DNA of 64,000 nucleotides, taken from NCBI GenBank assembly GCA_043745805.1, contig JAYTSD010000001.1, positions 32,001-96,000 on the forward strand, read 5' to 3'. This DNA comes from Fibrobacteria bacterium (GTDB lineage Bacteria > Fibrobacterota > Fibrobacteria > UBA11236). Positions within the stretch are counted from its first letter, which is position 1. Each line of letters begins with the position of its first letter. Positions 1 to 64,000 of this stretch are shown here, piece after piece. Below the pieces are notes generated by a model that was not told the origin of the DNA, did not search any database, and saw nothing but the letters and a program-made list of their open reading frames with translations. The position numbers were made by a program, and so were the translations under genes.

Positions 1-2
1 AT

Positions 3-380
3 GATAATACGGGTGGAGGTGAAGCACAGGTTTCCGCTCCCGTAGAAGAAAAACCAAAGACGCATACCCGAAGAAAGAAAAAATCTTCTGAAGCAGAGCC
101 TGCTAGCCCTGCAAGTGATTTTTCTACAACGCCCTCCGCGCCATCTGAGCCTTCTATCCCTGCTGCACCAGCCTCGGAAAGTTGGGGTTCTCCTGCTTCG
201 GAGCCAGCTACTCCTGCCGCTTCATCGGCCCCTGAAAGTACAACTCCTGCACCATCGGTACCCAGCGAACCAACAAAAGCATTGGAACCTCCTGCTCCCG
301 CTAATGACAGTTGGGGTGCACCAAAGAGTGAGCCTACCGCTCCCGATACTGGGAAAAGTCCCGGTAAAGATGCTTGGTAA
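3..380 (+). CDS. 3' part of a protein with a Pro/Ala/Ser-rich, low-complexity C-terminal tail (5' end outside the window)
   Basis: Open frame from position 3 (DNTGGGEAQVSAPVEEKPK...SPGKDAW) to TAA at 378-380. Not in the ORF track because it has no start in the window. Confidence 0.75.
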   Translation, partial: DNTGGGEAQVSAPVEEKPKTHTRRKKKSSEAEPASPASDFSTTPSAPSEPSIPAAPASESWGSPASEPATPAASSAPESTTPAPSVPSEPTKALEPPAPANDSWGAPKSEPTAPDTGKSPGKDAW

Positions 381-1741
381 AAATAAGACCTTATTCAGTG
401 CCAGCTAAATCTTCTCAAACCGCGCGTACCGGAATCGATAAAAAAGTACGCATCATCAATTTAGGTTGCTCCAAAAACCAAGTCGATAGCGAAAATATTT
501 TAGGTGAATTTGGCCGTGCCGGATTTACACGCGCCCATGAAGACGAGGCCCCTCAGGTTACCGTGATCAATACCTGTGGTTTTATTGAGTCCGCCAAAGA
601 AGAATCCGTACAAGAAATATTGGATACCTTGCAACAAAGAGCCAAGGGTGAAAAAATTGTGGTAGCGGGATGTTTATCCCAACGTTACATGGAAGAATTA
701 AAAAAAGACATTCCCGAAGTGGATCTTTTTGTGGGAACTTATCATCCCGGCGAAATGCTTGCCAAATTAGGGTTGGATTCTACAAAGCCTTCGGATTGTG
801 ATTTTGGAGCGGCTCCTCGCACTTTAATGGGTGATGAACCGCATCATGCTTTTTTAAAAATTGCTGAAGGTTGCAATCGTATTTGTGGTTTCTGCGCCAT
901 ACCCGGTATGCGCGGGAAACAAAGAAGCAAAAGTATTGCCGATATTGTTAAAGAAGCACAAGAGCTACAAAGCTGGGGTATTCAAGAAATTTCTTTGATA
1001 GCGCAAGACCTAACTTATTTTGGGCGTGAACAAGGCGGTAAAGAAACTTTGCAACAATTGTTACATGCCTTATTGCAACATACCGATATTCCTTGGATAC
1101 GTATGATGTATGCCTATCCCGCGTTTGTCGATGATGGATTAATTGATTTAATGGCCTCGGAAAAACGCATTTGTAAGTATTTAGATATTCCTATTCAACA
1201 TGCCAGCGATAATGTTTTAAAGGCTATGCGCCGTAATTATACCCACGCCGATATGCGTCATTTATTTTCGCAGATGCGTAAAGCCATGCCGGAGATTTCT
1301 TTGCGTACCACGGTACTTCTAGGTTACCCTGGGGAAACCGAAAAAGATGTGGACGAGTTACTGGCTTTTATGGAAGAAGTACGCTTTAAGCATTTAGGTG
1401 GTTTTACTTATTCCGATGAAGACGGCACTTATGCTTTTGATCTCAAGGATAAAGTGGAACTAGAAGTGATGGAAGAACGTTTAGAAAGAGTAATGGCTTT
1501 ACAGCAAGAAATTTCTAGCGAAGAAAACCAAAAACGTATTGGTAAAACTCTGGAAGTATTGATTGATGGGGTTGCTGAAGGTGAAGACTATCGTTTTATA
1601 GGCCGCACTCAAGGGGATGCGCCGGAAGTGGATAATCGGGTATTGATTTATGCAGATGGTGATGCCGCTCCAGGGACTTTCCGCCAAGTATTTATTACTG
1701 ACTCTTTGGAATATGATTTAGAAGGTAAGTTGGTTGAATAA
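374..1741 (+). CDS. rimO: Ribosomal protein S12 methylthiotransferase RimO (true start possibly GTG at 398)
   Basis: UPF0004 N-domain (LGCSKN, NTCGFI, GCL), radical SAM CxxxCxxC (CNRICGFC), C-terminal TRAM with DAPEVD. Confidence 0.93.
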   Translation: MVKIRPYSVPAKSSQTARTGIDKKVRIINLGCSKNQVDSENILGEFGRAGFTRAHEDEAPQVTVINTCGFIESAKEESVQEILDTLQQRAKGEKIVVAGCLSQRYMEELKKDIPEVDLFVGTYHPGEMLAKLGLDSTKPSDCDFGAAPRTLMGDEPHHAFLKIAEGCNRICGFCAIPGMRGKQRSKSIADIVKEAQELQSWGIQEISLIAQDLTYFGREQGGKETLQQLLHALLQHTDIPWIRMMYAYPAFVDDGLIDLMASEKRICKYLDIPIQHASDNVLKAMRRNYTHADMRHLFSQMRKAMPEISLRTTVLLGYPGETEKDVDELLAFMEEVRFKHLGGFTYSDEDGTYAFDLKDKVELEVMEERLERVMALQQEISSEENQKRIGKTLEVLIDGVAEGEDYRFIGRTQGDAPEVDNRVLIYADGDAAPGTFRQVFITDSLEYDLEGKLVE

Positions 1742-1899
1742 ACCACTTTCTAATTGAGTTCTTTTCTTCTCAAACACATATTTATTTACTGATTAAAATT
1801 TGCTGGTCATTATTTGAACAGAAAGAAATTTTTTTAGGCGATTATTAGCACTTTAAATTCTTGAAGCTATTAAAAACCATTTTTTGGCGTGTAAACATT

Positions 1900-1915
1900 T
1901 GGCAAAGCTTTTGCT
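1900..1915 (+). promoter_or_regulatory. Sigma54 -24/-12 promoter
   Basis: TGGCAAAGCTTTTGCT, exact GG-N10-GC spacing. Confidence 0.75.
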
Positions 1916-1924
1916 GTACTTAAT

Positions 1925-2033
1925 AGTACAGAGAAACTTTAAAGCAACTTACCCGCGCAACGGAATTTCGTCGGTGACCTGAAGGGCCGGCGGAATCAAT
2001 GCGGAGGGACGACACCTAAGTCGTCCCTTTTTC
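1925..2033 (+). ncRNA. Candidate sigma54-dependent small RNA (~110 nt)
   Basis: Lies between the sigma54 promoter and an intrinsic terminator, with a GC-rich stem (CCGC...GCGG, TTTCGTCGG/CCGGCGGAA) and no credible ORF. Confidence 0.55.
2005..2033 (+). terminator. Rho-independent terminator
   Basis: AGGGACGAC-acctaa-GTCGTCCCT perfect 9-bp stem followed by a T tract. Confidence 0.85.
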
Positions 2034-2056
2034 GTTTCCCAGATTTTTTTAGAAGT

Positions 2057-2470
2057 TTAGCGAAGACGTAAAGTGTCGGGACCAGATGATTTTTCGAAAT
2101 GGCAAAGGCATGTATTCGTGCTTAATTGAAAAATGCTTTCATAAGGCTTGTCTTTATAATTTATATGCACATTTAGACTTGCACTGGTTCCATCTATTTT
2201 TCGCACTAAAGAATCATTAAAAATTTGATAACGTCCGACACTATAGCCAGTTGTATCCACCAAATCTAAAGGCGTTTGTGCTTGATTCAAATAAAGTTTA
2301 ACGGTGGCTGAGGTAATCGGATGTTCATCGGTATCAACTAGGTATAAATTAAGTATCCGATAGCCCTTACATTTTGGGCAGTCAGTAGACTCCACATGAA
2401 ATTCACAGGCCCAAAAAAGGCTTCCAAAAACGAGAAAAGAAAGTATTCCGAATAAAATTTTGTTACGCAT
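2057..2470 (-). CDS. Hypothetical lipoprotein
   Basis: MRNKILFGILSFLVFGSLFWAC lipobox-like signal (ATG at 2470); Cys pairs CPKC and CLC. Confidence 0.65.
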   Translation of the reverse strand: MRNKILFGILSFLVFGSLFWACEFHVESTDCPKCKGYRILNLYLVDTDEHPITSATVKLYLNQAQTPLDLVDTTGYSVGRYQIFNDSLVRKIDGTSASLNVHINYKDKPYESIFQLSTNTCLCHFEKSSGPDTLRLR

Positions 2471-2588
2471 TTGGGTTAAAGTAACAAAAAAGGAGCTTGA
2501 TATCACTTGTTTCAAGGGAAAGCGACAGGGAAATTCCCATTTTCCCCTTTAATTACCTATTTTTCAGCCGCTTATTGACGGGAGAATT

Positions 2589-5500
2589 ATGGGACTATTG
2601 AATTTTTTAAAACCAGCATGGAAGCATAGCAATCCCTCGATACGGGCCGCAGCGATTCAAGGTTTGGCCGAGGATCAGCAAGATATTTTGCTTTCCATAG
2701 CCTTACAAGATAGCGATGTAAATAATCGCAAAGCCGCCTCCAAAAAAATTACTGAAAAAAGTCAATTACAGTCGTTGCTTGCAAAATCGGATGACACTGT
2801 TTTAAAAGAAATAGCCTCCAAAAAAATAAGTGAGCTCTTGACGAGTGCCGCTAAAAATGAATGCAAGAGTGATAGTGATTTACAACAAGCTAAAGAAGCA
2901 TTATCACAAATTACCGAACAAAAATGGTTAGAAGATATTGCGCAATTCGCAAAGTCGGTAGAAATTCGTAAACAAGCCTATTCCAAACTCACGCATGCCA
3001 GCGCCTTTTTTGCTTTAGCCCAAAATGAAGAAAATGCAGATTTAGCCTTAGTCGCCTTTGCCAAGGTAACACGTGTAAATCAATTGGAAAGCTTGAGCAA
3101 AAATGCGAAGAGCGCAATTATACGCAAAGCCGCCAAAGAAAAAATTAAAGATTTAGAAAAGGCGCAAGCCGCCGAAAAGAAAGATGCCATCAACTTAGCC
3201 AAGTTAAATGTACTCATGCAAACTGTAGAAAATATTCGGCAGGTTTTTGAAAAAAATGCATTGATTGATAATTGGAAATCCAGTTTAGAACAATTAGAGG
3301 ATGCCGAAAAAAGTTTACAGCAATTTTTACAAATGGGTTTAGCGCCCACTCCTGAGCAGGCTGCAAGCTTTCGCATCAGTCGGGATTTTATTCGTAATCG
3401 TATGGATAATCACGCAGCGGATTTAATGGCCAAGCAACTGAAACAATTACGTCATCAGGAAATTTTGGTGGAACGCAAAGAGATTTGTAATGCGCTCGAA
3501 GGTTTGGTCAGCGAGGATAGTTTAAATAGCGAAGCCTTATCCGAACTAAAAACCAAATGGCGGGAATTAGGCACTATTGATGGCCCTCAAGAAGAAGAGA
3601 TACAAGCAACATACCGTAACCTCTGTGATAATTTACAAAAAGCCGAATGGCGTCGCCAAAAAACTAAAGAAGAGGCTCTTCGTCGCGTAGAAGAAGATCG
3701 TCAACAAAAAGAACAAGCCATTGTTGAAGCGGAAAAAGTAGAAGGTTATAAACTCAATCAAAGCAAACTCGAAGCTTTGATTGTGCAAGTTGAAGCCACT
3801 TTAGAATTGCATGATATGCGTGAAATGGAAAAGGTTTTTAAAGAGCTTTCCCATACTTGGAAAAATACGGGGCCAGCTCCCGAAGCCGTGCAAACAGGTT
3901 TATTAGATCGTTTCCGTGCGGCACAAGAGCGCTATCGCGAAATTCAAGATTGGTTACGTTGGTCAAACTTGCGTAGTAAGCAAGAAGTATGTGATAAATT
4001 AGAAGCCTTATTAAAAAGTGAAATCGATAAAGGCGTGGTACAAGAATTTAAAGCTCTTTTGGCGGATTGGAAAAGCTTCGGTCCGGTGCCTTGGGATAGT
4101 TCGGAAGCTTTATGGGAACGCTATCATCAAGTTTGCGACAGCTTATATGAAAAAACCCGTGGTTATTTTGCTGAACTCGAAGAAGAACGCGAAGGTAATT
4201 TAAAAAGCAAAGAAGAGCTTTGTGCTAAGGTGGAAGCTTTGGCAGAGTCTACCGAATGGCGTGAAGCCATGGATACGGTTAAAGAAGCGCAAAGTAATTG
4301 GAAAGCGATTGGCGCCGTTCCTCGCGAACAATCCGAAGCTTTATGGACGCGCTTTAAAACGGCATGTGACTTATTCTATGGTCGTCGCGAAAAATATTTT
4401 GGCGAGAGCTTGGTCGCAAAAGTGGCTTTATGCGAGCTAGTAGAATCCTTACAAGATTCTACCGCTTGGAAAATCACTGGGCAAAAAATTAAAGAAGCCC
4501 AAGAACAATGGAAAACTTTAGGTCCTGTAGCCCGTAAAGATTCCGAAACGATTTGGAATCGCTTTCATACGGCTTGCGATAAATTTTATCAAGCGCGCCA
4601 TACTTTCATGGAACAATTGGATAGCGAAAGACCTTTCAATTTAGCGAAGAAAGAAGAGCTTTGCCGCTTAGTGGAAACCATCGATGAATTAGCTACGGAT
4701 GAGGAACGCTATAATTGCATACGCGAAGCGCAAGTGGCTTGGAAAGAAATTGGACCGGTTACTAAAGAGCAGGAACAACCTTTATGGGAACGCTTCCGCA
4801 AACCCTGCGACGCTTTTTTTGAATCGCGTAAAGCCAAATTCTCCGAAGATCAAAGTGCTCGCGAAGAGAATCAAAAATTAAAAGAAGAACTTTGTGTGGA
4901 AGCCGAAAGCTTGATGAATAGTCAAGACTGGAAGAACACTATTGAAAAATATAAAGTGCTGCAAGAAAAATGGAAAGCCATTGGCCAAGCCCCACGCGAA
5001 ATCGACAATGTTTTATGGAAACGTTACCGAACAGCTTGCGATGGTTTCTTTACGAAATTAAAAGCCAATTCGGCACTGATGGAAAAAGAACGCCAATTCA
5101 ATTTGAAGAAAAAAGAAGATTTGTGTTTTGAAGTAGAAGCGATGCTGCATCGTGAATTAACTCCTGAAGAAGCCAAGCGTCGTATGGATTGGCAATTGGA
5201 AAAGCTTTCCAAAAACTTTGGTTATTTCCAAGCCAAAGACGGTCCTATTGATTGGAAAGCCAGTTTTGAAAATGTGAAGGCCATACAAAAAGATTGGAAA
5301 AAAATAGGTCATGTTCCACGCGATAAGAGCGATGCTATTTGGGATAGATTTCACAAAGCCTGCGATGATTTTTTTGAAGAACGTCGCAAAGCCTTGGGAC
5401 TTCCCGAAAGTGATCCTGCCATTAATTTAGAACGTAAATTAGAGATTATTACCGAGGCAGAATCCATTGCCAATGCTGAAAAATCCGAAGAAGGACAAAA

Positions 5501-5642
5501 GCGTATGCGTGACTTACAAAGAAATTGGAAACGTATTGGGCCCGTGCCTCAAGCGCAAAATGAATTTGTGTGGAAACGTTTCCGTACCGCCTGTGATACG
5601 GTATTAGGTGCGGTATCTCAAGTGGAAAATGCAACGGCTTAA
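2589..5642 (+). CDS. DUF349 repeat protein with N-terminal HEAT-like repeats
   Basis: Repeated WKxIGPVP...LWxRFxxACDxFF units; GGGAG RBS. Confidence 0.88.
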   Translation: MGLLNFLKPAWKHSNPSIRAAAIQGLAEDQQDILLSIALQDSDVNNRKAASKKITEKSQLQSLLAKSDDTVLKEIASKKISELLTSAAKNECKSDSDLQQAKEALSQITEQKWLEDIAQFAKSVEIRKQAYSKLTHASAFFALAQNEENADLALVAFAKVTRVNQLESLSKNAKSAIIRKAAKEKIKDLEKAQAAEKKDAINLAKLNVLMQTVENIRQVFEKNALIDNWKSSLEQLEDAEKSLQQFLQMGLAPTPEQAASFRISRDFIRNRMDNHAADLMAKQLKQLRHQEILVERKEICNALEGLVSEDSLNSEALSELKTKWRELGTIDGPQEEEIQATYRNLCDNLQKAEWRRQKTKEEALRRVEEDRQQKEQAIVEAEKVEGYKLNQSKLEALIVQVEATLELHDMREMEKVFKELSHTWKNTGPAPEAVQTGLLDRFRAAQERYREIQDWLRWSNLRSKQEVCDKLEALLKSEIDKGVVQEFKALLADWKSFGPVPWDSSEALWERYHQVCDSLYEKTRGYFAELEEEREGNLKSKEELCAKVEALAESTEWREAMDTVKEAQSNWKAIGAVPREQSEALWTRFKTACDLFYGRREKYFGESLVAKVALCELVESLQDSTAWKITGQKIKEAQEQWKTLGPVARKDSETIWNRFHTACDKFYQARHTFMEQLDSERPFNLAKKEELCRLVETIDELATDEERYNCIREAQVAWKEIGPVTKEQEQPLWERFRKPCDAFFESRKAKFSEDQSAREENQKLKEELCVEAESLMNSQDWKNTIEKYKVLQEKWKAIGQAPREIDNVLWKRYRTACDGFFTKLKANSALMEKERQFNLKKKEDLCFEVEAMLHRELTPEEAKRRMDWQLEKLSKNFGYFQAKDGPIDWKASFENVKAIQKDWKKIGHVPRDKSDAIWDRFHKACDDFFEERRKALGLPESDPAINLERKLEIITEAESIANAEKSEEGQKRMRDLQRNWKRIGPVPQAQNEFVWKRFRTACDTVLGAVSQVENATA
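5521..5642 (+). repeat. Direct repeat copy 1: 3' end of the DUF349 gene
   Basis: 68-bp core 5549-5616 identical to 9799-9866; flanks are diverged. Confidence 0.92.
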
Positions 5643-5652
5643 AAGCGAGTGC

Positions 5653-5686
5653 AAGTTTATAGTGAGCATTTTCTTACTATAAACTT
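5653..5686. terminator. Bidirectional terminator-like hairpin
   Basis: AAGTTTATAGTGAG/CTTACTATAAACTT inverted repeat between convergent genes. Confidence 0.7.
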
Positions 5687-5715
5687 TTGGTTTTCTATTC
5701 CGCTTTTAAAATAAT

Positions 5716-6573
5716 TTAAAACCGTTTAGAAATAATTAATGCGGCCCCATTAATACCGTCGCGTCCATAAATCGGATTTAATTTTAATGCGGCTAATTTT
5801 TGAGAATTATTTTTTGAAAAAAGGTGTGAAGTTAATTCATAAAACCCCGCATTTGCTAAAGGAAGAATTATTGAAGCAATAGTAAGTTCGAGTTGAAGGT
5901 TACTCATAATTTCGCTGGGTGTCGCATCTGGAGAGCTGGATGCACTTGCAGAAAATGGTGCTGAGGCCACAATTCCACCATAATAGGTTGCAGACAATGA
6001 ACCTTTACCTCCCATCAAGTTTCCTACACTATAAACTGCAAGGGGAGATACAATAAATTCAGCTCCTAGACCCAACATGCCTGCGCCAAAACAGTCTCCG
6101 CCACCACAAGTAGCTGAATATGTTCCCCATGCGGCAAGCCCTCCAACGATGTCTCCCGCCAAAGATTCAAGGAAAAATCGCGTTACCGAAAATGAAGAAC
6201 GATTATCTGCTTTGGATTTTTGAATCGGATTAGTCGGTGTAACAGCGGAAACGGAAGAATTAATATTTTGTTTGGGTTCAATCTGCTGAGATTGAGTAGG
6301 CCGTTTCTTTTGATTTGCTTCCACTAAAGGTTGTGCTAATACCTCTTCGGATATAATCTTTTCCACCAAATCCATTTTATAAACGAAAGTATTTCCATCA
6401 CTGGTTTGGATTTTTAAACTTTGGCCTAATTCTTCTTCTAAGATATTGCATTTGATAATACTTCCATTCTTTAAATAAACAATCTGCTTGCCTTCTGTTT
6501 GAGTTAAAAGAAAAAGTAAGCCTAAGAGGAAGGCAAAATTTATTTTATGGTACGCTAGCATGCTAAACATCAA
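5716..6573 (-). CDS. Exported protein: N-terminal YLKNGSIIK domain plus a Gly-rich hydrophobic C-terminal module
   Basis: Signal peptide; N-domain shared with 6623..7576. Confidence 0.7.
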   Translation of the reverse strand: MMFSMLAYHKINFAFLLGLLFLLTQTEGKQIVYLKNGSIIKCNILEEELGQSLKIQTSDGNTFVYKMDLVEKIISEEVLAQPLVEANQKKRPTQSQQIEPKQNINSSVSAVTPTNPIQKSKADNRSSFSVTRFFLESLAGDIVGGLAAWGTYSATCGGGDCFGAGMLGLGAEFIVSPLAVYSVGNLMGGKGSLSATYYGGIVASAPFSASASSSPDATPSEIMSNLQLELTIASIILPLANAGFYELTSHLFSKNNSQKLAALKLNPIYGRDGINGAALIISKRF

Positions 6574-6622
6574 TGACTCCGATACGGATTAAGTTATAAG
6601 TGAGTATTCGGTTTATTTTATT

Positions 6623-7576
6623 TTAAAATCCGACCCCGGTTTGAATCGCAAATCTAGGAGAAACAAATTCAATAGAAAAGGACTGTGATTCCGTGGAGGT
6701 CTTTATTGAATTTTTAATATTAATACGAGAAACACTATAGCTTCCCTCAAGACTCAGTTTAATGGACTTCCTTGGGATAGAAAAAATCAATCCACCGCCC
6801 GTACCCCAAAAAAAACCTCCCGCTGAAGTTATAGTTTGCCCTACTTCAGTAGCATTTACTCCAGTATTAGGTCCCGGAAAAAAAAGGTCATAACCTAAAT
6901 TAATTAAGAGAAATGGAAAAAATCCACGTAATAATTCTGTGGATAGTCTTGCTGAACCAAAAAGGGGTAAGATGTTGCCTAAATCATCTAGATCGTCAGA
7001 ATCTGGATGCTCAAATTTTATTGTTGTGAAATAACTTGCACCCAAACCTAATGCTAAATGGGAGATAACAGGCGCCTCCACAGACGCCTGAATGGAAAAA
7101 TTTTTATCTAGGTTAGCTTTGCCCTTATAATTCCTAAGGGTATCACCACAGGTTGAGCAAGTATAATCGACATAAGTACCATTTACTGTGCTCGTCATTG
7201 CAGCAGGAAAGTTGTACCCCGCTTTGATATAATAGGTAAAAAGCCGCTTTGAATTTTTGGGTGCCTCTTCGGTCGCTGGCGTTGCTACCAAAGTAGTAGT
7301 ATTACTAATAGGTGGGTTAATTTGAATTGGAGCTAATACTGGTTGTTCTTCTTCAAATAATATTTTTTTCACCATGTCCATTTTATAGACAAAAAGACTT
7401 CCATCACTGCTTTGGATTTTCAAACTTTGATTTGGAATTTGTTCAAGTATCACACCTTTAATGATGCTTCCGTCTTTTAAGTAAACGACCTCCTTACTTT
7501 CTGCGGAATTCATAAGGAAAAATAACCCCAAAAGGAAACATATTTTTTTAGGGTTAAATATTATGTTTGACATCAT
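6623..7576 (-). CDS. Outer-membrane beta-barrel protein with N-terminal YLKDGSIIK domain
   Basis: Signal peptide, amphipathic strands, C-terminal beta-signal (AIQTGVGF). Confidence 0.7.
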   Translation of the reverse strand: MMSNIIFNPKKICFLLGLFFLMNSAESKEVVYLKDGSIIKGVILEQIPNQSLKIQSSDGSLFVYKMDMVKKILFEEEQPVLAPIQINPPISNTTTLVATPATEEAPKNSKRLFTYYIKAGYNFPAAMTSTVNGTYVDYTCSTCGDTLRNYKGKANLDKNFSIQASVEAPVISHLALGLGASYFTTIKFEHPDSDDLDDLGNILPLFGSARLSTELLRGFFPFLLINLGYDLFFPGPNTGVNATEVGQTITSAGGFFWGTGGGLIFSIPRKSIKLSLEGSYSVSRINIKNSIKTSTESQSFSIEFVSPRFAIQTGVGF

Positions 7577-7661
7577 TGACTCCGATTGGGATTAAGTTAA
7601 AAGTTAATTAATTGATATTATTAAATACACTATTTGGTTATTGTAAGGAAACTCGGTTATG

Positions 7662-8011
7662 TTAGATGCAAAAACCATCATAGGTAATTGTAGGCGTGTC
7701 TAAACCTTGGATACATCTATTAAGTGGACTCTTAGTAATGGGATTTTTCTTTCCCATGCAATCCGAATCCTTGTAACAGCTAAATCCACACGTATAACGG
7801 CCCGCTCCTAAATGCAGGGCTTCAGTACCGCAAAAACATTTATTTGTTATTGGCGCCCGGCATATCCGACATCAGTGCATGTTGGTGCCGTAGCAATTGG
7901 TTTAGTTGGAGTTTTTGTGGTGGCTTCTTCAACAGGTCCACTGGATTCACAACTTATACTTAATAGCATATAAGCAAGTATAAGTGTCCTAGCTATTTGA
8001 ATACTAAGCAT
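7662..8011 (-). pseudogene. Cys-rich lipoprotein broken by a 1-nt frameshift (~116 aa if repaired)
   Basis: MLSIQIARTLILAYMLLSISC...CTDVGYAG, then in a shifted frame APITNKCFCGTE...YTCGFSCYKDSDCMG...RCIQG...GFCI*. Length 350 nt = 351-1; the break is at a G-run near 7856-7858. Confidence 0.65.
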
Positions 8012-8074
8012 TTAATTTCCTATTTTTTAAATGGATTAATTGAAAGATAGTGGTATTCGTGGGTAACCTTTTTT

Positions 8075-9367
8075 CTACTTACCACAGGGGAGTATGGATT
8101 TTGTGAATGTGAAACCGATACCAACATTCACACTGACAATGTCTGACTTTAAGATATTACCGTCTAGCCACCATTGCCCAAAAAGAGGTGTTGGGCGATT
8201 GTTAATAGTTGTACTGCATTGGAAGTTAAAGCAGGTATAACTATTTGATGACGTTATGTATCGGATAAAACCATCGGAATCCAGTTCATAAATTGTTGTA
8301 TAATCAGAATGACTACCCGACTCAGCATCAATATTTTCGACCTTCTTATAATTACCTGCCACATTGCACTCAGCTGTAGTCATGGTTTTAGAGTAGGGAC
8401 AGTTTAAGATGTGGCTGCCCCACGAGTAATATCTGTCAAATGTAGAGCGTGTAAAGACACGACAACTTGCCCCGAATGCGATCTTGAGATTAAAAGATTG
8501 TGCGATTCCAGAAGTCGGGATCAGCTTTAGTGATTCACCATGAACCTCCCAAGTGCCTTTGACAGACCAGTTTTTGTACCTCATCTCTTCATAGGTATAT
8601 AACGGTGGGCCATTAAATAAAATCCCTGTTTCATCATTTGCATTCTTAAAATTATTTACTGTACTGTAATCACTTGTATATTGTTTTGAGACTAGCCAAG
8701 ATGGATGAGTAACAACCACAGGCAATGCCATAAGGACTATGTCACCCAAATTTTGATTTAAATCAGAAGTAATACCAACTTTTTTGGTAATGAATCCAAG
8801 TTTTGAGAAAGTTAATGAGTCAGCGTAAATAACAGTACTCTTTTTTAAGTCTTTAAATAAATCGGTAGAAAGAATATCACGATCTTGATCTATTTCAGGT
8901 TTAGAAACTGCAAGCCTATGAATCATAGATTGTGATCCCCAAATTATTTTTACAAAATAAATTCCTTGAGCATTTTTTTTCATTAAACTTGGAATGGAGA
9001 GAGAGTATTGCCCGAGTTCCATGTTTCGATTGAAAATTGTTTCCAGTTTGACGCCACTGATAGTATAAAGATCAATGCGAAGTGATTCCTTTGAAAATGC
9101 TTTAAATTGCAGGGTGTTTCCATATATTTTTATTTCAGAATGCTTTTCAGGGTTGTTTTTTAGGAAGCTTGGAACCGTTATAAAAGAAAAAGTACCCAAT
9201 ATTGAGGTAGTAGTAGAAACATTTTGGGATTGAACCTTAACTGTTACTCCTGCAATTGGACTTAATAGGGTATCGACTAAACGCCCCGATAATTCACCGC
9301 TATCGGACATGGCGACTCCAATTGTTATTAGTATAAAGTGCGCAATAAATTTTAATTTGACTGGCAT
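8075..9367 (-). CDS. Secreted multidomain protein (carboxypeptidase-regulatory-like domain interrupted by a T9SS/FlgD-like domain; Cys-containing C-terminal domain)
   Basis: Signal peptide, GRLVD...GVTV, IDLYTISG...GIYFVKI; RBS upstream of ATG at 9367. Confidence 0.7.
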   Translation of the reverse strand: MPVKLKFIAHFILITIGVAMSDSGELSGRLVDTLLSPIAGVTVKVQSQNVSTTTSILGTFSFITVPSFLKNNPEKHSEIKIYGNTLQFKAFSKESLRIDLYTISGVKLETIFNRNMELGQYSLSIPSLMKKNAQGIYFVKIIWGSQSMIHRLAVSKPEIDQDRDILSTDLFKDLKKSTVIYADSLTFSKLGFITKKVGITSDLNQNLGDIVLMALPVVVTHPSWLVSKQYTSDYSTVNNFKNANDETGILFNGPPLYTYEEMRYKNWSVKGTWEVHGESLKLIPTSGIAQSFNLKIAFGASCRVFTRSTFDRYYSWGSHILNCPYSKTMTTAECNVAGNYKKVENIDAESGSHSDYTTIYELDSDGFIRYITSSNSYTCFNFQCSTTINNRPTPLFGQWWLDGNILKSDIVSVNVGIGFTFTKSILPCGK

Positions 9368-9436
9368 AATTAGTTTTCCCCTTGTACTCGTCAATCAAAA
9401 AAAATGACCGAGTTAAGAAAAAAACAATTTTTGCAA

Positions 9437-9485
9437 ATCTTGTAAACTGACATTTCGCTGACAAGCATTTTAGGGGAAGCAAAAG
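9437..9485 (-). promoter_or_regulatory. 49-bp upstream element copy 1 with TGTCA-N6-TGTCA direct repeat
   Basis: 48/49 identical to 13684-13732. Confidence 0.75.
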
Positions 9486-9497
9486 GAGAGGGAAGTA

Positions 9498-9722
9498 CTA
9501 ACGTTTTATAAACCTCATCGATTTATGAAAATCATCAGCTTTAAAATCCATTATATATGACCCTTTAGATAGCCCGTCCGACCGTAAAGAGTAATACCCT
9601 ACATCGCGCATTTCATCAATTAAGGTTCTAGCGAGTTTTCCGCGTATGTCAATTAACTTAGCGGTTACATACATTCTTTTGGCTAAACCAAATTGCAATA
9701 TGCCATCGCCATTTTTCCCCAT
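9498..9722 (-). pseudogene. Orphan C-terminal secretion-tail (T9SS/FlgD-like) fragment
   Basis: LIDIRGKLARTL...GYYSL...LSKGSYIM with no signal peptide; it abuts the degenerate DUF349 repeat. Confidence 0.55.
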
Positions 9723-9770
9723 AGTTTGCAGAAAAAATTCCTTGGGTAAAAGTGTGTGCGTATTTGCAAA

Positions 9771-9892
9771 TGAATTGGAAATGTATTGGACCAGTGCTTC
9801 AAGCGCAAAATGAATTTGTGTGGAAACGTTTCCGTACCGCCTGTGATACGGTATTAGGTGCGGTATTTCAAGAAGAGAATTGTTTAACTTAA
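9771..9892 (+). repeat. Direct repeat copy 2: alternative 3' end of the DUF349 gene
   Basis: Encodes ...FVWKRFRTACDTVLGAVFQEENCLT*, with the stop aligned to 5640-5642. Confidence 0.92.
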
Positions 9893-9983
9893 GTTAAAAA
9901 TCAAGTTTTATAGTTAGTGTCGTGGAGTTCAATTAATTGTATTAAAGGGATGGTCCCCAAGATTGCGAATTCTACTTCTTTCA

Positions 9984-11189
9984 TCACGGATCCAAACCTA
10001 GGTCAACGTACTTGAAACCGTATTTTGGATCAGTCAAGTAAATCAAGGTGTCGAAGGACCAATAGCTTCCGGTGGTGATATTTTTGAAATAGACATTTGC
10101 ATTAGAGTAAGCGTGATACATTCCAAAATTGTACTGGACCGAATCGGCGGGAAGGCTCCAAGCCAGGGTTTGTTGGTCGGTAAGTCCGGAATCGAGAACG
10201 ATTTTATTCACGGGGGTGGCGGAACGATTTCGAGCCAGTAAAATAAAATAGCTTGAGTTGCTGATCAAGGTCGAGGAATACGTCGCCGGTTGCCCAAGCA
10301 CAATGGTGTCCTTCCAAGTGACAATATTTCCCGAGGCGGCGGCAGCGAAGATGAGGCGGGTTGGACGACTCTTCAGATCCAGCATAAAGCTATCTGCAGG
10401 GGAAATGGAGGGTACATAGGTGTTACTCCCCGCATAAACGGTGGTGGTGAGATAGGCACCGGTATGGTTAATGAGTTTGAAATGAAAACCTAGGTCATCT
10501 TCATCCAAAGTCTCTTCGCGTATGCCAGAAAGGATTAGCTGAGCCAATATCGAGTCGAGCTGATTGTGGACTTCGATTTTGAGATTCACTATTGCATGGG
10601 AATCCCCGTTATAATTATCCGTATGTGCGTCCAAAGCGGAATTACCTGCTATCCGAAACAGAGGAGCGCTGCCCCCGTCCAGCCATTGGGTTCGCCCCTG
10701 GACTTGGTAGAAATATTTCAAGGACACGGAGTCTTGGTCCAAATTCGTGTTCACATCTGTTCTCACATCGAATTTACCGTTGTACATGTCGCCGTCATGG
10801 TCCACTGTGTTGAGGATTTGAGCCGTCAATGTATACGTGGCGGGAATCTTGTTCTTTTGAATGTTAGTGGTGGCGCTTCCATTGTAATTCAGCACGATAT
10901 CATACACCAAGATATTTCCTTTGTATCCTTTGATCGAAAACGTGGTCGGACCTCCCGCATAACCTGGCGCAGCCAGATTCACCAGTTGTTGCAATGATTT
11001 CAGAGAGTCGTCAAACCAGGTTGTAGGATTACCTTGCGCGTCCAAATGTTGGATTTGTACTCGGTGCATAGAAAGCAAAACGGTGTCGACATTTAAGTTA
11101 ACGCGATTGGATTTGCTGTCGTTGATATTACATGCGCACAGAAGCCAAAATGCTAACCAAACCAAAAGGGACAGAAACATTTTTTTCAC
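9984..11189 (-). CDS. Hypothetical lipoprotein, beta-rich (start likely GTG at 11189)
   Basis: MKKMFLSLLVWLAFWLLCAC lipobox; GTGA overlap with the upstream stop; GC-rich. Confidence 0.7.
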   Translation of the reverse strand: MKKMFLSLLVWLAFWLLCACNINDSKSNRVNLNVDTVLLSMHRVQIQHLDAQGNPTTWFDDSLKSLQQLVNLAAPGYAGGPTTFSIKGYKGNILVYDIVLNYNGSATTNIQKNKIPATYTLTAQILNTVDHDGDMYNGKFDVRTDVNTNLDQDSVSLKYFYQVQGRTQWLDGGSAPLFRIAGNSALDAHTDNYNGDSHAIVNLKIEVHNQLDSILAQLILSGIREETLDEDDLGFHFKLINHTGAYLTTTVYAGSNTYVPSISPADSFMLDLKSRPTRLIFAAAASGNIVTWKDTIVLGQPATYSSTLISNSSYFILLARNRSATPVNKIVLDSGLTDQQTLAWSLPADSVQYNFGMYHAYSNANVYFKNITTGSYWSFDTLIYLTDPKYGFKYVDLGLDP

Positions 11190-11899
11190 GGGGTCACTCC
11201 CACTGTGGAACGTGCGTCGATGGTATAAATCTGCGAAGATGATTTTGGCTGCATCAAGAAATAGGTGGCAATGCCTGTACCGATTACCGCAGTGCCGACT
11301 GCGGTCCAAACGAGAATCTTGGTTGTGGATAGGTAGGGTGACTGGGCGATTTCTGCGGGCGGAATTTTAGCGGTGGAAGTCTGTACTGTGCTTGGGCGAA
11401 CGCCGTTGCGCGCATAGTATTCCTCTTTGACCTTGTCGAAAAGTCGATCTATCTCGTCGCTCACGTACATGTCGATGAGCTTTATGGCCGGCTCTAGATC
11501 CAACAGCCGGTACATGTAATACTTGCCTTTTTCCCGCGTCCCCGGAGCGGCCGAATACACGACAGCCAAATGCTTTGCGATGAATACGCTGTCCGCGTGT
11601 TGGTAAACCGGGTTGGCCTTGGTGAAGGCTTCAATGGCACTGATAACGCTTTCGAACTCACCATTGTTATAGGTATTGTGGATGCCTTTTTGATCAAGCG
11701 CACCGCTTGCGGGTTGAGCCCACACCGAGATACCCAATCCAATCAAAACCAGTAAGAATACGGAGAACAGGTTTTTTGAATCTTTCCGTCCACTTCCTTT
11801 CATTTCGTTGCATCGGACCTTGTTCACAGGTGTTGTCGATTTTTCTAATTGATTCATAATGGGATTTTTCTTCCACTTAGGTATTTCCACCATCATCAT
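11186..11899 (-). CDS. Hypothetical exported helical (TPR-like) protein with a C-terminal hydrophobic segment
   Basis: Signal-like segment, helical core (YNNGEFE...KHLAVVY...KGKYYMYRLL), C-terminal TM. Confidence 0.7.
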   Translation of the reverse strand: MMMVEIPKWKKNPIMNQLEKSTTPVNKVRCNEMKGSGRKDSKNLFSVFLLVLIGLGISVWAQPASGALDQKGIHNTYNNGEFESVISAIEAFTKANPVYQHADSVFIAKHLAVVYSAAPGTREKGKYYMYRLLDLEPAIKLIDMYVSDEIDRLFDKVKEEYYARNGVRPSTVQTSTAKIPPAEIAQSPYLSTTKILVWTAVGTAVIGTGIATYFLMQPKSSSQIYTIDARSTVGVTP

Positions 11900-11955
11900 T
11901 TCTCCTTTTTCCTATATCGGAAAAGTGGAAGTCTCGGCTCAACTCTTGGATTTAT

Positions 11956-12717
11956 TTATTTAACTATCAAATATCCAGTACTGCTTTTGTCATCAACGAC
12001 AATACTGTCCTGACCATTTCCAGAAAATGTTCCAGCTCGGATTTCTTTTTTTAATGGGATCACAGAAATTGTCATGTGGACCCGACTTTTAAGAACAAAT
12101 TTATGGCCTATCGGAGGAGAAATTGCAAACCAGATGCTTGGTATTACTGCACCCAAAATTGAAAATACAGGGACATCCATTGACATAGCATCTATTACTC
12201 CTCCGCTACATATTGTCACAGCTGCAAAGATTAATTGCGTTGTTAGTTTTGAATTTTGCCAATACTTTTCTTTAGAATAATCTATTCCGCCCCAGTCTAC
12301 TGATACAAGCAGCCTTAGGTCTGGTGAAATGGTTGCATTGTTGTTATGTAGATTTTCAGATCGGGGAAATTGTTCGTCTAGGATAAGTTCACGAGAGACT
12401 GGGGACATTTCCACAAGTACGCCTTCTTCAGCTGCCTTCGCTTCTACTGCCCCAGCGATATAATCGAGTAAATCTTTATTGGAATGCGGGAAAACCCCAT
12501 TTATTTCTATCCTCGCTTTTTTCCCAGCGTAGTTACGAAATTCAATTTTTTTACATGTTTCGGAAATGGCTTGCCTCGCCGCGTTTGAAATAAGCTCCTG
12601 TTGTATCGGGAGTCTTGGTGAAATAATTTCCATTGAGGTAGGCATGAGCTGCTTGTTTGTTGCGCATGCAGAAAACATGATAAGTGTGATCGATAAAATG
12701 ATGAATAAATTTTTCAT
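11956..12717 (-). CDS. Hypothetical lipoprotein
   Basis: MKNLFIILSITLIMFSAC lipobox; two internal hydrophobic segments. Confidence 0.7.
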   Translation of the reverse strand: MKNLFIILSITLIMFSACATNKQLMPTSMEIISPRLPIQQELISNAARQAISETCKKIEFRNYAGKKARIEINGVFPHSNKDLLDYIAGAVEAKAAEEGVLVEMSPVSRELILDEQFPRSENLHNNNATISPDLRLLVSVDWGGIDYSKEKYWQNSKLTTQLIFAAVTICSGGVIDAMSMDVPVFSILGAVIPSIWFAISPPIGHKFVLKSRVHMTISVIPLKKEIRAGTFSGNGQDSIVVDDKSSTGYLIVK

Positions 12718-12731
12718 TTGTATCCTATTTA

Positions 12732-13277
12732 TTAATTGTTATCGGACAAAAGACAAATTTCATTTTTGAGGAAAAGACGCCGCCTGCCATTCAAAAAATA
12801 ATTTGATTTTTTGAACATAATTTGAGAAAATCTATTTTCGACTGGGAGCGGTTTAATTGAAGTCACCAAACTCAATTGTTGAATTTCATTCGGCGTCGGT
12901 TTGAAGTTCCATGCACATAACCCAGTCCTTACGCCATTTGTGACCGAGGTGTTCCGTTGAGCGAATAAGATTAGGGTGTCGTCTTTAAAAAAATGGACAT
13001 CGCATGCACTCTCTTCTATCAACCCACCAGCTGTACCTGCATTTAAAATTGCAAGGCTTTTTACACCTAACGGCGTTTTGCTGAAATCCCTAATTATTTT
13101 GAATTCCGTTTGATCCCAATCTGTCCCCCTATGGAGGTCACCTACCACTCCATATACTGTGACATCGAATAGGTCGCGTCTTTCGAGCAAAGTAATTCCA
13201 TAATTTGTGCATTGGCAAGCCCCAGCGAGTTTAACAGCAAGGTACGTTGTTAAAGAAATCACAAAAATTAATTTCAT
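12732..13277 (-). CDS. Secreted TIMP/NTR-like protein
   Basis: Signal peptide ending AGA then CQC; later SAC..F and LC; short C-terminal tail (YFLNGRR). Confidence 0.55.
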   Translation of the reverse strand: MKLIFVISLTTYLAVKLAGACQCTNYGITLLERRDLFDVTVYGVVGDLHRGTDWDQTEFKIIRDFSKTPLGVKSLAILNAGTAGGLIEESACDVHFFKDDTLILFAQRNTSVTNGVRTGLCAWNFKPTPNEIQQLSLVTSIKPLPVENRFSQIMFKKSNYFLNGRRRLFLKNEICLLSDNN

Positions 13278-13348
13278 ATTTTTCCCTTTGATGGTGATTA
13301 AATTACTGATTAAAAATTTAAAGTATTTTCAGTTTTTGTTTAACAAAA

Positions 13349-13570
13349 TTAAAGACCGCATGGCGATAAAGATTTTTTAAAACTAAAGCCGCTTCCAATG
13401 TTTATAGAAACTACATCCGAGGTTAAAACACTCCCACTGAGCCACCATCCTCCGTATACAGGGACACTTTCGCCACTTAGGGCTTTGCACGATATTCCAT
13501 AACAAGTGTTTTGAGCTATGGAAATTTGTAAAGCAATCAAAATAATCGCAGAAGCCAATGCTGTTCTCAT
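13349..13570 (-). CDS. Small secreted protein homologous to the C-terminus of 8075..9367
   Basis: AGGAG RBS, signal peptide, YGGWWLSGSVLTSDVVSINIGSGFSFKKSLSPCG versus FGQWWLDGNILKSDIVSVNVGIGFTFTKSILPCG. Confidence 0.65.
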   Translation of the reverse strand: MRTALASAIILIALQISIAQNTCYGISCKALSGESVPVYGGWWLSGSVLTSDVVSINIGSGFSFKKSLSPCGL

Positions 13571-13683
13571 AAATACTCTCCTGATACACAACAAGATTCG
13601 TCGCCAAAAAGAATGGCAAAAAGCGATTCTTTAGCGAACCCAATGATTCCAATATGTGTTTATGAAAGAAGCAATTCTTTTAC

Positions 13684-13732
13684 ATCTTGTAAGCTGACAT
13701 TTCGCTGACAAGCATTTTAGGGGAAGCAAAAG
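13684..13732 (-). promoter_or_regulatory. 49-bp upstream element copy 2 with TGTCA-N6-TGTCA direct repeat
   Basis: 48/49 identical to 9437-9485. Confidence 0.75.
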
Positions 13733-13857
13733 TCGGAAGAAGATCGTGTCGAAAGTCGAGCAATACCTTTCACAATCATTCGTTACAACAAGCACTTTGC
13801 GATTAATTCCCTTTTAAAATGGTATTAGGTCGTTTCGAAAATGAAAATAGTTTGACT

Positions 13858-15246
13858 TCAAAATATTTCTTGAAACTCCACCGGACAATTACTTTTAAAA
13901 CTAAACTCGCCGATTCCGGTTTTTTCTAAACGAACAAGACTTGTGGCTTCTGCAAGTTTATCCCGCAGACGATTCCAACGCGTTTCAAAACTGGAATTTT
14001 TCGTATTGGAAAAAATATCTTGATCATATTTGAAAGAGCGGAAATCAAAAGTTGTCTGACCTTTTTCATTTGCCAATAAAATTTTTCTCAGTATCTTTGC
14101 GGGTACCCCAGATATTAAGGTTTTACCATTGAGTAAAATAGCTTGCGCTTCGGAATGATATTCAAAAATTATTCGAAAAGCCACTTGTTCTAGGAGATGT
14201 AAATGGATACGTTCGACGGATTTCAAAACGCCAAGTTCCTCAGCAATCAAATCGTCCACTAATGAGTCGATTCGTCCATGGATTTTACCCGCCTTTTTCC
14301 ATCGAAACCCTTCGATATGTGTTGGTGCTTCATAACCGCAGGCAGGGAACAAAACAATGCGCTGTCGCAATGGACAGTAATACTCTTTTTCTATTACAAT
14401 TATTTCGCTATCAGGTACTTTTACTTTTTTAAGTTCAGGAAGCAAGAACGCGCAATGATCGTGGAGTCGCTTTTTGCGTCCAAAGGGTTTGCCTGCAATG
14501 AAAAAAATATCGCCGACCAAATGATGATCTACTTGCCAAAGTATTTCTTTAAGTTTGCGCATATCGGCTATAGGAAAGGATTCATCAATAGGAGTTCCTC
14601 CTAATGCGCGTGGATAGCGGCAAATAATTTGCGCACCAAATAAATGATAATCCGAAGGATAAAGCCCAGAAAATTTTTTATCCGGAATATATAAAACCCA
14701 GGCGGTTGTGAATCCTTGGTTTTTCTCTACGCGAATGGCCCTATTGATGCATCCAGGAATATAGCGTTCTGAAACCAAAGCCATAGCCTTGAAAAGGAAA
14801 TCACGGGGATCGGCAGCGCGTAAAAGTAAAGGCAAGGCAGGCTTTAACCAATGTAGTAGTAGTTTTCCAGGAATTACGGATCCTCGATTAACGCGAAGAC
14901 ACATTTTATCCACAATGCCAAGTATATTGGCTGATTTCCACACAGTAAATTGCTCCAAGCAATCCATAGTTGTTTGAACAAAATCCAGAGGAAATGTTCC
15001 ATTTTCTTGCCACAATCTTTGGTAAAGTTCTTCTTCTTTGATTCGCCCATCAGCACTGAGATCTGAAATACGAGCCTTCCAGAATTCTCTGACTGACTCT
15101 AAATCGAATTCTGTAAGCATTACTGAATAAAGTGCTTTTAAGTAGAGGTTGGATATATTCGGATTAAAAATAGCTGGTCGAGTTGGATCTTTGTAATCTG
15201 CAATTATTTTAGGTGAAATCGAAGTAAGAGAATCTAATACTGGCAT
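13858..15246 (-). CDS. Putative one-component regulator with a C-terminal OmpR/PhoB-like winged helix
   Basis: C-terminal ...ILLNGKTLISGVPAKILRKIL...FETRWNRLRDKL...LEKTGIGEF resembles a wHTH; the N-terminal ~350 aa is unrecognised. Confidence 0.55.
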   Translation of the reverse strand: MPVLDSLTSISPKIIADYKDPTRPAIFNPNISNLYLKALYSVMLTEFDLESVREFWKARISDLSADGRIKEEELYQRLWQENGTFPLDFVQTTMDCLEQFTVWKSANILGIVDKMCLRVNRGSVIPGKLLLHWLKPALPLLLRAADPRDFLFKAMALVSERYIPGCINRAIRVEKNQGFTTAWVLYIPDKKFSGLYPSDYHLFGAQIICRYPRALGGTPIDESFPIADMRKLKEILWQVDHHLVGDIFFIAGKPFGRKKRLHDHCAFLLPELKKVKVPDSEIIVIEKEYYCPLRQRIVLFPACGYEAPTHIEGFRWKKAGKIHGRIDSLVDDLIAEELGVLKSVERIHLHLLEQVAFRIIFEYHSEAQAILLNGKTLISGVPAKILRKILLANEKGQTTFDFRSFKYDQDIFSNTKNSSFETRWNRLRDKLAEATSLVRLEKTGIGEFSFKSNCPVEFQEIF

Positions 15247-15390
15247 TTGATTTTCCTCAAATAGGATGCATTAGATTTTTTTAATTATCGATTTTCCGTT
15301 TTCCAGAAGAATCAAATTTTTTATTGATTAAGTAATGCCGCCCAATACATTTAATGTATTACTTAATTGGATTTCTTTGTAGTGCGCCGG

Positions 15391-16524
15391 CTATTCTGCT
15401 TTTAAAATAATATTCGTGATTTCCGAGGGAACGCCTAAGCGCAGAGGTGGCCCCCAAAATCCGGTTCCGGCATTAACGTAAACCCACATTTGTTTATGCA
15501 AGTTTAAGCTTTTGTGATAAGGATTAAACCATCCTACTAATAAACTAATAGGAAAAAACTGACCCCAATGCGTATGCCCGCAAAGCATTATATCAAAGCC
15601 TGCTTCTTCTACGGTGAAGCAACTTTTGGGCTGATGAGCCAACATAATTTTTAGAGCCGCTTGATATTCGATAGGCGGTGCGGCTAATTTTGCATCAGGT
15701 TTTTGATCGGGAAAGAAGCGCGTGCAAGTATGATCGGGAATACCGGCTACCCAAATATTTTTTTCGGGAAGAGAAATTATTTTTCCGGCATTATGGAAAT
15801 GTGTGATTCCTAATTCCCGAACTTTTTTTTCCCATTGATCGCCTTTCCAATAATATTCATGATTACCGGTTACATAATAGACACCATCTCGTGCGTGCAG
15901 TTTTCGCAAAGGCTCTAATTCATCAGTTAATTGCGAAGCTTCGCCATCGCCCATATCACCAGTTAAAGCAATAAAATCAGGTTTTAAAGCTAAGGTTTTT
16001 TGCACCACATTTTCCACATACTTTTTACCAATCATCGGTCCTACATGTAAATCACTGATTTGTACAATGCGATATCCATCCTGAGATTTGGGCCAATCTT
16101 TCAGAGTGATTTCCACGTTACGTATAATAGGGCCTACTAATGCAGTGCGCATGCCCCATAAATTGGCGATAAAACAAAGGCTAAAAGTTATACCATTGAT
16201 TAAGGGGATATGGGAATATAAAGAAATGGTTTTTCCCGACAGATAATAAGTAGCTACAACAATTAAATCTTTAGCTGCGGTACCGAAAAATAAATGTGTC
16301 ATTAAGCCTAAAGCAAAATAAGTCAGAAAAAGTAAAAGCGGGCTTTTTTCAAATTGTTCTTTTTTAAACCAGCGTAAAAATTGAATCGCAAAACCGAGTA
16401 TAAAAAATACTAGGAGGATATTTTGAGCGAGGGGTGGGAGTTTTGCGCTGAGAACTAAATGTCGCCAAACATAGATCCAAACGCTGCTTAAAATGAAGAG
16501 TATAAGGGAAAAGAAAATCGCCAT
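15391..16524 (-). CDS. Membrane-anchored metallophosphoesterase (YkuE-like)
   Basis: SDLH, TGD, GNHE, AHQP, GHTHWGQ motifs; N-terminal TMs. Confidence 0.9.
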   Translation of the reverse strand: MAIFFSLILFILSSVWIYVWRHLVLSAKLPPLAQNILLVFFILGFAIQFLRWFKKEQFEKSPLLLFLTYFALGLMTHLFFGTAAKDLIVVATYYLSGKTISLYSHIPLINGITFSLCFIANLWGMRTALVGPIIRNVEITLKDWPKSQDGYRIVQISDLHVGPMIGKKYVENVVQKTLALKPDFIALTGDMGDGEASQLTDELEPLRKLHARDGVYYVTGNHEYYWKGDQWEKKVRELGITHFHNAGKIISLPEKNIWVAGIPDHTCTRFFPDQKPDAKLAAPPIEYQAALKIMLAHQPKSCFTVEEAGFDIMLCGHTHWGQFFPISLLVGWFNPYHKSLNLHKQMWVYVNAGTGFWGPPLRLGVPSEITNIILKAE

Positions 16525-16561
16525 AAAACTATCCCGAAACTTTCTGCAAGCTAGTTTAAAG

Positions 16562-17989
16562 CTAGCCCATTAAATGCTGAATATAATTATACGCCCAAGG
16601 GGTAACTCCCAAAACCAACATGGCAAGGGTGAGAACAATTAAGCACCAACGTTGGAGAAAGTTGATTTCTAGAGGAAGCACTTCACCTTCGGGCTGGGTA
16701 ATATAAGCCGCCTTTACAATAAGCATATAGTAGTAAAAGGAAAGTACCGAATTTGCCGCGGCAATGAATACTAACAGATAATGTCCTGAGCTTGCAGCTG
16801 AGGAGAATAATAAAAACTTGCCCAAAAATCCTGCAAGAGGAGGAATGCCGGCGAGGGAAAACATGCTTAACATTAGCACTGCTGCTAATCCTGGGCTTTG
16901 CACACTTAAGCCATGTAAGGAAGAAAATGTTTCGGTACGTTTTTGTCCAATAATAGACATGACAAAAAATACTGCAAAATTTCCGGCGGCATAGACGTAT
17001 AAATAATAGGTGGAAGAACTTAAAGCGCTATGACGATCTCCTAAAAAGGCAAGTAGTATGTAACCCGCTTGGGCAATAGAAGAATAGGCGATGAAGCGGC
17101 GAAAATCATTTTGTTTTAATGCGCCTAAATTCCCTAGTAACATACCGATTACGGAAAGCATACAAAGCATGGGAGCAAGTGTTTGTCGCATGGGTTCTAA
17201 GGGGCCACAGATTAATAAAGTTAAGGCGGCGATGGCGGCAGTTTTTGAAGCCGTAGAGATAAATGCGGTAACTGGTGTTGGTGCGCCTTGATAAACATCA
17301 GGAGCCCACATGTGAAAGGGCGGGATAGCCAGTTTAAAGCCTAGCCCTGCGAAAATAAATAATAGCCCTAAACCTAAATAGGGATGAGGAGCTGGATCTA
17401 ACGCTACGGCATTTAAGGCAGCGAAATGGAGGGAACCGACTTCGCCATAAACAAAGGATATTCCAAATAAAAGCAAAGCCGTGGTAAGGCTACCCATGAA
17501 TATGTATTTCATGGATGCTTCGGAGCCTTCGGTATCGCGCGCAAAGGCCGTGAGTATATATAAAGGAATAGTGGCTAATTCTAAACCCACAAAAAAAGTA
17601 AGCCATTCACGGGAGGATAATAAAGCGAACATACCCGCTAAACAAAAAAGAAGGATGGATAAAAATTCCCCTGGCCGAGTTAGCGTACCGCGTTTGTTAC
17701 CCCCTTCTCGGAAATAAGATTTGGAAAGTGCTACTGTGAATAATCCAATTAAGGCGAGTAATTGTTTAATTCCTAAAGTCCAAGGTGTGCAGCGATAATT
17801 ACCCCAATAGAGTACGCCAATATCTTTAGGTAAAAGACAAAGCCAAATGAATACAGCTATTAATCCTAGGCTCGCAATGCGAAAAGTGGCGCCTGGCCAA
17901 ATTTTGGAAGGAAATAAATCTACGATTAAAACCGCGAATGCTAAAAGCACCAACAGTATATCGGGCATTATTAAGAAAGTAAAATTCAT
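16562..17989 (-). CDS. nuoN: NADH-quinone oxidoreductase subunit N
   Basis: FKLAIPPFHMWAPDVYQGAP, AYSSIAQAGY. Confidence 0.93.
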   Translation of the reverse strand: MNFTFLIMPDILLVLLAFAVLIVDLFPSKIWPGATFRIASLGLIAVFIWLCLLPKDIGVLYWGNYRCTPWTLGIKQLLALIGLFTVALSKSYFREGGNKRGTLTRPGEFLSILLFCLAGMFALLSSREWLTFFVGLELATIPLYILTAFARDTEGSEASMKYIFMGSLTTALLLFGISFVYGEVGSLHFAALNAVALDPAPHPYLGLGLLFIFAGLGFKLAIPPFHMWAPDVYQGAPTPVTAFISTASKTAAIAALTLLICGPLEPMRQTLAPMLCMLSVIGMLLGNLGALKQNDFRRFIAYSSIAQAGYILLAFLGDRHSALSSSTYYLYVYAAGNFAVFFVMSIIGQKRTETFSSLHGLSVQSPGLAAVLMLSMFSLAGIPPLAGFLGKFLLFSSAASSGHYLLVFIAAANSVLSFYYYMLIVKAAYITQPEGEVLPLEINFLQRWCLIVLTLAMLVLGVTPWAYNYIQHLMG

Positions 17990-17992
17990 GGC

Positions 17993-19504
17993 CTACCGTT
18001 GTAAGTTTTGTAAAATAGGTTGGATAGCTTGCTCTACAATATGACTAATCCATCCGGGATAAATGCCCATGGCCACAATGCAAAAAAGCAAAATAAGCAC
18101 TGGGATTTTTTCTACCCAAACCGCATCAGTAAATCCCTCGCTATGGCCGTGTGGTGGACCATTGAGAATGCCATTGATGCCGCGTAAAATATATACCGCC
18201 GTCACAATTATAGAGAGCACACAAAGCGCGGTGCAAATGCGATATAAAGGATGGGCATTGCCAAAGGCTCCCAAGAATAAAGTAAACTCGGCGGCAAAGC
18301 CTCCAAGACCTGGTAAACCAAGGCCTGCTAAACCAGTTATGATAAAAGCTACGCCAATAAAAGGAATGGTTTTCATTAAGCCACCCATTGCGGGAATTTG
18401 GCGTGTATGCGTGCGTTGATAAATCATGCCAATAAGACAAAAGAACAAAGAGGTGAGTAATCCATGGGCTACCATTTGCATTACCGCGCCTTGTAATGAA
18501 AGAGAAGTCAAGGCCGCAAAACCAAATAGCACTAGCCCACAATGCGATACCGAAGAAAAGGCATTTAAGTATTTTAAATCGGTTTGTTTCAGCGCGACAA
18601 AAGCGCCATATACCACATTTAAAGTAGCGAGAATTAAAAATACATCCATCCAAATATGTGCGCCTTCGGGCAATAAATACATAGCAATGCGTATACAACC
18701 GTAACCGCCGAGTTTCATGTGTACGCCCGCTAAAAACATTGATATAGCTGTGGGTGCAGAAGAATGACCATCCGGCGACCAAGTATGAAAAGGAAAGATT
18801 GCGCCAAGTATTCCAAATCCCAAAAACAAAGTAGGAAAGCCCCAATACTGAAAAGTGATATTGTATTTCACTTGGGCGAGCTCTAAAATATTCCAACTTT
18901 GCAATCCCGATTCATAATACAAACCAAATAATCCTGCAAAGATTAAAGCAGAAGCCGCGAGTAACATGAGATTTAATTTCATGGCCGCATATTCTTTGCG
19001 TCCGCTGCCAAATATTCCAATGAGTAAATAAGTGGGAATTAAAGTGATTTCATTGAAAAGGAAAAAGGTGAACAAATCGAAGGAAATAAAACTTCCAAAT
19101 ACGCCCGCAATTAAAATTTGCAAATAGATAAAAAATTCTTTACTTCTTTCCGTGATATTCCAACTCACCAAAACGCCGCAAAGCACAATGATACCTGCGA
19201 GTAGCATCATTAATAAAGATATACCATCAATGCCCACAAAGTATTGAATATGTAATGGCGGGAACCATTCCACTTTTTGGGAAAAATGCAAAGTAGTGAT
19301 TTTGCTAGTAGGATCAAAAGCTTCTGGGTTAGAGATGGCGATAAAGCGAATACTTAAATAAATAAGTAAACCCATGTTTAGTAAGGCAGAAATTAGGCTG
19401 ATACGGCGTGGCCATAAGGCTTTGCCAGGGGGTGTTAGAATTAGCAATAATGCCGTGAATAAGGGTAAAACCCAAGTGGCACTCAGTAAATAGGCTTCGC
19501 TCAA
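17993..19504 (-). CDS. nuoM: NADH-quinone oxidoreductase subunit M (start likely TTG at 19504)
   Basis: GIDGISL, PFHTWSPDGH, KLGGYG; TTGA overlap with the nuoL stop. Confidence 0.92.
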   Translation of the reverse strand: MSEAYLLSATWVLPLFTALLLILTPPGKALWPRRISLISALLNMGLLIYLSIRFIAISNPEAFDPTSKITTLHFSQKVEWFPPLHIQYFVGIDGISLLMMLLAGIIVLCGVLVSWNITERSKEFFIYLQILIAGVFGSFISFDLFTFFLFNEITLIPTYLLIGIFGSGRKEYAAMKLNLMLLAASALIFAGLFGLYYESGLQSWNILELAQVKYNITFQYWGFPTLFLGFGILGAIFPFHTWSPDGHSSAPTAISMFLAGVHMKLGGYGCIRIAMYLLPEGAHIWMDVFLILATLNVVYGAFVALKQTDLKYLNAFSSVSHCGLVLFGFAALTSLSLQGAVMQMVAHGLLTSLFFCLIGMIYQRTHTRQIPAMGGLMKTIPFIGVAFIITGLAGLGLPGLGGFAAEFTLFLGAFGNAHPLYRICTALCVLSIIVTAVYILRGINGILNGPPHGHSEGFTDAVWVEKIPVLILLFCIVAMGIYPGWISHIVEQAIQPILQNLQR

Positions 19505-21522
19505 AATGGCAAACCTCCAAAACGATATAAGCAATAAATTCCGATAATAGTCATTCCCAAATACAATTGCGTTCTTCCGGTTTGGCAAAAACGCATGATG
19601 GCACCGCCCAAGCGAAAGCTATGCGCGAAGAGATCTAAAACACCATCTACAATATGATCTTCTATCCAGTGTAAGGGTGCAGCCATGCGGCGAAATACCC
19701 AATCATGAGTGATATATAAATACAATTCATCGATATAAAATTTATTACGAATCCATCCATAAACGCCGCTTTTAGCTAATGCAGGAGGCGCAATACGTTG
19801 CGGGCGAGCATATTTAACGAAAGCGATGAGTATGCCTAATATACCTGCACAGGAAGCAACATAAGGTAACCAAGGTGTTTCGGGTAACTTTTCCATTACC
19901 GACATTGCAGGAGTAAAGTGCTCTGGAAAAAAATGATGGGCAAGTATTCCACTTAAAATACTGGGGATAGCCAACAGTATCATCGGTAAGCTCATAAATT
20001 TGTCTTCATGCATTTTATGCGCAGAATGATGTTCCGCTTCCTGGGCATGATGTTTCTTTTTATGTGAGGAGGCTGGGCCATGAAAGATTAAGAAAAAATA
20101 GCGAAACATATAAAAAGCGGTGAGGCCACCCGTAGTGAGTGCTAAAACAAATCCGGGATAATCTCCACTTTGCCAAGTGCTTAATAAAATGGCATCCTTG
20201 GAGAAAAATCCCGATAGCGGCCAAATGCCCGCAATGGCTAAACAGGCGATTAACGTGGTCCAATAAGTGATGGGCAAATCTTTGCGCAATCCGCCGAAGT
20301 CGCGTATGTCCTGGCTATGCACGGCATGAATGAGCATACCAGCCGAAAGGAAAAGTAAGCATTTGAAAAAAGCATGATTGAAAATATGAAATACCGCCGC
20401 GCTATAGCCTAAAGCATTTACTGTTTCCGGTAACTTTGCAGTTCCTAACGCGAATAGCATTAATCCTAATTGTGATAAAGTGGAAAAAGCTAGAATGCGT
20501 TTTAAATCAATTTGAGTGCAGGCTATGATGGCTGCGAATAATGCTGTAAATAAACCCAGTGCTTCGATAAAATGTAAGGTGATATCGGAAGCGGCAAAAA
20601 GCGGGAATAATCGCGCGGTCAAGAATACACCGGCTACCACCATGGTAGCAGAATGAATGATGGAGGATACGGGTGTAGGGCCTTCCATGGCATCCGGCAA
20701 CCAAACATGTAAAGGAAACATTGCACTTTTGCCCCAGCCTCCGGTAAAAATTAGCAGTGTGGTTAAGGTGAGAAGATTAATGCCACCGAGCCAAGTAATA
20801 GGATGATTCAAAGAATTTGCTGTTAATGGCCCATTCAAAATTTCAAAATTTAAACTATGTGCGGTATTGCCTATAATCAAAATGCCAAAAAGAAAAAAGG
20901 CATCGGCGAAGCGCGTGACAATAAATGCTTTTTTACTAGCAGCCACTGCTTCAGGTTTGGTATACCAAAATCCAATTAGTAAATAGGAGGCCGTTCCTAC
21001 TAATTCCCAAAACACAAAAGTTTGCAATAAATTTCCGGCAGTAACTAGACCCAACATGGTGAAACTAAAAAAAGGCAGCAAGGCAAAAAAACGTCCGGCA
21101 CTTTTATCTTCGCGCATATACCCGATGGAATAAAATAAAACCAAGGTGGAGATACAGCAAATCACTACGATCATCATTACCGAAAGTGCATCCCAATAAA
21201 ATGAAAAATGCGCACTCCAATCGATAGCCTGCGACCAATCACGCAATGGAAGCCAAGTGAAATCTCCACTAATTAAAGTTTTAAATGGATACAGTTGGGG
21301 CTTTTCTAGGACTTCCACAAAAAAAGTATGCGCTAAATAAATAGCCAATAAAGTGGCTATGCCCATTAAGCTCACCGAAAGCGTTGCAGCAGCTTTCCAA
21401 CTTTTCTTTCCTAATCCCAAACCATTAATTAAAAAGGCCAAGAGCGGCAAAAGCAAAATCAAATATGCATGTTGAAAAATCCACAACTTGTCCGCCATTA
21501 ACTCAGTCACAGGTTCAGCCAT
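19501..21522 (-). CDS. nuoL: NADH-quinone oxidoreductase subunit L
   Basis: GKSAMFPLHVWLPDAMEGPTPVS, HAFFKCLLF. Confidence 0.93.
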   Translation of the reverse strand: MAEPVTELMADKLWIFQHAYLILLLPLLAFLINGLGLGKKSWKAAATLSVSLMGIATLLAIYLAHTFFVEVLEKPQLYPFKTLISGDFTWLPLRDWSQAIDWSAHFSFYWDALSVMMIVVICCISTLVLFYSIGYMREDKSAGRFFALLPFFSFTMLGLVTAGNLLQTFVFWELVGTASYLLIGFWYTKPEAVAASKKAFIVTRFADAFFLFGILIIGNTAHSLNFEILNGPLTANSLNHPITWLGGINLLTLTTLLIFTGGWGKSAMFPLHVWLPDAMEGPTPVSSIIHSATMVVAGVFLTARLFPLFAASDITLHFIEALGLFTALFAAIIACTQIDLKRILAFSTLSQLGLMLFALGTAKLPETVNALGYSAAVFHIFNHAFFKCLLFLSAGMLIHAVHSQDIRDFGGLRKDLPITYWTTLIACLAIAGIWPLSGFFSKDAILLSTWQSGDYPGFVLALTTGGLTAFYMFRYFFLIFHGPASSHKKKHHAQEAEHHSAHKMHEDKFMSLPMILLAIPSILSGILAHHFFPEHFTPAMSVMEKLPETPWLPYVASCAGILGILIAFVKYARPQRIAPPALAKSGVYGWIRNKFYIDELYLYITHDWVFRRMAAPLHWIEDHIVDGVLDLFAHSFRLGGAIMRFCQTGRTQLYLGMTIIGIYCLYRFGGLPF

Positions 21523-21820
21523 GTAATTCATCCATGCTTTCAATATCCAAACGATGTTCTTGTTTATAAAGCGAAACTACAATACCTAAGGCCACAGCCA
21601 TTTCGCTGGAAGATACCGCAATGATAAAAGCTGAAAAAATTGATCCGGCAGCCGCATCACCCGCGTGAAAATGCGCAAAGGCAATGAAATTAATTAATGC
21701 AGCGTTGAGCAATAGTTCAATGGACATGAGCATGCCAATAATATGTCTTCTCGTGAAGAGACCATAAAGGCCCAAACAAAACAGTGCTGCCGATAAAATT
21801 AAGCAATGGCCTAAACTCAT
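21515..21820 (-). CDS. nuoK: NADH-quinone oxidoreductase subunit K
   Basis: SIELLLNA, SEMAVALG; 3 TMs. Confidence 0.92.
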   Translation of the reverse strand: MSLGHCLILSAALFCLGLYGLFTRRHIIGMLMSIELLLNAALINFIAFAHFHAGDAAAGSIFSAFIIAVSSSEMAVALGIVVSLYKQEHRLDIESMDELHG

Positions 21821-22347
21821 GGAGCATTTCCTTTTTGTGCTTTATCATTCACATTGCGTGCTAAAGTAATGGCACCGATGAGGGCTGCTAATAAAAGCAA
21901 AGAAATCCATTCGAATGGAACTAAGAATCCTTCAGAGCCAGCGGAAAGTAAGCGTATGCCTAAATCTTGTAAGGAAGTGGTCGTACCCTCTGTATTACTT
22001 TGATAGGACTTTGCAAAAGGCGCGATACGCGAATACAAAAAAGCGAAAAACCCCATGGCTAAAATGGACGCCCCTAAGGTTTTTAATTTTCCTGGGGATA
22101 TTGATTCTTCTCCTAGTTTATGCGTGAGTAAAACGGCATAGAGTATAAATATCACCACACCACCGATATAAACCAATACCTGCGCAATGGCGATGAACTC
22201 GGCTTTGAGCATGAGAAATAATCCTGCGGTGGTAAACAAGGTGGCCATTAAAGCTAATGCCGCATGCAATAAATTTTTTAAGGTTACGGTTAAAAAACCA
22301 GCACCTACAATGCATCCTGCTAACAAATAAAATAAAACGTCTTGCAT
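21817..22347 (-). CDS. nuoJ: NADH-quinone oxidoreductase subunit J
   Basis: AEFIAIAQVLVYIGGV, PFEWISLLLL. Confidence 0.92.
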   Translation of the reverse strand: MQDVLFYLLAGCIVGAGFLTVTLKNLLHAALALMATLFTTAGLFLMLKAEFIAIAQVLVYIGGVVIFILYAVLLTHKLGEESISPGKLKTLGASILAMGFFAFLYSRIAPFAKSYQSNTEGTTTSLQDLGIRLLSAGSEGFLVPFEWISLLLLAALIGAITLARNVNDKAQKGNAP

Positions 22348-22883
22348 TATCGACCGTCTTTTTTATTAAGAATTAAATCCAATTGCGATCTCTCATAAGC
22401 CGCCATTTCAAATTCAGGACCCATATGAATGGCATCGAAAGGGCAAGCTTCTATACATAAGTTGCATAGCGTACATTGCGATAAGCGATACACAAATTGC
22501 CCGAGCACTTTTTTGCTGGCAATATTTTTAGTCATATGAATGCTAATGGTTCCATTCGGGCAAGCTTTTTCACAAAGAGTACAGCCCGTACATTTATGCT
22601 CCCCTTCGGCATCGTGAGGCATAATCACTTGACCACGAAAGCGATCGGCCATTTTTAAAGTCAGGCGATTCTCGGGATATTCGCGCGTGACCACTTTTTT
22701 CGGGTTAAAGAGGTAACCGAAGGTTACCGCCATGCCTTGAAATAAAGAGGGAATCCCCGTAAAAATTCTTTTCCAGTAACCCTTTGAATTTGTAGGTAAC
22801 TCTTTAGTTGCGGTAGCTGATACTTGCTTATTCCCTTCGGCATAAGCAAAAGCTCCTAATGAAATTTTTGGCGTTTCATTCAT
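22347..22883 (-). CDS. nuoI: NADH-quinone oxidoreductase subunit I
   Basis: Two CxxCxxCxxxCP motifs, TREYPE..RFRG; ATGA overlap with the nuoH stop. Confidence 0.92.
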   Translation of the reverse strand: MNETPKISLGAFAYAEGNKQVSATATKELPTNSKGYWKRIFTGIPSLFQGMAVTFGYLFNPKKVVTREYPENRLTLKMADRFRGQVIMPHDAEGEHKCTGCTLCEKACPNGTISIHMTKNIASKKVLGQFVYRLSQCTLCNLCIEACPFDAIHMGPEFEMAAYERSQLDLILNKKDGR

Positions 22884-23974
22884 GGAAATATCCATCCCAA
22901 ACTAAGCAAACCCGCTCCGAATAATAAATTGACTAAGGTCGCAGGCAATAAAAATTTCCATTCTAAAGCCATGAGCTGATCCACACGCAACCGTGGGAAA
23001 GTCCAGCGAAACCACATATATAAAAAGATAATCGCATAACTTTTGACCATAAACCAAATAAAGCCGGGTATAAAATCCAATAAATGATCCAGCGGGGCAA
23101 AACCAAAATGCGGGGCTAAAAATCCACCTAAAAAGAGTGTAGCGCCTATGCCTGCGGAAATAAACATATTGATAAATTCGGCGAGGAAAAACATGGAAAA
23201 AGAAATACCTGCATATTCGGTATGAAAGCCTGCGGTTAATTCACTTTCAGCTTCCGACATATCGAAAGGTCCGCGATTAAGTTCCGCGGTAGAAGAAATA
23301 AGAAAAAATACAAAGGCTGCTAATCCAGCAACCGGGGCTTTGAAAATCCACCAATCCAGCACGGTTCCACTTTGTGAAAGAACAATTTGATGTAAAGAGG
23401 CTGTGCCACTCATGAGCACAATAAATAACATGCCTAATACTAAAGACACTTCATAAGAAATCATTTGTGCGCCTGCACGCATCGCGCCTAATAGCGAATA
23501 CTTATTATTAGAAGCCCAACCGCCGAGTAATATGCCAAATATACCCAAACCCGATACCGCACTGACATAAAGTAAACCATTATCCAAATCAATAACCTGC
23601 AAGTTACTGTCAAAAGGCAAAATGATCAGTACTAAAAAGGAAGCGGTCATAGGTAATAAAGGTGCTAGGTAATAAGTAAAGACATCGACACCCTTCGGTT
23701 TTAAACCTTCTTTGAGTAGTAGTTTAATGGCATCGGCTACCGCTTGCAATAATCCAAAAGGCCCGACGCGTGTGGGGCCAAGACGCGCTTGAAAATGTGC
23801 ACAAACTTTGCGTTCCAACCAAATCAAAGCAAAAGCACTTATCGTGACAAAAGTCACTAAACTAATAATAGCAATTAAGGCATTGGCAAAAAAATCCCAA
23901 GGCGCAGGTAATACGCTGCGTATCCAATCGCCAAGGGGATGATGAGTAGGGTAAACTAAAGGGGTGACGCTCAT
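22880..23974 (-). CDS. nuoH: NADH-quinone oxidoreductase subunit H
   Basis: ERKV..QARLGP, DAIKLLLKE, PFDMSEAESEL. Confidence 0.94.
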   Translation of the reverse strand: MSVTPLVYPTHHPLGDWIRSVLPAPWDFFANALIAIISLVTFVTISAFALIWLERKVCAHFQARLGPTRVGPFGLLQAVADAIKLLLKEGLKPKGVDVFTYYLAPLLPMTASFLVLIILPFDSNLQVIDLDNGLLYVSAVSGLGIFGILLGGWASNNKYSLLGAMRAGAQMISYEVSLVLGMLFIVLMSGTASLHQIVLSQSGTVLDWWIFKAPVAGLAAFVFFLISSTAELNRGPFDMSEAESELTAGFHTEYAGISFSMFFLAEFINMFISAGIGATLFLGGFLAPHFGFAPLDHLLDFIPGFIWFMVKSYAIIFLYMWFRWTFPRLRVDQLMALEWKFLLPATLVNLLFGAGLLSLGWIFP

Positions 23975-25116
23975 CGATCAATATCCGGTATGACCAAATC
24001 CAAAGTGGAAATGATAGTGACCAAGTCGGCAATTTTAAAACCTGCGGCCATTTCATTAATAGCACAGAGATTACTCATATTCGGCGAACGACTTTTAATG
24101 CGATAAGGTTTAAAGGTATTTTCCGAAACAATATAAGTGCCGAAAGATCCGCGTGCGGCTTCTACTTGCGCCCAGTATTGACCTTTAGGCAATTTATAAT
24201 TGGGTTTTTCTTTGGCGCGATAAGGCCCTTCGGGAAAAGTCTTCACTGCTTGTTCCAAAATCTTTACGCTCTCACGCATTTCATCAATACGTACTTGATA
24301 ACGATCAAAGCAATCGCCGGTTTTACCGAGCGGAACATTAAAATCAAAACGTGAATAAATAGAATAAGGATCATTTTTGCGTACATCATAATTCACGCCG
24401 GAAGCCCTAGCGACAGGGCCGGTGCAACCATAGTTAATCGCTTGTTCGCGTGTGAGTATGCCTATGCCTGCGGTACGTTCGCGCATAATCATATTATGCG
24501 AAAGCAAGGTGTCGTATTCCTCAATGGATTTTTTCATCCCTTCAATAATTTCTTTGACCTGTGGAATAAAGCCTTCGTGTACATCTTCACTGGAACCGCC
24601 AGGACGAAAATAATTCATGGTGAGACGTGCACCACAAAGCTCTTCAAAAAGCCGCGTGATTTTTTCGCGATCTTTAAAGCCATATAAAAAAGCCGTGACG
24701 GCACCGAGATCCATACCAAAAACACCCCACCATAATAAATGGCTTTGCAAGCGTTGTAATTCCGAAACCATCACGCGAATATATTCGCCACGTTCTGGTA
24801 CACCAATGCCCATGGCCTTTTCAATGGCTAAGCACACACATAAATTATTCATGTGACTACTGAGATAATCCATACGATCGGTCAAATGAATGTATTGCAC
24901 ATAAGTTTCATTTTCACCCATTTTTTCAATGGCGCGATGAATATATCCCAAATGAGGCACTACTTCTAAAACGGTTTCGCCATCGAGTCGTAAGACTAAA
25001 CGCAATACACCATGGGTACTCGGATGTTGCGGACCCATATTTAAAAAATATTCTTGAGTATTACCTTCTCCCGTTTCACGTGGAGCAAAGCCAGCTGGCT
25101 GCATTTTTAATTCCAT
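23971..25116 (-). CDS. nuoD: NADH-quinone oxidoreductase subunit D
   Basis: NMGPQHPSTHGVLRL, GYIHRAIEK, C-terminal DIDR; no NiFe CxxC motifs. Confidence 0.94.
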   Translation of the reverse strand: MELKMQPAGFAPRETGEGNTQEYFLNMGPQHPSTHGVLRLVLRLDGETVLEVVPHLGYIHRAIEKMGENETYVQYIHLTDRMDYLSSHMNNLCVCLAIEKAMGIGVPERGEYIRVMVSELQRLQSHLLWWGVFGMDLGAVTAFLYGFKDREKITRLFEELCGARLTMNYFRPGGSSEDVHEGFIPQVKEIIEGMKKSIEEYDTLLSHNMIMRERTAGIGILTREQAINYGCTGPVARASGVNYDVRKNDPYSIYSRFDFNVPLGKTGDCFDRYQVRIDEMRESVKILEQAVKTFPEGPYRAKEKPNYKLPKGQYWAQVEAARGSFGTYIVSENTFKPYRIKSRSPNMSNLCAINEMAAGFKIADLVTIISTLDLVIPDIDR

Positions 25117-25166
25117 TTAAATAGTCTCATTCATACAGCTAATTAATATGCCTACTCGTATCCTCA

Positions 25167-26390
25167 TTAATAGGGCCTCTTGACCACGCGCGTGACGTCT
25201 TCAAAATCTTTACGCAATGGATGGCCTACAAAATGATCTTCTAAAAATAGGCGACGTAAATCGGGGTGCCCTTTAAAACGAATGCCAAAAAAATCATAGA
25301 CTTCGCGTTCATGCCAATTAGCCGTTTTGTAAATAAAAGCTAAGGTGTCAATTTCCGGGTGCAAGTTATGCGGTAAGCTGCAACGCACAAAAATTTTGTG
25401 CCCATGATCAATGGATAATAAATGCACCACCACATCAAAATGATCTTTCCAATCTATGGCGGTGAGCTCAAACAAAAAATCCATGCGTAAAGCATTGTGG
25501 TTTTTTAAAAAATTAATAAAAGGAATATATTGTTCGGAAGCAACCTGCAAATCTAAAACTTTATCCGTATTAATTTCGGCTAATTTTCCATCGCTGACTT
25601 CGTCCATGCCATATACTTTAAGGTCGGGAAATTTTTCCTTCGCAAGATTATACATATCGGTTGGACTTAAGCCAATAGGTGGAGGTAACACCCTTGGTAC
25701 TTCTTCAAATTTGGGAGGAACAATGCGCTTGGCAATAAAGCCTTTAAATTCAGGATTTTCTAATTTGAATTTTTCCTGCGCTTCTTTTAAACCTTCTTGT
25801 TTAATTTTTTCGGCAGCGTCCCAAGCCTCGGCACTTTTACTGTGTAAGTCGCTAATCGGTTCATGATAGAGTGGGCGTGGTGTAAGTGGACGACGCAAGC
25901 TGCCGGTTTTAATCAAAGCTTGCAATTGCATAATGCCATATAATAAAGCTTCGGGACGTGGAGGACAGCCGGGAATATATACATCCACAGGAATTAATCG
26001 ATCCGCCCCTTTGACTACGGAATAACTATCATAATAAAAAGGACCGCCCGAAATGGTGCAAGCTCCCATGGCAATCACATATTTTGGTCCAGGCATTTGC
26101 TCGTATAAAGTGGTCAAACGCGATCCCATTTTTTCGACTATGGTTCCGGCGAGTACAATTAGATCGGCTTGCCTTGGAGTGGCGCGAGCTACTTCTAAAC
26201 CAAAGCGTGCCCAATCATTGTCGGAAGCGCCAGTGGCCATCATTTCAATGGCGCAGCAAGAAGTGCCGAATACCAATGGCCATAAGGAATTGGCGCGAGC
26301 CCAATTCACTACATAATCAACAGCATTGACCAATTTATCGCCGCCGGGCAAAGGGTCCAGTAGGCCAGGTAACTCCTCCATTACTCCCAT
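25167..26390 (-). CDS. nuoBC: Fused NuoB-NuoC
   Basis: N-terminal SCCAIEM...GAC...PGCPPRPE (NuoB); C-terminal [29 protein letters not shown] (NuoC). Confidence 0.9.
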
Positions 26391-26767
26391 TCAAGCACCT
26401 TTTTTCTCCAAGCGAATAGTAATCCAAAACTCAGTATAAAAATAAAAATTGCTAGCTCCACCCATATTTGGCCGAGGGATAGGGAAGGAATATGTCCAAG
26501 TTTAATTTCGCGAAAAAGTTTTACCGTGGGGAAGAGGAATAACGCTTCGACATCGAATACCATAAATAGTAATGCGAATAAATAATAGCCGACTTTAAAT
26601 TGAATACGTGCTGTGCCAAAAACCTTTTCTCCACTTTCATAAGCTTCGAATTTGTCTTTCGCATTCGGAAATTTTGGAGCTAAGATTGCCGAGGCAATGA
26701 GCGCTCCACCCACGAATAGTGGGCCGAGTATGGCGAAAATGGCTATAAGTGCATAATGTGTTTCCAA
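26381..26767 (-). CDS. nuoA: NADH-quinone oxidoreductase subunit A (start likely TTG at 26767)
   Basis: [28 protein letters not shown] lies inside the queD 3' end. Confidence 0.92.
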
Positions 26768-26768
26768 T

Positions 26769-27134
26769 TTACCCTCCCCTGTATTCGCTACGCGCGGTAC
26801 AAGTTTCATGCAAAATGATAGCACTCAATAAAGGCAATTGCGGCTTAAGTTTCCCCCAAATCCATTTACAGATGATTTCTGAGGTGGGATTATCCAAGCC
26901 GGGTACATCTTCATTGAGATAACGATGATCAAGCTGATCGCGAATGGGGCCAAAAGCTTTTTTCATTTCGGCAAAATCCATCACCCATCCGGTGTCAGGA
27001 TCTAGTGGGCCGGTAACCTGCACTTCACATTTAAAACTGTGTCCATGGAGTCGTCCGCATTTATGTCCCAAACTAACCTTGGGTAAAAAATGGGCGCTTT
27101 CGAAGGTGAATGATTTCACTAAAGTCATTTGCAT
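26769..27134 (-). CDS. queD: 6-carboxy-5,6,7,8-tetrahydropterin synthase
   Basis: [27 protein letters not shown]. Confidence 0.93.
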
Positions 27135-27234
27135 CGAATAAATTTAACAAAAGCTCCGAGAATACCATCCCAGAGTTTTGTATGATTTTTTTTAGCAAGT
27201 TTATCTTGGCTATTTATTGCGAGTAAACCGTGCT

Positions 27235-28038
27235 TTAGAGATGCCAAGCGAACATTAATCGTGTGTTCCAGCGTTCATATTCCTCTAAATCGAGGTTCAT
27301 ATCCTTTTTAGGTGAACCTATTTGTGGCAATATGGATAGGCTAACCCACCATTGTTCTCCTGCAAAGGACAAAGCAGGGCCAGCGAATAGGGCGGAATGT
27401 TCTAATTCACCGTCCACCATAATATTATGCTGACGACATTCGGCGCCTAAGCCAATTTTATTATGGATTAGGTAACTTAAGCCCAAATCGGTTTCTAATT
27501 CTACTTCATCTTCCCATTTAACTTTGAGTAGCTCATCGTGGGGTTGGAAATTTTGTTCGGCCACTAAATTGACGGCCACTAAAAAATTATCAAAAGTTTT
27601 ATCAGCAATTATTTTGCCTTCATAGGCCAATTCTTGCGGCCCTAAACCTAATTCGGCATATAGCGCTAATCCCATTATATCCGCTGAAGGATCAAGGAGC
27701 TTGAGCTTCCATTCGGAAGAAATACTAGGAGGATCGTTTTCAGTAATAATTTTGCCAGTTTCCCAATGGGTATTGCCGCCAAAATTAAGGTATAAAGATG
27801 TTTGCAAATAAGGGATTAAGCCCATTTCAAATTCTAGTCTTTGATTCATTCCCGAAAAATAATCTTCTTTGCCCGTTTTCCAGGTATTGGACGTTTCAAT
27901 TTCTTTTTGACCTGGTGCTAAAACTGCGCTTTCATAGGTATAGGTGAAGTGGCGAGTATTTGCTGAAGCTAATAAGGGTAAGCTTAAGAGGGCAGCGGAA
28001 AAGAGAGGATATTTTTTTGTATAAAACGATAATAGCAT
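27235..28038 (-). CDS. Outer-membrane beta-barrel protein (DUF6662-like)
   Basis: Signal peptide, FTYTYE..L..G..E.E motif, amphipathic strands. Confidence 0.65.
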   Translation of the reverse strand: MLLSFYTKKYPLFSAALLSLPLLASANTRHFTYTYESAVLAPGQKEIETSNTWKTGKEDYFSGMNQRLEFEMGLIPYLQTSLYLNFGGNTHWETGKIITENDPPSISSEWKLKLLDPSADIMGLALYAELGLGPQELAYEGKIIADKTFDNFLVAVNLVAEQNFQPHDELLKVKWEDEVELETDLGLSYLIHNKIGLGAECRQHNIMVDGELEHSALFAGPALSFAGEQWWVSLSILPQIGSPKKDMNLDLEEYERWNTRLMFAWHL

Positions 28039-28055
28039 AGATTCTCCTGATAATT

Positions 28056-28111
28056 TGAGATTTAGTCTCAGTCTTAGATTATAGTTTAGGAAAGTAATGG
28101 GGGCATGTCAA
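28056..28111 (-). promoter_or_regulatory. Sigma70 promoter plus Fur-family-like operator
   Basis: TTGACA-N17-TAAACT (28111-28083) on the minus strand, then a 7-1-7 palindrome TGAGATT-T-AGTCTCA (28056-28070). Confidence 0.6.
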
Positions 28112-28299
28112 TGATTTAGAATTATCAAAAAGACTAGTGGCTTAGTGATGATATCAAAATGATAGGGTTTAAATCAGATAATCGATGATTTAATGGGCTG
28201 GGTATACTAAGTTTTGTGCGGTTTCCATTTTTAAAAGTAATGACTTGCATTCTTTTTTTGAATAGTAATATCATTACCCTCTAACCGAAGGGAAGCGGT

Positions 28300-28788
28300 A
28301 TGGCGCATAAAATTTATAGTTCTGACTTTTATCTAGCGATTTTAAGTGGTTTTTTTATTTTAGGTTGCGCTTCGCAATCCGCTAATGAAAAAAATATTTA
28401 TTTGCGTTACAGTCAAAAAAATCAAAATGAAGCGCATTATTTTTTAGATGGGGAAGAGATTGAGCCCGTTTCGGAAAGCGCAGAGGCTTTGCATACAGAA
28501 AAAAAATCCTCGCAAAACATTTTGGCATTTTCTTTTCCAAAGAATTTTAAAAAAGAAAAGAATCAGTACTGCACATTTACAGTAGCCGTTGCCGGATATG
28601 GAAAAAAAGATTTTTTACTGAATCTTGAATCTAAACGTGCCTCTTCTCCAAAAGCCTTTGATTTAATGCTGACTATTCGTGAGAATAAAACTTTGGATAT
28701 TTATTTAAATATTCCTTATGGATCGAATGAAAGTAATTTAACCACCTTAAATTTTGGTGGAGAAAAAAAGGTCGCGCATGTGGAATAA
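28300..28788 (+). CDS. Hypothetical lipoprotein
   Basis: FILGC lipobox. Confidence 0.65.
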   Translation: MAHKIYSSDFYLAILSGFFILGCASQSANEKNIYLRYSQKNQNEAHYFLDGEEIEPVSESAEALHTEKKSSQNILAFSFPKNFKKEKNQYCTFTVAVAGYGKKDFLLNLESKRASSPKAFDLMLTIRENKTLDIYLNIPYGSNESNLTTLNFGGEKKVAHVE

Positions 28789-29221
28789 GTTGCGGCAAGT
28801 TTTATTGCCAAAAGAAAGCATGCTGTGCCAAGTGCTGGGATTATTTGCCATGTTGCTTTTATTGTGTTTCACAGGCTGTGCCAAGCTATTTCGACCGCAT
28901 TATGCGGATGAATCGGGCTCTGGAATCAATGTGATATTGCGCGCCGAAGATAAAGATGCACGTATACAAATTAATGGCAAGGCGATTATTGGGACTTTAA
29001 TTTACGATGGCGAAAAAAAAGCATCATCCTATTATGTTTATCATTTTCCCCTAACTGAAAAATTTTCGACGGTGAATATTACGGTCCAAAAGGGATCTGT
29101 TTCTAAAATCTTTTCGGTAGAAAGAAAAGCAGCCTCCGGAAGCTGGAGTAATACACCGTTTGTTTTCGTAGACAAATTGACCGGCTCGCTTTATTCCTAT
29201 GATGATATTGTTGTGCCTTAA
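28754..29221 (+). CDS. Hypothetical lipoprotein
   Basis: LLLLCFTGC lipobox; the true start is likely downstream (ATG at 28778). Confidence 0.65.
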   Translation: MVEKKRSRMWNKLRQVLLPKESMLCQVLGLFAMLLLLCFTGCAKLFRPHYADESGSGINVILRAEDKDARIQINGKAIIGTLIYDGEKKASSYYVYHFPLTEKFSTVNITVQKGSVSKIFSVERKAASGSWSNTPFVFVDKLTGSLYSYDDIVVP

Positions 29222-29252
29222 GGTTACTTCGTTACTTGGGCATTTTATCATT

Positions 29253-30167
29253 TCAAAAAATCAACCCATTGGCTTCTAAATATTTCTGTTCTTGTGGAAT
29301 ATTGGAGCTTAAGATTCTTTTTGCGGTAGGAAATTGATTTTTAAAAAAGGTAATTTGTTTTTTTGCGTATTTACGGGTTTGTTGCTGAATCAGATGGACT
29401 GCTTTTTCTAGGGGTAATTTTCCTGTTACAGTATCCGCTAATTCTTTATAGCCAATAGCTTGTAAGCCTGGGCTTTCCCAATCCAAATTTTGTTTGAGAA
29501 GCTGTTGGATTTCATCAAGCCAACCGGTCTTGAGCATTTGCTTGGTGCGTTGATCGATGCGGTTATAAAGTGCGTCTCGCTCTTCATCTATCCATAGTAA
29601 AGGCACAGACGCATACTCATTCGCAATATGTTTTTGGCTGGCAAAAGCCGTATAACTTTGGCCGGTGATTAAAAAATTTTCCCAGAGTTTGCGTATACGA
29701 AAGCCATCATGCGGATGCACCTTGGCGGCGGCGAGTGGATCTAATTGCAACATTTCGGCATGCAGGATGGCCAAACCTTTTTGCGCCACGCGCTCTTCCA
29801 CTTCTGCTTTGATAGCCAGCGGTGTTTCGCCTCGAGTTTGCATAGCAGGATAAAGCCATTCTTTAAGATAAAGACCACTGCCACCTACGACAATAAAATT
29901 TGTTTGGGGATTTTCATTTAAAATTTTTTCTGTGGTTAAAGCAAATTCGCGGGGTGAAAAGGTTTGCGTTATTGGCAAGCAAGAAACTAAATAATGTGGA
30001 ATTAAGACTTGTTCTTCTGGGCTTGGGGAGTTTACGCCAATATGTAAATCGGCATACATTTGCCGAGAGTCCGCAGAAATAATCGTAAACTCATTTCGAC
30101 GGGCAAGATTTAGCGCAAAAGCAGATTTTCCTACCGCCGTGGCCCCACAAATAATCGCCTTCAACAT
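29253..30167 (-). CDS. miaA: tRNA dimethylallyltransferase
   Basis: GATAVGKS, SADSRQMY, VGGSGLY, AIGYKE, YAKKQITFF. Confidence 0.93.
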   Translation of the reverse strand: MLKAIICGATAVGKSAFALNLARRNEFTIISADSRQMYADLHIGVNSPSPEEQVLIPHYLVSCLPITQTFSPREFALTTEKILNENPQTNFIVVGGSGLYLKEWLYPAMQTRGETPLAIKAEVEERVAQKGLAILHAEMLQLDPLAAAKVHPHDGFRIRKLWENFLITGQSYTAFASQKHIANEYASVPLLWIDEERDALYNRIDQRTKQMLKTGWLDEIQQLLKQNLDWESPGLQAIGYKELADTVTGKLPLEKAVHLIQQQTRKYAKKQITFFKNQFPTAKRILSSNIPQEQKYLEANGLIF

Positions 30168-30184
30168 GAAACTAATTTATTATT

Positions 30185-31300
30185 TTGGCCGGCATGCGTG
30201 TATTGAAGTTGACTCTGTTTTTTATGCTTATCACGGGAGCCATAATTATTGCTGGTAAATGGCTGCCCCATTTATTTATTCCTCATTCTGCCAAAAGCCT
30301 TAATTCTATTGATTCTTTGGGCCAAACTGATAGTGTGGCTATGCTTAAAGATTCCACAAAAGGAAAATGGGCTTCCAAATTAGCTTTCCCTTTAATCCGA
30401 GCCTATAAATTAAATCCTAAAACCTTGCATAAACGTTACAGTTTTTGGGAATTAGCTTTGCCGAAAGGCAAACCGATTCATGAATATGCTTTAGAATTAG
30501 AAAAACTTTGTCGTAGCAAACAAATTAAGGTGATTAAAGGCGTGGAATTACTGCCACGTGATAAACAAGTCGAATACACTTTGGAAAGCGAAGGTGATAC
30601 TTTACGTTTACGCTTAAACTTGAATCAAAATGTATTAGCAGGATCTGCCAAGCTCGCGATTGTTTGGGTGGGTTTGGATTCCTTATCGCCAGCGCAAAGA
30701 GAAGCTTTGATCGAAAGTCCTTGGGAAAAAACCTTGCTACTCAATGCGTTGGAGGATGCTATCAAAGACTGGAATCCTTTGCCGGAACAAAATGAAATCT
30801 TTTTGGAATTGCCCATGGAACCGTCAAATTATGCACAGGCACATAATATTCAAGCGGGACTTTTTATTCATCATAATGAAAAGGAAATCAATAAAACCCT
30901 GGATCAATTGCTGGATGTGGTTCCCAAGGCCAAAGGCTTTGGCAGCAAATGGGGCGATAGAGCAGTCGAAAACCAGCCTTTATTGGAAAAATTTTTTGCT
31001 TATATCGCGCCACGACATTTGGTATTTTTGGATTTGACCGGATCGCAACGTAGTCTGGTGGGGAGTTTGGCGGGGGCGCATGGAGCCTTTTGTAAGGTAA
31101 CGCCGGTGTTTCGCGATAGCTTGCATTTAGAGGCAGAGTTGAACAAAAAAATCATTACCGCACAAAAAAATGGCGATGCTATTTTGGTGATAGCTTATTC
31201 TCCTTTTGTGGCGAGAAGTTTTAGTCAATGGCTACAAACCAATAAAAATGATTTACAAGCAAAAGGTTTAGAGCTAGTAAAGGTCTCCAGTCTCTTTTGA
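30185..31300 (+). CDS. Divergent polysaccharide deacetylase (YibQ-like) with N-terminal anchor; catalytic motifs look degenerate
   Basis: ELPMEP, VFLD.TGS motifs. Confidence 0.6.
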   Translation: MAGMRVLKLTLFFMLITGAIIIAGKWLPHLFIPHSAKSLNSIDSLGQTDSVAMLKDSTKGKWASKLAFPLIRAYKLNPKTLHKRYSFWELALPKGKPIHEYALELEKLCRSKQIKVIKGVELLPRDKQVEYTLESEGDTLRLRLNLNQNVLAGSAKLAIVWVGLDSLSPAQREALIESPWEKTLLLNALEDAIKDWNPLPEQNEIFLELPMEPSNYAQAHNIQAGLFIHHNEKEINKTLDQLLDVVPKAKGFGSKWGDRAVENQPLLEKFFAYIAPRHLVFLDLTGSQRSLVGSLAGAHGAFCKVTPVFRDSLHLEAELNKKIITAQKNGDAILVIAYSPFVARSFSQWLQTNKNDLQAKGLELVKVSSLF

Positions 31301-31334
31301 ATTGCTACTTTTAAAACCATACTGAGGAGAGCCA

Positions 31335-32060
31335 ATGCCAAAACTCGGCGTGAATATTGATCATATTGCCACCTTACGGGAAGCCCGTAAAATTCGTGAA
31401 CCCGATCCGGTTGCTGCCGCTGCACTTTGTGAACTGGCCGGTGCGCATGGGATCACAGTACATTTGCGCGAAGATAGACGCCATATTCAAGAACGGGATG
31501 TGCGATTGCTTCGGCAAACGGTGACCACGCATTTGAATTTGGAAATGGCGGCCACACCGGATATGTTGCAATTCGCTATCGATGTATTACCCGATATGGT
31601 AACCTTGGTGCCGGAAAAGCGTGAAGAGCTCACTACCGAAGGAGGCTTGGATGTGCGCGGTAAACTGGAAGAGATTACTAAAATCACCAATTCTTTACGC
31701 AAACACAAAGTGGAAGTCTCCGTATTTATTGATCCTGATTTAAGCCAAGTGAAAGCCGCCTTACGCGCGGGTGTGCGCTTTATTGAATTGCATACGGGTA
31801 ATTATTGCACCGCTTTTGATTTTGGAGAGGGAAATGAATGGGAAGAAGAACTCAATAAAATTATCGATATGACACAGTTTGCTCGCAAGAATGATATTTA
31901 TGTGAATGCGGGTCATGGATTAAATTATCGTAATGTGAGGCCGGTCGCGGAAATCAAAGGCATTGAAGAATTTAATATTGGCCATGCTATTATCAGTCGC
32001 GCAGCCTTGGTCGGTTTAGATAAAGCCGTACGCGATATGTTGGAATTGTTGAAAGTATAA
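31335..32060 (+). CDS. pdxJ: Pyridoxine 5'-phosphate synthase
   Basis: [30 protein letters not shown]. Confidence 0.96.
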
Positions 32061-32084
32061 ATTAAGCCTAATGCAATATTAAGC

Positions 32085-34250
32085 TTAATTCAATAAAGTC
32101 CAATCGACTCCAAAACGAAAAATCACTCCAGGTGGATGTACGCCAGGTTCAGGTGAATAGCGATCATGATTAAAATTCACCGCTTTAAAGAAGAAAATAA
32201 AGCTTTTAATTTGCATTTGGGCTTTAAAGTCTAAGGCTAAATATTCATCTAATTTTACTACTGAGGAATTTCCTTGGCCATCGGAAGCCCAAGCATAGCG
32301 AGTTCCAAACCATTCCCAATCCCAATCCAATTTTACTTTTAATTTATTATCCACTAATAATTTTTTCCAACCCAAATGGCCTTTGTAAATGGAATTAGAT
32401 AATGCGCGATTGCTTAATAACTTTGTTTTAGACCAACCTTGCACTTCATTCACCAAGTGATAATTATTCTTTAATCCTAATTCCCAATGCCCTAAGCGTA
32501 ATTCCATTCCTATATAAAACAAATCCAGATTTGCATCTCTATTCACTAATTTAAGACCCAAGGAATCGGGAACTAGGGTTTTTGCAGAATCGATGCAAAC
32601 CTTGCTAGGCAAAGTGATATCTGCAGAATCTTTATTTTGAATTCTCTGGCAAATATTGGGATCGGGAGATAAAAGTGGAAGCCAAGCCTCTTGTATACTA
32701 TTCATTTCCAAACCACCGGAAAGTGTAAGCCAAGACCATTCACTTTTTAAACCCCCATGAATTGAGGTATTTTTTTCGGGTTGTAAATTTGCATTCGGGT
32801 AAAATCCATAATTTGGTTGTAAGCGATACATTTGCAAAGGCGTAGGCGCCTTTTGTTCCTCGCCCATACTGGCCTCGGCGGAAAATCCCCAAGGCAAATC
32901 AAGGGCTAAGGAAGTTTGTCCATCGAATAAATAAATTTGTTTATTGTGCATTAAACTATGACGATGACTTTCGCTTAAAACTTCGCCTTGTAAAAAGCGC
33001 CAACGGGGTTGCCATTGTAAACCGAGGGCCTCTTTATCGCTCCAGCCGGAGGGGCTAGGTTTATTATCAAATCCTAAATAGAGAGGCGCATTATAAATTT
33101 CGGATTGTCCAGAAGCATAAATTCTCGGTAACCCCCAAACTTTGAGCAAGCGTGCCGAAACTTCGCCATCCTGCCAATCTCCCTCTTGCTTATGTAAAGC
33201 GGCTCGGGCGGAATGACTGGAGTCGTTTAAGCTTTCCTCTCTAACAAAGGAAGCGTGTCGGTAACGTATCCTATAAGATACGTTTGGTGTCCAAGCGGAA
33301 TAAATTCCTCCCAAAGTAAGGGCATTAAATCCCGAAGGCATGAGTGCTTGTTCGGAATCGTGTTTAACTAAATTGCGTGGATAGGTTAAGCTGCTTTTGT
33401 TTTCCACTTTGTCCATAAAAAATTCGGCTACACTATTGGTATCTAACCAGTAACCTAAGCGTACACGCATATTTTGTGCGTTTAAATAATGCGAATAGCC
33501 TTGCAAAACTAAGGAGGCGCTGTCCCTGTCAATGGGCTTATAAAGCTTTCCTAAAAAACCCCAGCCACTTAAAAAAGGTTGATGGGTTTGAAAGGGATAA
33601 TCAAAAAACTGCGAGTCCGCCGAGGCGGTCCAATAATCAATGGCGATATAAGTTTTTTCTGAAAGCATGCGACGCAAATTCACATGAAAAGTATTGTAAG
33701 CTAAAGCACCTTTACTCCAGTTGAGATGTGTTATCGGGGTGTCGAGTGGGGAAATAGGCTGCCAGTCTTCGCGAACCGCAAGGGCATGCCCTTGGCCATC
33801 GAGATGATAACCTAAAGCGGGGATTAAGCCGCCGTCTTGATAGGGAGAATAGTCGGCCAAAGGAAAATAAACCGAGCGATAGGGAATGGGTTTAAATTGT
33901 TGTAAGGAAAATATCTTGGCGCGCAAACCCGCATTGGGTAATTCATTGGAGTAAAGTGCGGCATTATTGCGGAAACAATTTAACGGACTATTCAGAGGTT
34001 CCACGCAGGTTACTAAGGAAGTCGAATCGGATTGATCCAAGTGATAAGCGCTATTCCGAATAGTAGTATCTTTAGCCAAAGCTTTAATTGGCGTTTTTAG
34101 GGTATCACGACCAATGGATTTTTTTATTGCAATAGCTTTTGTAGTGTCGTTTTTTTGCAGGCCCAAATCGTCGGCAAAGCAGGGATTAAGTAAAGAGAAT
34201 CCTAAAAATAAACTCAGGCTAAGTGAGATTAAGCGCATAAAAAATAACAT
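32085..34250 (-). CDS. Large outer-membrane beta-barrel (putative porin/TonB-receptor-like)
   Basis: Signal peptide; C-terminal PG..FRFGVDW. Confidence 0.6.
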   Translation of the reverse strand: MLFFMRLISLSLSLFLGFSLLNPCFADDLGLQKNDTTKAIAIKKSIGRDTLKTPIKALAKDTTIRNSAYHLDQSDSTSLVTCVEPLNSPLNCFRNNAALYSNELPNAGLRAKIFSLQQFKPIPYRSVYFPLADYSPYQDGGLIPALGYHLDGQGHALAVREDWQPISPLDTPITHLNWSKGALAYNTFHVNLRRMLSEKTYIAIDYWTASADSQFFDYPFQTHQPFLSGWGFLGKLYKPIDRDSASLVLQGYSHYLNAQNMRVRLGYWLDTNSVAEFFMDKVENKSSLTYPRNLVKHDSEQALMPSGFNALTLGGIYSAWTPNVSYRIRYRHASFVREESLNDSSHSARAALHKQEGDWQDGEVSARLLKVWGLPRIYASGQSEIYNAPLYLGFDNKPSPSGWSDKEALGLQWQPRWRFLQGEVLSESHRHSLMHNKQIYLFDGQTSLALDLPWGFSAEASMGEEQKAPTPLQMYRLQPNYGFYPNANLQPEKNTSIHGGLKSEWSWLTLSGGLEMNSIQEAWLPLLSPDPNICQRIQNKDSADITLPSKVCIDSAKTLVPDSLGLKLVNRDANLDLFYIGMELRLGHWELGLKNNYHLVNEVQGWSKTKLLSNRALSNSIYKGHLGWKKLLVDNKLKVKLDWDWEWFGTRYAWASDGQGNSSVVKLDEYLALDFKAQMQIKSFIFFFKAVNFNHDRYSPEPGVHPPGVIFRFGVDWTLLN

Positions 34251-34321
34251 GGGGTCAAATTAGTTTTTTGTACGCTAATTGTGCATCAAAATGCAGGGCT
34301 ATTAAGCGCCACTAAGCGCTA

Positions 34322-34651
34322 TTAAGCCCCATTAATGAATTTTTTAATCTCTTCCCAATTGTCTTCAAAGCGTATGCCTTTATCATCGATATACACATCC
34401 GCATAAATCTTTCTTGTGCCTAAATCCGCGCCTGGAACGGCCGTATTAATGGAATCGAAAGGCACATCATGCTCAATCAAAAATTCACGCACATCGCGCT
34501 CTTCTTGCCCTTGACGACAAGTCCAAATGGCAATTTTATGACCTTTTTTCTTAAATGCTTTTAAGGCCTCGCGAGCACCGGTTTTTAATTTTCCGATTTT
34601 TGGGTATTCATGATCGACGACGGTTCCGTCAAAATCTACAGCTAAAATCAT
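34322..34651 (-). CDS. Small capless HAD hydrolase (BT0820-like)
   Basis: DFDGT, WTCR, K.YAD.YIDD. Confidence 0.85.
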   Translation of the reverse strand: MILAVDFDGTVVDHEYPKIGKLKTGAREALKAFKKKGHKIAIWTCRQGQEERDVREFLIEHDVPFDSINTAVPGADLGTRKIYADVYIDDKGIRFEDNWEEIKKFINGA

Positions 34652-34657
34652 AGGTTT

Positions 34658-35650
34658 TTAAATTTCCAATATCCAAGTGTTTAGGGCATGTTGGAATTCT
34701 ACCATGGATCGGGGTCTTTCGTCGATATCGCGACTCATACAATGCAATAAAAATTCACGTAGTTTTTCGCCTTTTTTGAAGGGGATTTCGGGAACTTCGG
34801 GTTCAACTCGTGCTAAAGCGGCAATGCCCTCTTCGCGGAAATTAATTTCTTCGCGCTTGGCAAAAGGATGTACGCCGGTAAAGGCAAAAGTGGCCATGGC
34901 GGCCAAAGAAAAAATATCGGTGCGATTATCAATTTTATAATACTCACCTTGTAATTGTTCATAAGACATATGCGAAGGTGTTCCAAGTACGGTCATATGT
35001 TCATCACCCACATCACCTTCTACATGAATCCAGCGCGCCGCGCCTAAATCACTGAGAAAAGGTTCCCAACCTTTGACAATAATATTGCTGGGCTTTAAAT
35101 CGCGATGAATCACGCCCCGAAAATGTAATTCGCCCACAAGGCCCGCTACCGCATTGATAAATACAATACGACGCATGAGCTCTTTCACATCTTTGGGTGC
35201 TTTTTTAATGAGGTCATGAAAATTAGGACCATCGATATATTCCATCATGGTGAAATAATGTTTGTTATGCAAATTACCATAATCAAAAATCTTCACTAAA
35301 TTGCGCACATTTTGCGAAGTTAAAAAAGTATTGTAAAAAATTTCCGTCATAAAACTTTTGACAATTTTATTGTTCGACATGGTACGTGGCGTACGATATA
35401 AAGAGGGACGTAACACGCGTAATACTACGCTGTGCAGCCCTTTGCCAATCACATGCACGTTCGGTGCTAAAAAAACATCGCAGAAGCCACCCGACCCCAG
35501 CCATTTGCTAATGGTGAAGCCTGGATCGTAGGCTTTAAAGTCCGCTTCCAAATTTTGGCGATAAATTTCCAAATAATCGCTGCCACGTTCGGGCAATTTG
35601 TTTTTGCCTGAGCCTAACCAATTGGTGATGCTATCTAAGGAAAAATCCAT
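34658..35650 (-). CDS. Hanks-type Ser/Thr kinase domain protein, cytoplasmic
   Basis: LGSGGF, HRDLKPSN, DLG, GTP..MSYEQ, TDIFSL. Confidence 0.88.
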   Translation of the reverse strand: MDFSLDSITNWLGSGKNKLPERGSDYLEIYRQNLEADFKAYDPGFTISKWLGSGGFCDVFLAPNVHVIGKGLHSVVLRVLRPSLYRTPRTMSNNKIVKSFMTEIFYNTFLTSQNVRNLVKIFDYGNLHNKHYFTMMEYIDGPNFHDLIKKAPKDVKELMRRIVFINAVAGLVGELHFRGVIHRDLKPSNIIVKGWEPFLSDLGAARWIHVEGDVGDEHMTVLGTPSHMSYEQLQGEYYKIDNRTDIFSLAAMATFAFTGVHPFAKREEINFREEGIAALARVEPEVPEIPFKKGEKLREFLLHCMSRDIDERPRSMVEFQHALNTWILEI

Positions 35651-35818
35651 ATATCCCCGCTTTCGCCCTAAAGCATATCAAAAACCGTAACTTCTCTCAA
35701 TCCAGTAATTTTGCCCAGACCTGAACACTCAACGTAAACACCATTTTGGGCTATATTTAAAGCACGGACAAGGATTTCTTTGATTGTCTTCCAAACTTAG
35801 GGCTATGGATAAAATATT

Positions 35819-36940
35819 TTGAGCACAAACTTTGCAAAATTACCTCCTAAGGGGGCATTGGTCGCTGTGGCGATGAGTGGAGGCGTTGATTCTTCGGCGG
35901 CTGCTTTATTAATTCAAAGAGCCGGATATCAAGCTGTTGGGGTTACTATGAAGTTGTGGAGTCCTCCAGTAACAGCATGTAGCACTGATAGTGCTGACAA
36001 AACCTGTTGCACGGTGGATAGTGCCATGGATGCGAAACGGGTTTGTGATCAAATTGGCATTCCGCATTTTACTTTGGATATGCAGGACGATTTTGAAGCG
36101 CGCGTGATTCAGCCTTTTTATGAAGCGTATTTGCAAGGTGAAACGCCTAATCCCTGTGTGAATTGTAATAGTTTTGTAAAATGGGATGCGCTGTGGAAAC
36201 GCGCAAAATCCGTGGGCGCGGAGTATTTGGCCACCGGTCATTATGCCACGGTTTTACATGAAGGCGAAAGAGCTTTTATTGAACGCGGTTCCGATCCCGC
36301 CAAGGATCAAAGTTATTTTTTATGGGGTATCCCTCCAGTTACCTTAATGCGCACGCTTTTTCCTTTAGCCGCTTTAACTAAGCCTGAAGTTCGTGCTTTG
36401 GCCACCGAAGCTGGTTTGCGCACAGCACAAAAAAGTGAAAGCCAAGATATTTGTTTTATTCCCGATGGTAATTATCGAACCTTTATTGCGGATCGTGCTA
36501 AAGAGCAAGGATTGTCTCCTGAAGCCGGTCGCATATTAGGGCCTGATGGCGAAGACCGCGGCGCCCATTTAGGCTTGCCTTATTATACCATTGGACAACG
36601 CAAAGGCATTGGCGTCGCAACAGGCGAACCGGTATTTGTGAAAAAACTCGATCGAGCTACGAACACTTTATTATTAGGTCGCAAAGATGATTTGTATAGC
36701 CAAGGTTTTCATGCCGACCGCTTAAATTTTTTCGGTGATGATTTTGATACTTTGGAATGCCAAGTGCAATATCGTTATCGCGCACAAACCAAGCAGGGCA
36801 TTTTAAAAAACCTAGGTGATGGTAAAATTACCGTAACTTTGAAGGAACCCGGCTATTGTGTGTCTCCAGGGCAATCGGCGGTTTTTTATGATGGCGCAAA
36901 ACTTTTAGGCGGCGCTCGTATTCGCGAAGTGATTTATTAG
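35819..36940 (+). CDS. mnmA: tRNA 2-thiouridylase
   Basis: AMSGGVDS, PNPCVNCN, ATGHY, KDQSYFL, SQDICF. Confidence 0.95.
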   Translation: MSTNFAKLPPKGALVAVAMSGGVDSSAAALLIQRAGYQAVGVTMKLWSPPVTACSTDSADKTCCTVDSAMDAKRVCDQIGIPHFTLDMQDDFEARVIQPFYEAYLQGETPNPCVNCNSFVKWDALWKRAKSVGAEYLATGHYATVLHEGERAFIERGSDPAKDQSYFLWGIPPVTLMRTLFPLAALTKPEVRALATEAGLRTAQKSESQDICFIPDGNYRTFIADRAKEQGLSPEAGRILGPDGEDRGAHLGLPYYTIGQRKGIGVATGEPVFVKKLDRATNTLLLGRKDDLYSQGFHADRLNFFGDDFDTLECQVQYRYRAQTKQGILKNLGDGKITVTLKEPGYCVSPGQSAVFYDGAKLLGGARIREVIY

Positions 36941-36970
36941 GAGGCTCTGAGCTTGTCGAAATGACAGTTC

Positions 36971-38233
36971 TTATAAGGTCTCTTTAATTTTCATCTCCAA
37001 AAAATTCATTTCTGTTTTGGACGCGGTCATTTGCTGTGCTTGACTAAAGTATTTACGCGCTTCCGTCCTTTCACCATTTTGTAAATACAATTCGCCTAAA
37101 GTCGCATAAAGCAGATAATAATTTTTTAATCGATCATCTTCGCGTAAGTCGAGTAATTGACAAATCGCTTTTTGTGGACTTTCCATTTGTGAAAGAATTA
37201 TGGCTCGGTTTAGTTTTATCACCGGATTATTTTTCATTTCCCCCAAAACTTCATATAAAGAATCTATGCGGCTCCAATTCGTAGAAGCAAAATCTTTGGC
37301 CGTGCAATGTTCAGCGGCGATGGACGCTTCAACATGGTATTCCGATAAGAGATTGCCTTGGGCGGACGAGGTTAAAAAAACCAATCCTTGAAGAATTAAT
37401 TTTTGATTCCACTGCGAACGATTTTGTTGCGAAAAAATAATCAAAGCGCCTTTATCATCGATACGACTTTCAAAACGCGCCACATGAAAACACATTAATG
37501 CCATCAAGGCCTTGGCCTCCATTTGTTCGGGGAAATGTTCTATGAGTAACATGCAAAGTCGCATAGCTTCGGCGCATAAATCTTTGCGGATTAGAAAATC
37601 GGGATGCGAAGAATTATACCCTTCATTAAAAAGCAAATAAATGCACATATAAGCGCTTTGCAAACGGCTTTCCAAAGCTTCGCCCTCGGGAATTTCCAAA
37701 GGCAAATTTTTTTGCCGAAACTCTTCTTTAGCGCGATAAAGTCTTTTTTGAATGGTAGCTTCTTGCGTGAATAAAGCATTGGCGATTTCTTGAGCATTAA
37801 AGCCGCAAAGAATTTTTAAAGTAATAGCGATTTGCGATTCTATAGGAAGTAATGGATGACAGCACACAAAAATCATACGTAACATAGAATCTTTGACTTG
37901 CGACTCCTGGAAATTATTTTCTAATTCCGCATCATTTAATAATTCCGGTAAAATATCCAAAGCATGTAAATCGGGAATTTTTTCTCGCTTGATAAAATTC
38001 AAAAGCTTTCGTTTTGCCACGGTTAAAACCCAAGCGCTGGGATTTTCGGGGACTTTGTCGAAGCTCCATTGTTGCAGGGCTGCAATTAAGGTTTCTTGCA
38101 CCATATCTTCGGCTAAAGCCAAATTTTTAATGCCGAATATTTTTGTGAGTAGGGATACAATTCGTCCCGCCTCATGGCGAAAAAAATGATCCATCCAGCC
38201 ATCTATTGATGCGGTGGATGGACCTTGGTCCAT
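36971..38233 (-). CDS. ECF sigma factor with C-terminal TPR/DUF6596 extension (ECF42-like)
   Basis: AEDMVQE, P.NP.AW, LRMIFVCCHP, YLLFNEGY, LNRAI; adjacent YCII gene. Confidence 0.9.
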   Translation of the reverse strand: MDQGPSTASIDGWMDHFFRHEAGRIVSLLTKIFGIKNLALAEDMVQETLIAALQQWSFDKVPENPSAWVLTVAKRKLLNFIKREKIPDLHALDILPELLNDAELENNFQESQVKDSMLRMIFVCCHPLLPIESQIAITLKILCGFNAQEIANALFTQEATIQKRLYRAKEEFRQKNLPLEIPEGEALESRLQSAYMCIYLLFNEGYNSSHPDFLIRKDLCAEAMRLCMLLIEHFPEQMEAKALMALMCFHVARFESRIDDKGALIIFSQQNRSQWNQKLILQGLVFLTSSAQGNLLSEYHVEASIAAEHCTAKDFASTNWSRIDSLYEVLGEMKNNPVIKLNRAIILSQMESPQKAICQLLDLREDDRLKNYYLLYATLGELYLQNGERTEARKYFSQAQQMTASKTEMNFLEMKIKETL

Positions 38234-38569
38234 TTACATTTTTCCAATACGGCGAACAATAATTTCGCAATGATTGATCAAAGGGCAGTCTTTAGCTAAG
38301 GCCACCGCTTCCTCATAATCTTTCGCTTTGATAAGTACATAGCCGCCAATAATTTCTTTACCTTCCAAGAAAGGACCATCGGTTAATACGGTACTTTTAT
38401 TTTTGAGGTAACGTCCAGTGCCTGGTTCAAGCGGTGCGCCACCTTTGTAACGCCCTTCGGCGGTCATTTTTTCCATCCAAGGCATATAGGCCATCATACG
38501 TTTTTGCATATCTTCGGGAGAAACATTGGCATAATCGCCGGTGCTGATGATTAACATAAATTCGTCCAT
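38234..38569 (-). CDS. YCII/DGPF family protein
   Basis: TDGPFLEGKEIIGGY. Confidence 0.9.
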   Translation of the reverse strand: MDEFMLIISTGDYANVSPEDMQKRMMAYMPWMEKMTAEGRYKGGAPLEPGTGRYLKNKSTVLTDGPFLEGKEIIGGYVLIKAKDYEEAVALAKDCPLINHCEIIVRRIGKM

Positions 38570-38800
38570 GAGATTTCCTTTTTAAAGAAGTTAATTAAAC
38601 GAGTGATCTTTAAGATTAGATCCTTTACTCAACTGTATGACAATCGAAAAGAACTAAATAGGACAAACTTTTAAAAATATTTTTTGTAGGGGGGCGGTGC
38701 GCATCGACAAGCTCTGCGTCCGTGAGTATTTTTATTTATTGTGATCATAGCGATTGTCGATGAGTACGTAGATGCCAGGGTCACTCGATAGGTTTTCCGG

Positions 38801-39283
38801 TCACTGAGCTTGCCGAATTGACTCCGATTCTGTTTTTTGTTTCAACGCTTGGTATTCTAGACTTTGTTTAACCGCAGCGGCAATTTTTTTTTCGCGTTGT
38901 TTCTCTTGAGTTAAGCAAACTTTGCCTCTGGCGCTGGCGATATAGGCGTTTTCAATTTTTTGTTCTAGGGTATACTTCCTTTGTAGTAACTCCTGAATAG
39001 CCGTATCATTAGGGTTAACGTCTTTAAGTTTTGCCTCCAAAAGGGCTTGGTCAAGAGAAGCGAGATCTTTTTCATTAAGTCTAGCTACTTTTAAAAACTC
39101 CTGTTTTTCTTGACGACAAATGCGCAAGTTTTTTTGATCAGTAGGGGTTAATACTTTTACTGTTAAAGCTCTTTGCAAAGAATCCAGTCTGATTCTAGCA
39201 GGAATTGTTTCTTGGCTAAATTGGCTGAAGGATGGGGCGCTGAATAAACTTAATAGGACGAAAAATAAGGTAATTTTTAACAT
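38801..39283 (-). CDS. Hypothetical exported helical protein
   Basis: MLKITLFFVLLSLFSAPSFS signal peptide (ATG at 39283). Confidence 0.6.
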   Translation of the reverse strand: MLKITLFFVLLSLFSAPSFSQFSQETIPARIRLDSLQRALTVKVLTPTDQKNLRICRQEKQEFLKVARLNEKDLASLDQALLEAKLKDVNPNDTAIQELLQRKYTLEQKIENAYIASARGKVCLTQEKQREKKIAAAVKQSLEYQALKQKTESESIRQAQ

Positions 39284-39360
39284 GCGTTCAAAAATAACAA
39301 AAAACAGCGCGTAACATATTCTCAGGAAATACGACTTAGCTGGGGTAGAACTGGAGCCGG

Positions 39361-40140
39361 TTGCCAATGACAAAGTCGATAAAACTTATACTTCCATTCA
39401 TCGCTCTTTTATTCGCAATGCCTCGGTCTTTACTCGCTATTGAAACTTCAATACTTAATTCAAAAATGGAAAGTGGTTTTGCGATAGTGGAGCTTTTTAC
39501 CTCCGAAGGTTGTTCGAGTTGTCCACCTGCCGACCGTTTACTTTCCGATTTAGCCGAAGAGGCCTCGCGCAAAGGCAAACCTATTTATGCCTTATCCTTT
39601 CATGTGGATTATTGGAATTATTTGGGCTGGAAAGATCCCTTCGGCCGCAAAGAATTTTCTCTAAGACAAGAAAAATATGCCCAAGCAATGGCAGGCCGCA
39701 TTTATACTCCCCAAATGATTATTAATGGGAAAGAAGAATTTACGGGTTCTGATGCCGATAAAGCTAATAGCATCATTGCCTCCCAGTTAGCGCAGAAAAA
39801 CCCAGTAGCTATTAATTTAGAAGTTCAACTTGCGCAGGGAAAACATAGCGTAACCATAAAGTATCGTATCGCAGGTAATACTTCTGGGATTTTGATCAAT
39901 TTGGCATTGGTTGAAAAGGGCTTAAGCATCTCGGTAAAAAATGGAGAAAATGGAGGGCGTATTTTACATCATGATAATGTTGTCCGCTCCTTTAAAACCT
40001 TTAAACTGGAAGCGGCAACCGGACAAGCTGAACTCGAAATTCCAGAGGGTGTAAAATTGGAAAACGCTTCATTAATCGTATATACACAAGAAACGCAATC
40101 ATTGTCTGTGGTGGCCGCTACACGTATCGGTTTACATTGA
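39361..40140 (+). CDS. DUF1223 thioredoxin-like exported protein
   Basis: VELFTSEGCSSCPPAD, HVDYW, YTPQ, GENGGR. Confidence 0.9.
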   Translation: MPMTKSIKLILPFIALLFAMPRSLLAIETSILNSKMESGFAIVELFTSEGCSSCPPADRLLSDLAEEASRKGKPIYALSFHVDYWNYLGWKDPFGRKEFSLRQEKYAQAMAGRIYTPQMIINGKEEFTGSDADKANSIIASQLAQKNPVAINLEVQLAQGKHSVTIKYRIAGNTSGILINLALVEKGLSISVKNGENGGRILHHDNVVRSFKTFKLEAATGQAELEIPEGVKLENASLIVYTQETQSLSVVAATRIGLH

Positions 40141-40313
40141 ATTAACCATAGTTTTCGCGGTTTATTATTTACCCAACAACTTCTCCCAAACGCTGATTTT
40201 TTTTCGCTAGCCATTAATCGAGAGGTTACCAGTTATTACCTTTTTAGGGATAATTAGTTGTCCAGCTAATTAGGTAAACTGAAAACATCAATCAAAGAAA
40301 TAAGAGGCTTCGC

Positions 40314-41135
40314 ATGAAAAAACTTCTCGCCTTCTTAATAGTAACTTACGCTATTCCGGTACTTGCAGTGCATTCTTATTTCACTTTCAAGGGCGTGATT
40401 GGGATCGTTACGGGTAATGACAGTGCTTCCTATGTTTATGCCCAGAATATTCATGTTAACGATTCGGTTACCTATATTATGGCCATTGATACGACTTTGG
40501 CACCGGCTATTGATAGAAAAGGATTCGCGAGAATTACTTCTACTAAAACACCTGTACCTGGAGTCGCTGCTTTTTTTGACTCTTTAGCTTCAATTCCTAA
40601 ATTTGTTAAAGGCAAAGGGGATTCCTCTATCTTGTACGATTGTATTCGCGCCTCGGCGCCACCTACTGGCTTTGCATTCACCTTACAAACTATATATACC
40701 GGCATTGATACCAACATCAACGTACAACTTTCATTTCCTGGATCTTCATGGTTACCTTCCTTAGGCGCCCAGGGAACGGGAGCAGAAATTATGGCTACCA
40801 AAGTAAATGGGGTGAATCATACGGCGACTATTTACAGTCAAATGAAATTAGTTGCGATTAGCAATACACCGCCCACTGCAGGGATTCAAAACCAAACTGT
40901 AAATAAATTGTCCCCCGCTTGGGCCGATGCACAGTTGGTCGGAAATACTTTGAATATAAAGAATTATTCTCAAAGTTCAGCCGAAATACGTATCCTGAAT
41001 GTTACGGGTAAAACTTTGCGCTTGCAAAAAATAAAAGCTTTGGAAGCATTAGTTTTGTCCGAGTTACCCAAAGGGGTATTTTATTTGCGCCTTTCCGGTG
41101 AAGGCTCAATTTTGCAACAATCCTTTAGGCATTGA
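40314..41135 (+). CDS. Secreted protein with a T9SS-like C-terminal domain
   Basis: Signal peptide; ILNVTGK...LPKGVFYLRL tail. Confidence 0.7.
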   Translation: MKKLLAFLIVTYAIPVLAVHSYFTFKGVIGIVTGNDSASYVYAQNIHVNDSVTYIMAIDTTLAPAIDRKGFARITSTKTPVPGVAAFFDSLASIPKFVKGKGDSSILYDCIRASAPPTGFAFTLQTIYTGIDTNINVQLSFPGSSWLPSLGAQGTGAEIMATKVNGVNHTATIYSQMKLVAISNTPPTAGIQNQTVNKLSPAWADAQLVGNTLNIKNYSQSSAEIRILNVTGKTLRLQKIKALEALVLSELPKGVFYLRLSGEGSILQQSFRH

Positions 41136-41292
41136 TCTGTAATCGCAAGTGTCTTGTCTTGGCAGCTCTTGTCAAGGGAGAGCATGAGTTTGTAATAACC
41201 TTCGACGCAGATTTAGAAAATTTATTTTTACATACCCCAGATTTACATAGAAGTAATTAGCTTTTTCTCACGTTCAAATTAAAGGGAAATTC

Positions 41293-41967
41293 ATGAAAAA
41301 CCAAAATATTGTTTTAATTAGTGTCATCAGCTTGAGCTTAGGTTTAAGTTTTGCGGAAAGCAAATATGGCGCGAGCCTTAAGTCGGCAGCTACTTCCGCA
41401 GGCGCTTCTGTTGAAGCAACCAAGAAAAAGGCAGAAGATTCTGCAAAAATGGTGGCGGAGTCAGCTGCCAAAAAAACTTCAGATTCTTTGAAGACCGTTG
41501 CGGCAACTGCTGAAATGAATGCCAAAAGAATCGCAGACTCTTTAAAAGCAATAGTTTTAAAAACCCATAAAGATTCAACCAAAAAAGTTACTCCGGCCCC
41601 AACATCTGCGCCTGTTGAAAATACCAAGGTGGAAACCACCGCTCCAGCCCCTGTCGCCAAAGCTAGCGCTTCTGCAAAAATTGCTTTTGGAACCTCGGTG
41701 GAAGATAAAGAAATCCAAGGGGAAGCTACTGAATTTGCAGCGGGCACCGTAAGTACTTGGAGCCGTTTAGCTTTAGGCGCTGGTGCGGTTAAAGTGAAGC
41801 ATGTTTGGTATAAAGAAGGTAAAATGGTTAAAGAAATTGCCATGACTAGTAAATCCGGTACGGGTCGGGTTTGGAGTAACGCTACGGTTACTGCTGGTAA
41901 ATGGAAAGTGGAAGTCGTTTCTGAAGCAGGTGACATTGTTGCTTCTGGCGAATTTACTGTAAAGTAA
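41293..41967 (+). CDS. Exported DUF2914-like protein with an Ala/Lys-rich linker
   Basis: V.HVWY.EG...RVWS...GKWKVEV...F.V. Confidence 0.75.
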   Translation: MKNQNIVLISVISLSLGLSFAESKYGASLKSAATSAGASVEATKKKAEDSAKMVAESAAKKTSDSLKTVAATAEMNAKRIADSLKAIVLKTHKDSTKKVTPAPTSAPVENTKVETTAPAPVAKASASAKIAFGTSVEDKEIQGEATEFAAGTVSTWSRLALGAGAVKVKHVWYKEGKMVKEIAMTSKSGTGRVWSNATVTAGKWKVEVVSEAGDIVASGEFTVK

Positions 41968-42012
41968 TCGAAATATTCTTCAATATTAAATTGAGGGAGA
42001 TTTTATGTATTA

Positions 42013-42048
42013 AAAATCCGAAGTGAACAAAAACAGCTTCGGATTTTT
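42013..42048. terminator. Bidirectional terminator
   Basis: AAAATCCGAAG...CTTCGGATTTT between convergent genes. Confidence 0.75.
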
Positions 42049-43157
42049 TATGCATGTTTTAAAGCTGGGCTTTTATTTTTTTCTTTTCTTGATGCGGCCA
42101 GCTGTAAAATTTTCCTGGAAATTTGTTGAAGCGGTAATATATGATTTGCGGCTCCAAGAACAATTGCTTCTTTAGGCATTCCAAAAACTATCGAAGACGC
42201 TTCATCTTGTGCAATTGTAGCTGCTCCGGTACGCTGCATTTGCAATAACCCTTGTGCACCATCTTTACCCATTCCTGTAAGTAAAACTCCAATTGCGGTG
42301 TGAGCTGCATACTTTGCAACGGATTGAAATAATTCATCGACGGAAGGCCTATGTCCATTTACTAAAGGACCAGATCCAATATGAACACGATAATTAGGAC
42401 CCGAACGATAAACTTTCATATGATAACTTCCGGGGGCTATTAAGGCGCGACCAGGGACTACAAAGTCTCCATCGGCAGCTTCCTTGACTTCAATATTGCA
42501 CAAATTATTTAGGCGTTCCGCAAAGGATCGAGTAAAATGTTGCGGCATATGTTGCACAACTAATAGTCCTGGAGTATTGGTAGGTAAGGTGGTTAATAAA
42601 CTTTCAATCGCCTGAGTTCCTCCTGTGGAAGCTCCAATGGCAATCATGGAAGCAGAGTTTGCGGAAGAGGAAAAATTATGATTCTCAGAACAGGGAGTTT
42701 GGGCGTTTTTTTCTTTAATAAAAAACTTAACCTGCGCAGCTGATTTTATTTTTTCCCGCAATTCAAAAATCATTTCCTGTTTTGAATAGGATAAATGGGG
42801 TTTGCATAATACTTCTACGGCCCCTATATCCATTGCTTTTAAGGCAGTTTCACCACCAAGCCGACTTAGAGAAGAAACAATAATAACTGGAAGAGGGTAA
42901 TGTTGCATTAGGCATTGTAAAAAATTTAAGCCATTCATACGCGGCATTTCTATATCTAAAGTAAGAACATCGGGTTTGAGCTTTAAAATCAATTCCCTAG
43001 CAATAAAGGGATTCGACGCTACACCAACTACTTCAATATCTGGATCAAGGGCTAATTGTGAAGAGAATACTTCCTGAATAATTGGAGAATCGTCGATGAT
43101 TAAAACTCGAATAAGTTTGTGATTAGTGGGATTCGATTTTAAAAAAGTCTTTTGCAC
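42048..43157 (-). CDS. cheB: Chemotaxis methylesterase CheB (REC plus methylesterase); start uncertain
   Basis: DIEMP receiver; GASTGG, QHMP, GMGKDG catalytic motifs. Confidence 0.92.
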   Translation of the reverse strand: MQKTFLKSNPTNHKLIRVLIIDDSPIIQEVFSSQLALDPDIEVVGVASNPFIARELILKLKPDVLTLDIEMPRMNGLNFLQCLMQHYPLPVIIVSSLSRLGGETALKAMDIGAVEVLCKPHLSYSKQEMIFELREKIKSAAQVKFFIKEKNAQTPCSENHNFSSSANSASMIAIGASTGGTQAIESLLTTLPTNTPGLLVVQHMPQHFTRSFAERLNNLCNIEVKEAADGDFVVPGRALIAPGSYHMKVYRSGPNYRVHIGSGPLVNGHRPSVDELFQSVAKYAAHTAIGVLLTGMGKDGAQGLLQMQRTGAATIAQDEASSIVFGMPKEAIVLGAANHILPLQQISRKILQLAASRKEKNKSPALKHA

Positions 43158-43169
43158 AGAGCTATACAA

Positions 43170-43185
43170 GGCAAATGCCATGCCA
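43170..43185 (-). promoter_or_regulatory. Sigma54 promoter upstream of cheB
   Basis: TGGCATGGCATTTGCC, GG-N10-GC. Confidence 0.6.
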
Positions 43186-43353
43186 TGATTTAAAAAAAAG
43201 CACAATAGACACTTCTGAAGGTATTTTTGAGGTTACTGTAATGTTTTCGAAAATTAAGGGGTGGCTAAATAATCAACCCTTTAGGGCTTGATTCTAATAA
43301 GTCCAAGCTTTTCGGGTAGTTAAAGAAAAATGTGTTTTAGGCACTGATAAAAA

Positions 43354-44121
43354 TTAGGCAGCCTTTTGATCTGAAACCGAATCTGCTTTTTCTCTCTTGG
43401 AAGTTATTGTATTTAGATTTTTGAGATAATCTTCTATTTGCCGTGGAGATGGGGTTACGTCTACTTTGTTGATTTCGCGAGAAGAAAATATGACAAGTAA
43501 AAAGAAAAGAAAAAGTCCAATTACAATTTGCCCTGTAGTGCGACTTTCTACAGCTACACTTGCGCTCGCTTCATCTTGTTTATTTCTTTTCATAGCAAGG
43601 TTTACTGCAACATCAATTTTATTGCGATGTAACTTGTAAAGGGGCTCTATTTTGTTGTTTAAAATTTGTTCCGCAAGAAGTTTGTTTCCAGCTTCGATGG
43701 CAGGTAAAAATTCTTTTTCCATAATTTCCACTAATTGAAATCCAGGAATATAGGAATCGTTTGTTAGCGAGGTTTTGAGTTCATCATCGGGTAAAATTTT
43801 AACCCAAGTATTATGATTGAGCACGTAATCTACTTTCAATTTTTTCGCTTTGTTGAGTAATGTTTCCGTCTCTTGTATGTTACTGCTATGCAACAATTCA
43901 AAAAGGGTGAGGTAGGTTTCAACAAGGTATTCTGGCGGCGGCAGTATGTCCGCGATAACATCTTTGCCTTGCACAATCCGTTTATAATGCGGTCCATTCA
44001 CTCGAACTTCCTGAACGGTGTTGAGGCAATAGAGCCCATAAAGCAAAAAACAAAACAGGTAAATAATGGCCATCAGGGCTATCTTTGTTGTTGAATGGGA
44101 TTGGCGTGTGAAAAGTGCCAT
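43354..44121 (-). CDS. Chemoreceptor-type periplasmic sensor with 2 TMs but no cytoplasmic signalling domain
   Basis: VNGPHY.RIVQGKDVIADILPPPEYLVE sensor motif; only ~40 aa after TM2. Confidence 0.7.
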   Translation of the reverse strand: MALFTRQSHSTTKIALMAIIYLFCFLLYGLYCLNTVQEVRVNGPHYKRIVQGKDVIADILPPPEYLVETYLTLFELLHSSNIQETETLLNKAKKLKVDYVLNHNTWVKILPDDELKTSLTNDSYIPGFQLVEIMEKEFLPAIEAGNKLLAEQILNNKIEPLYKLHRNKIDVAVNLAMKRNKQDEASASVAVESRTTGQIVIGLFLFFLLVIFSSREINKVDVTPSPRQIEDYLKNLNTITSKREKADSVSDQKAA

Positions 44122-44233
44122 GCTTACCTCAATGTATGATAGGTTCAATTATAACTCTTGAATCGCACAATCGCAAAATATTAAAATCTTAAATTGGAAA
44201 AGGCCTTCCTTCATGGACAATCCCTAAAATTCT

Positions 44234-47149
44234 ATGTCTGCAAAAGATAAAGATTTAAAAAATAAACCCAGTTTACCTTGGTGGACATGGGTATTGCCTT
44301 TACTTATCTTCCATTTTGGTACGGGCCTATCTCTTAATTTTCAGATTTCTCAACGCATGTCGCTGTGGTATTTACCTGTCCCTTTGGGATTATTTCTCAT
44401 TCATTGGTGGGGACCACGCGTTCTTTTAGGATTGTATTTAAATGCCTTACTTTGTGCGGGCTACTGGGGTTTTAATCATTGGTGGTTTTGGCCACTTTAT
44501 GCTTTACCCGAAACCCTGAAAGTCGGACTTTCTTGGTTGCTATTTACCAGAATTTTGAAAGGAAAAGTTTGGCTTCCTGATTTATCTAACATGTGGCGTT
44601 TCCTACTCTTTGGCATGATTACTCCATGTTTTCTCGGCAGTGTTTTCGGAGAAGCATTATTTATAGTCTTGGGTGATTTTCATCCCGAACACTGGTGGCA
44701 TGAGGCCTATGTGCAATTTGTGCTCGATATACTTTGCCCATTTGCTATCACTGTGCCGGCGCTCCTATTTGCCACCGCTTACATTGAAAAATTCAAGTTG
44801 TCTATGACACAAGGCGCGTATCCTTGCTCGGCGTTAGTATTATCAGGACGTATTACGCGGTTGATGATGTATGAAGTCATAGCTTTATTTTCAGGATTAC
44901 TAATTTTGAGTCTATGCGTTTCATTAGAAACGTATTGGTTCGTCTACGGTGTATTTTTGATTTGGGGGGCTTTACGTTTTGGTATTGGCGTGGCATCCAT
45001 TGGAACGATATGGACTATTTGTTTGGCAATATTGTTTCCCGCTTTATTATCTAATCATTTTGCATCCTTATGGTTGACTCGATCGGATTTGCTTAAAGTC
45101 AATTTGAATTTGGCAACGCTTTGTTTTGCAGCCTTAGTCGTTGGTCGTGCCTTAAGTGATGTCTTTCAAGAAATCGAAACGCGTAAACAGGCTGAATCCA
45201 GTTTAAAAATTAGCGAAAATAAATATCGACTATTATTTGAATCCGCTTCCGATGCCATTATTTTGGGAGATAAGGGAATAATATTCGATTGTAATAAACG
45301 CGCCTTGGAAATGCTTGGGGCCAAACTTGAAGACATTATTGGTTCACATTCTTCTCGTTTTTTTCAATCACAATTGCCCGATGGTAGCGATGCTGTAACT
45401 GTCATGTCCAAGTTACGGTCGGAAGCCTTGGATGGCCACCCTCAATTTTTCGAATGGAAAGTAAAACGCCTTGATGGCAGCTTGATCAATACGGAAATAA
45501 CCTTTAGAGGCGTGGATTTAGATGGGAAACGTATCATTATGGCCGTAATACACGATATTACGCAAAGAAAAAAGATGGAGCGGGCGGTTTTTGAAAGTGA
45601 ATATCGACATCGTACTTTGTTTGAATCTGCAAATGATGCCATTGTAGTTTCGGAAAATGGTTTGATATTGGATTGTAATCATCGCACCACCGAGCTATTT
45701 GGATTTACCCGTGAGCAAATGATAGGTTTTCCAGCCACTATGGGTTTTCCCGATTTCCAACCTAATGGAGTTCGGACTGCTGACTTAGTTCTCAGCCATC
45801 GTCTTGCGGCATTGGAAGGAACTCCGCAAAGCTATGAACTGTTACAAAAAAAAGCCGACGGTAGCACCTTTGAAACGGAAACTACTTTAGCCCCAGTAAT
45901 TTTAGAAGGGCGGCGTATTATCCAAGTGGTGATTCGCGATATTTCGCAGCGCAAAAAAATAGAAAGGGCTTTGGTGGAAAGCGAAGAGCGCTTTAGGCAA
46001 ATGGCCGAAAATATACAGGAGATTTTTTTCTTATTGGATAAAGCCACTCAAACCATGCTTTATGTCAGTCCGATTGCGGAATCTTTATTAGGTGTCCCTT
46101 TAGAAAATGTGATTAATCGACCTTTGGCAATTGACGAACGCATGCATCCGGAAGATAGGGAACGGGTAGGATTTTTTAAAGATGGGGCTTGGTATAAGCG
46201 TACATTCAATGAAGATTTTCGTTTTATTCGTCCCGACGGAGTAACTCGATGGTTACGGATGCGGACATTCTTGATTCCTGATAATGAAGGCCGTATTTAC
46301 CGTGTAGCAGGTGTGGCAACGGATATAACCGAATATAAAACCGCACAGGAAGAGACGCGCAATCATCAACAAAAGTTAGTGCAGGCCGATAAAATGAACT
46401 CCTTGGGACAAATGGTTTCTGGAGTGGCTCATGAAATCAATAATCCGAATAATTTGATAATGTTGAATGCGGATGTAATGGATACTTTTTGGAAACATTT
46501 ACGCCCTGCGCTTAGAGATTATTTTGCTCGCTATCCCGATTGGAAACTTGCGAATATTCCTTATGACAAAGCGGAAGGTAAATATGAAACTCTCTTGCAG
46601 GGGATTACGGGTGGTGCAAAGCGTATTAAAAATATAGTTGATAATTTAAAAGATTTTGCACGAGTGAATCATGGGGATCTTTCTGAATCAATCGTCATAG
46701 AAAAAGTTATCGCTGCTTCTATAGGGATTGTGGATCATTTAATTAGAAAATCTACGAATCATTTCCAGGTATTGAACGGTGAAAATATTCCTCCGATTTT
46801 AGGTAACTTTCAAAAACTGGAGCAAGTAATTATTAATTTAATTACTAATGCTTGCCAAGCCTTGGCATCGAGTTCCCATGCGATTCGTATTGAGACTTGG
46901 TTTGATAAAGAAAATGAAAGAGTAGGTATTCGCGTGGAAGATGAAGGAATAGGTATACCCGAGAATTTTTTGCGAATGGTTACCGATCCATTCTTTACCA
47001 CGAAACGAGATAGTGGAGGAACGGGTTTAGGGCTATCCGTTTCCTATGGAATTATTCGTGAACATAAAGGTACTTTGGAAATTCAATCCCAAGAAAATCA
47101 TGGAACCAAAGTGGAAATAATGTTACCTGCTAGGAATCCTAAGCTATGA
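44234..47149 (+). CDS. MASE1-PAS(x3) sensor histidine kinase
   Basis: Multi-TM N-terminus, three PAS/PAC domains, AHEINNP H-box, NLITNA, D.GIGI, FFTTK, GTGLGL. Confidence 0.92.
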   Translation: MSAKDKDLKNKPSLPWWTWVLPLLIFHFGTGLSLNFQISQRMSLWYLPVPLGLFLIHWWGPRVLLGLYLNALLCAGYWGFNHWWFWPLYALPETLKVGLSWLLFTRILKGKVWLPDLSNMWRFLLFGMITPCFLGSVFGEALFIVLGDFHPEHWWHEAYVQFVLDILCPFAITVPALLFATAYIEKFKLSMTQGAYPCSALVLSGRITRLMMYEVIALFSGLLILSLCVSLETYWFVYGVFLIWGALRFGIGVASIGTIWTICLAILFPALLSNHFASLWLTRSDLLKVNLNLATLCFAALVVGRALSDVFQEIETRKQAESSLKISENKYRLLFESASDAIILGDKGIIFDCNKRALEMLGAKLEDIIGSHSSRFFQSQLPDGSDAVTVMSKLRSEALDGHPQFFEWKVKRLDGSLINTEITFRGVDLDGKRIIMAVIHDITQRKKMERAVFESEYRHRTLFESANDAIVVSENGLILDCNHRTTELFGFTREQMIGFPATMGFPDFQPNGVRTADLVLSHRLAALEGTPQSYELLQKKADGSTFETETTLAPVILEGRRIIQVVIRDISQRKKIERALVESEERFRQMAENIQEIFFLLDKATQTMLYVSPIAESLLGVPLENVINRPLAIDERMHPEDRERVGFFKDGAWYKRTFNEDFRFIRPDGVTRWLRMRTFLIPDNEGRIYRVAGVATDITEYKTAQEETRNHQQKLVQADKMNSLGQMVSGVAHEINNPNNLIMLNADVMDTFWKHLRPALRDYFARYPDWKLANIPYDKAEGKYETLLQGITGGAKRIKNIVDNLKDFARVNHGDLSESIVIEKVIAASIGIVDHLIRKSTNHFQVLNGENIPPILGNFQKLEQVIINLITNACQALASSSHAIRIETWFDKENERVGIRVEDEGIGIPENFLRMVTDPFFTTKRDSGGTGLGLSVSYGIIREHKGTLEIQSQENHGTKVEIMLPARNPKL

Positions 47150-47189
47150 ATTTTTTCTATCCTTTGCATAAGGGGATAAGGTAACTCCT

Positions 47190-48827
47190 ATGTTTCGCCC
47201 AAGTTCTTCTATCGCTTTAATGGTTATTGTAACAATTGTAACAGTTATTACCTTAATATTAAGCTTATTTGGGTTTTCTAATTATAGAGTAAATCAGGAA
47301 AGAGAATGGAAACAGCTTAATCAAGATCTTGCTGCCGAATCAGAACAGGCAGCGGTTTCACTGGCCTTACCCATTTGGAATATAGATAGACCACAAATCG
47401 AAAAAATCTTAGAAAGTGTCATGCTTAATCGTATGGTTTACGGATTGATTTTGGAGCTTGAAGACGAACACCACACGACAATTCTTAGAGATAGGGATGA
47501 GAAATGGAGGGTTCGTATACCAGGACATTCGATTGAACAGGCTGGTTTATTGACGAATTCGAATGCTATTGCGACTGGATCACAACTGCTAGGTCATGTT
47601 ACCGTTTATGGATCGGCAAAGTTTATTGAAACAAATTTGCGAGCCTTTTTGTATTGGACTATTGCCAGTATTTTGTTGTTGGACATAATTCTTTCTTTAG
47701 GATTGTATTTCTTACTTTGGTACTGGGTTTTTCAGCCTTTGAAGAAAATTGAAAGTTACGCTGTAGCCCTTAATCACTCTGGCTCTGCGACGATTGGGAT
47801 TTCGGGAGGTCGATTTTATGGTGAATTAGAAAGTCTGCGATCCCATTTGGAGCAAATGGTGGTTCAATTGAACATGCGTTATCTAGAATTACAGAAAGAA
47901 ACCAAACAGCGAAAATTGACAGAAACGGCCTTGCGGGAAAGCGATAATCGATTTCGGCAAATGGCCGAAAATATTGAGGAAATTTTCTTTTTAATCGATC
48001 AACCCACCGAAGCCTTACTTTATTTAAGTCCTATTTCAATTTCAATTTTAGGTTATTCTCCTGATGAAATTATTCCGCAATGGCAAGATTTTAAAAAATT
48101 CTGGAATACAGAGGATATGCAAAGAATTGGTTTTTATGATCATGGAGCTTGGTATAAAAAAGCCTTCAACGAGGAATTCCGTTGGAATCGTCCCGATTGG
48201 AAACCGGCAAATATTCCTTATGATAAGGCGGAAGAAAAATATGAAACTCTTTTGCAGGGGATTTCGGGCGGGGCCAAACGTATTCAAAATATCGTAGGTA
48301 GTTTGAAAGATTTTGCACGCCTTGACGCAGGTGAAATTTCCGAGCCTATTCTGATAGAAAAGGTTATTGAAGCGGCCATTGGAATAGTCGATCATTTGAT
48401 CAAAAAATCAACTCATCATTTTAAGGTTGAAATTGGCAATAATATTCCTAGAATAAAAGGACGTTTTCAAAAACTAGAACAAGTTATTATTAATCTTATT
48501 ACTAACGCCTGCCAGTCATTGGAATCCCGCGAGAAGTCCATTTCCATTCACGTTTGCTATTCAGAAGATATCAAGAGGGTATGTCTTCGCGTAGAAGATC
48601 AAGGTTGTGGTATTACTGCAAATCTACTCAATAAAGTTACCGATCCTTTTTTTACCACTAAGCGAGATATGGGTGGAACCGGCCTCGGTCTTTCGGTAAC
48701 CTATGGAATTATTAAGGAACATCAAGGAGCCATAGAAATTCAATCCATTGAGCATTTGGGAACAAAGGTGGAAATTTTGCTTCCCATTTACCCAGAAAAA
48801 AATAAGGGGAATAATTATGCACCATGA
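47190..48827 (+). CDS. Membrane sensor kinase paralogue lacking the HisKA H-box (in-frame internal deletion)
   Basis: TM-periplasmic-TM-HAMP-like-partial PAS, then HATPase; no HEINNP. Confidence 0.8.
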   Translation: MFRPSSSIALMVIVTIVTVITLILSLFGFSNYRVNQEREWKQLNQDLAAESEQAAVSLALPIWNIDRPQIEKILESVMLNRMVYGLILELEDEHHTTILRDRDEKWRVRIPGHSIEQAGLLTNSNAIATGSQLLGHVTVYGSAKFIETNLRAFLYWTIASILLLDIILSLGLYFLLWYWVFQPLKKIESYAVALNHSGSATIGISGGRFYGELESLRSHLEQMVVQLNMRYLELQKETKQRKLTETALRESDNRFRQMAENIEEIFFLIDQPTEALLYLSPISISILGYSPDEIIPQWQDFKKFWNTEDMQRIGFYDHGAWYKKAFNEEFRWNRPDWKPANIPYDKAEEKYETLLQGISGGAKRIQNIVGSLKDFARLDAGEISEPILIEKVIEAAIGIVDHLIKKSTHHFKVEIGNNIPRIKGRFQKLEQVIINLITNACQSLESREKSISIHVCYSEDIKRVCLRVEDQGCGITANLLNKVTDPFFTTKRDMGGTGLGLSVTYGIIKEHQGAIEIQSIEHLGTKVEILLPIYPEKNKGNNYAP

Positions 48828-50262
48828 AATTTCAATACTTATTGTAGACGATGAAGAGGATATTCTTACTTCTGAAGAATTGGTATTACAGATGAATGGC
48901 TATACTAATATTACTACTTGTTCGGATTCGCGAAAAGTGGAAAGTATTCTGAATAAGAATCCGAATAGCCTCGCCATTTTGGATATTACTATGCCGCAAA
49001 TAGACGGTATAGAACTTCTTTCTCGGATTAAACACAATCATCCGCAAGTAACGGTGGTAATGATGACCGGATTAAATGATGTGGAAACAGCGGTTCGCTG
49101 TTTAAAGAATGGGGCTCTTGATTATATCCTTAAACCCTTCGATCAAAATCGGTTTTTGACTTGTGTAAAAAAAGCGTTAGAGCATCATATTGTTTGTGAT
49201 GAATCTATTCGTTTAGCACGCGGTGTACTCGAAGAGAATGTTATAAATCCCAAAAGTTTTTCTGCAATTGTTACTCAGGAAAGACGATTGGTTAATATTT
49301 TTAAATATATCGAAGCCGTAGCGCCAACGGGTTTATCAGTTCTGTTAACAGGGGAAACCGGTGTAGGTAAAGAATTATTTGCTAACGCGGTGCACTTGGC
49401 AAGTGGTCGAACTGGTGAGTTTGTTTGTGTGAATAGTGCTGGGATTGACGACGCCATGTTTAGCGATTCACTTTTTGGCCATGTTTCTGGCGCTTATACA
49501 GGTGCGCAAAAGGGTCGCAAAGGTCTTATTGATCGCGCTAAAAATGGAACCTTATTTCTTGATGAAATAGGAGACATGAAACCGGAAACTCAAGTTAAAC
49601 TATTACGTTTATTACAAGAAGGAACCTTCTACCGCTTAGGTCAAGAGACTGAAGAAAGAACCAATGCTAGGATTGTGGCGGCCACTAATCGTTCCTTAGA
49701 GGAATTACAGAATGATCCCCGTTTCCGAAAAGATTTATTTTATCGCTTAAAAGCGCATCATGTATATATCCCTCCCCTGCGGGAAAGAATGAATGATGTG
49801 CCTTTACTTACCAATAGGTTTTTAGCCCAATGCGCCCAAGAACAAAACAAAGCGAAACCCACTCCCCCTCCAGAACTAGATATTTTACTTTCCAATTATC
49901 ATTTTCCGGGAAATGTACGCGAGTTACGTGGTTTGGTTTACGATGCGGTCAGTAGGCATCAGGGTGGAGTTTTATCCTGTAGCTCTTTTAAAGATGCAAT
50001 CGGAACGAAACATTTAAGTAACGGTAACGTGAATAAAATGATTCCATTTAGTAAAGAAATACTTTTTCCATCCCCACTTCCTTCGGTTCGAGAAATAGAA
50101 AATGCACTTATTCGCGAAGCATTAAAACGAACCGGTGGTAATAAATCCTTAGCTTCGGAAATGATTGGAATGGCCCGCCAAACCTTTAGAACTAGAGTTA
50201 AGGAATTGCAGCCTCCTTGGGAAAATGCTGATAACATGGTAGAAGTAGAGGGAATAGACTAA
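48817..50262 (+). CDS. NtrC-family sigma54 response regulator (REC-AAA+-HTH)
   Basis: GETGVGKE, GAYTGA, LFLDEIG, FPGNVREL, Fis-type HTH; ATG at 48817. Confidence 0.93.
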   Translation: MHHEISILIVDDEEDILTSEELVLQMNGYTNITTCSDSRKVESILNKNPNSLAILDITMPQIDGIELLSRIKHNHPQVTVVMMTGLNDVETAVRCLKNGALDYILKPFDQNRFLTCVKKALEHHIVCDESIRLARGVLEENVINPKSFSAIVTQERRLVNIFKYIEAVAPTGLSVLLTGETGVGKELFANAVHLASGRTGEFVCVNSAGIDDAMFSDSLFGHVSGAYTGAQKGRKGLIDRAKNGTLFLDEIGDMKPETQVKLLRLLQEGTFYRLGQETEERTNARIVAATNRSLEELQNDPRFRKDLFYRLKAHHVYIPPLRERMNDVPLLTNRFLAQCAQEQNKAKPTPPPELDILLSNYHFPGNVRELRGLVYDAVSRHQGGVLSCSSFKDAIGTKHLSNGNVNKMIPFSKEILFPSPLPSVREIENALIREALKRTGGNKSLASEMIGMARQTFRTRVKELQPPWENADNMVEVEGID

Positions 50263-50496
50263 GTCTCCACACATTTTGAGTTTAAAATAGGGAATAAAGT
50301 CGTGGCTAAATTTGGTCAATGACCAATTTTTATAAGCTCATAAATTCAATGGAGGCCCGTCTTATCTAGGGTTTGCTCATTTTACAATAAAAATTAGCCA
50401 CCCTTTTTTACCACACAATTGGAAATATGTTTTTTTGGGAGGCCTTAAAACGAGCTTAAAGGCGATTTTATTCAAATTAATTGCAATAAAGAAAAA

Positions 50497-50512
50497 TGGC
50501 ACAGGGCTTGCA
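50497..50512 (+). promoter_or_regulatory. Sigma54 promoter
   Basis: TGGCACAGGGCTTGCA, near-consensus. Confidence 0.85.
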
Positions 50513-50565
50513 TTGTAATCTCCTTGTAAAAGTGTTTCACGACGAATTGTTACTAAGAGGTTATC

Positions 50566-50895
50566 ATGGTAGGTTTGGAATTGACAAGAGAATGTCAGAC
50601 GGAATTTGAAGATGCCATTTTACAAATGGCACAAGAACTTATTCCTATTGCCCAATTAGTTTCTGATTTTCCTGAATGGAGTAAAGCTTTAGCGAAGGGA
50701 TTTTTTGACCTCTCCATTTTATCCCAAAAGGGTGGAGAAAAGAAGATTTATTTTTCTGCAAGAGCATTTTCTCAAATATTAAATCAATTACAAAAATCTC
50801 CGGAAGAAGATATTCCCTTTATCCTAAGTAAAGGAATTGAATTTTTGAATTCCATAATTATTGAAAATAAAATAAACTCCATGAGGAGTTTATAA
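50566..50895 (+). CDS. Hypothetical helical protein, possibly a degenerate Hpt domain
   Basis: GAGG RBS, first gene after the sigma54 promoter, coupled to cheW; no His in the sequence. Confidence 0.55.
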   Translation: MVGLELTRECQTEFEDAILQMAQELIPIAQLVSDFPEWSKALAKGFFDLSILSQKGGEKKIYFSARAFSQILNQLQKSPEEDIPFILSKGIEFLNSIIIENKINSMRSL

Positions 50896-51437
50896 TGGTT
50901 GATTTATTTGGAGAAGAATATTCACCTTCTAGAGGTGCAAAAATGGTAGATGGTAGATATTTCACTTTTCGTTTAGGGGAAGAGATATTTGGAATAAGCA
51001 TACTTAAAGTACAAGAAACCTTAAGTGTTAATACCTTAAAGCAAGTTGCAAATTTACCTAAATATTTTAGTGGCATAACTACTTTAAGAGGACAACCTAT
51101 TCCCGTAATAGATTTACGTTTGAAATTCGGATTGGAAAGTCGCACGGCCAATAACTCTCCCTTTTCCCTAATTGTCGTGCAGCTTTCTACACCCATTATA
51201 TTCGGTAAAAAATCAGAAAGTGCTTTAGCGCTTGCAATTGATGAAGAAACCGACATGGTTAATATATTGAATGGACAAATCGAATTAAAATCCATTCGTG
51301 GTCAAAATCGGAATGGAACTTTACTATTCGGTATTGCGCGTATCCAACAAAAAGTTATTCGCTTATTGAATATTGATCAAATAATAAGCTTAGAAGATTG
51401 GGCAATACTTTTGAATTTGGAAATGGTTACGGAATAA
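50895..51437 (+). CDS. cheW: CheW-like adaptor
   Basis: YFTFRLGEEIFGI, GITTLRGQPIPVIDLRLKFG. Confidence 0.85.
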   Translation: MVDLFGEEYSPSRGAKMVDGRYFTFRLGEEIFGISILKVQETLSVNTLKQVANLPKYFSGITTLRGQPIPVIDLRLKFGLESRTANNSPFSLIVVQLSTPIIFGKKSESALALAIDEETDMVNILNGQIELKSIRGQNRNGTLLFGIARIQQKVIRLLNIDQIISLEDWAILLNLEMVTE

Positions 51438-51438
51438 T

Positions 51439-52548
51439 ATGAATAATATGCACGCATTAATTGTTGACGATGACAAACAAGCATTAGATACCATGGGAAT
51501 GATTTTAGAGATGGATGATTTTTTTGTCTCCAAAACCGAAAATGGTCAACAAGCTTTGGATTGTTTAACGGGATATGAAAATACGGAAAATACTGTTGAT
51601 TTTTTGGTATTAGACTTAGAGATGGATACGCTTTCGGGAATCGAGTTACTCACAGAATTACGTAAACGTGGTAATATGATTCCGGTTATGGTGGTTACGG
51701 GTTTTGCGTCTAGAAAAAATGTTATCAATTTACTTAGGCAAGGCGTTTTCGATTTTTTGGACAAGCCCATACGGATGGAAGAGTTTCGTTCGCATGTTCA
51801 TCGACTGGCTAATGAAGTGCTAAATCGCCGCAAGGAGATTGCTGTTTTACCTGTCGTCACTCAACACCGTGCAGTTTCCGTTTTTGATTTAGGGAATTTA
51901 GGTTTCCCTTATACATTGCGTCGTCGCATTGATGTAACGTCTGGGAATCACCTGATTTTAGCAAATCGCAAGCGCTCAGGTTATGATATTCTTCTTGTAG
52001 AGGCTTTTGGGGCTGATTCAGAATGTTTTTATATGACCATGCTAATTAAAAACTATTTCGATAAAAATCGAACTTTAGATACAGCGCCACAAAATTTTTT
52101 ACAAGGTTTGAACCAGGTTATATTGGATGGATCCTTGAAATGTCGAGAAGTTAGGGCATTATTAATCCATCTTGGTAACGCCGGCATACTAGAAGTCCTT
52201 CCTGCAGGTTACCCCACACGGATGTTTTTTGGACTTGGAAAAGATCAGCCCAGATTTTTGACTTTTTCTGGATTACCATTGGGCGGACAAGCAACGGTTG
52301 GACAAATAAAATTTGAAATTCCTTATAAGCCAAACGATAAACTATTTGTCTTTGCAGAAAATAAAATCGCTTCGAATGGCGAAAAAAGCCTAGACGATAC
52401 CGAAGAATTTTTGATGGCAGAAAGCGTACTAGGCCAAGGTCATGACTCTTTAGATGAAATGACGGATTCGATGTGGCAAAGAATACATAAAGAAATTAAA
52501 AATGCAAAAGTCAGTGATGGCTTTCTACTAGGTTTAACATTGCCATAA
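51439..52548 (+). CDS. Response regulator with a degenerate SpoIIE/PP2C-like domain
   Basis: N-terminal REC (VDDD, DLEM, KP); C-terminal SpoIIE-like layout (LNQ, AG.P, GLPLG). Confidence 0.7.
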   Translation: MNNMHALIVDDDKQALDTMGMILEMDDFFVSKTENGQQALDCLTGYENTENTVDFLVLDLEMDTLSGIELLTELRKRGNMIPVMVVTGFASRKNVINLLRQGVFDFLDKPIRMEEFRSHVHRLANEVLNRRKEIAVLPVVTQHRAVSVFDLGNLGFPYTLRRRIDVTSGNHLILANRKRSGYDILLVEAFGADSECFYMTMLIKNYFDKNRTLDTAPQNFLQGLNQVILDGSLKCREVRALLIHLGNAGILEVLPAGYPTRMFFGLGKDQPRFLTFSGLPLGGQATVGQIKFEIPYKPNDKLFVFAENKIASNGEKSLDDTEEFLMAESVLGQGHDSLDEMTDSMWQRIHKEIKNAKVSDGFLLGLTLP

Positions 52549-52668
52549 AAACCCTCCTAAAAAAGGTGAAAAGTACAATGTGCTGCTGAATAAACTCAAC
52601 CGCATAAGCCAGACATTTCTTATTTTTCCGTCGCGCTGAAGAATCGGCGGACAAATTAGGAGAGGCTT

Positions 52669-55599
52669 TTGCAAAAATTTATTCCCGGGCAAAGATGGGT
52701 GAGTGAAACTGAGCCCGAATTGGGACTAGGGCTCATATTGGAAGTGGGCTTCCGTGAAGTCAAAATCTTATTTAAAGCCGCCGAAATGGAACGTATTTAT
52801 ATGCATCGTAATGCGCCCTTACGGCGTGTACAATTGCGTTCTGGGGAGCGCGCTAGAGCACGCGATGGACACGTTTTTATTATTCAAAATGTGCAAGAAA
52901 AAAATGGTTTACTCACTTATTTAGGCAATGGTGAAAAATTAATTGAACAGGATTTATTAGACAGTTTAAGTTTTTCCGATCCGGATAAACGCTTGCTCGC
53001 CGCGCAAGTGAGCAAAAATAAAGTATATGAGTTACGTCGCCAAACGCATTTGTTCCGTAGTGAAATGTTGGGATCTTCGGTGCGAGGCCTAACTGGCGGA
53101 CGTGTCGATTTATTAGAACATCAAATTTATATCGCGCATACCGCCTCTTCACGTCACCGCCCGCGTTTGCTTTTAGCGGATGAAGTAGGCTTAGGTAAAA
53201 CTATTGAAGCGGGATTAATTTTCCATCGTCTTTTTGTTACGGGAGTGGTAAGCCGAGTATTAGTGGTTACCCCTTCGCAACTCGTGCATCAATGGTTAGT
53301 GGAATTATATCGTCGCTTTCATCATATGTTCGCCATTTTGGATGAAGATTTATGTCGTGCCGAAGAAAAAGGTGATAAACGGATCAATCCTTTTATGCAA
53401 AGACAATTAATACTTTGTCCCATAGATTTTTTAGCCGCTTCTCCTCGCCGTGTAGAACAAGCCGTAGCAGCAGGCGTGGATTTGTTAATTGTCGATGAAG
53501 CGCATCATTTACAATGGTCGCCAAAGGCTCCCTCGCCGGAATATAAAGCGATAGAAGCCTTGGCGCAGTTGAGTCCTGGCGTTTTATTATTAACAGCTAC
53601 GCCCATACAATTAGGTCAAGAAGGACATTTTGGACGCTTAAGACTTTTGGATCCCGACCGATTTTCGGATTTCGAAAAATATTTAAAAGACGCGGAAGGC
53701 TATGCCGAATTAGCAAAACAAATTCATGCGTTGATGGATCAAAATGGTGCGAATACCGCAGCTGCGGATGCTTTAGAAAAAGCATATCCTCAGGATAGAG
53801 CTGTATTGGAAAAGCTGAAAGCTTATCGCGAAGGGCAAAAAGGATCGCGTGCCGGACTCATTGCGGATCTTATTGATCGGCATGGAACAGGGCGTTTGCT
53901 TTTCCGCAATCGTCGTGCGATTATGACGGGTTTTCCTCAACGTATAGTGGAAGAATCTCCTTTGGATAATGGGCCCGAACATCAAGAGTTTACGCGCTTG
54001 GTTTTAGCGGGATCGGGTATTGGGAATGTAACGGAACTTACACGTTACCTTAATGGACCGGCGGCTTATACCGTAAGCGATTTGCCACGCGACTTTCCGG
54101 AAGGCTCGGAATTTTTGCGTCAGGCTTGGCGCAAGGATCCACGCTTGCCTTGGCTGGTGGGACTATTACAGCATTTAGCGGAAGAAAAAATTCTTTTATT
54201 ATGTTCCCATAAAAATACCGTATTCGCTTTGCAAGAAATTTTGCCAACCTTGATCACTGCTTCCTTTACCAGCTTTCATGAAAACATGACTTTAAGCACG
54301 CGTGATAAGAATGCAGCCTATTTTGCTAATCCGGAAGGCGCTCGTTTATTGATTTGTTCCGAAATCGGTAGTGAAGGACGTAACTTCCAATTCGCGCATC
54401 ATGTGGTACTTTTTGATTTACCGATAAACCCGAGCGTGCTAGAACAGCGTATTGGCCGGTTAGATCGCATTGGTCAGCTTAGGGATATCCATATTCATGT
54501 GCCGTATATTCGTGGCACCGCGCATGAATTGTTGTATCGCTGGTATGCCGAAGGTTTAAATGCTTTTCAAATTCCCCTACTAGGTTCGGATTACTTTTTT
54601 GATGCGCAAGGTAGTGATTTACGTGAAGAATGTCGCTTGGCTATGGAGGCAGAAATTAATGGTGCCTGGAATGCAAGCTTTGCAGAATCGGTGCAACAAT
54701 TTTTACAACATACGCAAACACTTGCTGCTGAAGTACGACAAACTTTAGAAGCGGGTCGCGATCGTTTATTGGAACTTAATTCTTGTAAGCCTGAGGTAGC
54801 GCAGGAATTAATTGCTGAAATTGAAGCGGCGGATGTGGATCCCAAACTCGAAAATTATATGGAAAGCGTTTTTGAACATTATGGTGTGGATGTAGATACC
54901 ACGGTGGTGGAGCGTGGACATTTTGTTTTTCCGGGACCACAAATGTTTATTGACACTTTTCCTTGTTTACCTGAAGATGGTTTACCGATTACTTATGACA
55001 GAGAAGAAGCTTTGATTCATGAAGATTTAGCTTTTATCACTTTAGATCATCCCATGGTGCGAGCTTCTGTAGATTTGATTTTACAAGATATGGCAGGAAC
55101 GGTTGCTTTCGTAGAATGGAAAAATGCGCCGAGTCAAGGCTTTGCTTTGGAAGCCATATTCTTACTCGAAGCTACGGCTCCAGGGCATTTGCATCTCGAT
55201 AGATTCTTGCCGCCTACACCTATTCGCTTATTAGTAAATCAAAAATTGGAAGCCTTAACTCAGTGGTTACCTAAAATGGATCAATTGATTTTGGAGAATG
55301 CGCCAACCTTAATGATAGAAGAGCAGCATAGTCTCTTTGAAGCGGTGATTCCAAAAATGCTTAAAGCCTGTTCCGAAGGCGCTGCTATTCTCATGGCTAA
55401 TTTGAAAAAGGAAAGCTATGCAGAAGCCGAAAAAATGTTGGGTTCGGAACGCGATCGTTTGAAAGACTTACAATCTATTAATGCTAATGTATCCCAAACA
55501 GAAATTGTTACGGCTGAAAAATCCTTGCAAGAAATTTTGCAATATATCCGTGATGCGGAATTAAGATTAGACGCTGTGCGCTTGGTGTTGATGCGCTAA
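52669..55599 (+). CDS. rapA: RNA polymerase-associated SNF2 ATPase RapA
   Basis: GQRW.SE.EPELGLG, LADEVGLGKT, DEAHH, EIGSEGRNFQF, EQRIGRLDRIGQ. Confidence 0.93.
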   Translation: MQKFIPGQRWVSETEPELGLGLILEVGFREVKILFKAAEMERIYMHRNAPLRRVQLRSGERARARDGHVFIIQNVQEKNGLLTYLGNGEKLIEQDLLDSLSFSDPDKRLLAAQVSKNKVYELRRQTHLFRSEMLGSSVRGLTGGRVDLLEHQIYIAHTASSRHRPRLLLADEVGLGKTIEAGLIFHRLFVTGVVSRVLVVTPSQLVHQWLVELYRRFHHMFAILDEDLCRAEEKGDKRINPFMQRQLILCPIDFLAASPRRVEQAVAAGVDLLIVDEAHHLQWSPKAPSPEYKAIEALAQLSPGVLLLTATPIQLGQEGHFGRLRLLDPDRFSDFEKYLKDAEGYAELAKQIHALMDQNGANTAAADALEKAYPQDRAVLEKLKAYREGQKGSRAGLIADLIDRHGTGRLLFRNRRAIMTGFPQRIVEESPLDNGPEHQEFTRLVLAGSGIGNVTELTRYLNGPAAYTVSDLPRDFPEGSEFLRQAWRKDPRLPWLVGLLQHLAEEKILLLCSHKNTVFALQEILPTLITASFTSFHENMTLSTRDKNAAYFANPEGARLLICSEIGSEGRNFQFAHHVVLFDLPINPSVLEQRIGRLDRIGQLRDIHIHVPYIRGTAHELLYRWYAEGLNAFQIPLLGSDYFFDAQGSDLREECRLAMEAEINGAWNASFAESVQQFLQHTQTLAAEVRQTLEAGRDRLLELNSCKPEVAQELIAEIEAADVDPKLENYMESVFEHYGVDVDTTVVERGHFVFPGPQMFIDTFPCLPEDGLPITYDREEALIHEDLAFITLDHPMVRASVDLILQDMAGTVAFVEWKNAPSQGFALEAIFLLEATAPGHLHLDRFLPPTPIRLLVNQKLEALTQWLPKMDQLILENAPTLMIEEQHSLFEAVIPKMLKACSEGAAILMANLKKESYAEAEKMLGSERDRLKDLQSINANVSQTEIVTAEKSLQEILQYIRDAELRLDAVRLVLMR

Positions 55600-56222
55600 T
55601 CGCCATTTTCGCTGCCACCTTCTCTACAGCCTTCGGGGCTTTCGTCTTCGGCTTTTAGCGTTTCAAATTCCTGAGCGGAAGTTTGTGGGGTAAATAGCAA
55701 AGTGTCACCGGCATGGTTTACAATACGCAAGAGATAATCGCGAAAAGGGGCGTCCGGATAGTTTTTAAGTAAGCTATCGGTTACGGGCCAAATTTGTGCC
55801 GGCGCGGCATTTTCGCCAAGAGGAATTTCCCAGTGCCCATCTTGATGGAATTTTCGCAGTTCTTTTATCGTAACTTCAGTGTTACTATCAAAACGATTAC
55901 TATTTAAAATAGGAAAGGACGATAGGGTATCCATAGATAAGAAGCCGGTGGAGTCGAAGCAGGGAACAAAAATCACATAGCCTTGACCCTCAATATGAGT
56001 TATTTGTTGCCAAGTTTTAGGTAAAGAGGACATTGCCTGCTTTACAGAATCGGGATGAGACCATAATTGACCGAGGGTGAATTTTTCCCGTTCAGCTAGC
56101 TCAGCTTTGAGTTTTTGTTTATGTACATAGGCAAAGCTGAATAAAATCAACCAAAGTAAAATTACCCCGCTGAATAAAAAAATGACGATTTTGCGTCCAG
56201 ATAACCTTTTTTCTTCTGTCAT
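55596..56222 (-). CDS. Hypothetical membrane-anchored protein
   Basis: N-terminal TM, 208-aa ORF. Confidence 0.65.
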   Translation of the reverse strand: MTEEKRLSGRKIVIFLFSGVILLWLILFSFAYVHKQKLKAELAEREKFTLGQLWSHPDSVKQAMSSLPKTWQQITHIEGQGYVIFVPCFDSTGFLSMDTLSSFPILNSNRFDSNTEVTIKELRKFHQDGHWEIPLGENAAPAQIWPVTDSLLKNYPDAPFRDYLLRIVNHAGDTLLFTPQTSAQEFETLKAEDESPEGCREGGSENGD

Positions 56223-56388
56223 GCTTAGAACATAAAAAAAACTCTCCGTATTCCACCAAAAAGCTGGTTGGATGTTGATTTTAGGGCATTATTTCCTAAA
56301 TGTTGCACTTTCGTTTAGACAAAAAATCAAAAATAAAACACCATAGCTAAAAATCTCAGTTATCTTTTTAGCCATCAAAAGGAAATCT

Positions 56389-57330
56389 ATGGAAAAAGTT
56401 ATAATTATCGGTTCCGGCCCTGCAGGCCATACAGCAGCCATTTATGCAGGTCGCGCTAGCCTTAACCCGTTAATGTTTGAAGGCTTTATGGCCGCGGGTG
56501 TTGCGGCAGGTGGTCAATTAACAACGACTACCGAAATCGAAAATTTCCCCGGCTTTACCAGCATTGATGGTTCGGAATTAATGAATCGTATGCGTGAACA
56601 AAGCATGCATTGCGGTACACGCATTTTAACAGAAACTATTATTAAGGTCGATTTAAGCAAAAGACCGTTCAAGGTTTATACTGAAGATAAGATGTATGAA
56701 ACGGAATCTTTAATTTTAGCTACAGGGGCTACCGCTAAGCGCATGCGCGTTCCGCGTGAAGAAGAATTTTGGCAAAAAGGTATTTCGGCTTGTGCTGTTT
56801 GTGACGGTGGGCTGCCTATTTTCCGCAATCAACCTCTAGTAGTAATTGGTGGTGGTGACACCGCTGTGGAAGAAGCTACCTATTTAGCCAAATTTGCTTC
56901 CAAAGTTTACTTAGTACATCGTCGCGATTCTTTGCGTGCCAGCAAAGCGATGCAGGATAGAGCTTTGAATCATCCGAAATTGGAATTGGTTTGGGATACG
57001 GTTTTAGAAGATGTAGAGGGTACCGACGCATTGGAAAAAACCTTATTGCGCAATTTAAAAACCGGAAAGCAATATGCCATTGAAGCTAAGGGATTATTCT
57101 ATGCCATTGGGCATACGCCTAATACAGGGTTTTTAGAAGGTCAATTAGCTGCTGATGAAAATGGATATCTCATTACGGAACCGGGTACAACTAAGACCAG
57201 TGTTCCTGGTGTTTTTGCTGCAGGGGATGTGCAGGATAAAAAATACCGTCAGGCAGTAACCTCAGCAGGAACGGGCTGTATGGCCGCATTAGATGCCGAA
57301 CATTTTTTAGTAACGCATTCTGAAAACTAA
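56389..57330 (+). CDS. trxB: Thioredoxin reductase
   Basis: GSGPAG, GGQLTTT, CAVCDG, GGGDTA, GDV. Confidence 0.95.
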   Translation: MEKVIIIGSGPAGHTAAIYAGRASLNPLMFEGFMAAGVAAGGQLTTTTEIENFPGFTSIDGSELMNRMREQSMHCGTRILTETIIKVDLSKRPFKVYTEDKMYETESLILATGATAKRMRVPREEEFWQKGISACAVCDGGLPIFRNQPLVVIGGGDTAVEEATYLAKFASKVYLVHRRDSLRASKAMQDRALNHPKLELVWDTVLEDVEGTDALEKTLLRNLKTGKQYAIEAKGLFYAIGHTPNTGFLEGQLAADENGYLITEPGTTKTSVPGVFAAGDVQDKKYRQAVTSAGTGCMAALDAEHFLVTHSEN

Positions 57331-57340
57331 TTTTTACACA

Positions 57341-57389
57341 GGGTACAAAAAAACTTTGATGAAATTTCCATCAAAGTTTTTTTGTACCC
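57341..57389. terminator. Long bidirectional terminator hairpin
   Basis: GGGTACAAAAAAACTTTGATG / CATCAAAGTTTTTTTGTACCC, 21-bp perfect stem. Confidence 0.8.
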
Positions 57390-57435
57390 GCAAATAATCG
57401 GCAAAGTTTAGCGTAACTTTAAAGTTACACTGTTA

Positions 57436-57936
57436 TTACAACATCACCGGTGCATCGGGCAATTCATTTTTATCTTCCTTGCCGGTGCGAGGGAAGTATT
57501 TTATCAATTCTTCGCTCACTCTTTCTATTCCAGCTATTACGCCGGCTTCAAAGTGACCTTGCCGAAATAATTTTTCCATCGCTTTACAGATTTCATCAAA
57601 GCCTTGTGAACCCACTTTCCCATTGACTCCACGGTCGGCGATAATTTCTACTTGTCTGTCCGCCCATAAGAGATAAATGAGCACGCCGGAATTGGCTTCT
57701 GTATCCCAAACTCGCAAATGCGCAAACACCTCCAAAGCTCTTTGGCGTGCCGATACATTATGCCATAGTGCGGGGAGATGTAAGGCTGGTTCAATAGCTA
57801 CACGGATTTCACCATGATGTTGGTTTTCACATTTGCCTACGGCTTCGGTGATATGTTCTAAAGCTTGTTTAGGAAAAGCACGCTTAACGGGAAAGCGGGT
57901 AGTGAATAAATGGGTAAATAGTCGTTTAAAATTCAT
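57436..57936 (-). CDS. TPM-domain membrane-associated protein
   Basis: GEIRVAIE, WDTE.NSGVLIY, ADRG, NELPD. Confidence 0.85.
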   Translation of the reverse strand: MNFKRLFTHLFTTRFPVKRAFPKQALEHITEAVGKCENQHHGEIRVAIEPALHLPALWHNVSARQRALEVFAHLRVWDTEANSGVLIYLLWADRQVEIIADRGVNGKVGSQGFDEICKAMEKLFRQGHFEAGVIAGIERVSEELIKYFPRTGKEDKNELPDAPVML

Positions 57937-57948
57937 GTTACTTCCTCG

Positions 57949-58833
57949 TTACCATGATCCTGAAGAGCCACCGCCACCAAAGCTACCGCCGCCACCCGAA
58001 AAACCACCTCCGCTATTGGATGAACCACCAAAGCCACCGCCACCGAATCCACCACCGTAGAATCCGCCTCCCATGCCTCCGCCGCCACCTGAATTTAAAA
58101 ACAATCCGATAATGAAAATAATAACGCCAAAAAAAATGGTGAGGAATAGTGACCCAAGAAAAAACCAACTTAATAAAGCAACTGCTCCACCTGCGGCAAG
58201 GCTTCCAAATACTTTTCCTAATGCGGAACGCAAAATAAAAGCGGCCAGTAAAGCCACTATCAAAAAGGTGTTATTTAGGTGACCAGAGCCTTGCGAATTA
58301 TTTCGGCTATGTTTGGCGGGAGCAGGAAGCATTTCACCACTCATCGTCTTTAAAATAGCATCGACACCGGCTTGTATTCCCCCTTCAAAATCACCGTCTT
58401 TGAAATGCGGAGTAATAATTTCACGAATGATTCTACTACTGGTTATATCTTGTAAAATGCCTTCCAATCCACGACCCACTTCAATGCGCATTTTGCGATC
58501 GTCCTTGGAGACTATGAACAGCACGCCATCATCTACTTTTTTACGGCCCAATTTCCATTGATCGACTACGCGTATCGAATATTGTTCGATTTCTTCGGGC
58601 GATGTAGTGGGAACAATGAGCACAGCCAGCTGACTGCCTTTATTGTCTTCATAAGCACGCAATTGAGTCTCGAGACTTTCTTTAACCGTAACTGATAAGC
58701 TACCGGTTAAATCGACCACTCTACCCGTTAAAGGCGGCACTGCCACCTCGGCTTGGGCTAAACCACTCCATACGAGGAGTAGGCAAAGGCTTAATAAAGT
58801 ATTAAGCCCTTTTGATCCTATTGCCTTGGGCAC
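57949..58833 (-). CDS. TPM-domain (YgcG-like) protein with Gly-rich tail
   Basis: RIEVGRGLEG, C-terminal GGGSFGGGGSSGSW. Confidence 0.9.
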   Translation of the reverse strand: MPKAIGSKGLNTLLSLCLLLVWSGLAQAEVAVPPLTGRVVDLTGSLSVTVKESLETQLRAYEDNKGSQLAVLIVPTTSPEEIEQYSIRVVDQWKLGRKKVDDGVLFIVSKDDRKMRIEVGRGLEGILQDITSSRIIREIITPHFKDGDFEGGIQAGVDAILKTMSGEMLPAPAKHSRNNSQGSGHLNNTFLIVALLAAFILRSALGKVFGSLAAGGAVALLSWFFLGSLFLTIFFGVIIFIIGLFLNSGGGGGMGGGFYGGGFGGGGFGGSSNSGGGFSGGGGSFGGGGSSGSW

Positions 58834-58836
58834 AAT

Positions 58837-59466
58837 TTACTTAGCAGGTGCAGGAGTGGGTGCTGGCGCATTAAAATCAACCTTAGGAGCGGTTGAAATT
58901 TCCTTTTCATTGTCCACCGTAAAATTGGCTTTAGTGGTATAACCAAAAATTTTCGCCGTGAGATTGGAAGGGAAAGAGCGTACTGTAACATTGTACTGTT
59001 GCACGGATTGAATATAACGATTACGTGCTACGGTGATGCGGTTTTCCGTACCTTCGAGTTGGGCTTGTAAATCACGAAAGCCTCCATCAGCTTTAAGTTG
59101 AGGATAATTTTCCGCAACCACCATTAAGCGTGACAAAGAACCTTTCAATTGATTTTGCGCAGCTTGGAATTTCGCAAAGGCTTGTTCATTATTAATGAGC
59201 TCAGGGGTGATTTGTATAGAGCCTACGCGCGAGCGGGCTTCGGCAATTTCCGTCAACACTTTTTCTTCATGAGTGGCATAACCTTTTACCACATTGACTA
59301 AATTGGGAATCAAATCCGAGCGGCGTTGATATTGATTAACAACTTCCGACCAACTGGCTTTAACCTCTTCATCCATGGACTGAAAACTATTATAGCCGCA
59401 GCCGGACAAAGCAAAAATCCATACGCTAAGCAAAGACCAGAATCCGATTTTAATTAATTTGGACAT
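58837..59466 (-). CDS. lemA: LemA family lipoprotein
   Basis: GCGYN, YQRRSDLIPNLV, ENYPQLKA, ENRI.VAR. Confidence 0.92.
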   Translation of the reverse strand: MSKLIKIGFWSLLSVWIFALSGCGYNSFQSMDEEVKASWSEVVNQYQRRSDLIPNLVNVVKGYATHEEKVLTEIAEARSRVGSIQITPELINNEQAFAKFQAAQNQLKGSLSRLMVVAENYPQLKADGGFRDLQAQLEGTENRITVARNRYIQSVQQYNVTVRSFPSNLTAKIFGYTTKANFTVDNEKEISTAPKVDFNAPAPTPAPAK

Positions 59467-59587
59467 AAAACTCTCCTTAAATAAAGCTCATTTAAGATAC
59501 TAAAAACTATCTTTATTCTTGGTTTTGGGACTTCGAAAAGTCTTTAAGATTTTGAAGATTGTTTCGTATTAGAACAGAGGAGGGCCT

Positions 59588-60727
59588 ATGTTAGGCAAAA
59601 AATCTAAAATTATTTTTTCTTGCATCTCTATAATCACTTTGATGGCTTGCAACAAAAAAGAAAATACGCAAGAAATTGTAATCGGTGAATATGGATCTTT
59701 AACTGGAGCTACGGCAACTTTTGGGATTAGTACACAACGTGGTGTGGAAATGGCGATTGATTCCATCAACAAAAGTGGTGGCGTGCTCGGTAAAAAAATC
59801 CGTGTAATAGTTGAAGACGATCAAGGAAAGCCCGAAGAAGCGCAAACCGTTGTGACCAAATTAATTAATAAGGATCGTGTGGTTGCAGTATTAGGCGAGG
59901 TGGCATCCTCCAATAGCTTGGCGGCAGCGCCTGTATGTCAAAGTAACCGTATCCCCATGATTACCCCCTCTTCCACAAACCCCAAAGTGACGCAAGTCGG
60001 GGATTTTATTTTTCGCGTCTGCTTTATCGATCCTTTTCAAGGGGCGGTGATGGCAAAATTTGCCCGTAACACTTTAAAAGTAGATCATATCGCTATTTTG
60101 CGCGACATCAAAAGCGATTATTCCGTAGGGCTCTCAAATTATTTCAAAGAAAATTTTCAAAAGCTCGGGGGTACTATTGATGCCGATGAAAGTTATAGTC
60201 AAGGTGATAAAGATTTTGGCGCACAACTCACCTCACTCAAAGGCAAAAACCCGCAAGCCATTTTTGTTCCTGGTTACTATACCGAAGTAGGATTAATCGC
60301 GCGCCAAGCTCGTACCTTAGGTATTACTGCCCCTTTACTCGGTGGCGATGGATGGGATTCTTCTAAGTTATTCGAAATTGGTGGCGAAGCTTTGAATGGA
60401 TGTTTTTATTCCAATCATTATTCCATGGACAATCCCAGTCCAGCGGTGCAGAGTTTTGTAAAACAATATCAAATCCGTTATAAAAATGAAGTGCCCGATG
60501 CCTTATGTGCTTTGGGTTACGATGCGGCCATGCTTTTAGCCGATGCCATGAAACGCGCTGGTAGCACGGATGCTAACCTCGTAAAAACTGCTTTAACGCA
60601 AACCCAAAGTTTTCAAGGTTTAACCGGATCAATTAATTTAGATGCTAATCGTGATGCCGTGAAATCTGCCGTGGTGGTAGAAATTCAAAATGGCAAAAAT
60701 CAATTTAAGGAATCGGTAAACCCTTAA
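59588..60727 (+). CDS. livK: Branched-chain amino acid ABC substrate-binding lipoprotein
   Basis: LMAC lipobox, type I PBP, liv operon context. Confidence 0.85.
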   Translation: MLGKKSKIIFSCISIITLMACNKKENTQEIVIGEYGSLTGATATFGISTQRGVEMAIDSINKSGGVLGKKIRVIVEDDQGKPEEAQTVVTKLINKDRVVAVLGEVASSNSLAAAPVCQSNRIPMITPSSTNPKVTQVGDFIFRVCFIDPFQGAVMAKFARNTLKVDHIAILRDIKSDYSVGLSNYFKENFQKLGGTIDADESYSQGDKDFGAQLTSLKGKNPQAIFVPGYYTEVGLIARQARTLGITAPLLGGDGWDSSKLFEIGGEALNGCFYSNHYSMDNPSPAVQSFVKQYQIRYKNEVPDALCALGYDAAMLLADAMKRAGSTDANLVKTALTQTQSFQGLTGSINLDANRDAVKSAVVVEIQNGKNQFKESVNP

Positions 60728-60750
60728 ATTAAATAGCTTCAAGGGCCATC

Positions 60751-61650
60751 ATGCACAGTTTTGTTCAGCAACTTATTAACGGCATTTCCTTGGGTAGTAT
60801 CTATGCCTTGGTGGCTTTAGGTTACACCATGGTTTATGGTGTTTTGCGCCTCATTAATTTTGCCCATGGCGATGTGTATATGTTAGGGGCTTATTTTGGA
60901 TATTTTACGGCACGCCTCACGCGTCCCTTTGGCCTAGAGCCATGGTTGGATATTTTGGTAGTGATGTTAGCGGCCATGCTCGCTTGTGCTTTGATTGGTT
61001 TACTCATTGAACGCTTCGCTTATCGACCTGTGCGCAAGGCTTCGCGCTTAACTTCCTTAATTGTAGCGATTGGGCTTTCTTTGTTGATTGAAAATTTAGG
61101 ACAAATAATTTTTGGTGCGGATCCTAAATTTTTCCCCCAAGTTATTCCCGAAAAAGCCTGGCATTGGAAAGGTATTGTCTTTACCAATCAACAAATGGTG
61201 ATTATGCATGTAGCATTAATATTAATGATATTATTAAATATTTTTATTTTTAAAACACGCACGGGCAAAGCCATGCGCGCCGTCTCTTTCAATTTAGATG
61301 CCGCCAAATTAATGGGTATTGATACCGATAAAATTATTTCCTTAACCTTTGCCTTAGGATCCGCCTTAGCGGCAGCGGCAGGAATTTTGGTGTCTTTGAA
61401 TCAACCGGGTATTGATCCCCTAATGGGTGTGATGACTGGCCTCAAAGCTTTTGTTGCTGCAGTGCTGGGCGGCATTGGAAATATTTATGGAGCCGTATTG
61501 GGTGGGCTTTTATTAGGACTTGCCGAAGTAATGGTATCGGGCTATGGATCCTCTACTTACCGCGATGCCATTGCTTTTTTAATATTGATCGCAATTTTGC
61601 TTTTTAAGCCATCGGGTTTATTAGGCAAAGGACAAGTTGAAAAAGTTTGA
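60751..61650 (+). CDS. livH: BCAA ABC permease
   Basis: GSIYALVALGYTMVYG, INFAHG. Confidence 0.92.
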   Translation: MHSFVQQLINGISLGSIYALVALGYTMVYGVLRLINFAHGDVYMLGAYFGYFTARLTRPFGLEPWLDILVVMLAAMLACALIGLLIERFAYRPVRKASRLTSLIVAIGLSLLIENLGQIIFGADPKFFPQVIPEKAWHWKGIVFTNQQMVIMHVALILMILLNIFIFKTRTGKAMRAVSFNLDAAKLMGIDTDKIISLTFALGSALAAAAGILVSLNQPGIDPLMGVMTGLKAFVAAVLGGIGNIYGAVLGGLLLGLAEVMVSGYGSSTYRDAIAFLILIAILLFKPSGLLGKGQVEKV

Positions 61651-62702
61651 ATCAGAGCATGGCTGATAAATCTGTTAAAATTATCCAGTCTCAAAAAAAA
61701 CTATCGCAATTAATTTCGCCCTTTCAAAGCTGGCAAGGACTTTTACTTTGGCTCGGGGTTTTATGGATCTTTAGTCACGGCGTCCAATATTTCTTTTTAG
61801 AAGGCCCCTTTCGCGAAGGTCCCTATTATTATCAAATAATCATGTTGACCGGCATTAATATTATTTTGGCCGTAAGTTTAAATTTAACCAATGGTATCAC
61901 CGGCCAATTTTCAATTGGACATGCGGGTTTCTTTGCCATTGGCGCTTATACTGCCGCATTTTTCACCAGTGTTTATGGTCCAGGATTAAGATTGGCATTC
62001 GGTTTTTTGCCGGTCGCCTTACAAGATCCTATCCTGCTTTTGTGTGCTTTGGCCGTAGCCGCAGTGGCAGCAGGTTGTGCGGGCTTACTGGTGGGTATTC
62101 CTTCTTTACGCCTACGCGGAGATTATTTAGCTATAGTCACTTTGGGATTCGGAGAAATTATTCGCGTAATGATTTTAAATATCGATGCGGTCGGTGGTGC
62201 TCGAGGATTTATTGGCATTCCCCACTTGAGTAATTTCTTTTGGGTTTATGGTTTAGGACTTGTCACGGTCGCTACCGTAATTTACTTGTTACATTCCAGC
62301 TATGGCCGCGCCTTTATTGCTATACGCGAAAATGAAATTGCCGCGCAGGCCATGGGTGTAAATATTACGCGCTATAAAGTATTGGCATTTGTAGTGAGTT
62401 CAGTGTTTGCTGGCATGGCCGGCTGTTTATTTGGTCATCATACTTTGTATTTACATACCAACTCTTTCACCTTCATAAAATCTTTTGAAATCATTATCAT
62501 GATTTCTTTGGGTGGTTTAGGAAGTTTAGAAGGAGCTGTTTTAGGCGCTATTGTACTTACAGTTTTACCGGAAATGTTTCGTGGATTCGAAAGTTACCGT
62601 ATGGTGATTTATTCCTTAGTATTAATTATTGTAATGATATTTCGCCCTCAAGGCATACTGGGTCAATTGGCTTTTTTCCGAAACAAAACGGAGAAAAAAT
62701 AA
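61647..62702 (+). CDS. livM: BCAA ABC permease
   Basis: LRLRGDYLAIVTLGFGEI. Confidence 0.92.
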   Translation: MNQSMADKSVKIIQSQKKLSQLISPFQSWQGLLLWLGVLWIFSHGVQYFFLEGPFREGPYYYQIIMLTGINIILAVSLNLTNGITGQFSIGHAGFFAIGAYTAAFFTSVYGPGLRLAFGFLPVALQDPILLLCALAVAAVAAGCAGLLVGIPSLRLRGDYLAIVTLGFGEIIRVMILNIDAVGGARGFIGIPHLSNFFWVYGLGLVTVATVIYLLHSSYGRAFIAIRENEIAAQAMGVNITRYKVLAFVVSSVFAGMAGCLFGHHTLYLHTNSFTFIKSFEIIIMISLGGLGSLEGAVLGAIVLTVLPEMFRGFESYRMVIYSLVLIIVMIFRPQGILGQLAFFRNKTEKK

Positions 62703-63463
62703 TGCCTTTACTTTCCGTGCAACAAGTGCAAAAAGTTTTTGGTGGCCTCGTCGCTACCAAAGACATGCATTTAAATGTGGAAGAGGGGGAGTTGTTCGGT
62801 TTGATTGGGCCTAATGGGGCGGGTAAAACCACATTATTTAATTTGATTACTGGCGTTTATGCGCCTACCTCGGGAGATATTTTTTTAGCCGGAAATCCCA
62901 TACAAGGCTTGCCGCCCCATCGTATAGCGGCTTTGGGCATAGCACGTACTTTTCAAAATATCCGTTTATTTGAATCGATGACGGTGCTGGAAAATGTTAA
63001 AGTTTCTCAGCATATGCGCAAAAAGCAAAATCTTTTTTCGGTACTTTTTCGCACGAAGGCTTTTGATCTCGAAGAAAAAGACATGGAAGAAGCGGCACTG
63101 GGCTTATTGGAAATTTTACAGCTAGATAAATATCGGGATGAATTAGCGAAAAACTTACCCTATGGATCGCAGCGTCGTTTAGAAATAGCACGCGCTTTAG
63201 CTACGCAACCAAAGTTATTATTACTGGATGAACCTGCGGCAGGCATGAATCCACAAGAGTCTATCGAGTTAATGCATTTAATTCGCCGTGTGCGCGATGA
63301 ATTTAAATTGACCATACTTTTAGTAGAGCATAATATGAAAGTTGTGATGGGGGTATGTGAACGCATACAAGTGATTGATCATGGGGAGACGATTGCCCTT
63401 GGGGATCCGGCATCAATTCGGCATGATGCCAAAGTGATTGAAGCCTATTTAGGAAAAAGCTAA
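62702..63463 (+). CDS. livG: BCAA ABC ATPase
   Basis: GPNGAGKTT, RTFQ, LPYG, DEPAAG. Confidence 0.93.
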   Translation: MPLLSVQQVQKVFGGLVATKDMHLNVEEGELFGLIGPNGAGKTTLFNLITGVYAPTSGDIFLAGNPIQGLPPHRIAALGIARTFQNIRLFESMTVLENVKVSQHMRKKQNLFSVLFRTKAFDLEEKDMEEAALGLLEILQLDKYRDELAKNLPYGSQRRLEIARALATQPKLLLLDEPAAGMNPQESIELMHLIRRVRDEFKLTILLVEHNMKVVMGVCERIQVIDHGETIALGDPASIRHDAKVIEAYLGKS

Positions 63464-64000
63464 TGGCCTTATTATCCTTGCAAACAGTTTCTACTCGTTA
63501 CGGTGCCATACAAGCTTTGGACAAAATAGATTTTTACGTGGATCAAGGGGAAATTGTTACCCTCATCGGTGCGAATGGCGCAGGTAAATCCACCGTATTA
63601 CGTAGCATTATGCAATTAGTGAAACCGCAAGCTGGGGAAATTTATTTCGATAAAATTTTATTGAATCGTTTGCCTACTCATCGCATTGCCGCACTTGGTA
63701 TTGCTTTGGTTCCGGAAGGTCGTGCCATTTTTGCAAACCTCACGGTACTCGAGAATTTGGAAATGGGAGCTTTTTTACAAAAAAATAATAATCAACTCAA
63801 AATAGATTTAGAACATGTTTATGATTTATTTCCCCGCTTAGCTGAAAGGCAAAAACAAGTGTCGGGTACCTTGAGTGGTGGTGAGCAGCAAATGCTTGCG
63901 ATTGGCCGCGCCTTAATGGCTCATCCTAGGCTTATGCTTTTAGACGAACCTTCTTTGGGTATTGCACCACTTTTGGTGCAAATCATTTATCAGGCTATTG
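63463..64000 (+). CDS. livF: BCAA ABC ATPase (3'-truncated by the window edge)
   Basis: ATG at 63463 (TAATG overlap); GANGAGKST, VPEGR, LSGGEQQMLA, LDEPSLG. Confidence 0.9.
   Translation, partial: MALLSLQTVSTRYGAIQALDKIDFYVDQGEIVTLIGANGAGKSTVLRSIMQLVKPQAGEIYFDKILLNRLPTHRIAALGIALVPEGRAIFANLTVLENLEMGAFLQKNNNQLKIDLEHVYDLFPRLAERQKQVSGTLSGGEQQMLAIGRALMAHPRLMLLDEPSLGIAPLLVQIIYQAI

Follow-up and report, generated by a model that had tools for sequence, protein, structure and literature searches.

The Qrr RNAs of Vibrio are sigma54- and LuxO-dependent, terminator-ended small RNAs (sRNAs) of about 100 nt, and the paralogues share one conserved pairing region. The enterobacterial homologues GlmY and GlmZ have overlapping sigma54 and sigma70 promoters, and GlmY acts as a decoy for GlmZ, protecting it through mimicry towards a protein rather than through base pairing. 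Plasmid antisense pairs such as CopA/CopT and RNAI/RNAII initiate pairing at loops and are transcribed from opposite strands of one locus. Two reports describe sRNAs directed against other sRNAs. In Caulobacter crescentus, CrfA is a signal-induced sponge that pairs with and inactivates the sibling sRNAs SisA-D (PMC12559287). In Rhodobacter sphaeroides, StsR, which depends on RpoHI/HII, binds the abundant sRNA UpsM or the leader from which UpsM originates, and RNase E cleavage was shown (PMC8266604). RNA regulation in Fibrobacterota is almost uncharted, and our literature search returned, in the text available to it, nothing on sRNAs of this kind in that phylum.

We examined a real-looking small-RNA gene located behind rimO in an uncultured member of the Fibrobacteria which, as judged from sequence, appears to belong to none of CrfA, StsR, Qrr or GlmY/GlmZ. 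Its kind, a base-pairing sRNA or anti-sRNA, would be a known one; the two families to which it leads appear to be new and neither is present in Rfam 15. We refer to these families as class A, a set of conserved hairpin sRNAs, and class B, terminator-ended sRNAs that begin with a seed complementary to the class A loop. The best reading of the locus is a sigma54-wired, 5'-extended class B paralogue that may act as an anti-sRNA or sponge of class A RNAs, and we put the chances that it is a sigma54-driven class-B-type RNA pairing with class A at about even.

This RNA would share with the Qrr RNAs a sigma54 promoter, a length of about 100 nt, a terminator at the end and paralogues with a common pairing region. 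It differs in having no Rfam match to Qrr, in coming from a genome in which Hfq was not found, in being the one paralogue with a sigma54 word and in having an sRNA, not mRNAs, as its conserved partner. The overlap of a sigma54 word with a sigma70-like site and the proposed control of a small RNA by a small RNA resemble GlmY/GlmZ, but mimicry operates there whereas base pairing is proposed here, and Rfam likewise gives no match to that family. As in CopA/CopT and RNAI/RNAII, the complementarity is long, perfect, centred on a hairpin loop and workable without Hfq, but the class A and class B genes occupy distinct sites on the chromosome, in several copies. CrfA/SisA-D and StsR-UpsM appear to be the nearest analogues in logic. 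Like CrfA, which is set against a sibling sRNA family, one sigma54-wired RNA would here face five class A copies; the Caulobacter pairs, however, were found on Hfq (PMC12559287), and we see no relation to them in sequence or family. This genome also has several predicted seed-bearing RNAs instead of one. The likeness to StsR-UpsM is that an sRNA under an alternative sigma factor would target another sRNA, and that a gene follows closely behind one class A type, as it does behind UpsM; the sigma factor (RpoHI/HII) and the RNAs differ, and the RNase E step belongs to Rhodobacter (PMC8266604).

The window, by which we mean the whole 64,000-nt stretch analysed, is part of contig C1 of an assembly (G000) of 3.95 Mb that is 99% complete and has a G+C content of 40%. 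The upstream gene is rimO (374..1741, + strand; Pfam UPF0004, Radical_SAM and TRAM_2), and an ORF of 152 aa without a Pfam family (2057..2515, - strand) converges on it. The gap between them (1742-2056) contains the small-RNA unit on the + strand, with a sigma54 word, a palindrome, an AT-rich stretch, a 16-nt word, a GC-rich hairpin and a terminator in that order. A sequence-only reading had already listed a promoter, a structured region, a terminator and GGA motifs here, and we found these elements where it had placed them. Behind the rimO stop codon there is only a weak AT-rich inverted repeat (1718-1753) and no strong terminator, so the rimO transcript may enter the unit. A single sediment-metagenome study includes four DNA runs whose contigs contain identical DNA, and two of these runs may be where the window DNA came from; this shows consistent assembly and is not independent support. 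The search of sequencing runs listed none of RNA type that contains it. Genome searches found a gene for CsrA in G000 and none for Hfq, the latter fitting a reliance on long, GC-rich, perfect pairing.

The promoter word, TGGCAA-N5-TTGCT (TGGCAAAGCTTTTGCT; 1900..1915, + strand), agrees with the consensus TGGCAC-N5-TTGCW at 15 of 16 positions, has GG and GC 10 nt apart as the sequence-only reading had claimed, and would place the start of transcription near 1925. Such words are not above chance within the window (2 matches versus 2.5 expected from shuffles). Across G000, a scan with GG and GC fixed and at most one mismatch gave 63 matches, 18 of them intergenic, versus 24 matches and one intergenic for the backwards word, an 18-fold intergenic enrichment over this control when intergenic is crudely defined as not covered by any ORF of at least 100 aa, a criterion that leaves about 9% of the genome. 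A co-directional ORF begins within 400 nt of 15 of these 18 intergenic words. Enrichment and position together indicate that, in G000, intergenic sigma54 words of good quality are usually real promoters. The three orphans consist of one word overlapping the start of a divergent gene, one without an obvious unit and the word at 1900-1915, which is the sole orphan with a terminator downstream and has a structured region in between; it also falls within the range of the 15 gene-associated sites. G000 contains rpoN (207.8 bits) and 15 strong Sigma54_activat genes (each E <= 1e-56). The unit has the look of a small-RNA gene in its own right, with a promoter of the sigma54 type, in a genome that makes heavy use of this sigma factor. 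Upstream of the word, where an activator would be expected to bind about 80-150 nt away, we recognised only AT-rich imperfect inverted repeats and no activator site.

Two further features overlap the promoter region. The first is a sigma70-like site, TTGGCA-N17-AATAGT (1899..1927, + strand), which agrees with its consensus at 9 of 12 positions; between 1500 and 2800 such sites are not above chance (1 versus 3.2 expected from shuffles). The second is a perfect 7-bp palindrome, CTGTACT-TAAT-AGTACAG (1914..1931), that covers both the -12 element and the presumed start site. Elsewhere in the genome (C20:33782) there is a GTACT-N4-AGTAC palindrome, 153 nt upstream of another sigma54 word (C20:33935), and palindromes of this type may be binding sites for a regulator.

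The predicted non-coding RNA of about 109 nt (1925..2033, + strand), delimited by promoter word, fold and terminator, has a folding energy of -38.2 kcal/mol (z = -3.0) and none of 200 shuffles was as stable. Its structured core (1953..2004) consists of a 5-bp helix (1953-1957/2000-2004), including one G-U pair, that encloses a GC-rich hairpin (1963-1997) which also has G-U pairs; the GC-rich, G-U-containing structure drawn from the letters was reproduced in the predicted fold. The intrinsic terminator (2003..2035) has a stem at 2003-2030 of 11 pairs, six of them G-C, with a 6-nt loop and is followed by TTTTTCGTTT; from its sequence it is predicted to function on the + strand only. The only ATG-started ORF inside the unit, and so the longest, has six codons (MRRDDT). 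No part of the window matched Rfam 15 at gathering score and nothing overlapped 1900-2033 at E values up to 10, which leaves the unit outside the Rfam 15 families, including Qrr, GlmY/Z and Csr/Rsm. These findings bear out the earlier account of a clean terminator and a single 6-codon frame. The broader proposal of an undescribed regulatory RNA of about 110 nt gains from the stand-alone appearance, the terminator, the absence of an Rfam match and a 16-nt word that is present in other terminator-ended small RNAs and complements a conserved hairpin RNA, and loses from the lack of conservation of the unit.

A BLAST search of 1880-2040 against 60 relatives gave short matches only, with no full-length homologue and nothing beyond a 16-nt word. 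Conservation downstream of rimO, which the sequence-only reading had put forward as its own check, did not materialize: the unit is absent from all 24 family relatives examined (RimO 67-76% identical), in which the gap has no unit, promoter word or seed, rimO runs directly into the convergent gene and the gene in the position of the convergent ORF adjoins rimO directly. Scanning of metagenomes for promoter word plus seed gave only two chance matches, one inside a dehydrogenase-like ORF and one in an unrelated GC-rich contig, and both were rejected. An unpublished genome (G021) enters the tallies for the 60-relative BLAST, the 14-mer census, the rimO loci, the R1 census and the f2-word count, and alone underlies no claim; a further rimO locus from this genome was excluded, its stop codon not having been located.

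The exact recurrence of 1949-1964 in many relatives surfaced in this BLAST search. This 16-nt seed word (TTACCCGCGCAACGGA, + strand), missed by the sequence-only reading, is the most informative feature of the unit: it complements the class A loop plus 5' stem arm without a mismatch, and the complementarity grows to 17 nt (1949-1965) against the class A copy on contig C28. The seed starts about 26 nt from the inferred 5' end of the RNA and 36 nt past the TTGC of the sigma54 word, and the predicted fold leaves five of the seed bases paired. A 14-mer core has 65 occurrences, spread over 30 of 61 genomes, versus three matches for the reversed control, and is found in 28 of 31 genomes of family f1, in the single f3 genome and in none from f2, f4 or f5. 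We inspected 62 of the 65 occurrences, excluding three from the unpublished genome; 47 are class A hairpins, 12 are class-B-like (two uncertain) and three are other cases, of which one covers a gene's translation start and two fall within sequence that looks coding. In the window the word ACCCGCGCAACGGA (1951-1964) is on the terminator strand with no CCGTT upstream, and the possibility that the locus is a decayed minus-strand copy of class A was rejected because the closing stem is missing after the loop word. Outside the class A and class B copies, 10-nt matches to either strand of the word show no excess (32 versus 28 for reversed controls).

A seed word of 12-14 nt also lies on the translation start of TIGR02147 (Fsuc_second, DUF4423) genes in two genera (L041:1494-1520 in G031 and L287:1500-1515 in G012); one word ends 6 nt before the ATG and the other forms codons 2-5. 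The class A loop may target these two mRNAs. None of the 18 TIGR02147 paralogues in G000 has loop complementarity at its translation start, the longest shared word being 6 nt.

Class A RNAs are encoded on the strand opposite to the seed word. Promoter-like boxes (TTGCxx-N17-TAnnTT) are followed by CCCUCGA and then by a first hairpin with a 6-7-bp outer stem, a small bulge, an inner stem CCGUU/AACGG and the loop GCGCGGGUAAU; the 3' part contains a second GC-rich hairpin and a C-rich tail, and the commonest type also has a U-run there. In an alignment of 30 distinct sequences, 99.4% of cells are paired and 6 of the 12 pairs have changed on both sides. None of 500 shuffles reached the observed covariation on four of five measures and 6 of 500 did so on the number of further pair types, whereas sliding the structure by 1-3 columns reduced pairing to 23-52%. 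The transcribed strand is fixed by 12 G-U pairs at a single position, since these would read as A-C if the opposite strand were transcribed. As the alignment set was collected by an exact 14-mer, invariance of the loop within it is partly circular, a problem that the model search lifts only partly. A covariance model of the hairpin (R1) matched 34 of 39 genomes of the order with 1-7 matches per genome (28 of 31 in f1, 4 of 6 in f2 and 1 of 1 in f3), so that class A is nearly universal in the order. Among the lower-scoring matches the loop is either kept alongside a compensated change of the inner stem (L250) or present as a variant.

G000 has five R1 matches, at C28:54360-54411, C21:23560-23610, C3:1174-1225, C45:197484-197535 and C46:120892-120940 (loci L210-L213 and L257; the C46 match is weak), two of which are either on a contig of 1.8 kb or close to where a contig ends. 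The genes flanking class A are conserved: rpiA and an S1/P1 nuclease gene in one type, and a DEAD-box helicase gene and a DsbA-like gene in another. Rfam gave no meaningful match on class A and class B loci; the sole row with E < 0.01, MicX on another locus, was far sub-threshold and terminator-like and was discarded. A scan of a contig collection with the class A hairpin word returned at least 118 stretches, a mixture of true loci from Fibrobacteria metagenome-assembled genomes and chance matches in GC-rich genomes. One of these contigs is titled uncultured Bifidobacterium sp. (L115), and its class A sequence is identical to that at L058 in G020, a Fibrobacteria genome; this contig is probably mis-binned.

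Class B comprises occurrences in which the word is on the terminator strand and has no upstream pairing partner. An alignment from six genomes of one genus shows TTGCAT-N17-TATAAT, 6 nt, ACCCGCGCAACGGAC, a short hairpin whose stem starts in the CGGAC/GGAC at the seed end, a linker and then GACGCCUCC...GGAGGCG with a U-run; variation is confined to spacers and loops, while boxes, seed and stems are kept. The boxes and the 6-nt spacing imply that the seed is the 5' end of an RNA of 60-70 nt. Class B is also present in a second genus (L049, L240) and on contigs C4, C25 and C39 of G000, the C4 copy having TTGGCT-N17-TAAAAT ahead of the seed; degenerate units occur on contigs C20 and C30. Its spread is patchy, with about 10 genomes in f1 and two of six in f2, and none was found in the small-genome genus g4 (searched with the 14-mer in 12 genomes and with an 11-mer in five). 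In one genus (L010:1170-1472 and 1492-2598, G013), class B lies between a FlgM-like ORF of 100 aa (24.9 bits, cut-off 25) and a Sua5/TsaC gene.

The unit in the window shares with class B the seed, a hairpin that starts from the GGA at the seed end and a terminator with a UUUUCGUUU-like tail. The layout of its hairpin (1963-1997) matches those of L049, which is from the nearest genus and is the closest, L010, L223 and others. It differs in that the sigma54 word replaces TATAAT and about 26 extra nt precede the seed; the class B arrangement of a seed at the very 5' end, 6-8 nt past a TATAAT-type -10 box, is absent from this unit, in which no good -10 box precedes the seed.

Evidence for pairing between the two classes comes from folding and from evolution. 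Co-folding of the window RNA with four class A copies of G000 gained -14.2 to -16.5 kcal/mol over the monomers, and the predicted dimer is held by a seed-loop duplex while the hairpin and terminator of the window RNA are retained. When the first 41 nt were shuffled, mean gains for two class A copies were -3.2 and -4.0; of the 100 shuffles made for each copy, not one reached -14. Whole-sequence duplex energies, from a method that ignores intramolecular structure, were no better than those of shuffles and were discarded. The class A loop of family f2 is GCGCGAGU, a G-to-A change (G034, G035, G036 and G037), and the class-B-like RNAs of this family at L262 (G035) and L269 (G034) carry ACUCGCGCAACGG, the matching C-to-U change, in units that are terminator-ended or structured and non-coding. 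A third, L264 (G034), carries UUCUCGCGCAACGG, the exact complement of the loop of one G034 paralogue (CCGUUGCGCGAGAA). The f1-type word is found in none of the six f2 genomes; the f2-type 12-mer occurs in f1 genomes at the level of the reversed control, and six matches that we inspected were not sRNA-like. These matched loop and seed changes represent two evolutionary events, seen in two or three f2 genomes; they speak for pairing being under selection without proving it, and the evolutionary evidence is stronger than that from co-folding. In G035 (contig C211) the class A copy (L262:539-590) and the class-B-like unit (L262, 701 onward) are divergent neighbours 138 nt apart. At another locus (L305:~1500; G038:C13:7020) a small hairpin has an f2-type word in its loop; hairpins are followed by U-runs on either strand, and neither class can be assigned.

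A sequence of events can be proposed for the locus. RNA polymerase with sigma54 and one of the enhancer-binding activators of the genome would initiate near 1925, and the intrinsic terminator would end transcription near 2033. The resulting RNA of about 109 nt would display the 16-nt class B seed UUACCCGCGCAACGGA about 26 nt from its 5' end and would pair with class A RNAs, loop first and then by invasion of the stem. The outcome could be anti-sRNA or sponge action, or the triggering of class A decay, and a signal sensed through sigma54 would thereby reach whatever class A controls. The contrast between patchy class B and near-universal class A, together with several copies in G000 that have different promoters, fits a role for class B as modulators. 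For the order as a whole we propose, tentatively and with slightly less than even confidence, an Hfq-free two-part module in which sibling hairpin sRNAs with a near-invariant 11-nt loop are matched by co-evolving anti-sRNAs, copies of which are wired to different signals, that in the window to a sigma54 activator. If this reading is true, the locus is an entry to two undescribed, mutually pairing sRNA families and to an sRNA-sponge circuit, with one copy under sigma54, in a bacterium in which no Hfq was found. With matched variants already present in nature (loop G-to-A, seed C-to-U), the pairing is open to direct testing in vitro, and the class A model R1 can be used at once for annotating these genomes.

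Other explanations differ from this one in the origin of the RNA, in the direction of regulation or in whether there is a functional RNA at all. A real RNA with a class B seed may arise from a sigma70-like site, or be cut from a long rimO 3' UTR, with the sigma54 word being a chance look-alike of a -35 box. Such an origin could draw on the sigma70-like site that overlaps the word (1899-1927), on the sigma70-like boxes of the C4 copy (TTGGCT-N17-TAAAAT) and of class B elsewhere (TTGCAT-N17-TATAAT), on the missing strong terminator after the rimO stop codon and on the failure to recognise an upstream activator site. We nevertheless regard it as unlikely, since the sigma70-like match is at chance level (1 versus 3.2 expected) and has a poor -10 box, a start from this site would put the seed about 17 nt into the RNA, unlike in other class B genes, and the sigma54 word matches at 15 of 16 positions in a genome with 18 comparable intergenic sites versus one for the control. 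Another explanation reverses the roles, so that class B RNAs are the regulators, class A is a target or sponge, the seed acts on leader hairpins and mRNAs, and the sigma54 copy provides an extra input to a shared regulon, much as happens with sibling sRNAs that have a common seed. Class B is built like a trans-acting sRNA, with a 5' seed followed by a terminator; one class A type is 60-120 nt upstream of the S1/P1 nuclease ORF on the same strand, its second hairpin lacking a U-run; and an ORF on contig C3 of G000 begins about 40 nt past a class A copy. Class A, however, has its own promoter-like boxes, and its commonest type ends in a U-run terminator followed by a convergent gene. It is also far more widespread (34 of 39 genomes versus about 12 found for class B), and 10-nt matches outside the A and B copies are not in excess (32 versus 28); we consider this reversal improbable, while still a serious competitor.

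There is also a small chance that the unit is an inert leftover, generated by a recent insertion or duplication that happened to carry a copy of the word together with a chance resemblance to a promoter and a terminator belonging to a neighbouring gene. The unit is present only in G000, the same place being a short gap in 24 relatives; it has no homologue in the collections searched (60 relatives and the metagenome scan); and the seed is partly paired in the predicted fold, all of which could reflect such an event. Against this, three independent signals are correctly ordered and oriented within 135 nt, the word has stayed intact for 16-17 nt without coding constraint, and a terminator specific to the + strand cannot serve the convergent gene. 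The hint in the sequence-only reading that the RNA could be a sponge titrating CsrA/RsmA fares worst and in our view is very improbable indeed. G000 does encode CsrA, and the several GGA motifs that had been noted are present (four, two of them as ANGGA); they are, however, not enriched (2.1 expected from shuffles, P = 0.13), none is in a predicted hairpin loop, and Rfam at E up to 10 gives no match to a Csr/Rsm family. The sigma54-wired class B paralogue thus remains our best reading of the locus.

Two minor observations concern other sites. Just behind rimO in one relative (L084, G012:C1) there is a CRISPR-like array, in which a repeat of about 32 nt occurs at least five times with spacers of similar length. 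Within the window, a perfect sigma54 word (TGGCACAGGGCTTGCA) at 50497-50512 is followed by an ORF 53 nt downstream and lies just behind a Sigma54_activat gene (window ~49267-49761; G000:C1:81267-81761), and these look like an activator and its target promoter.
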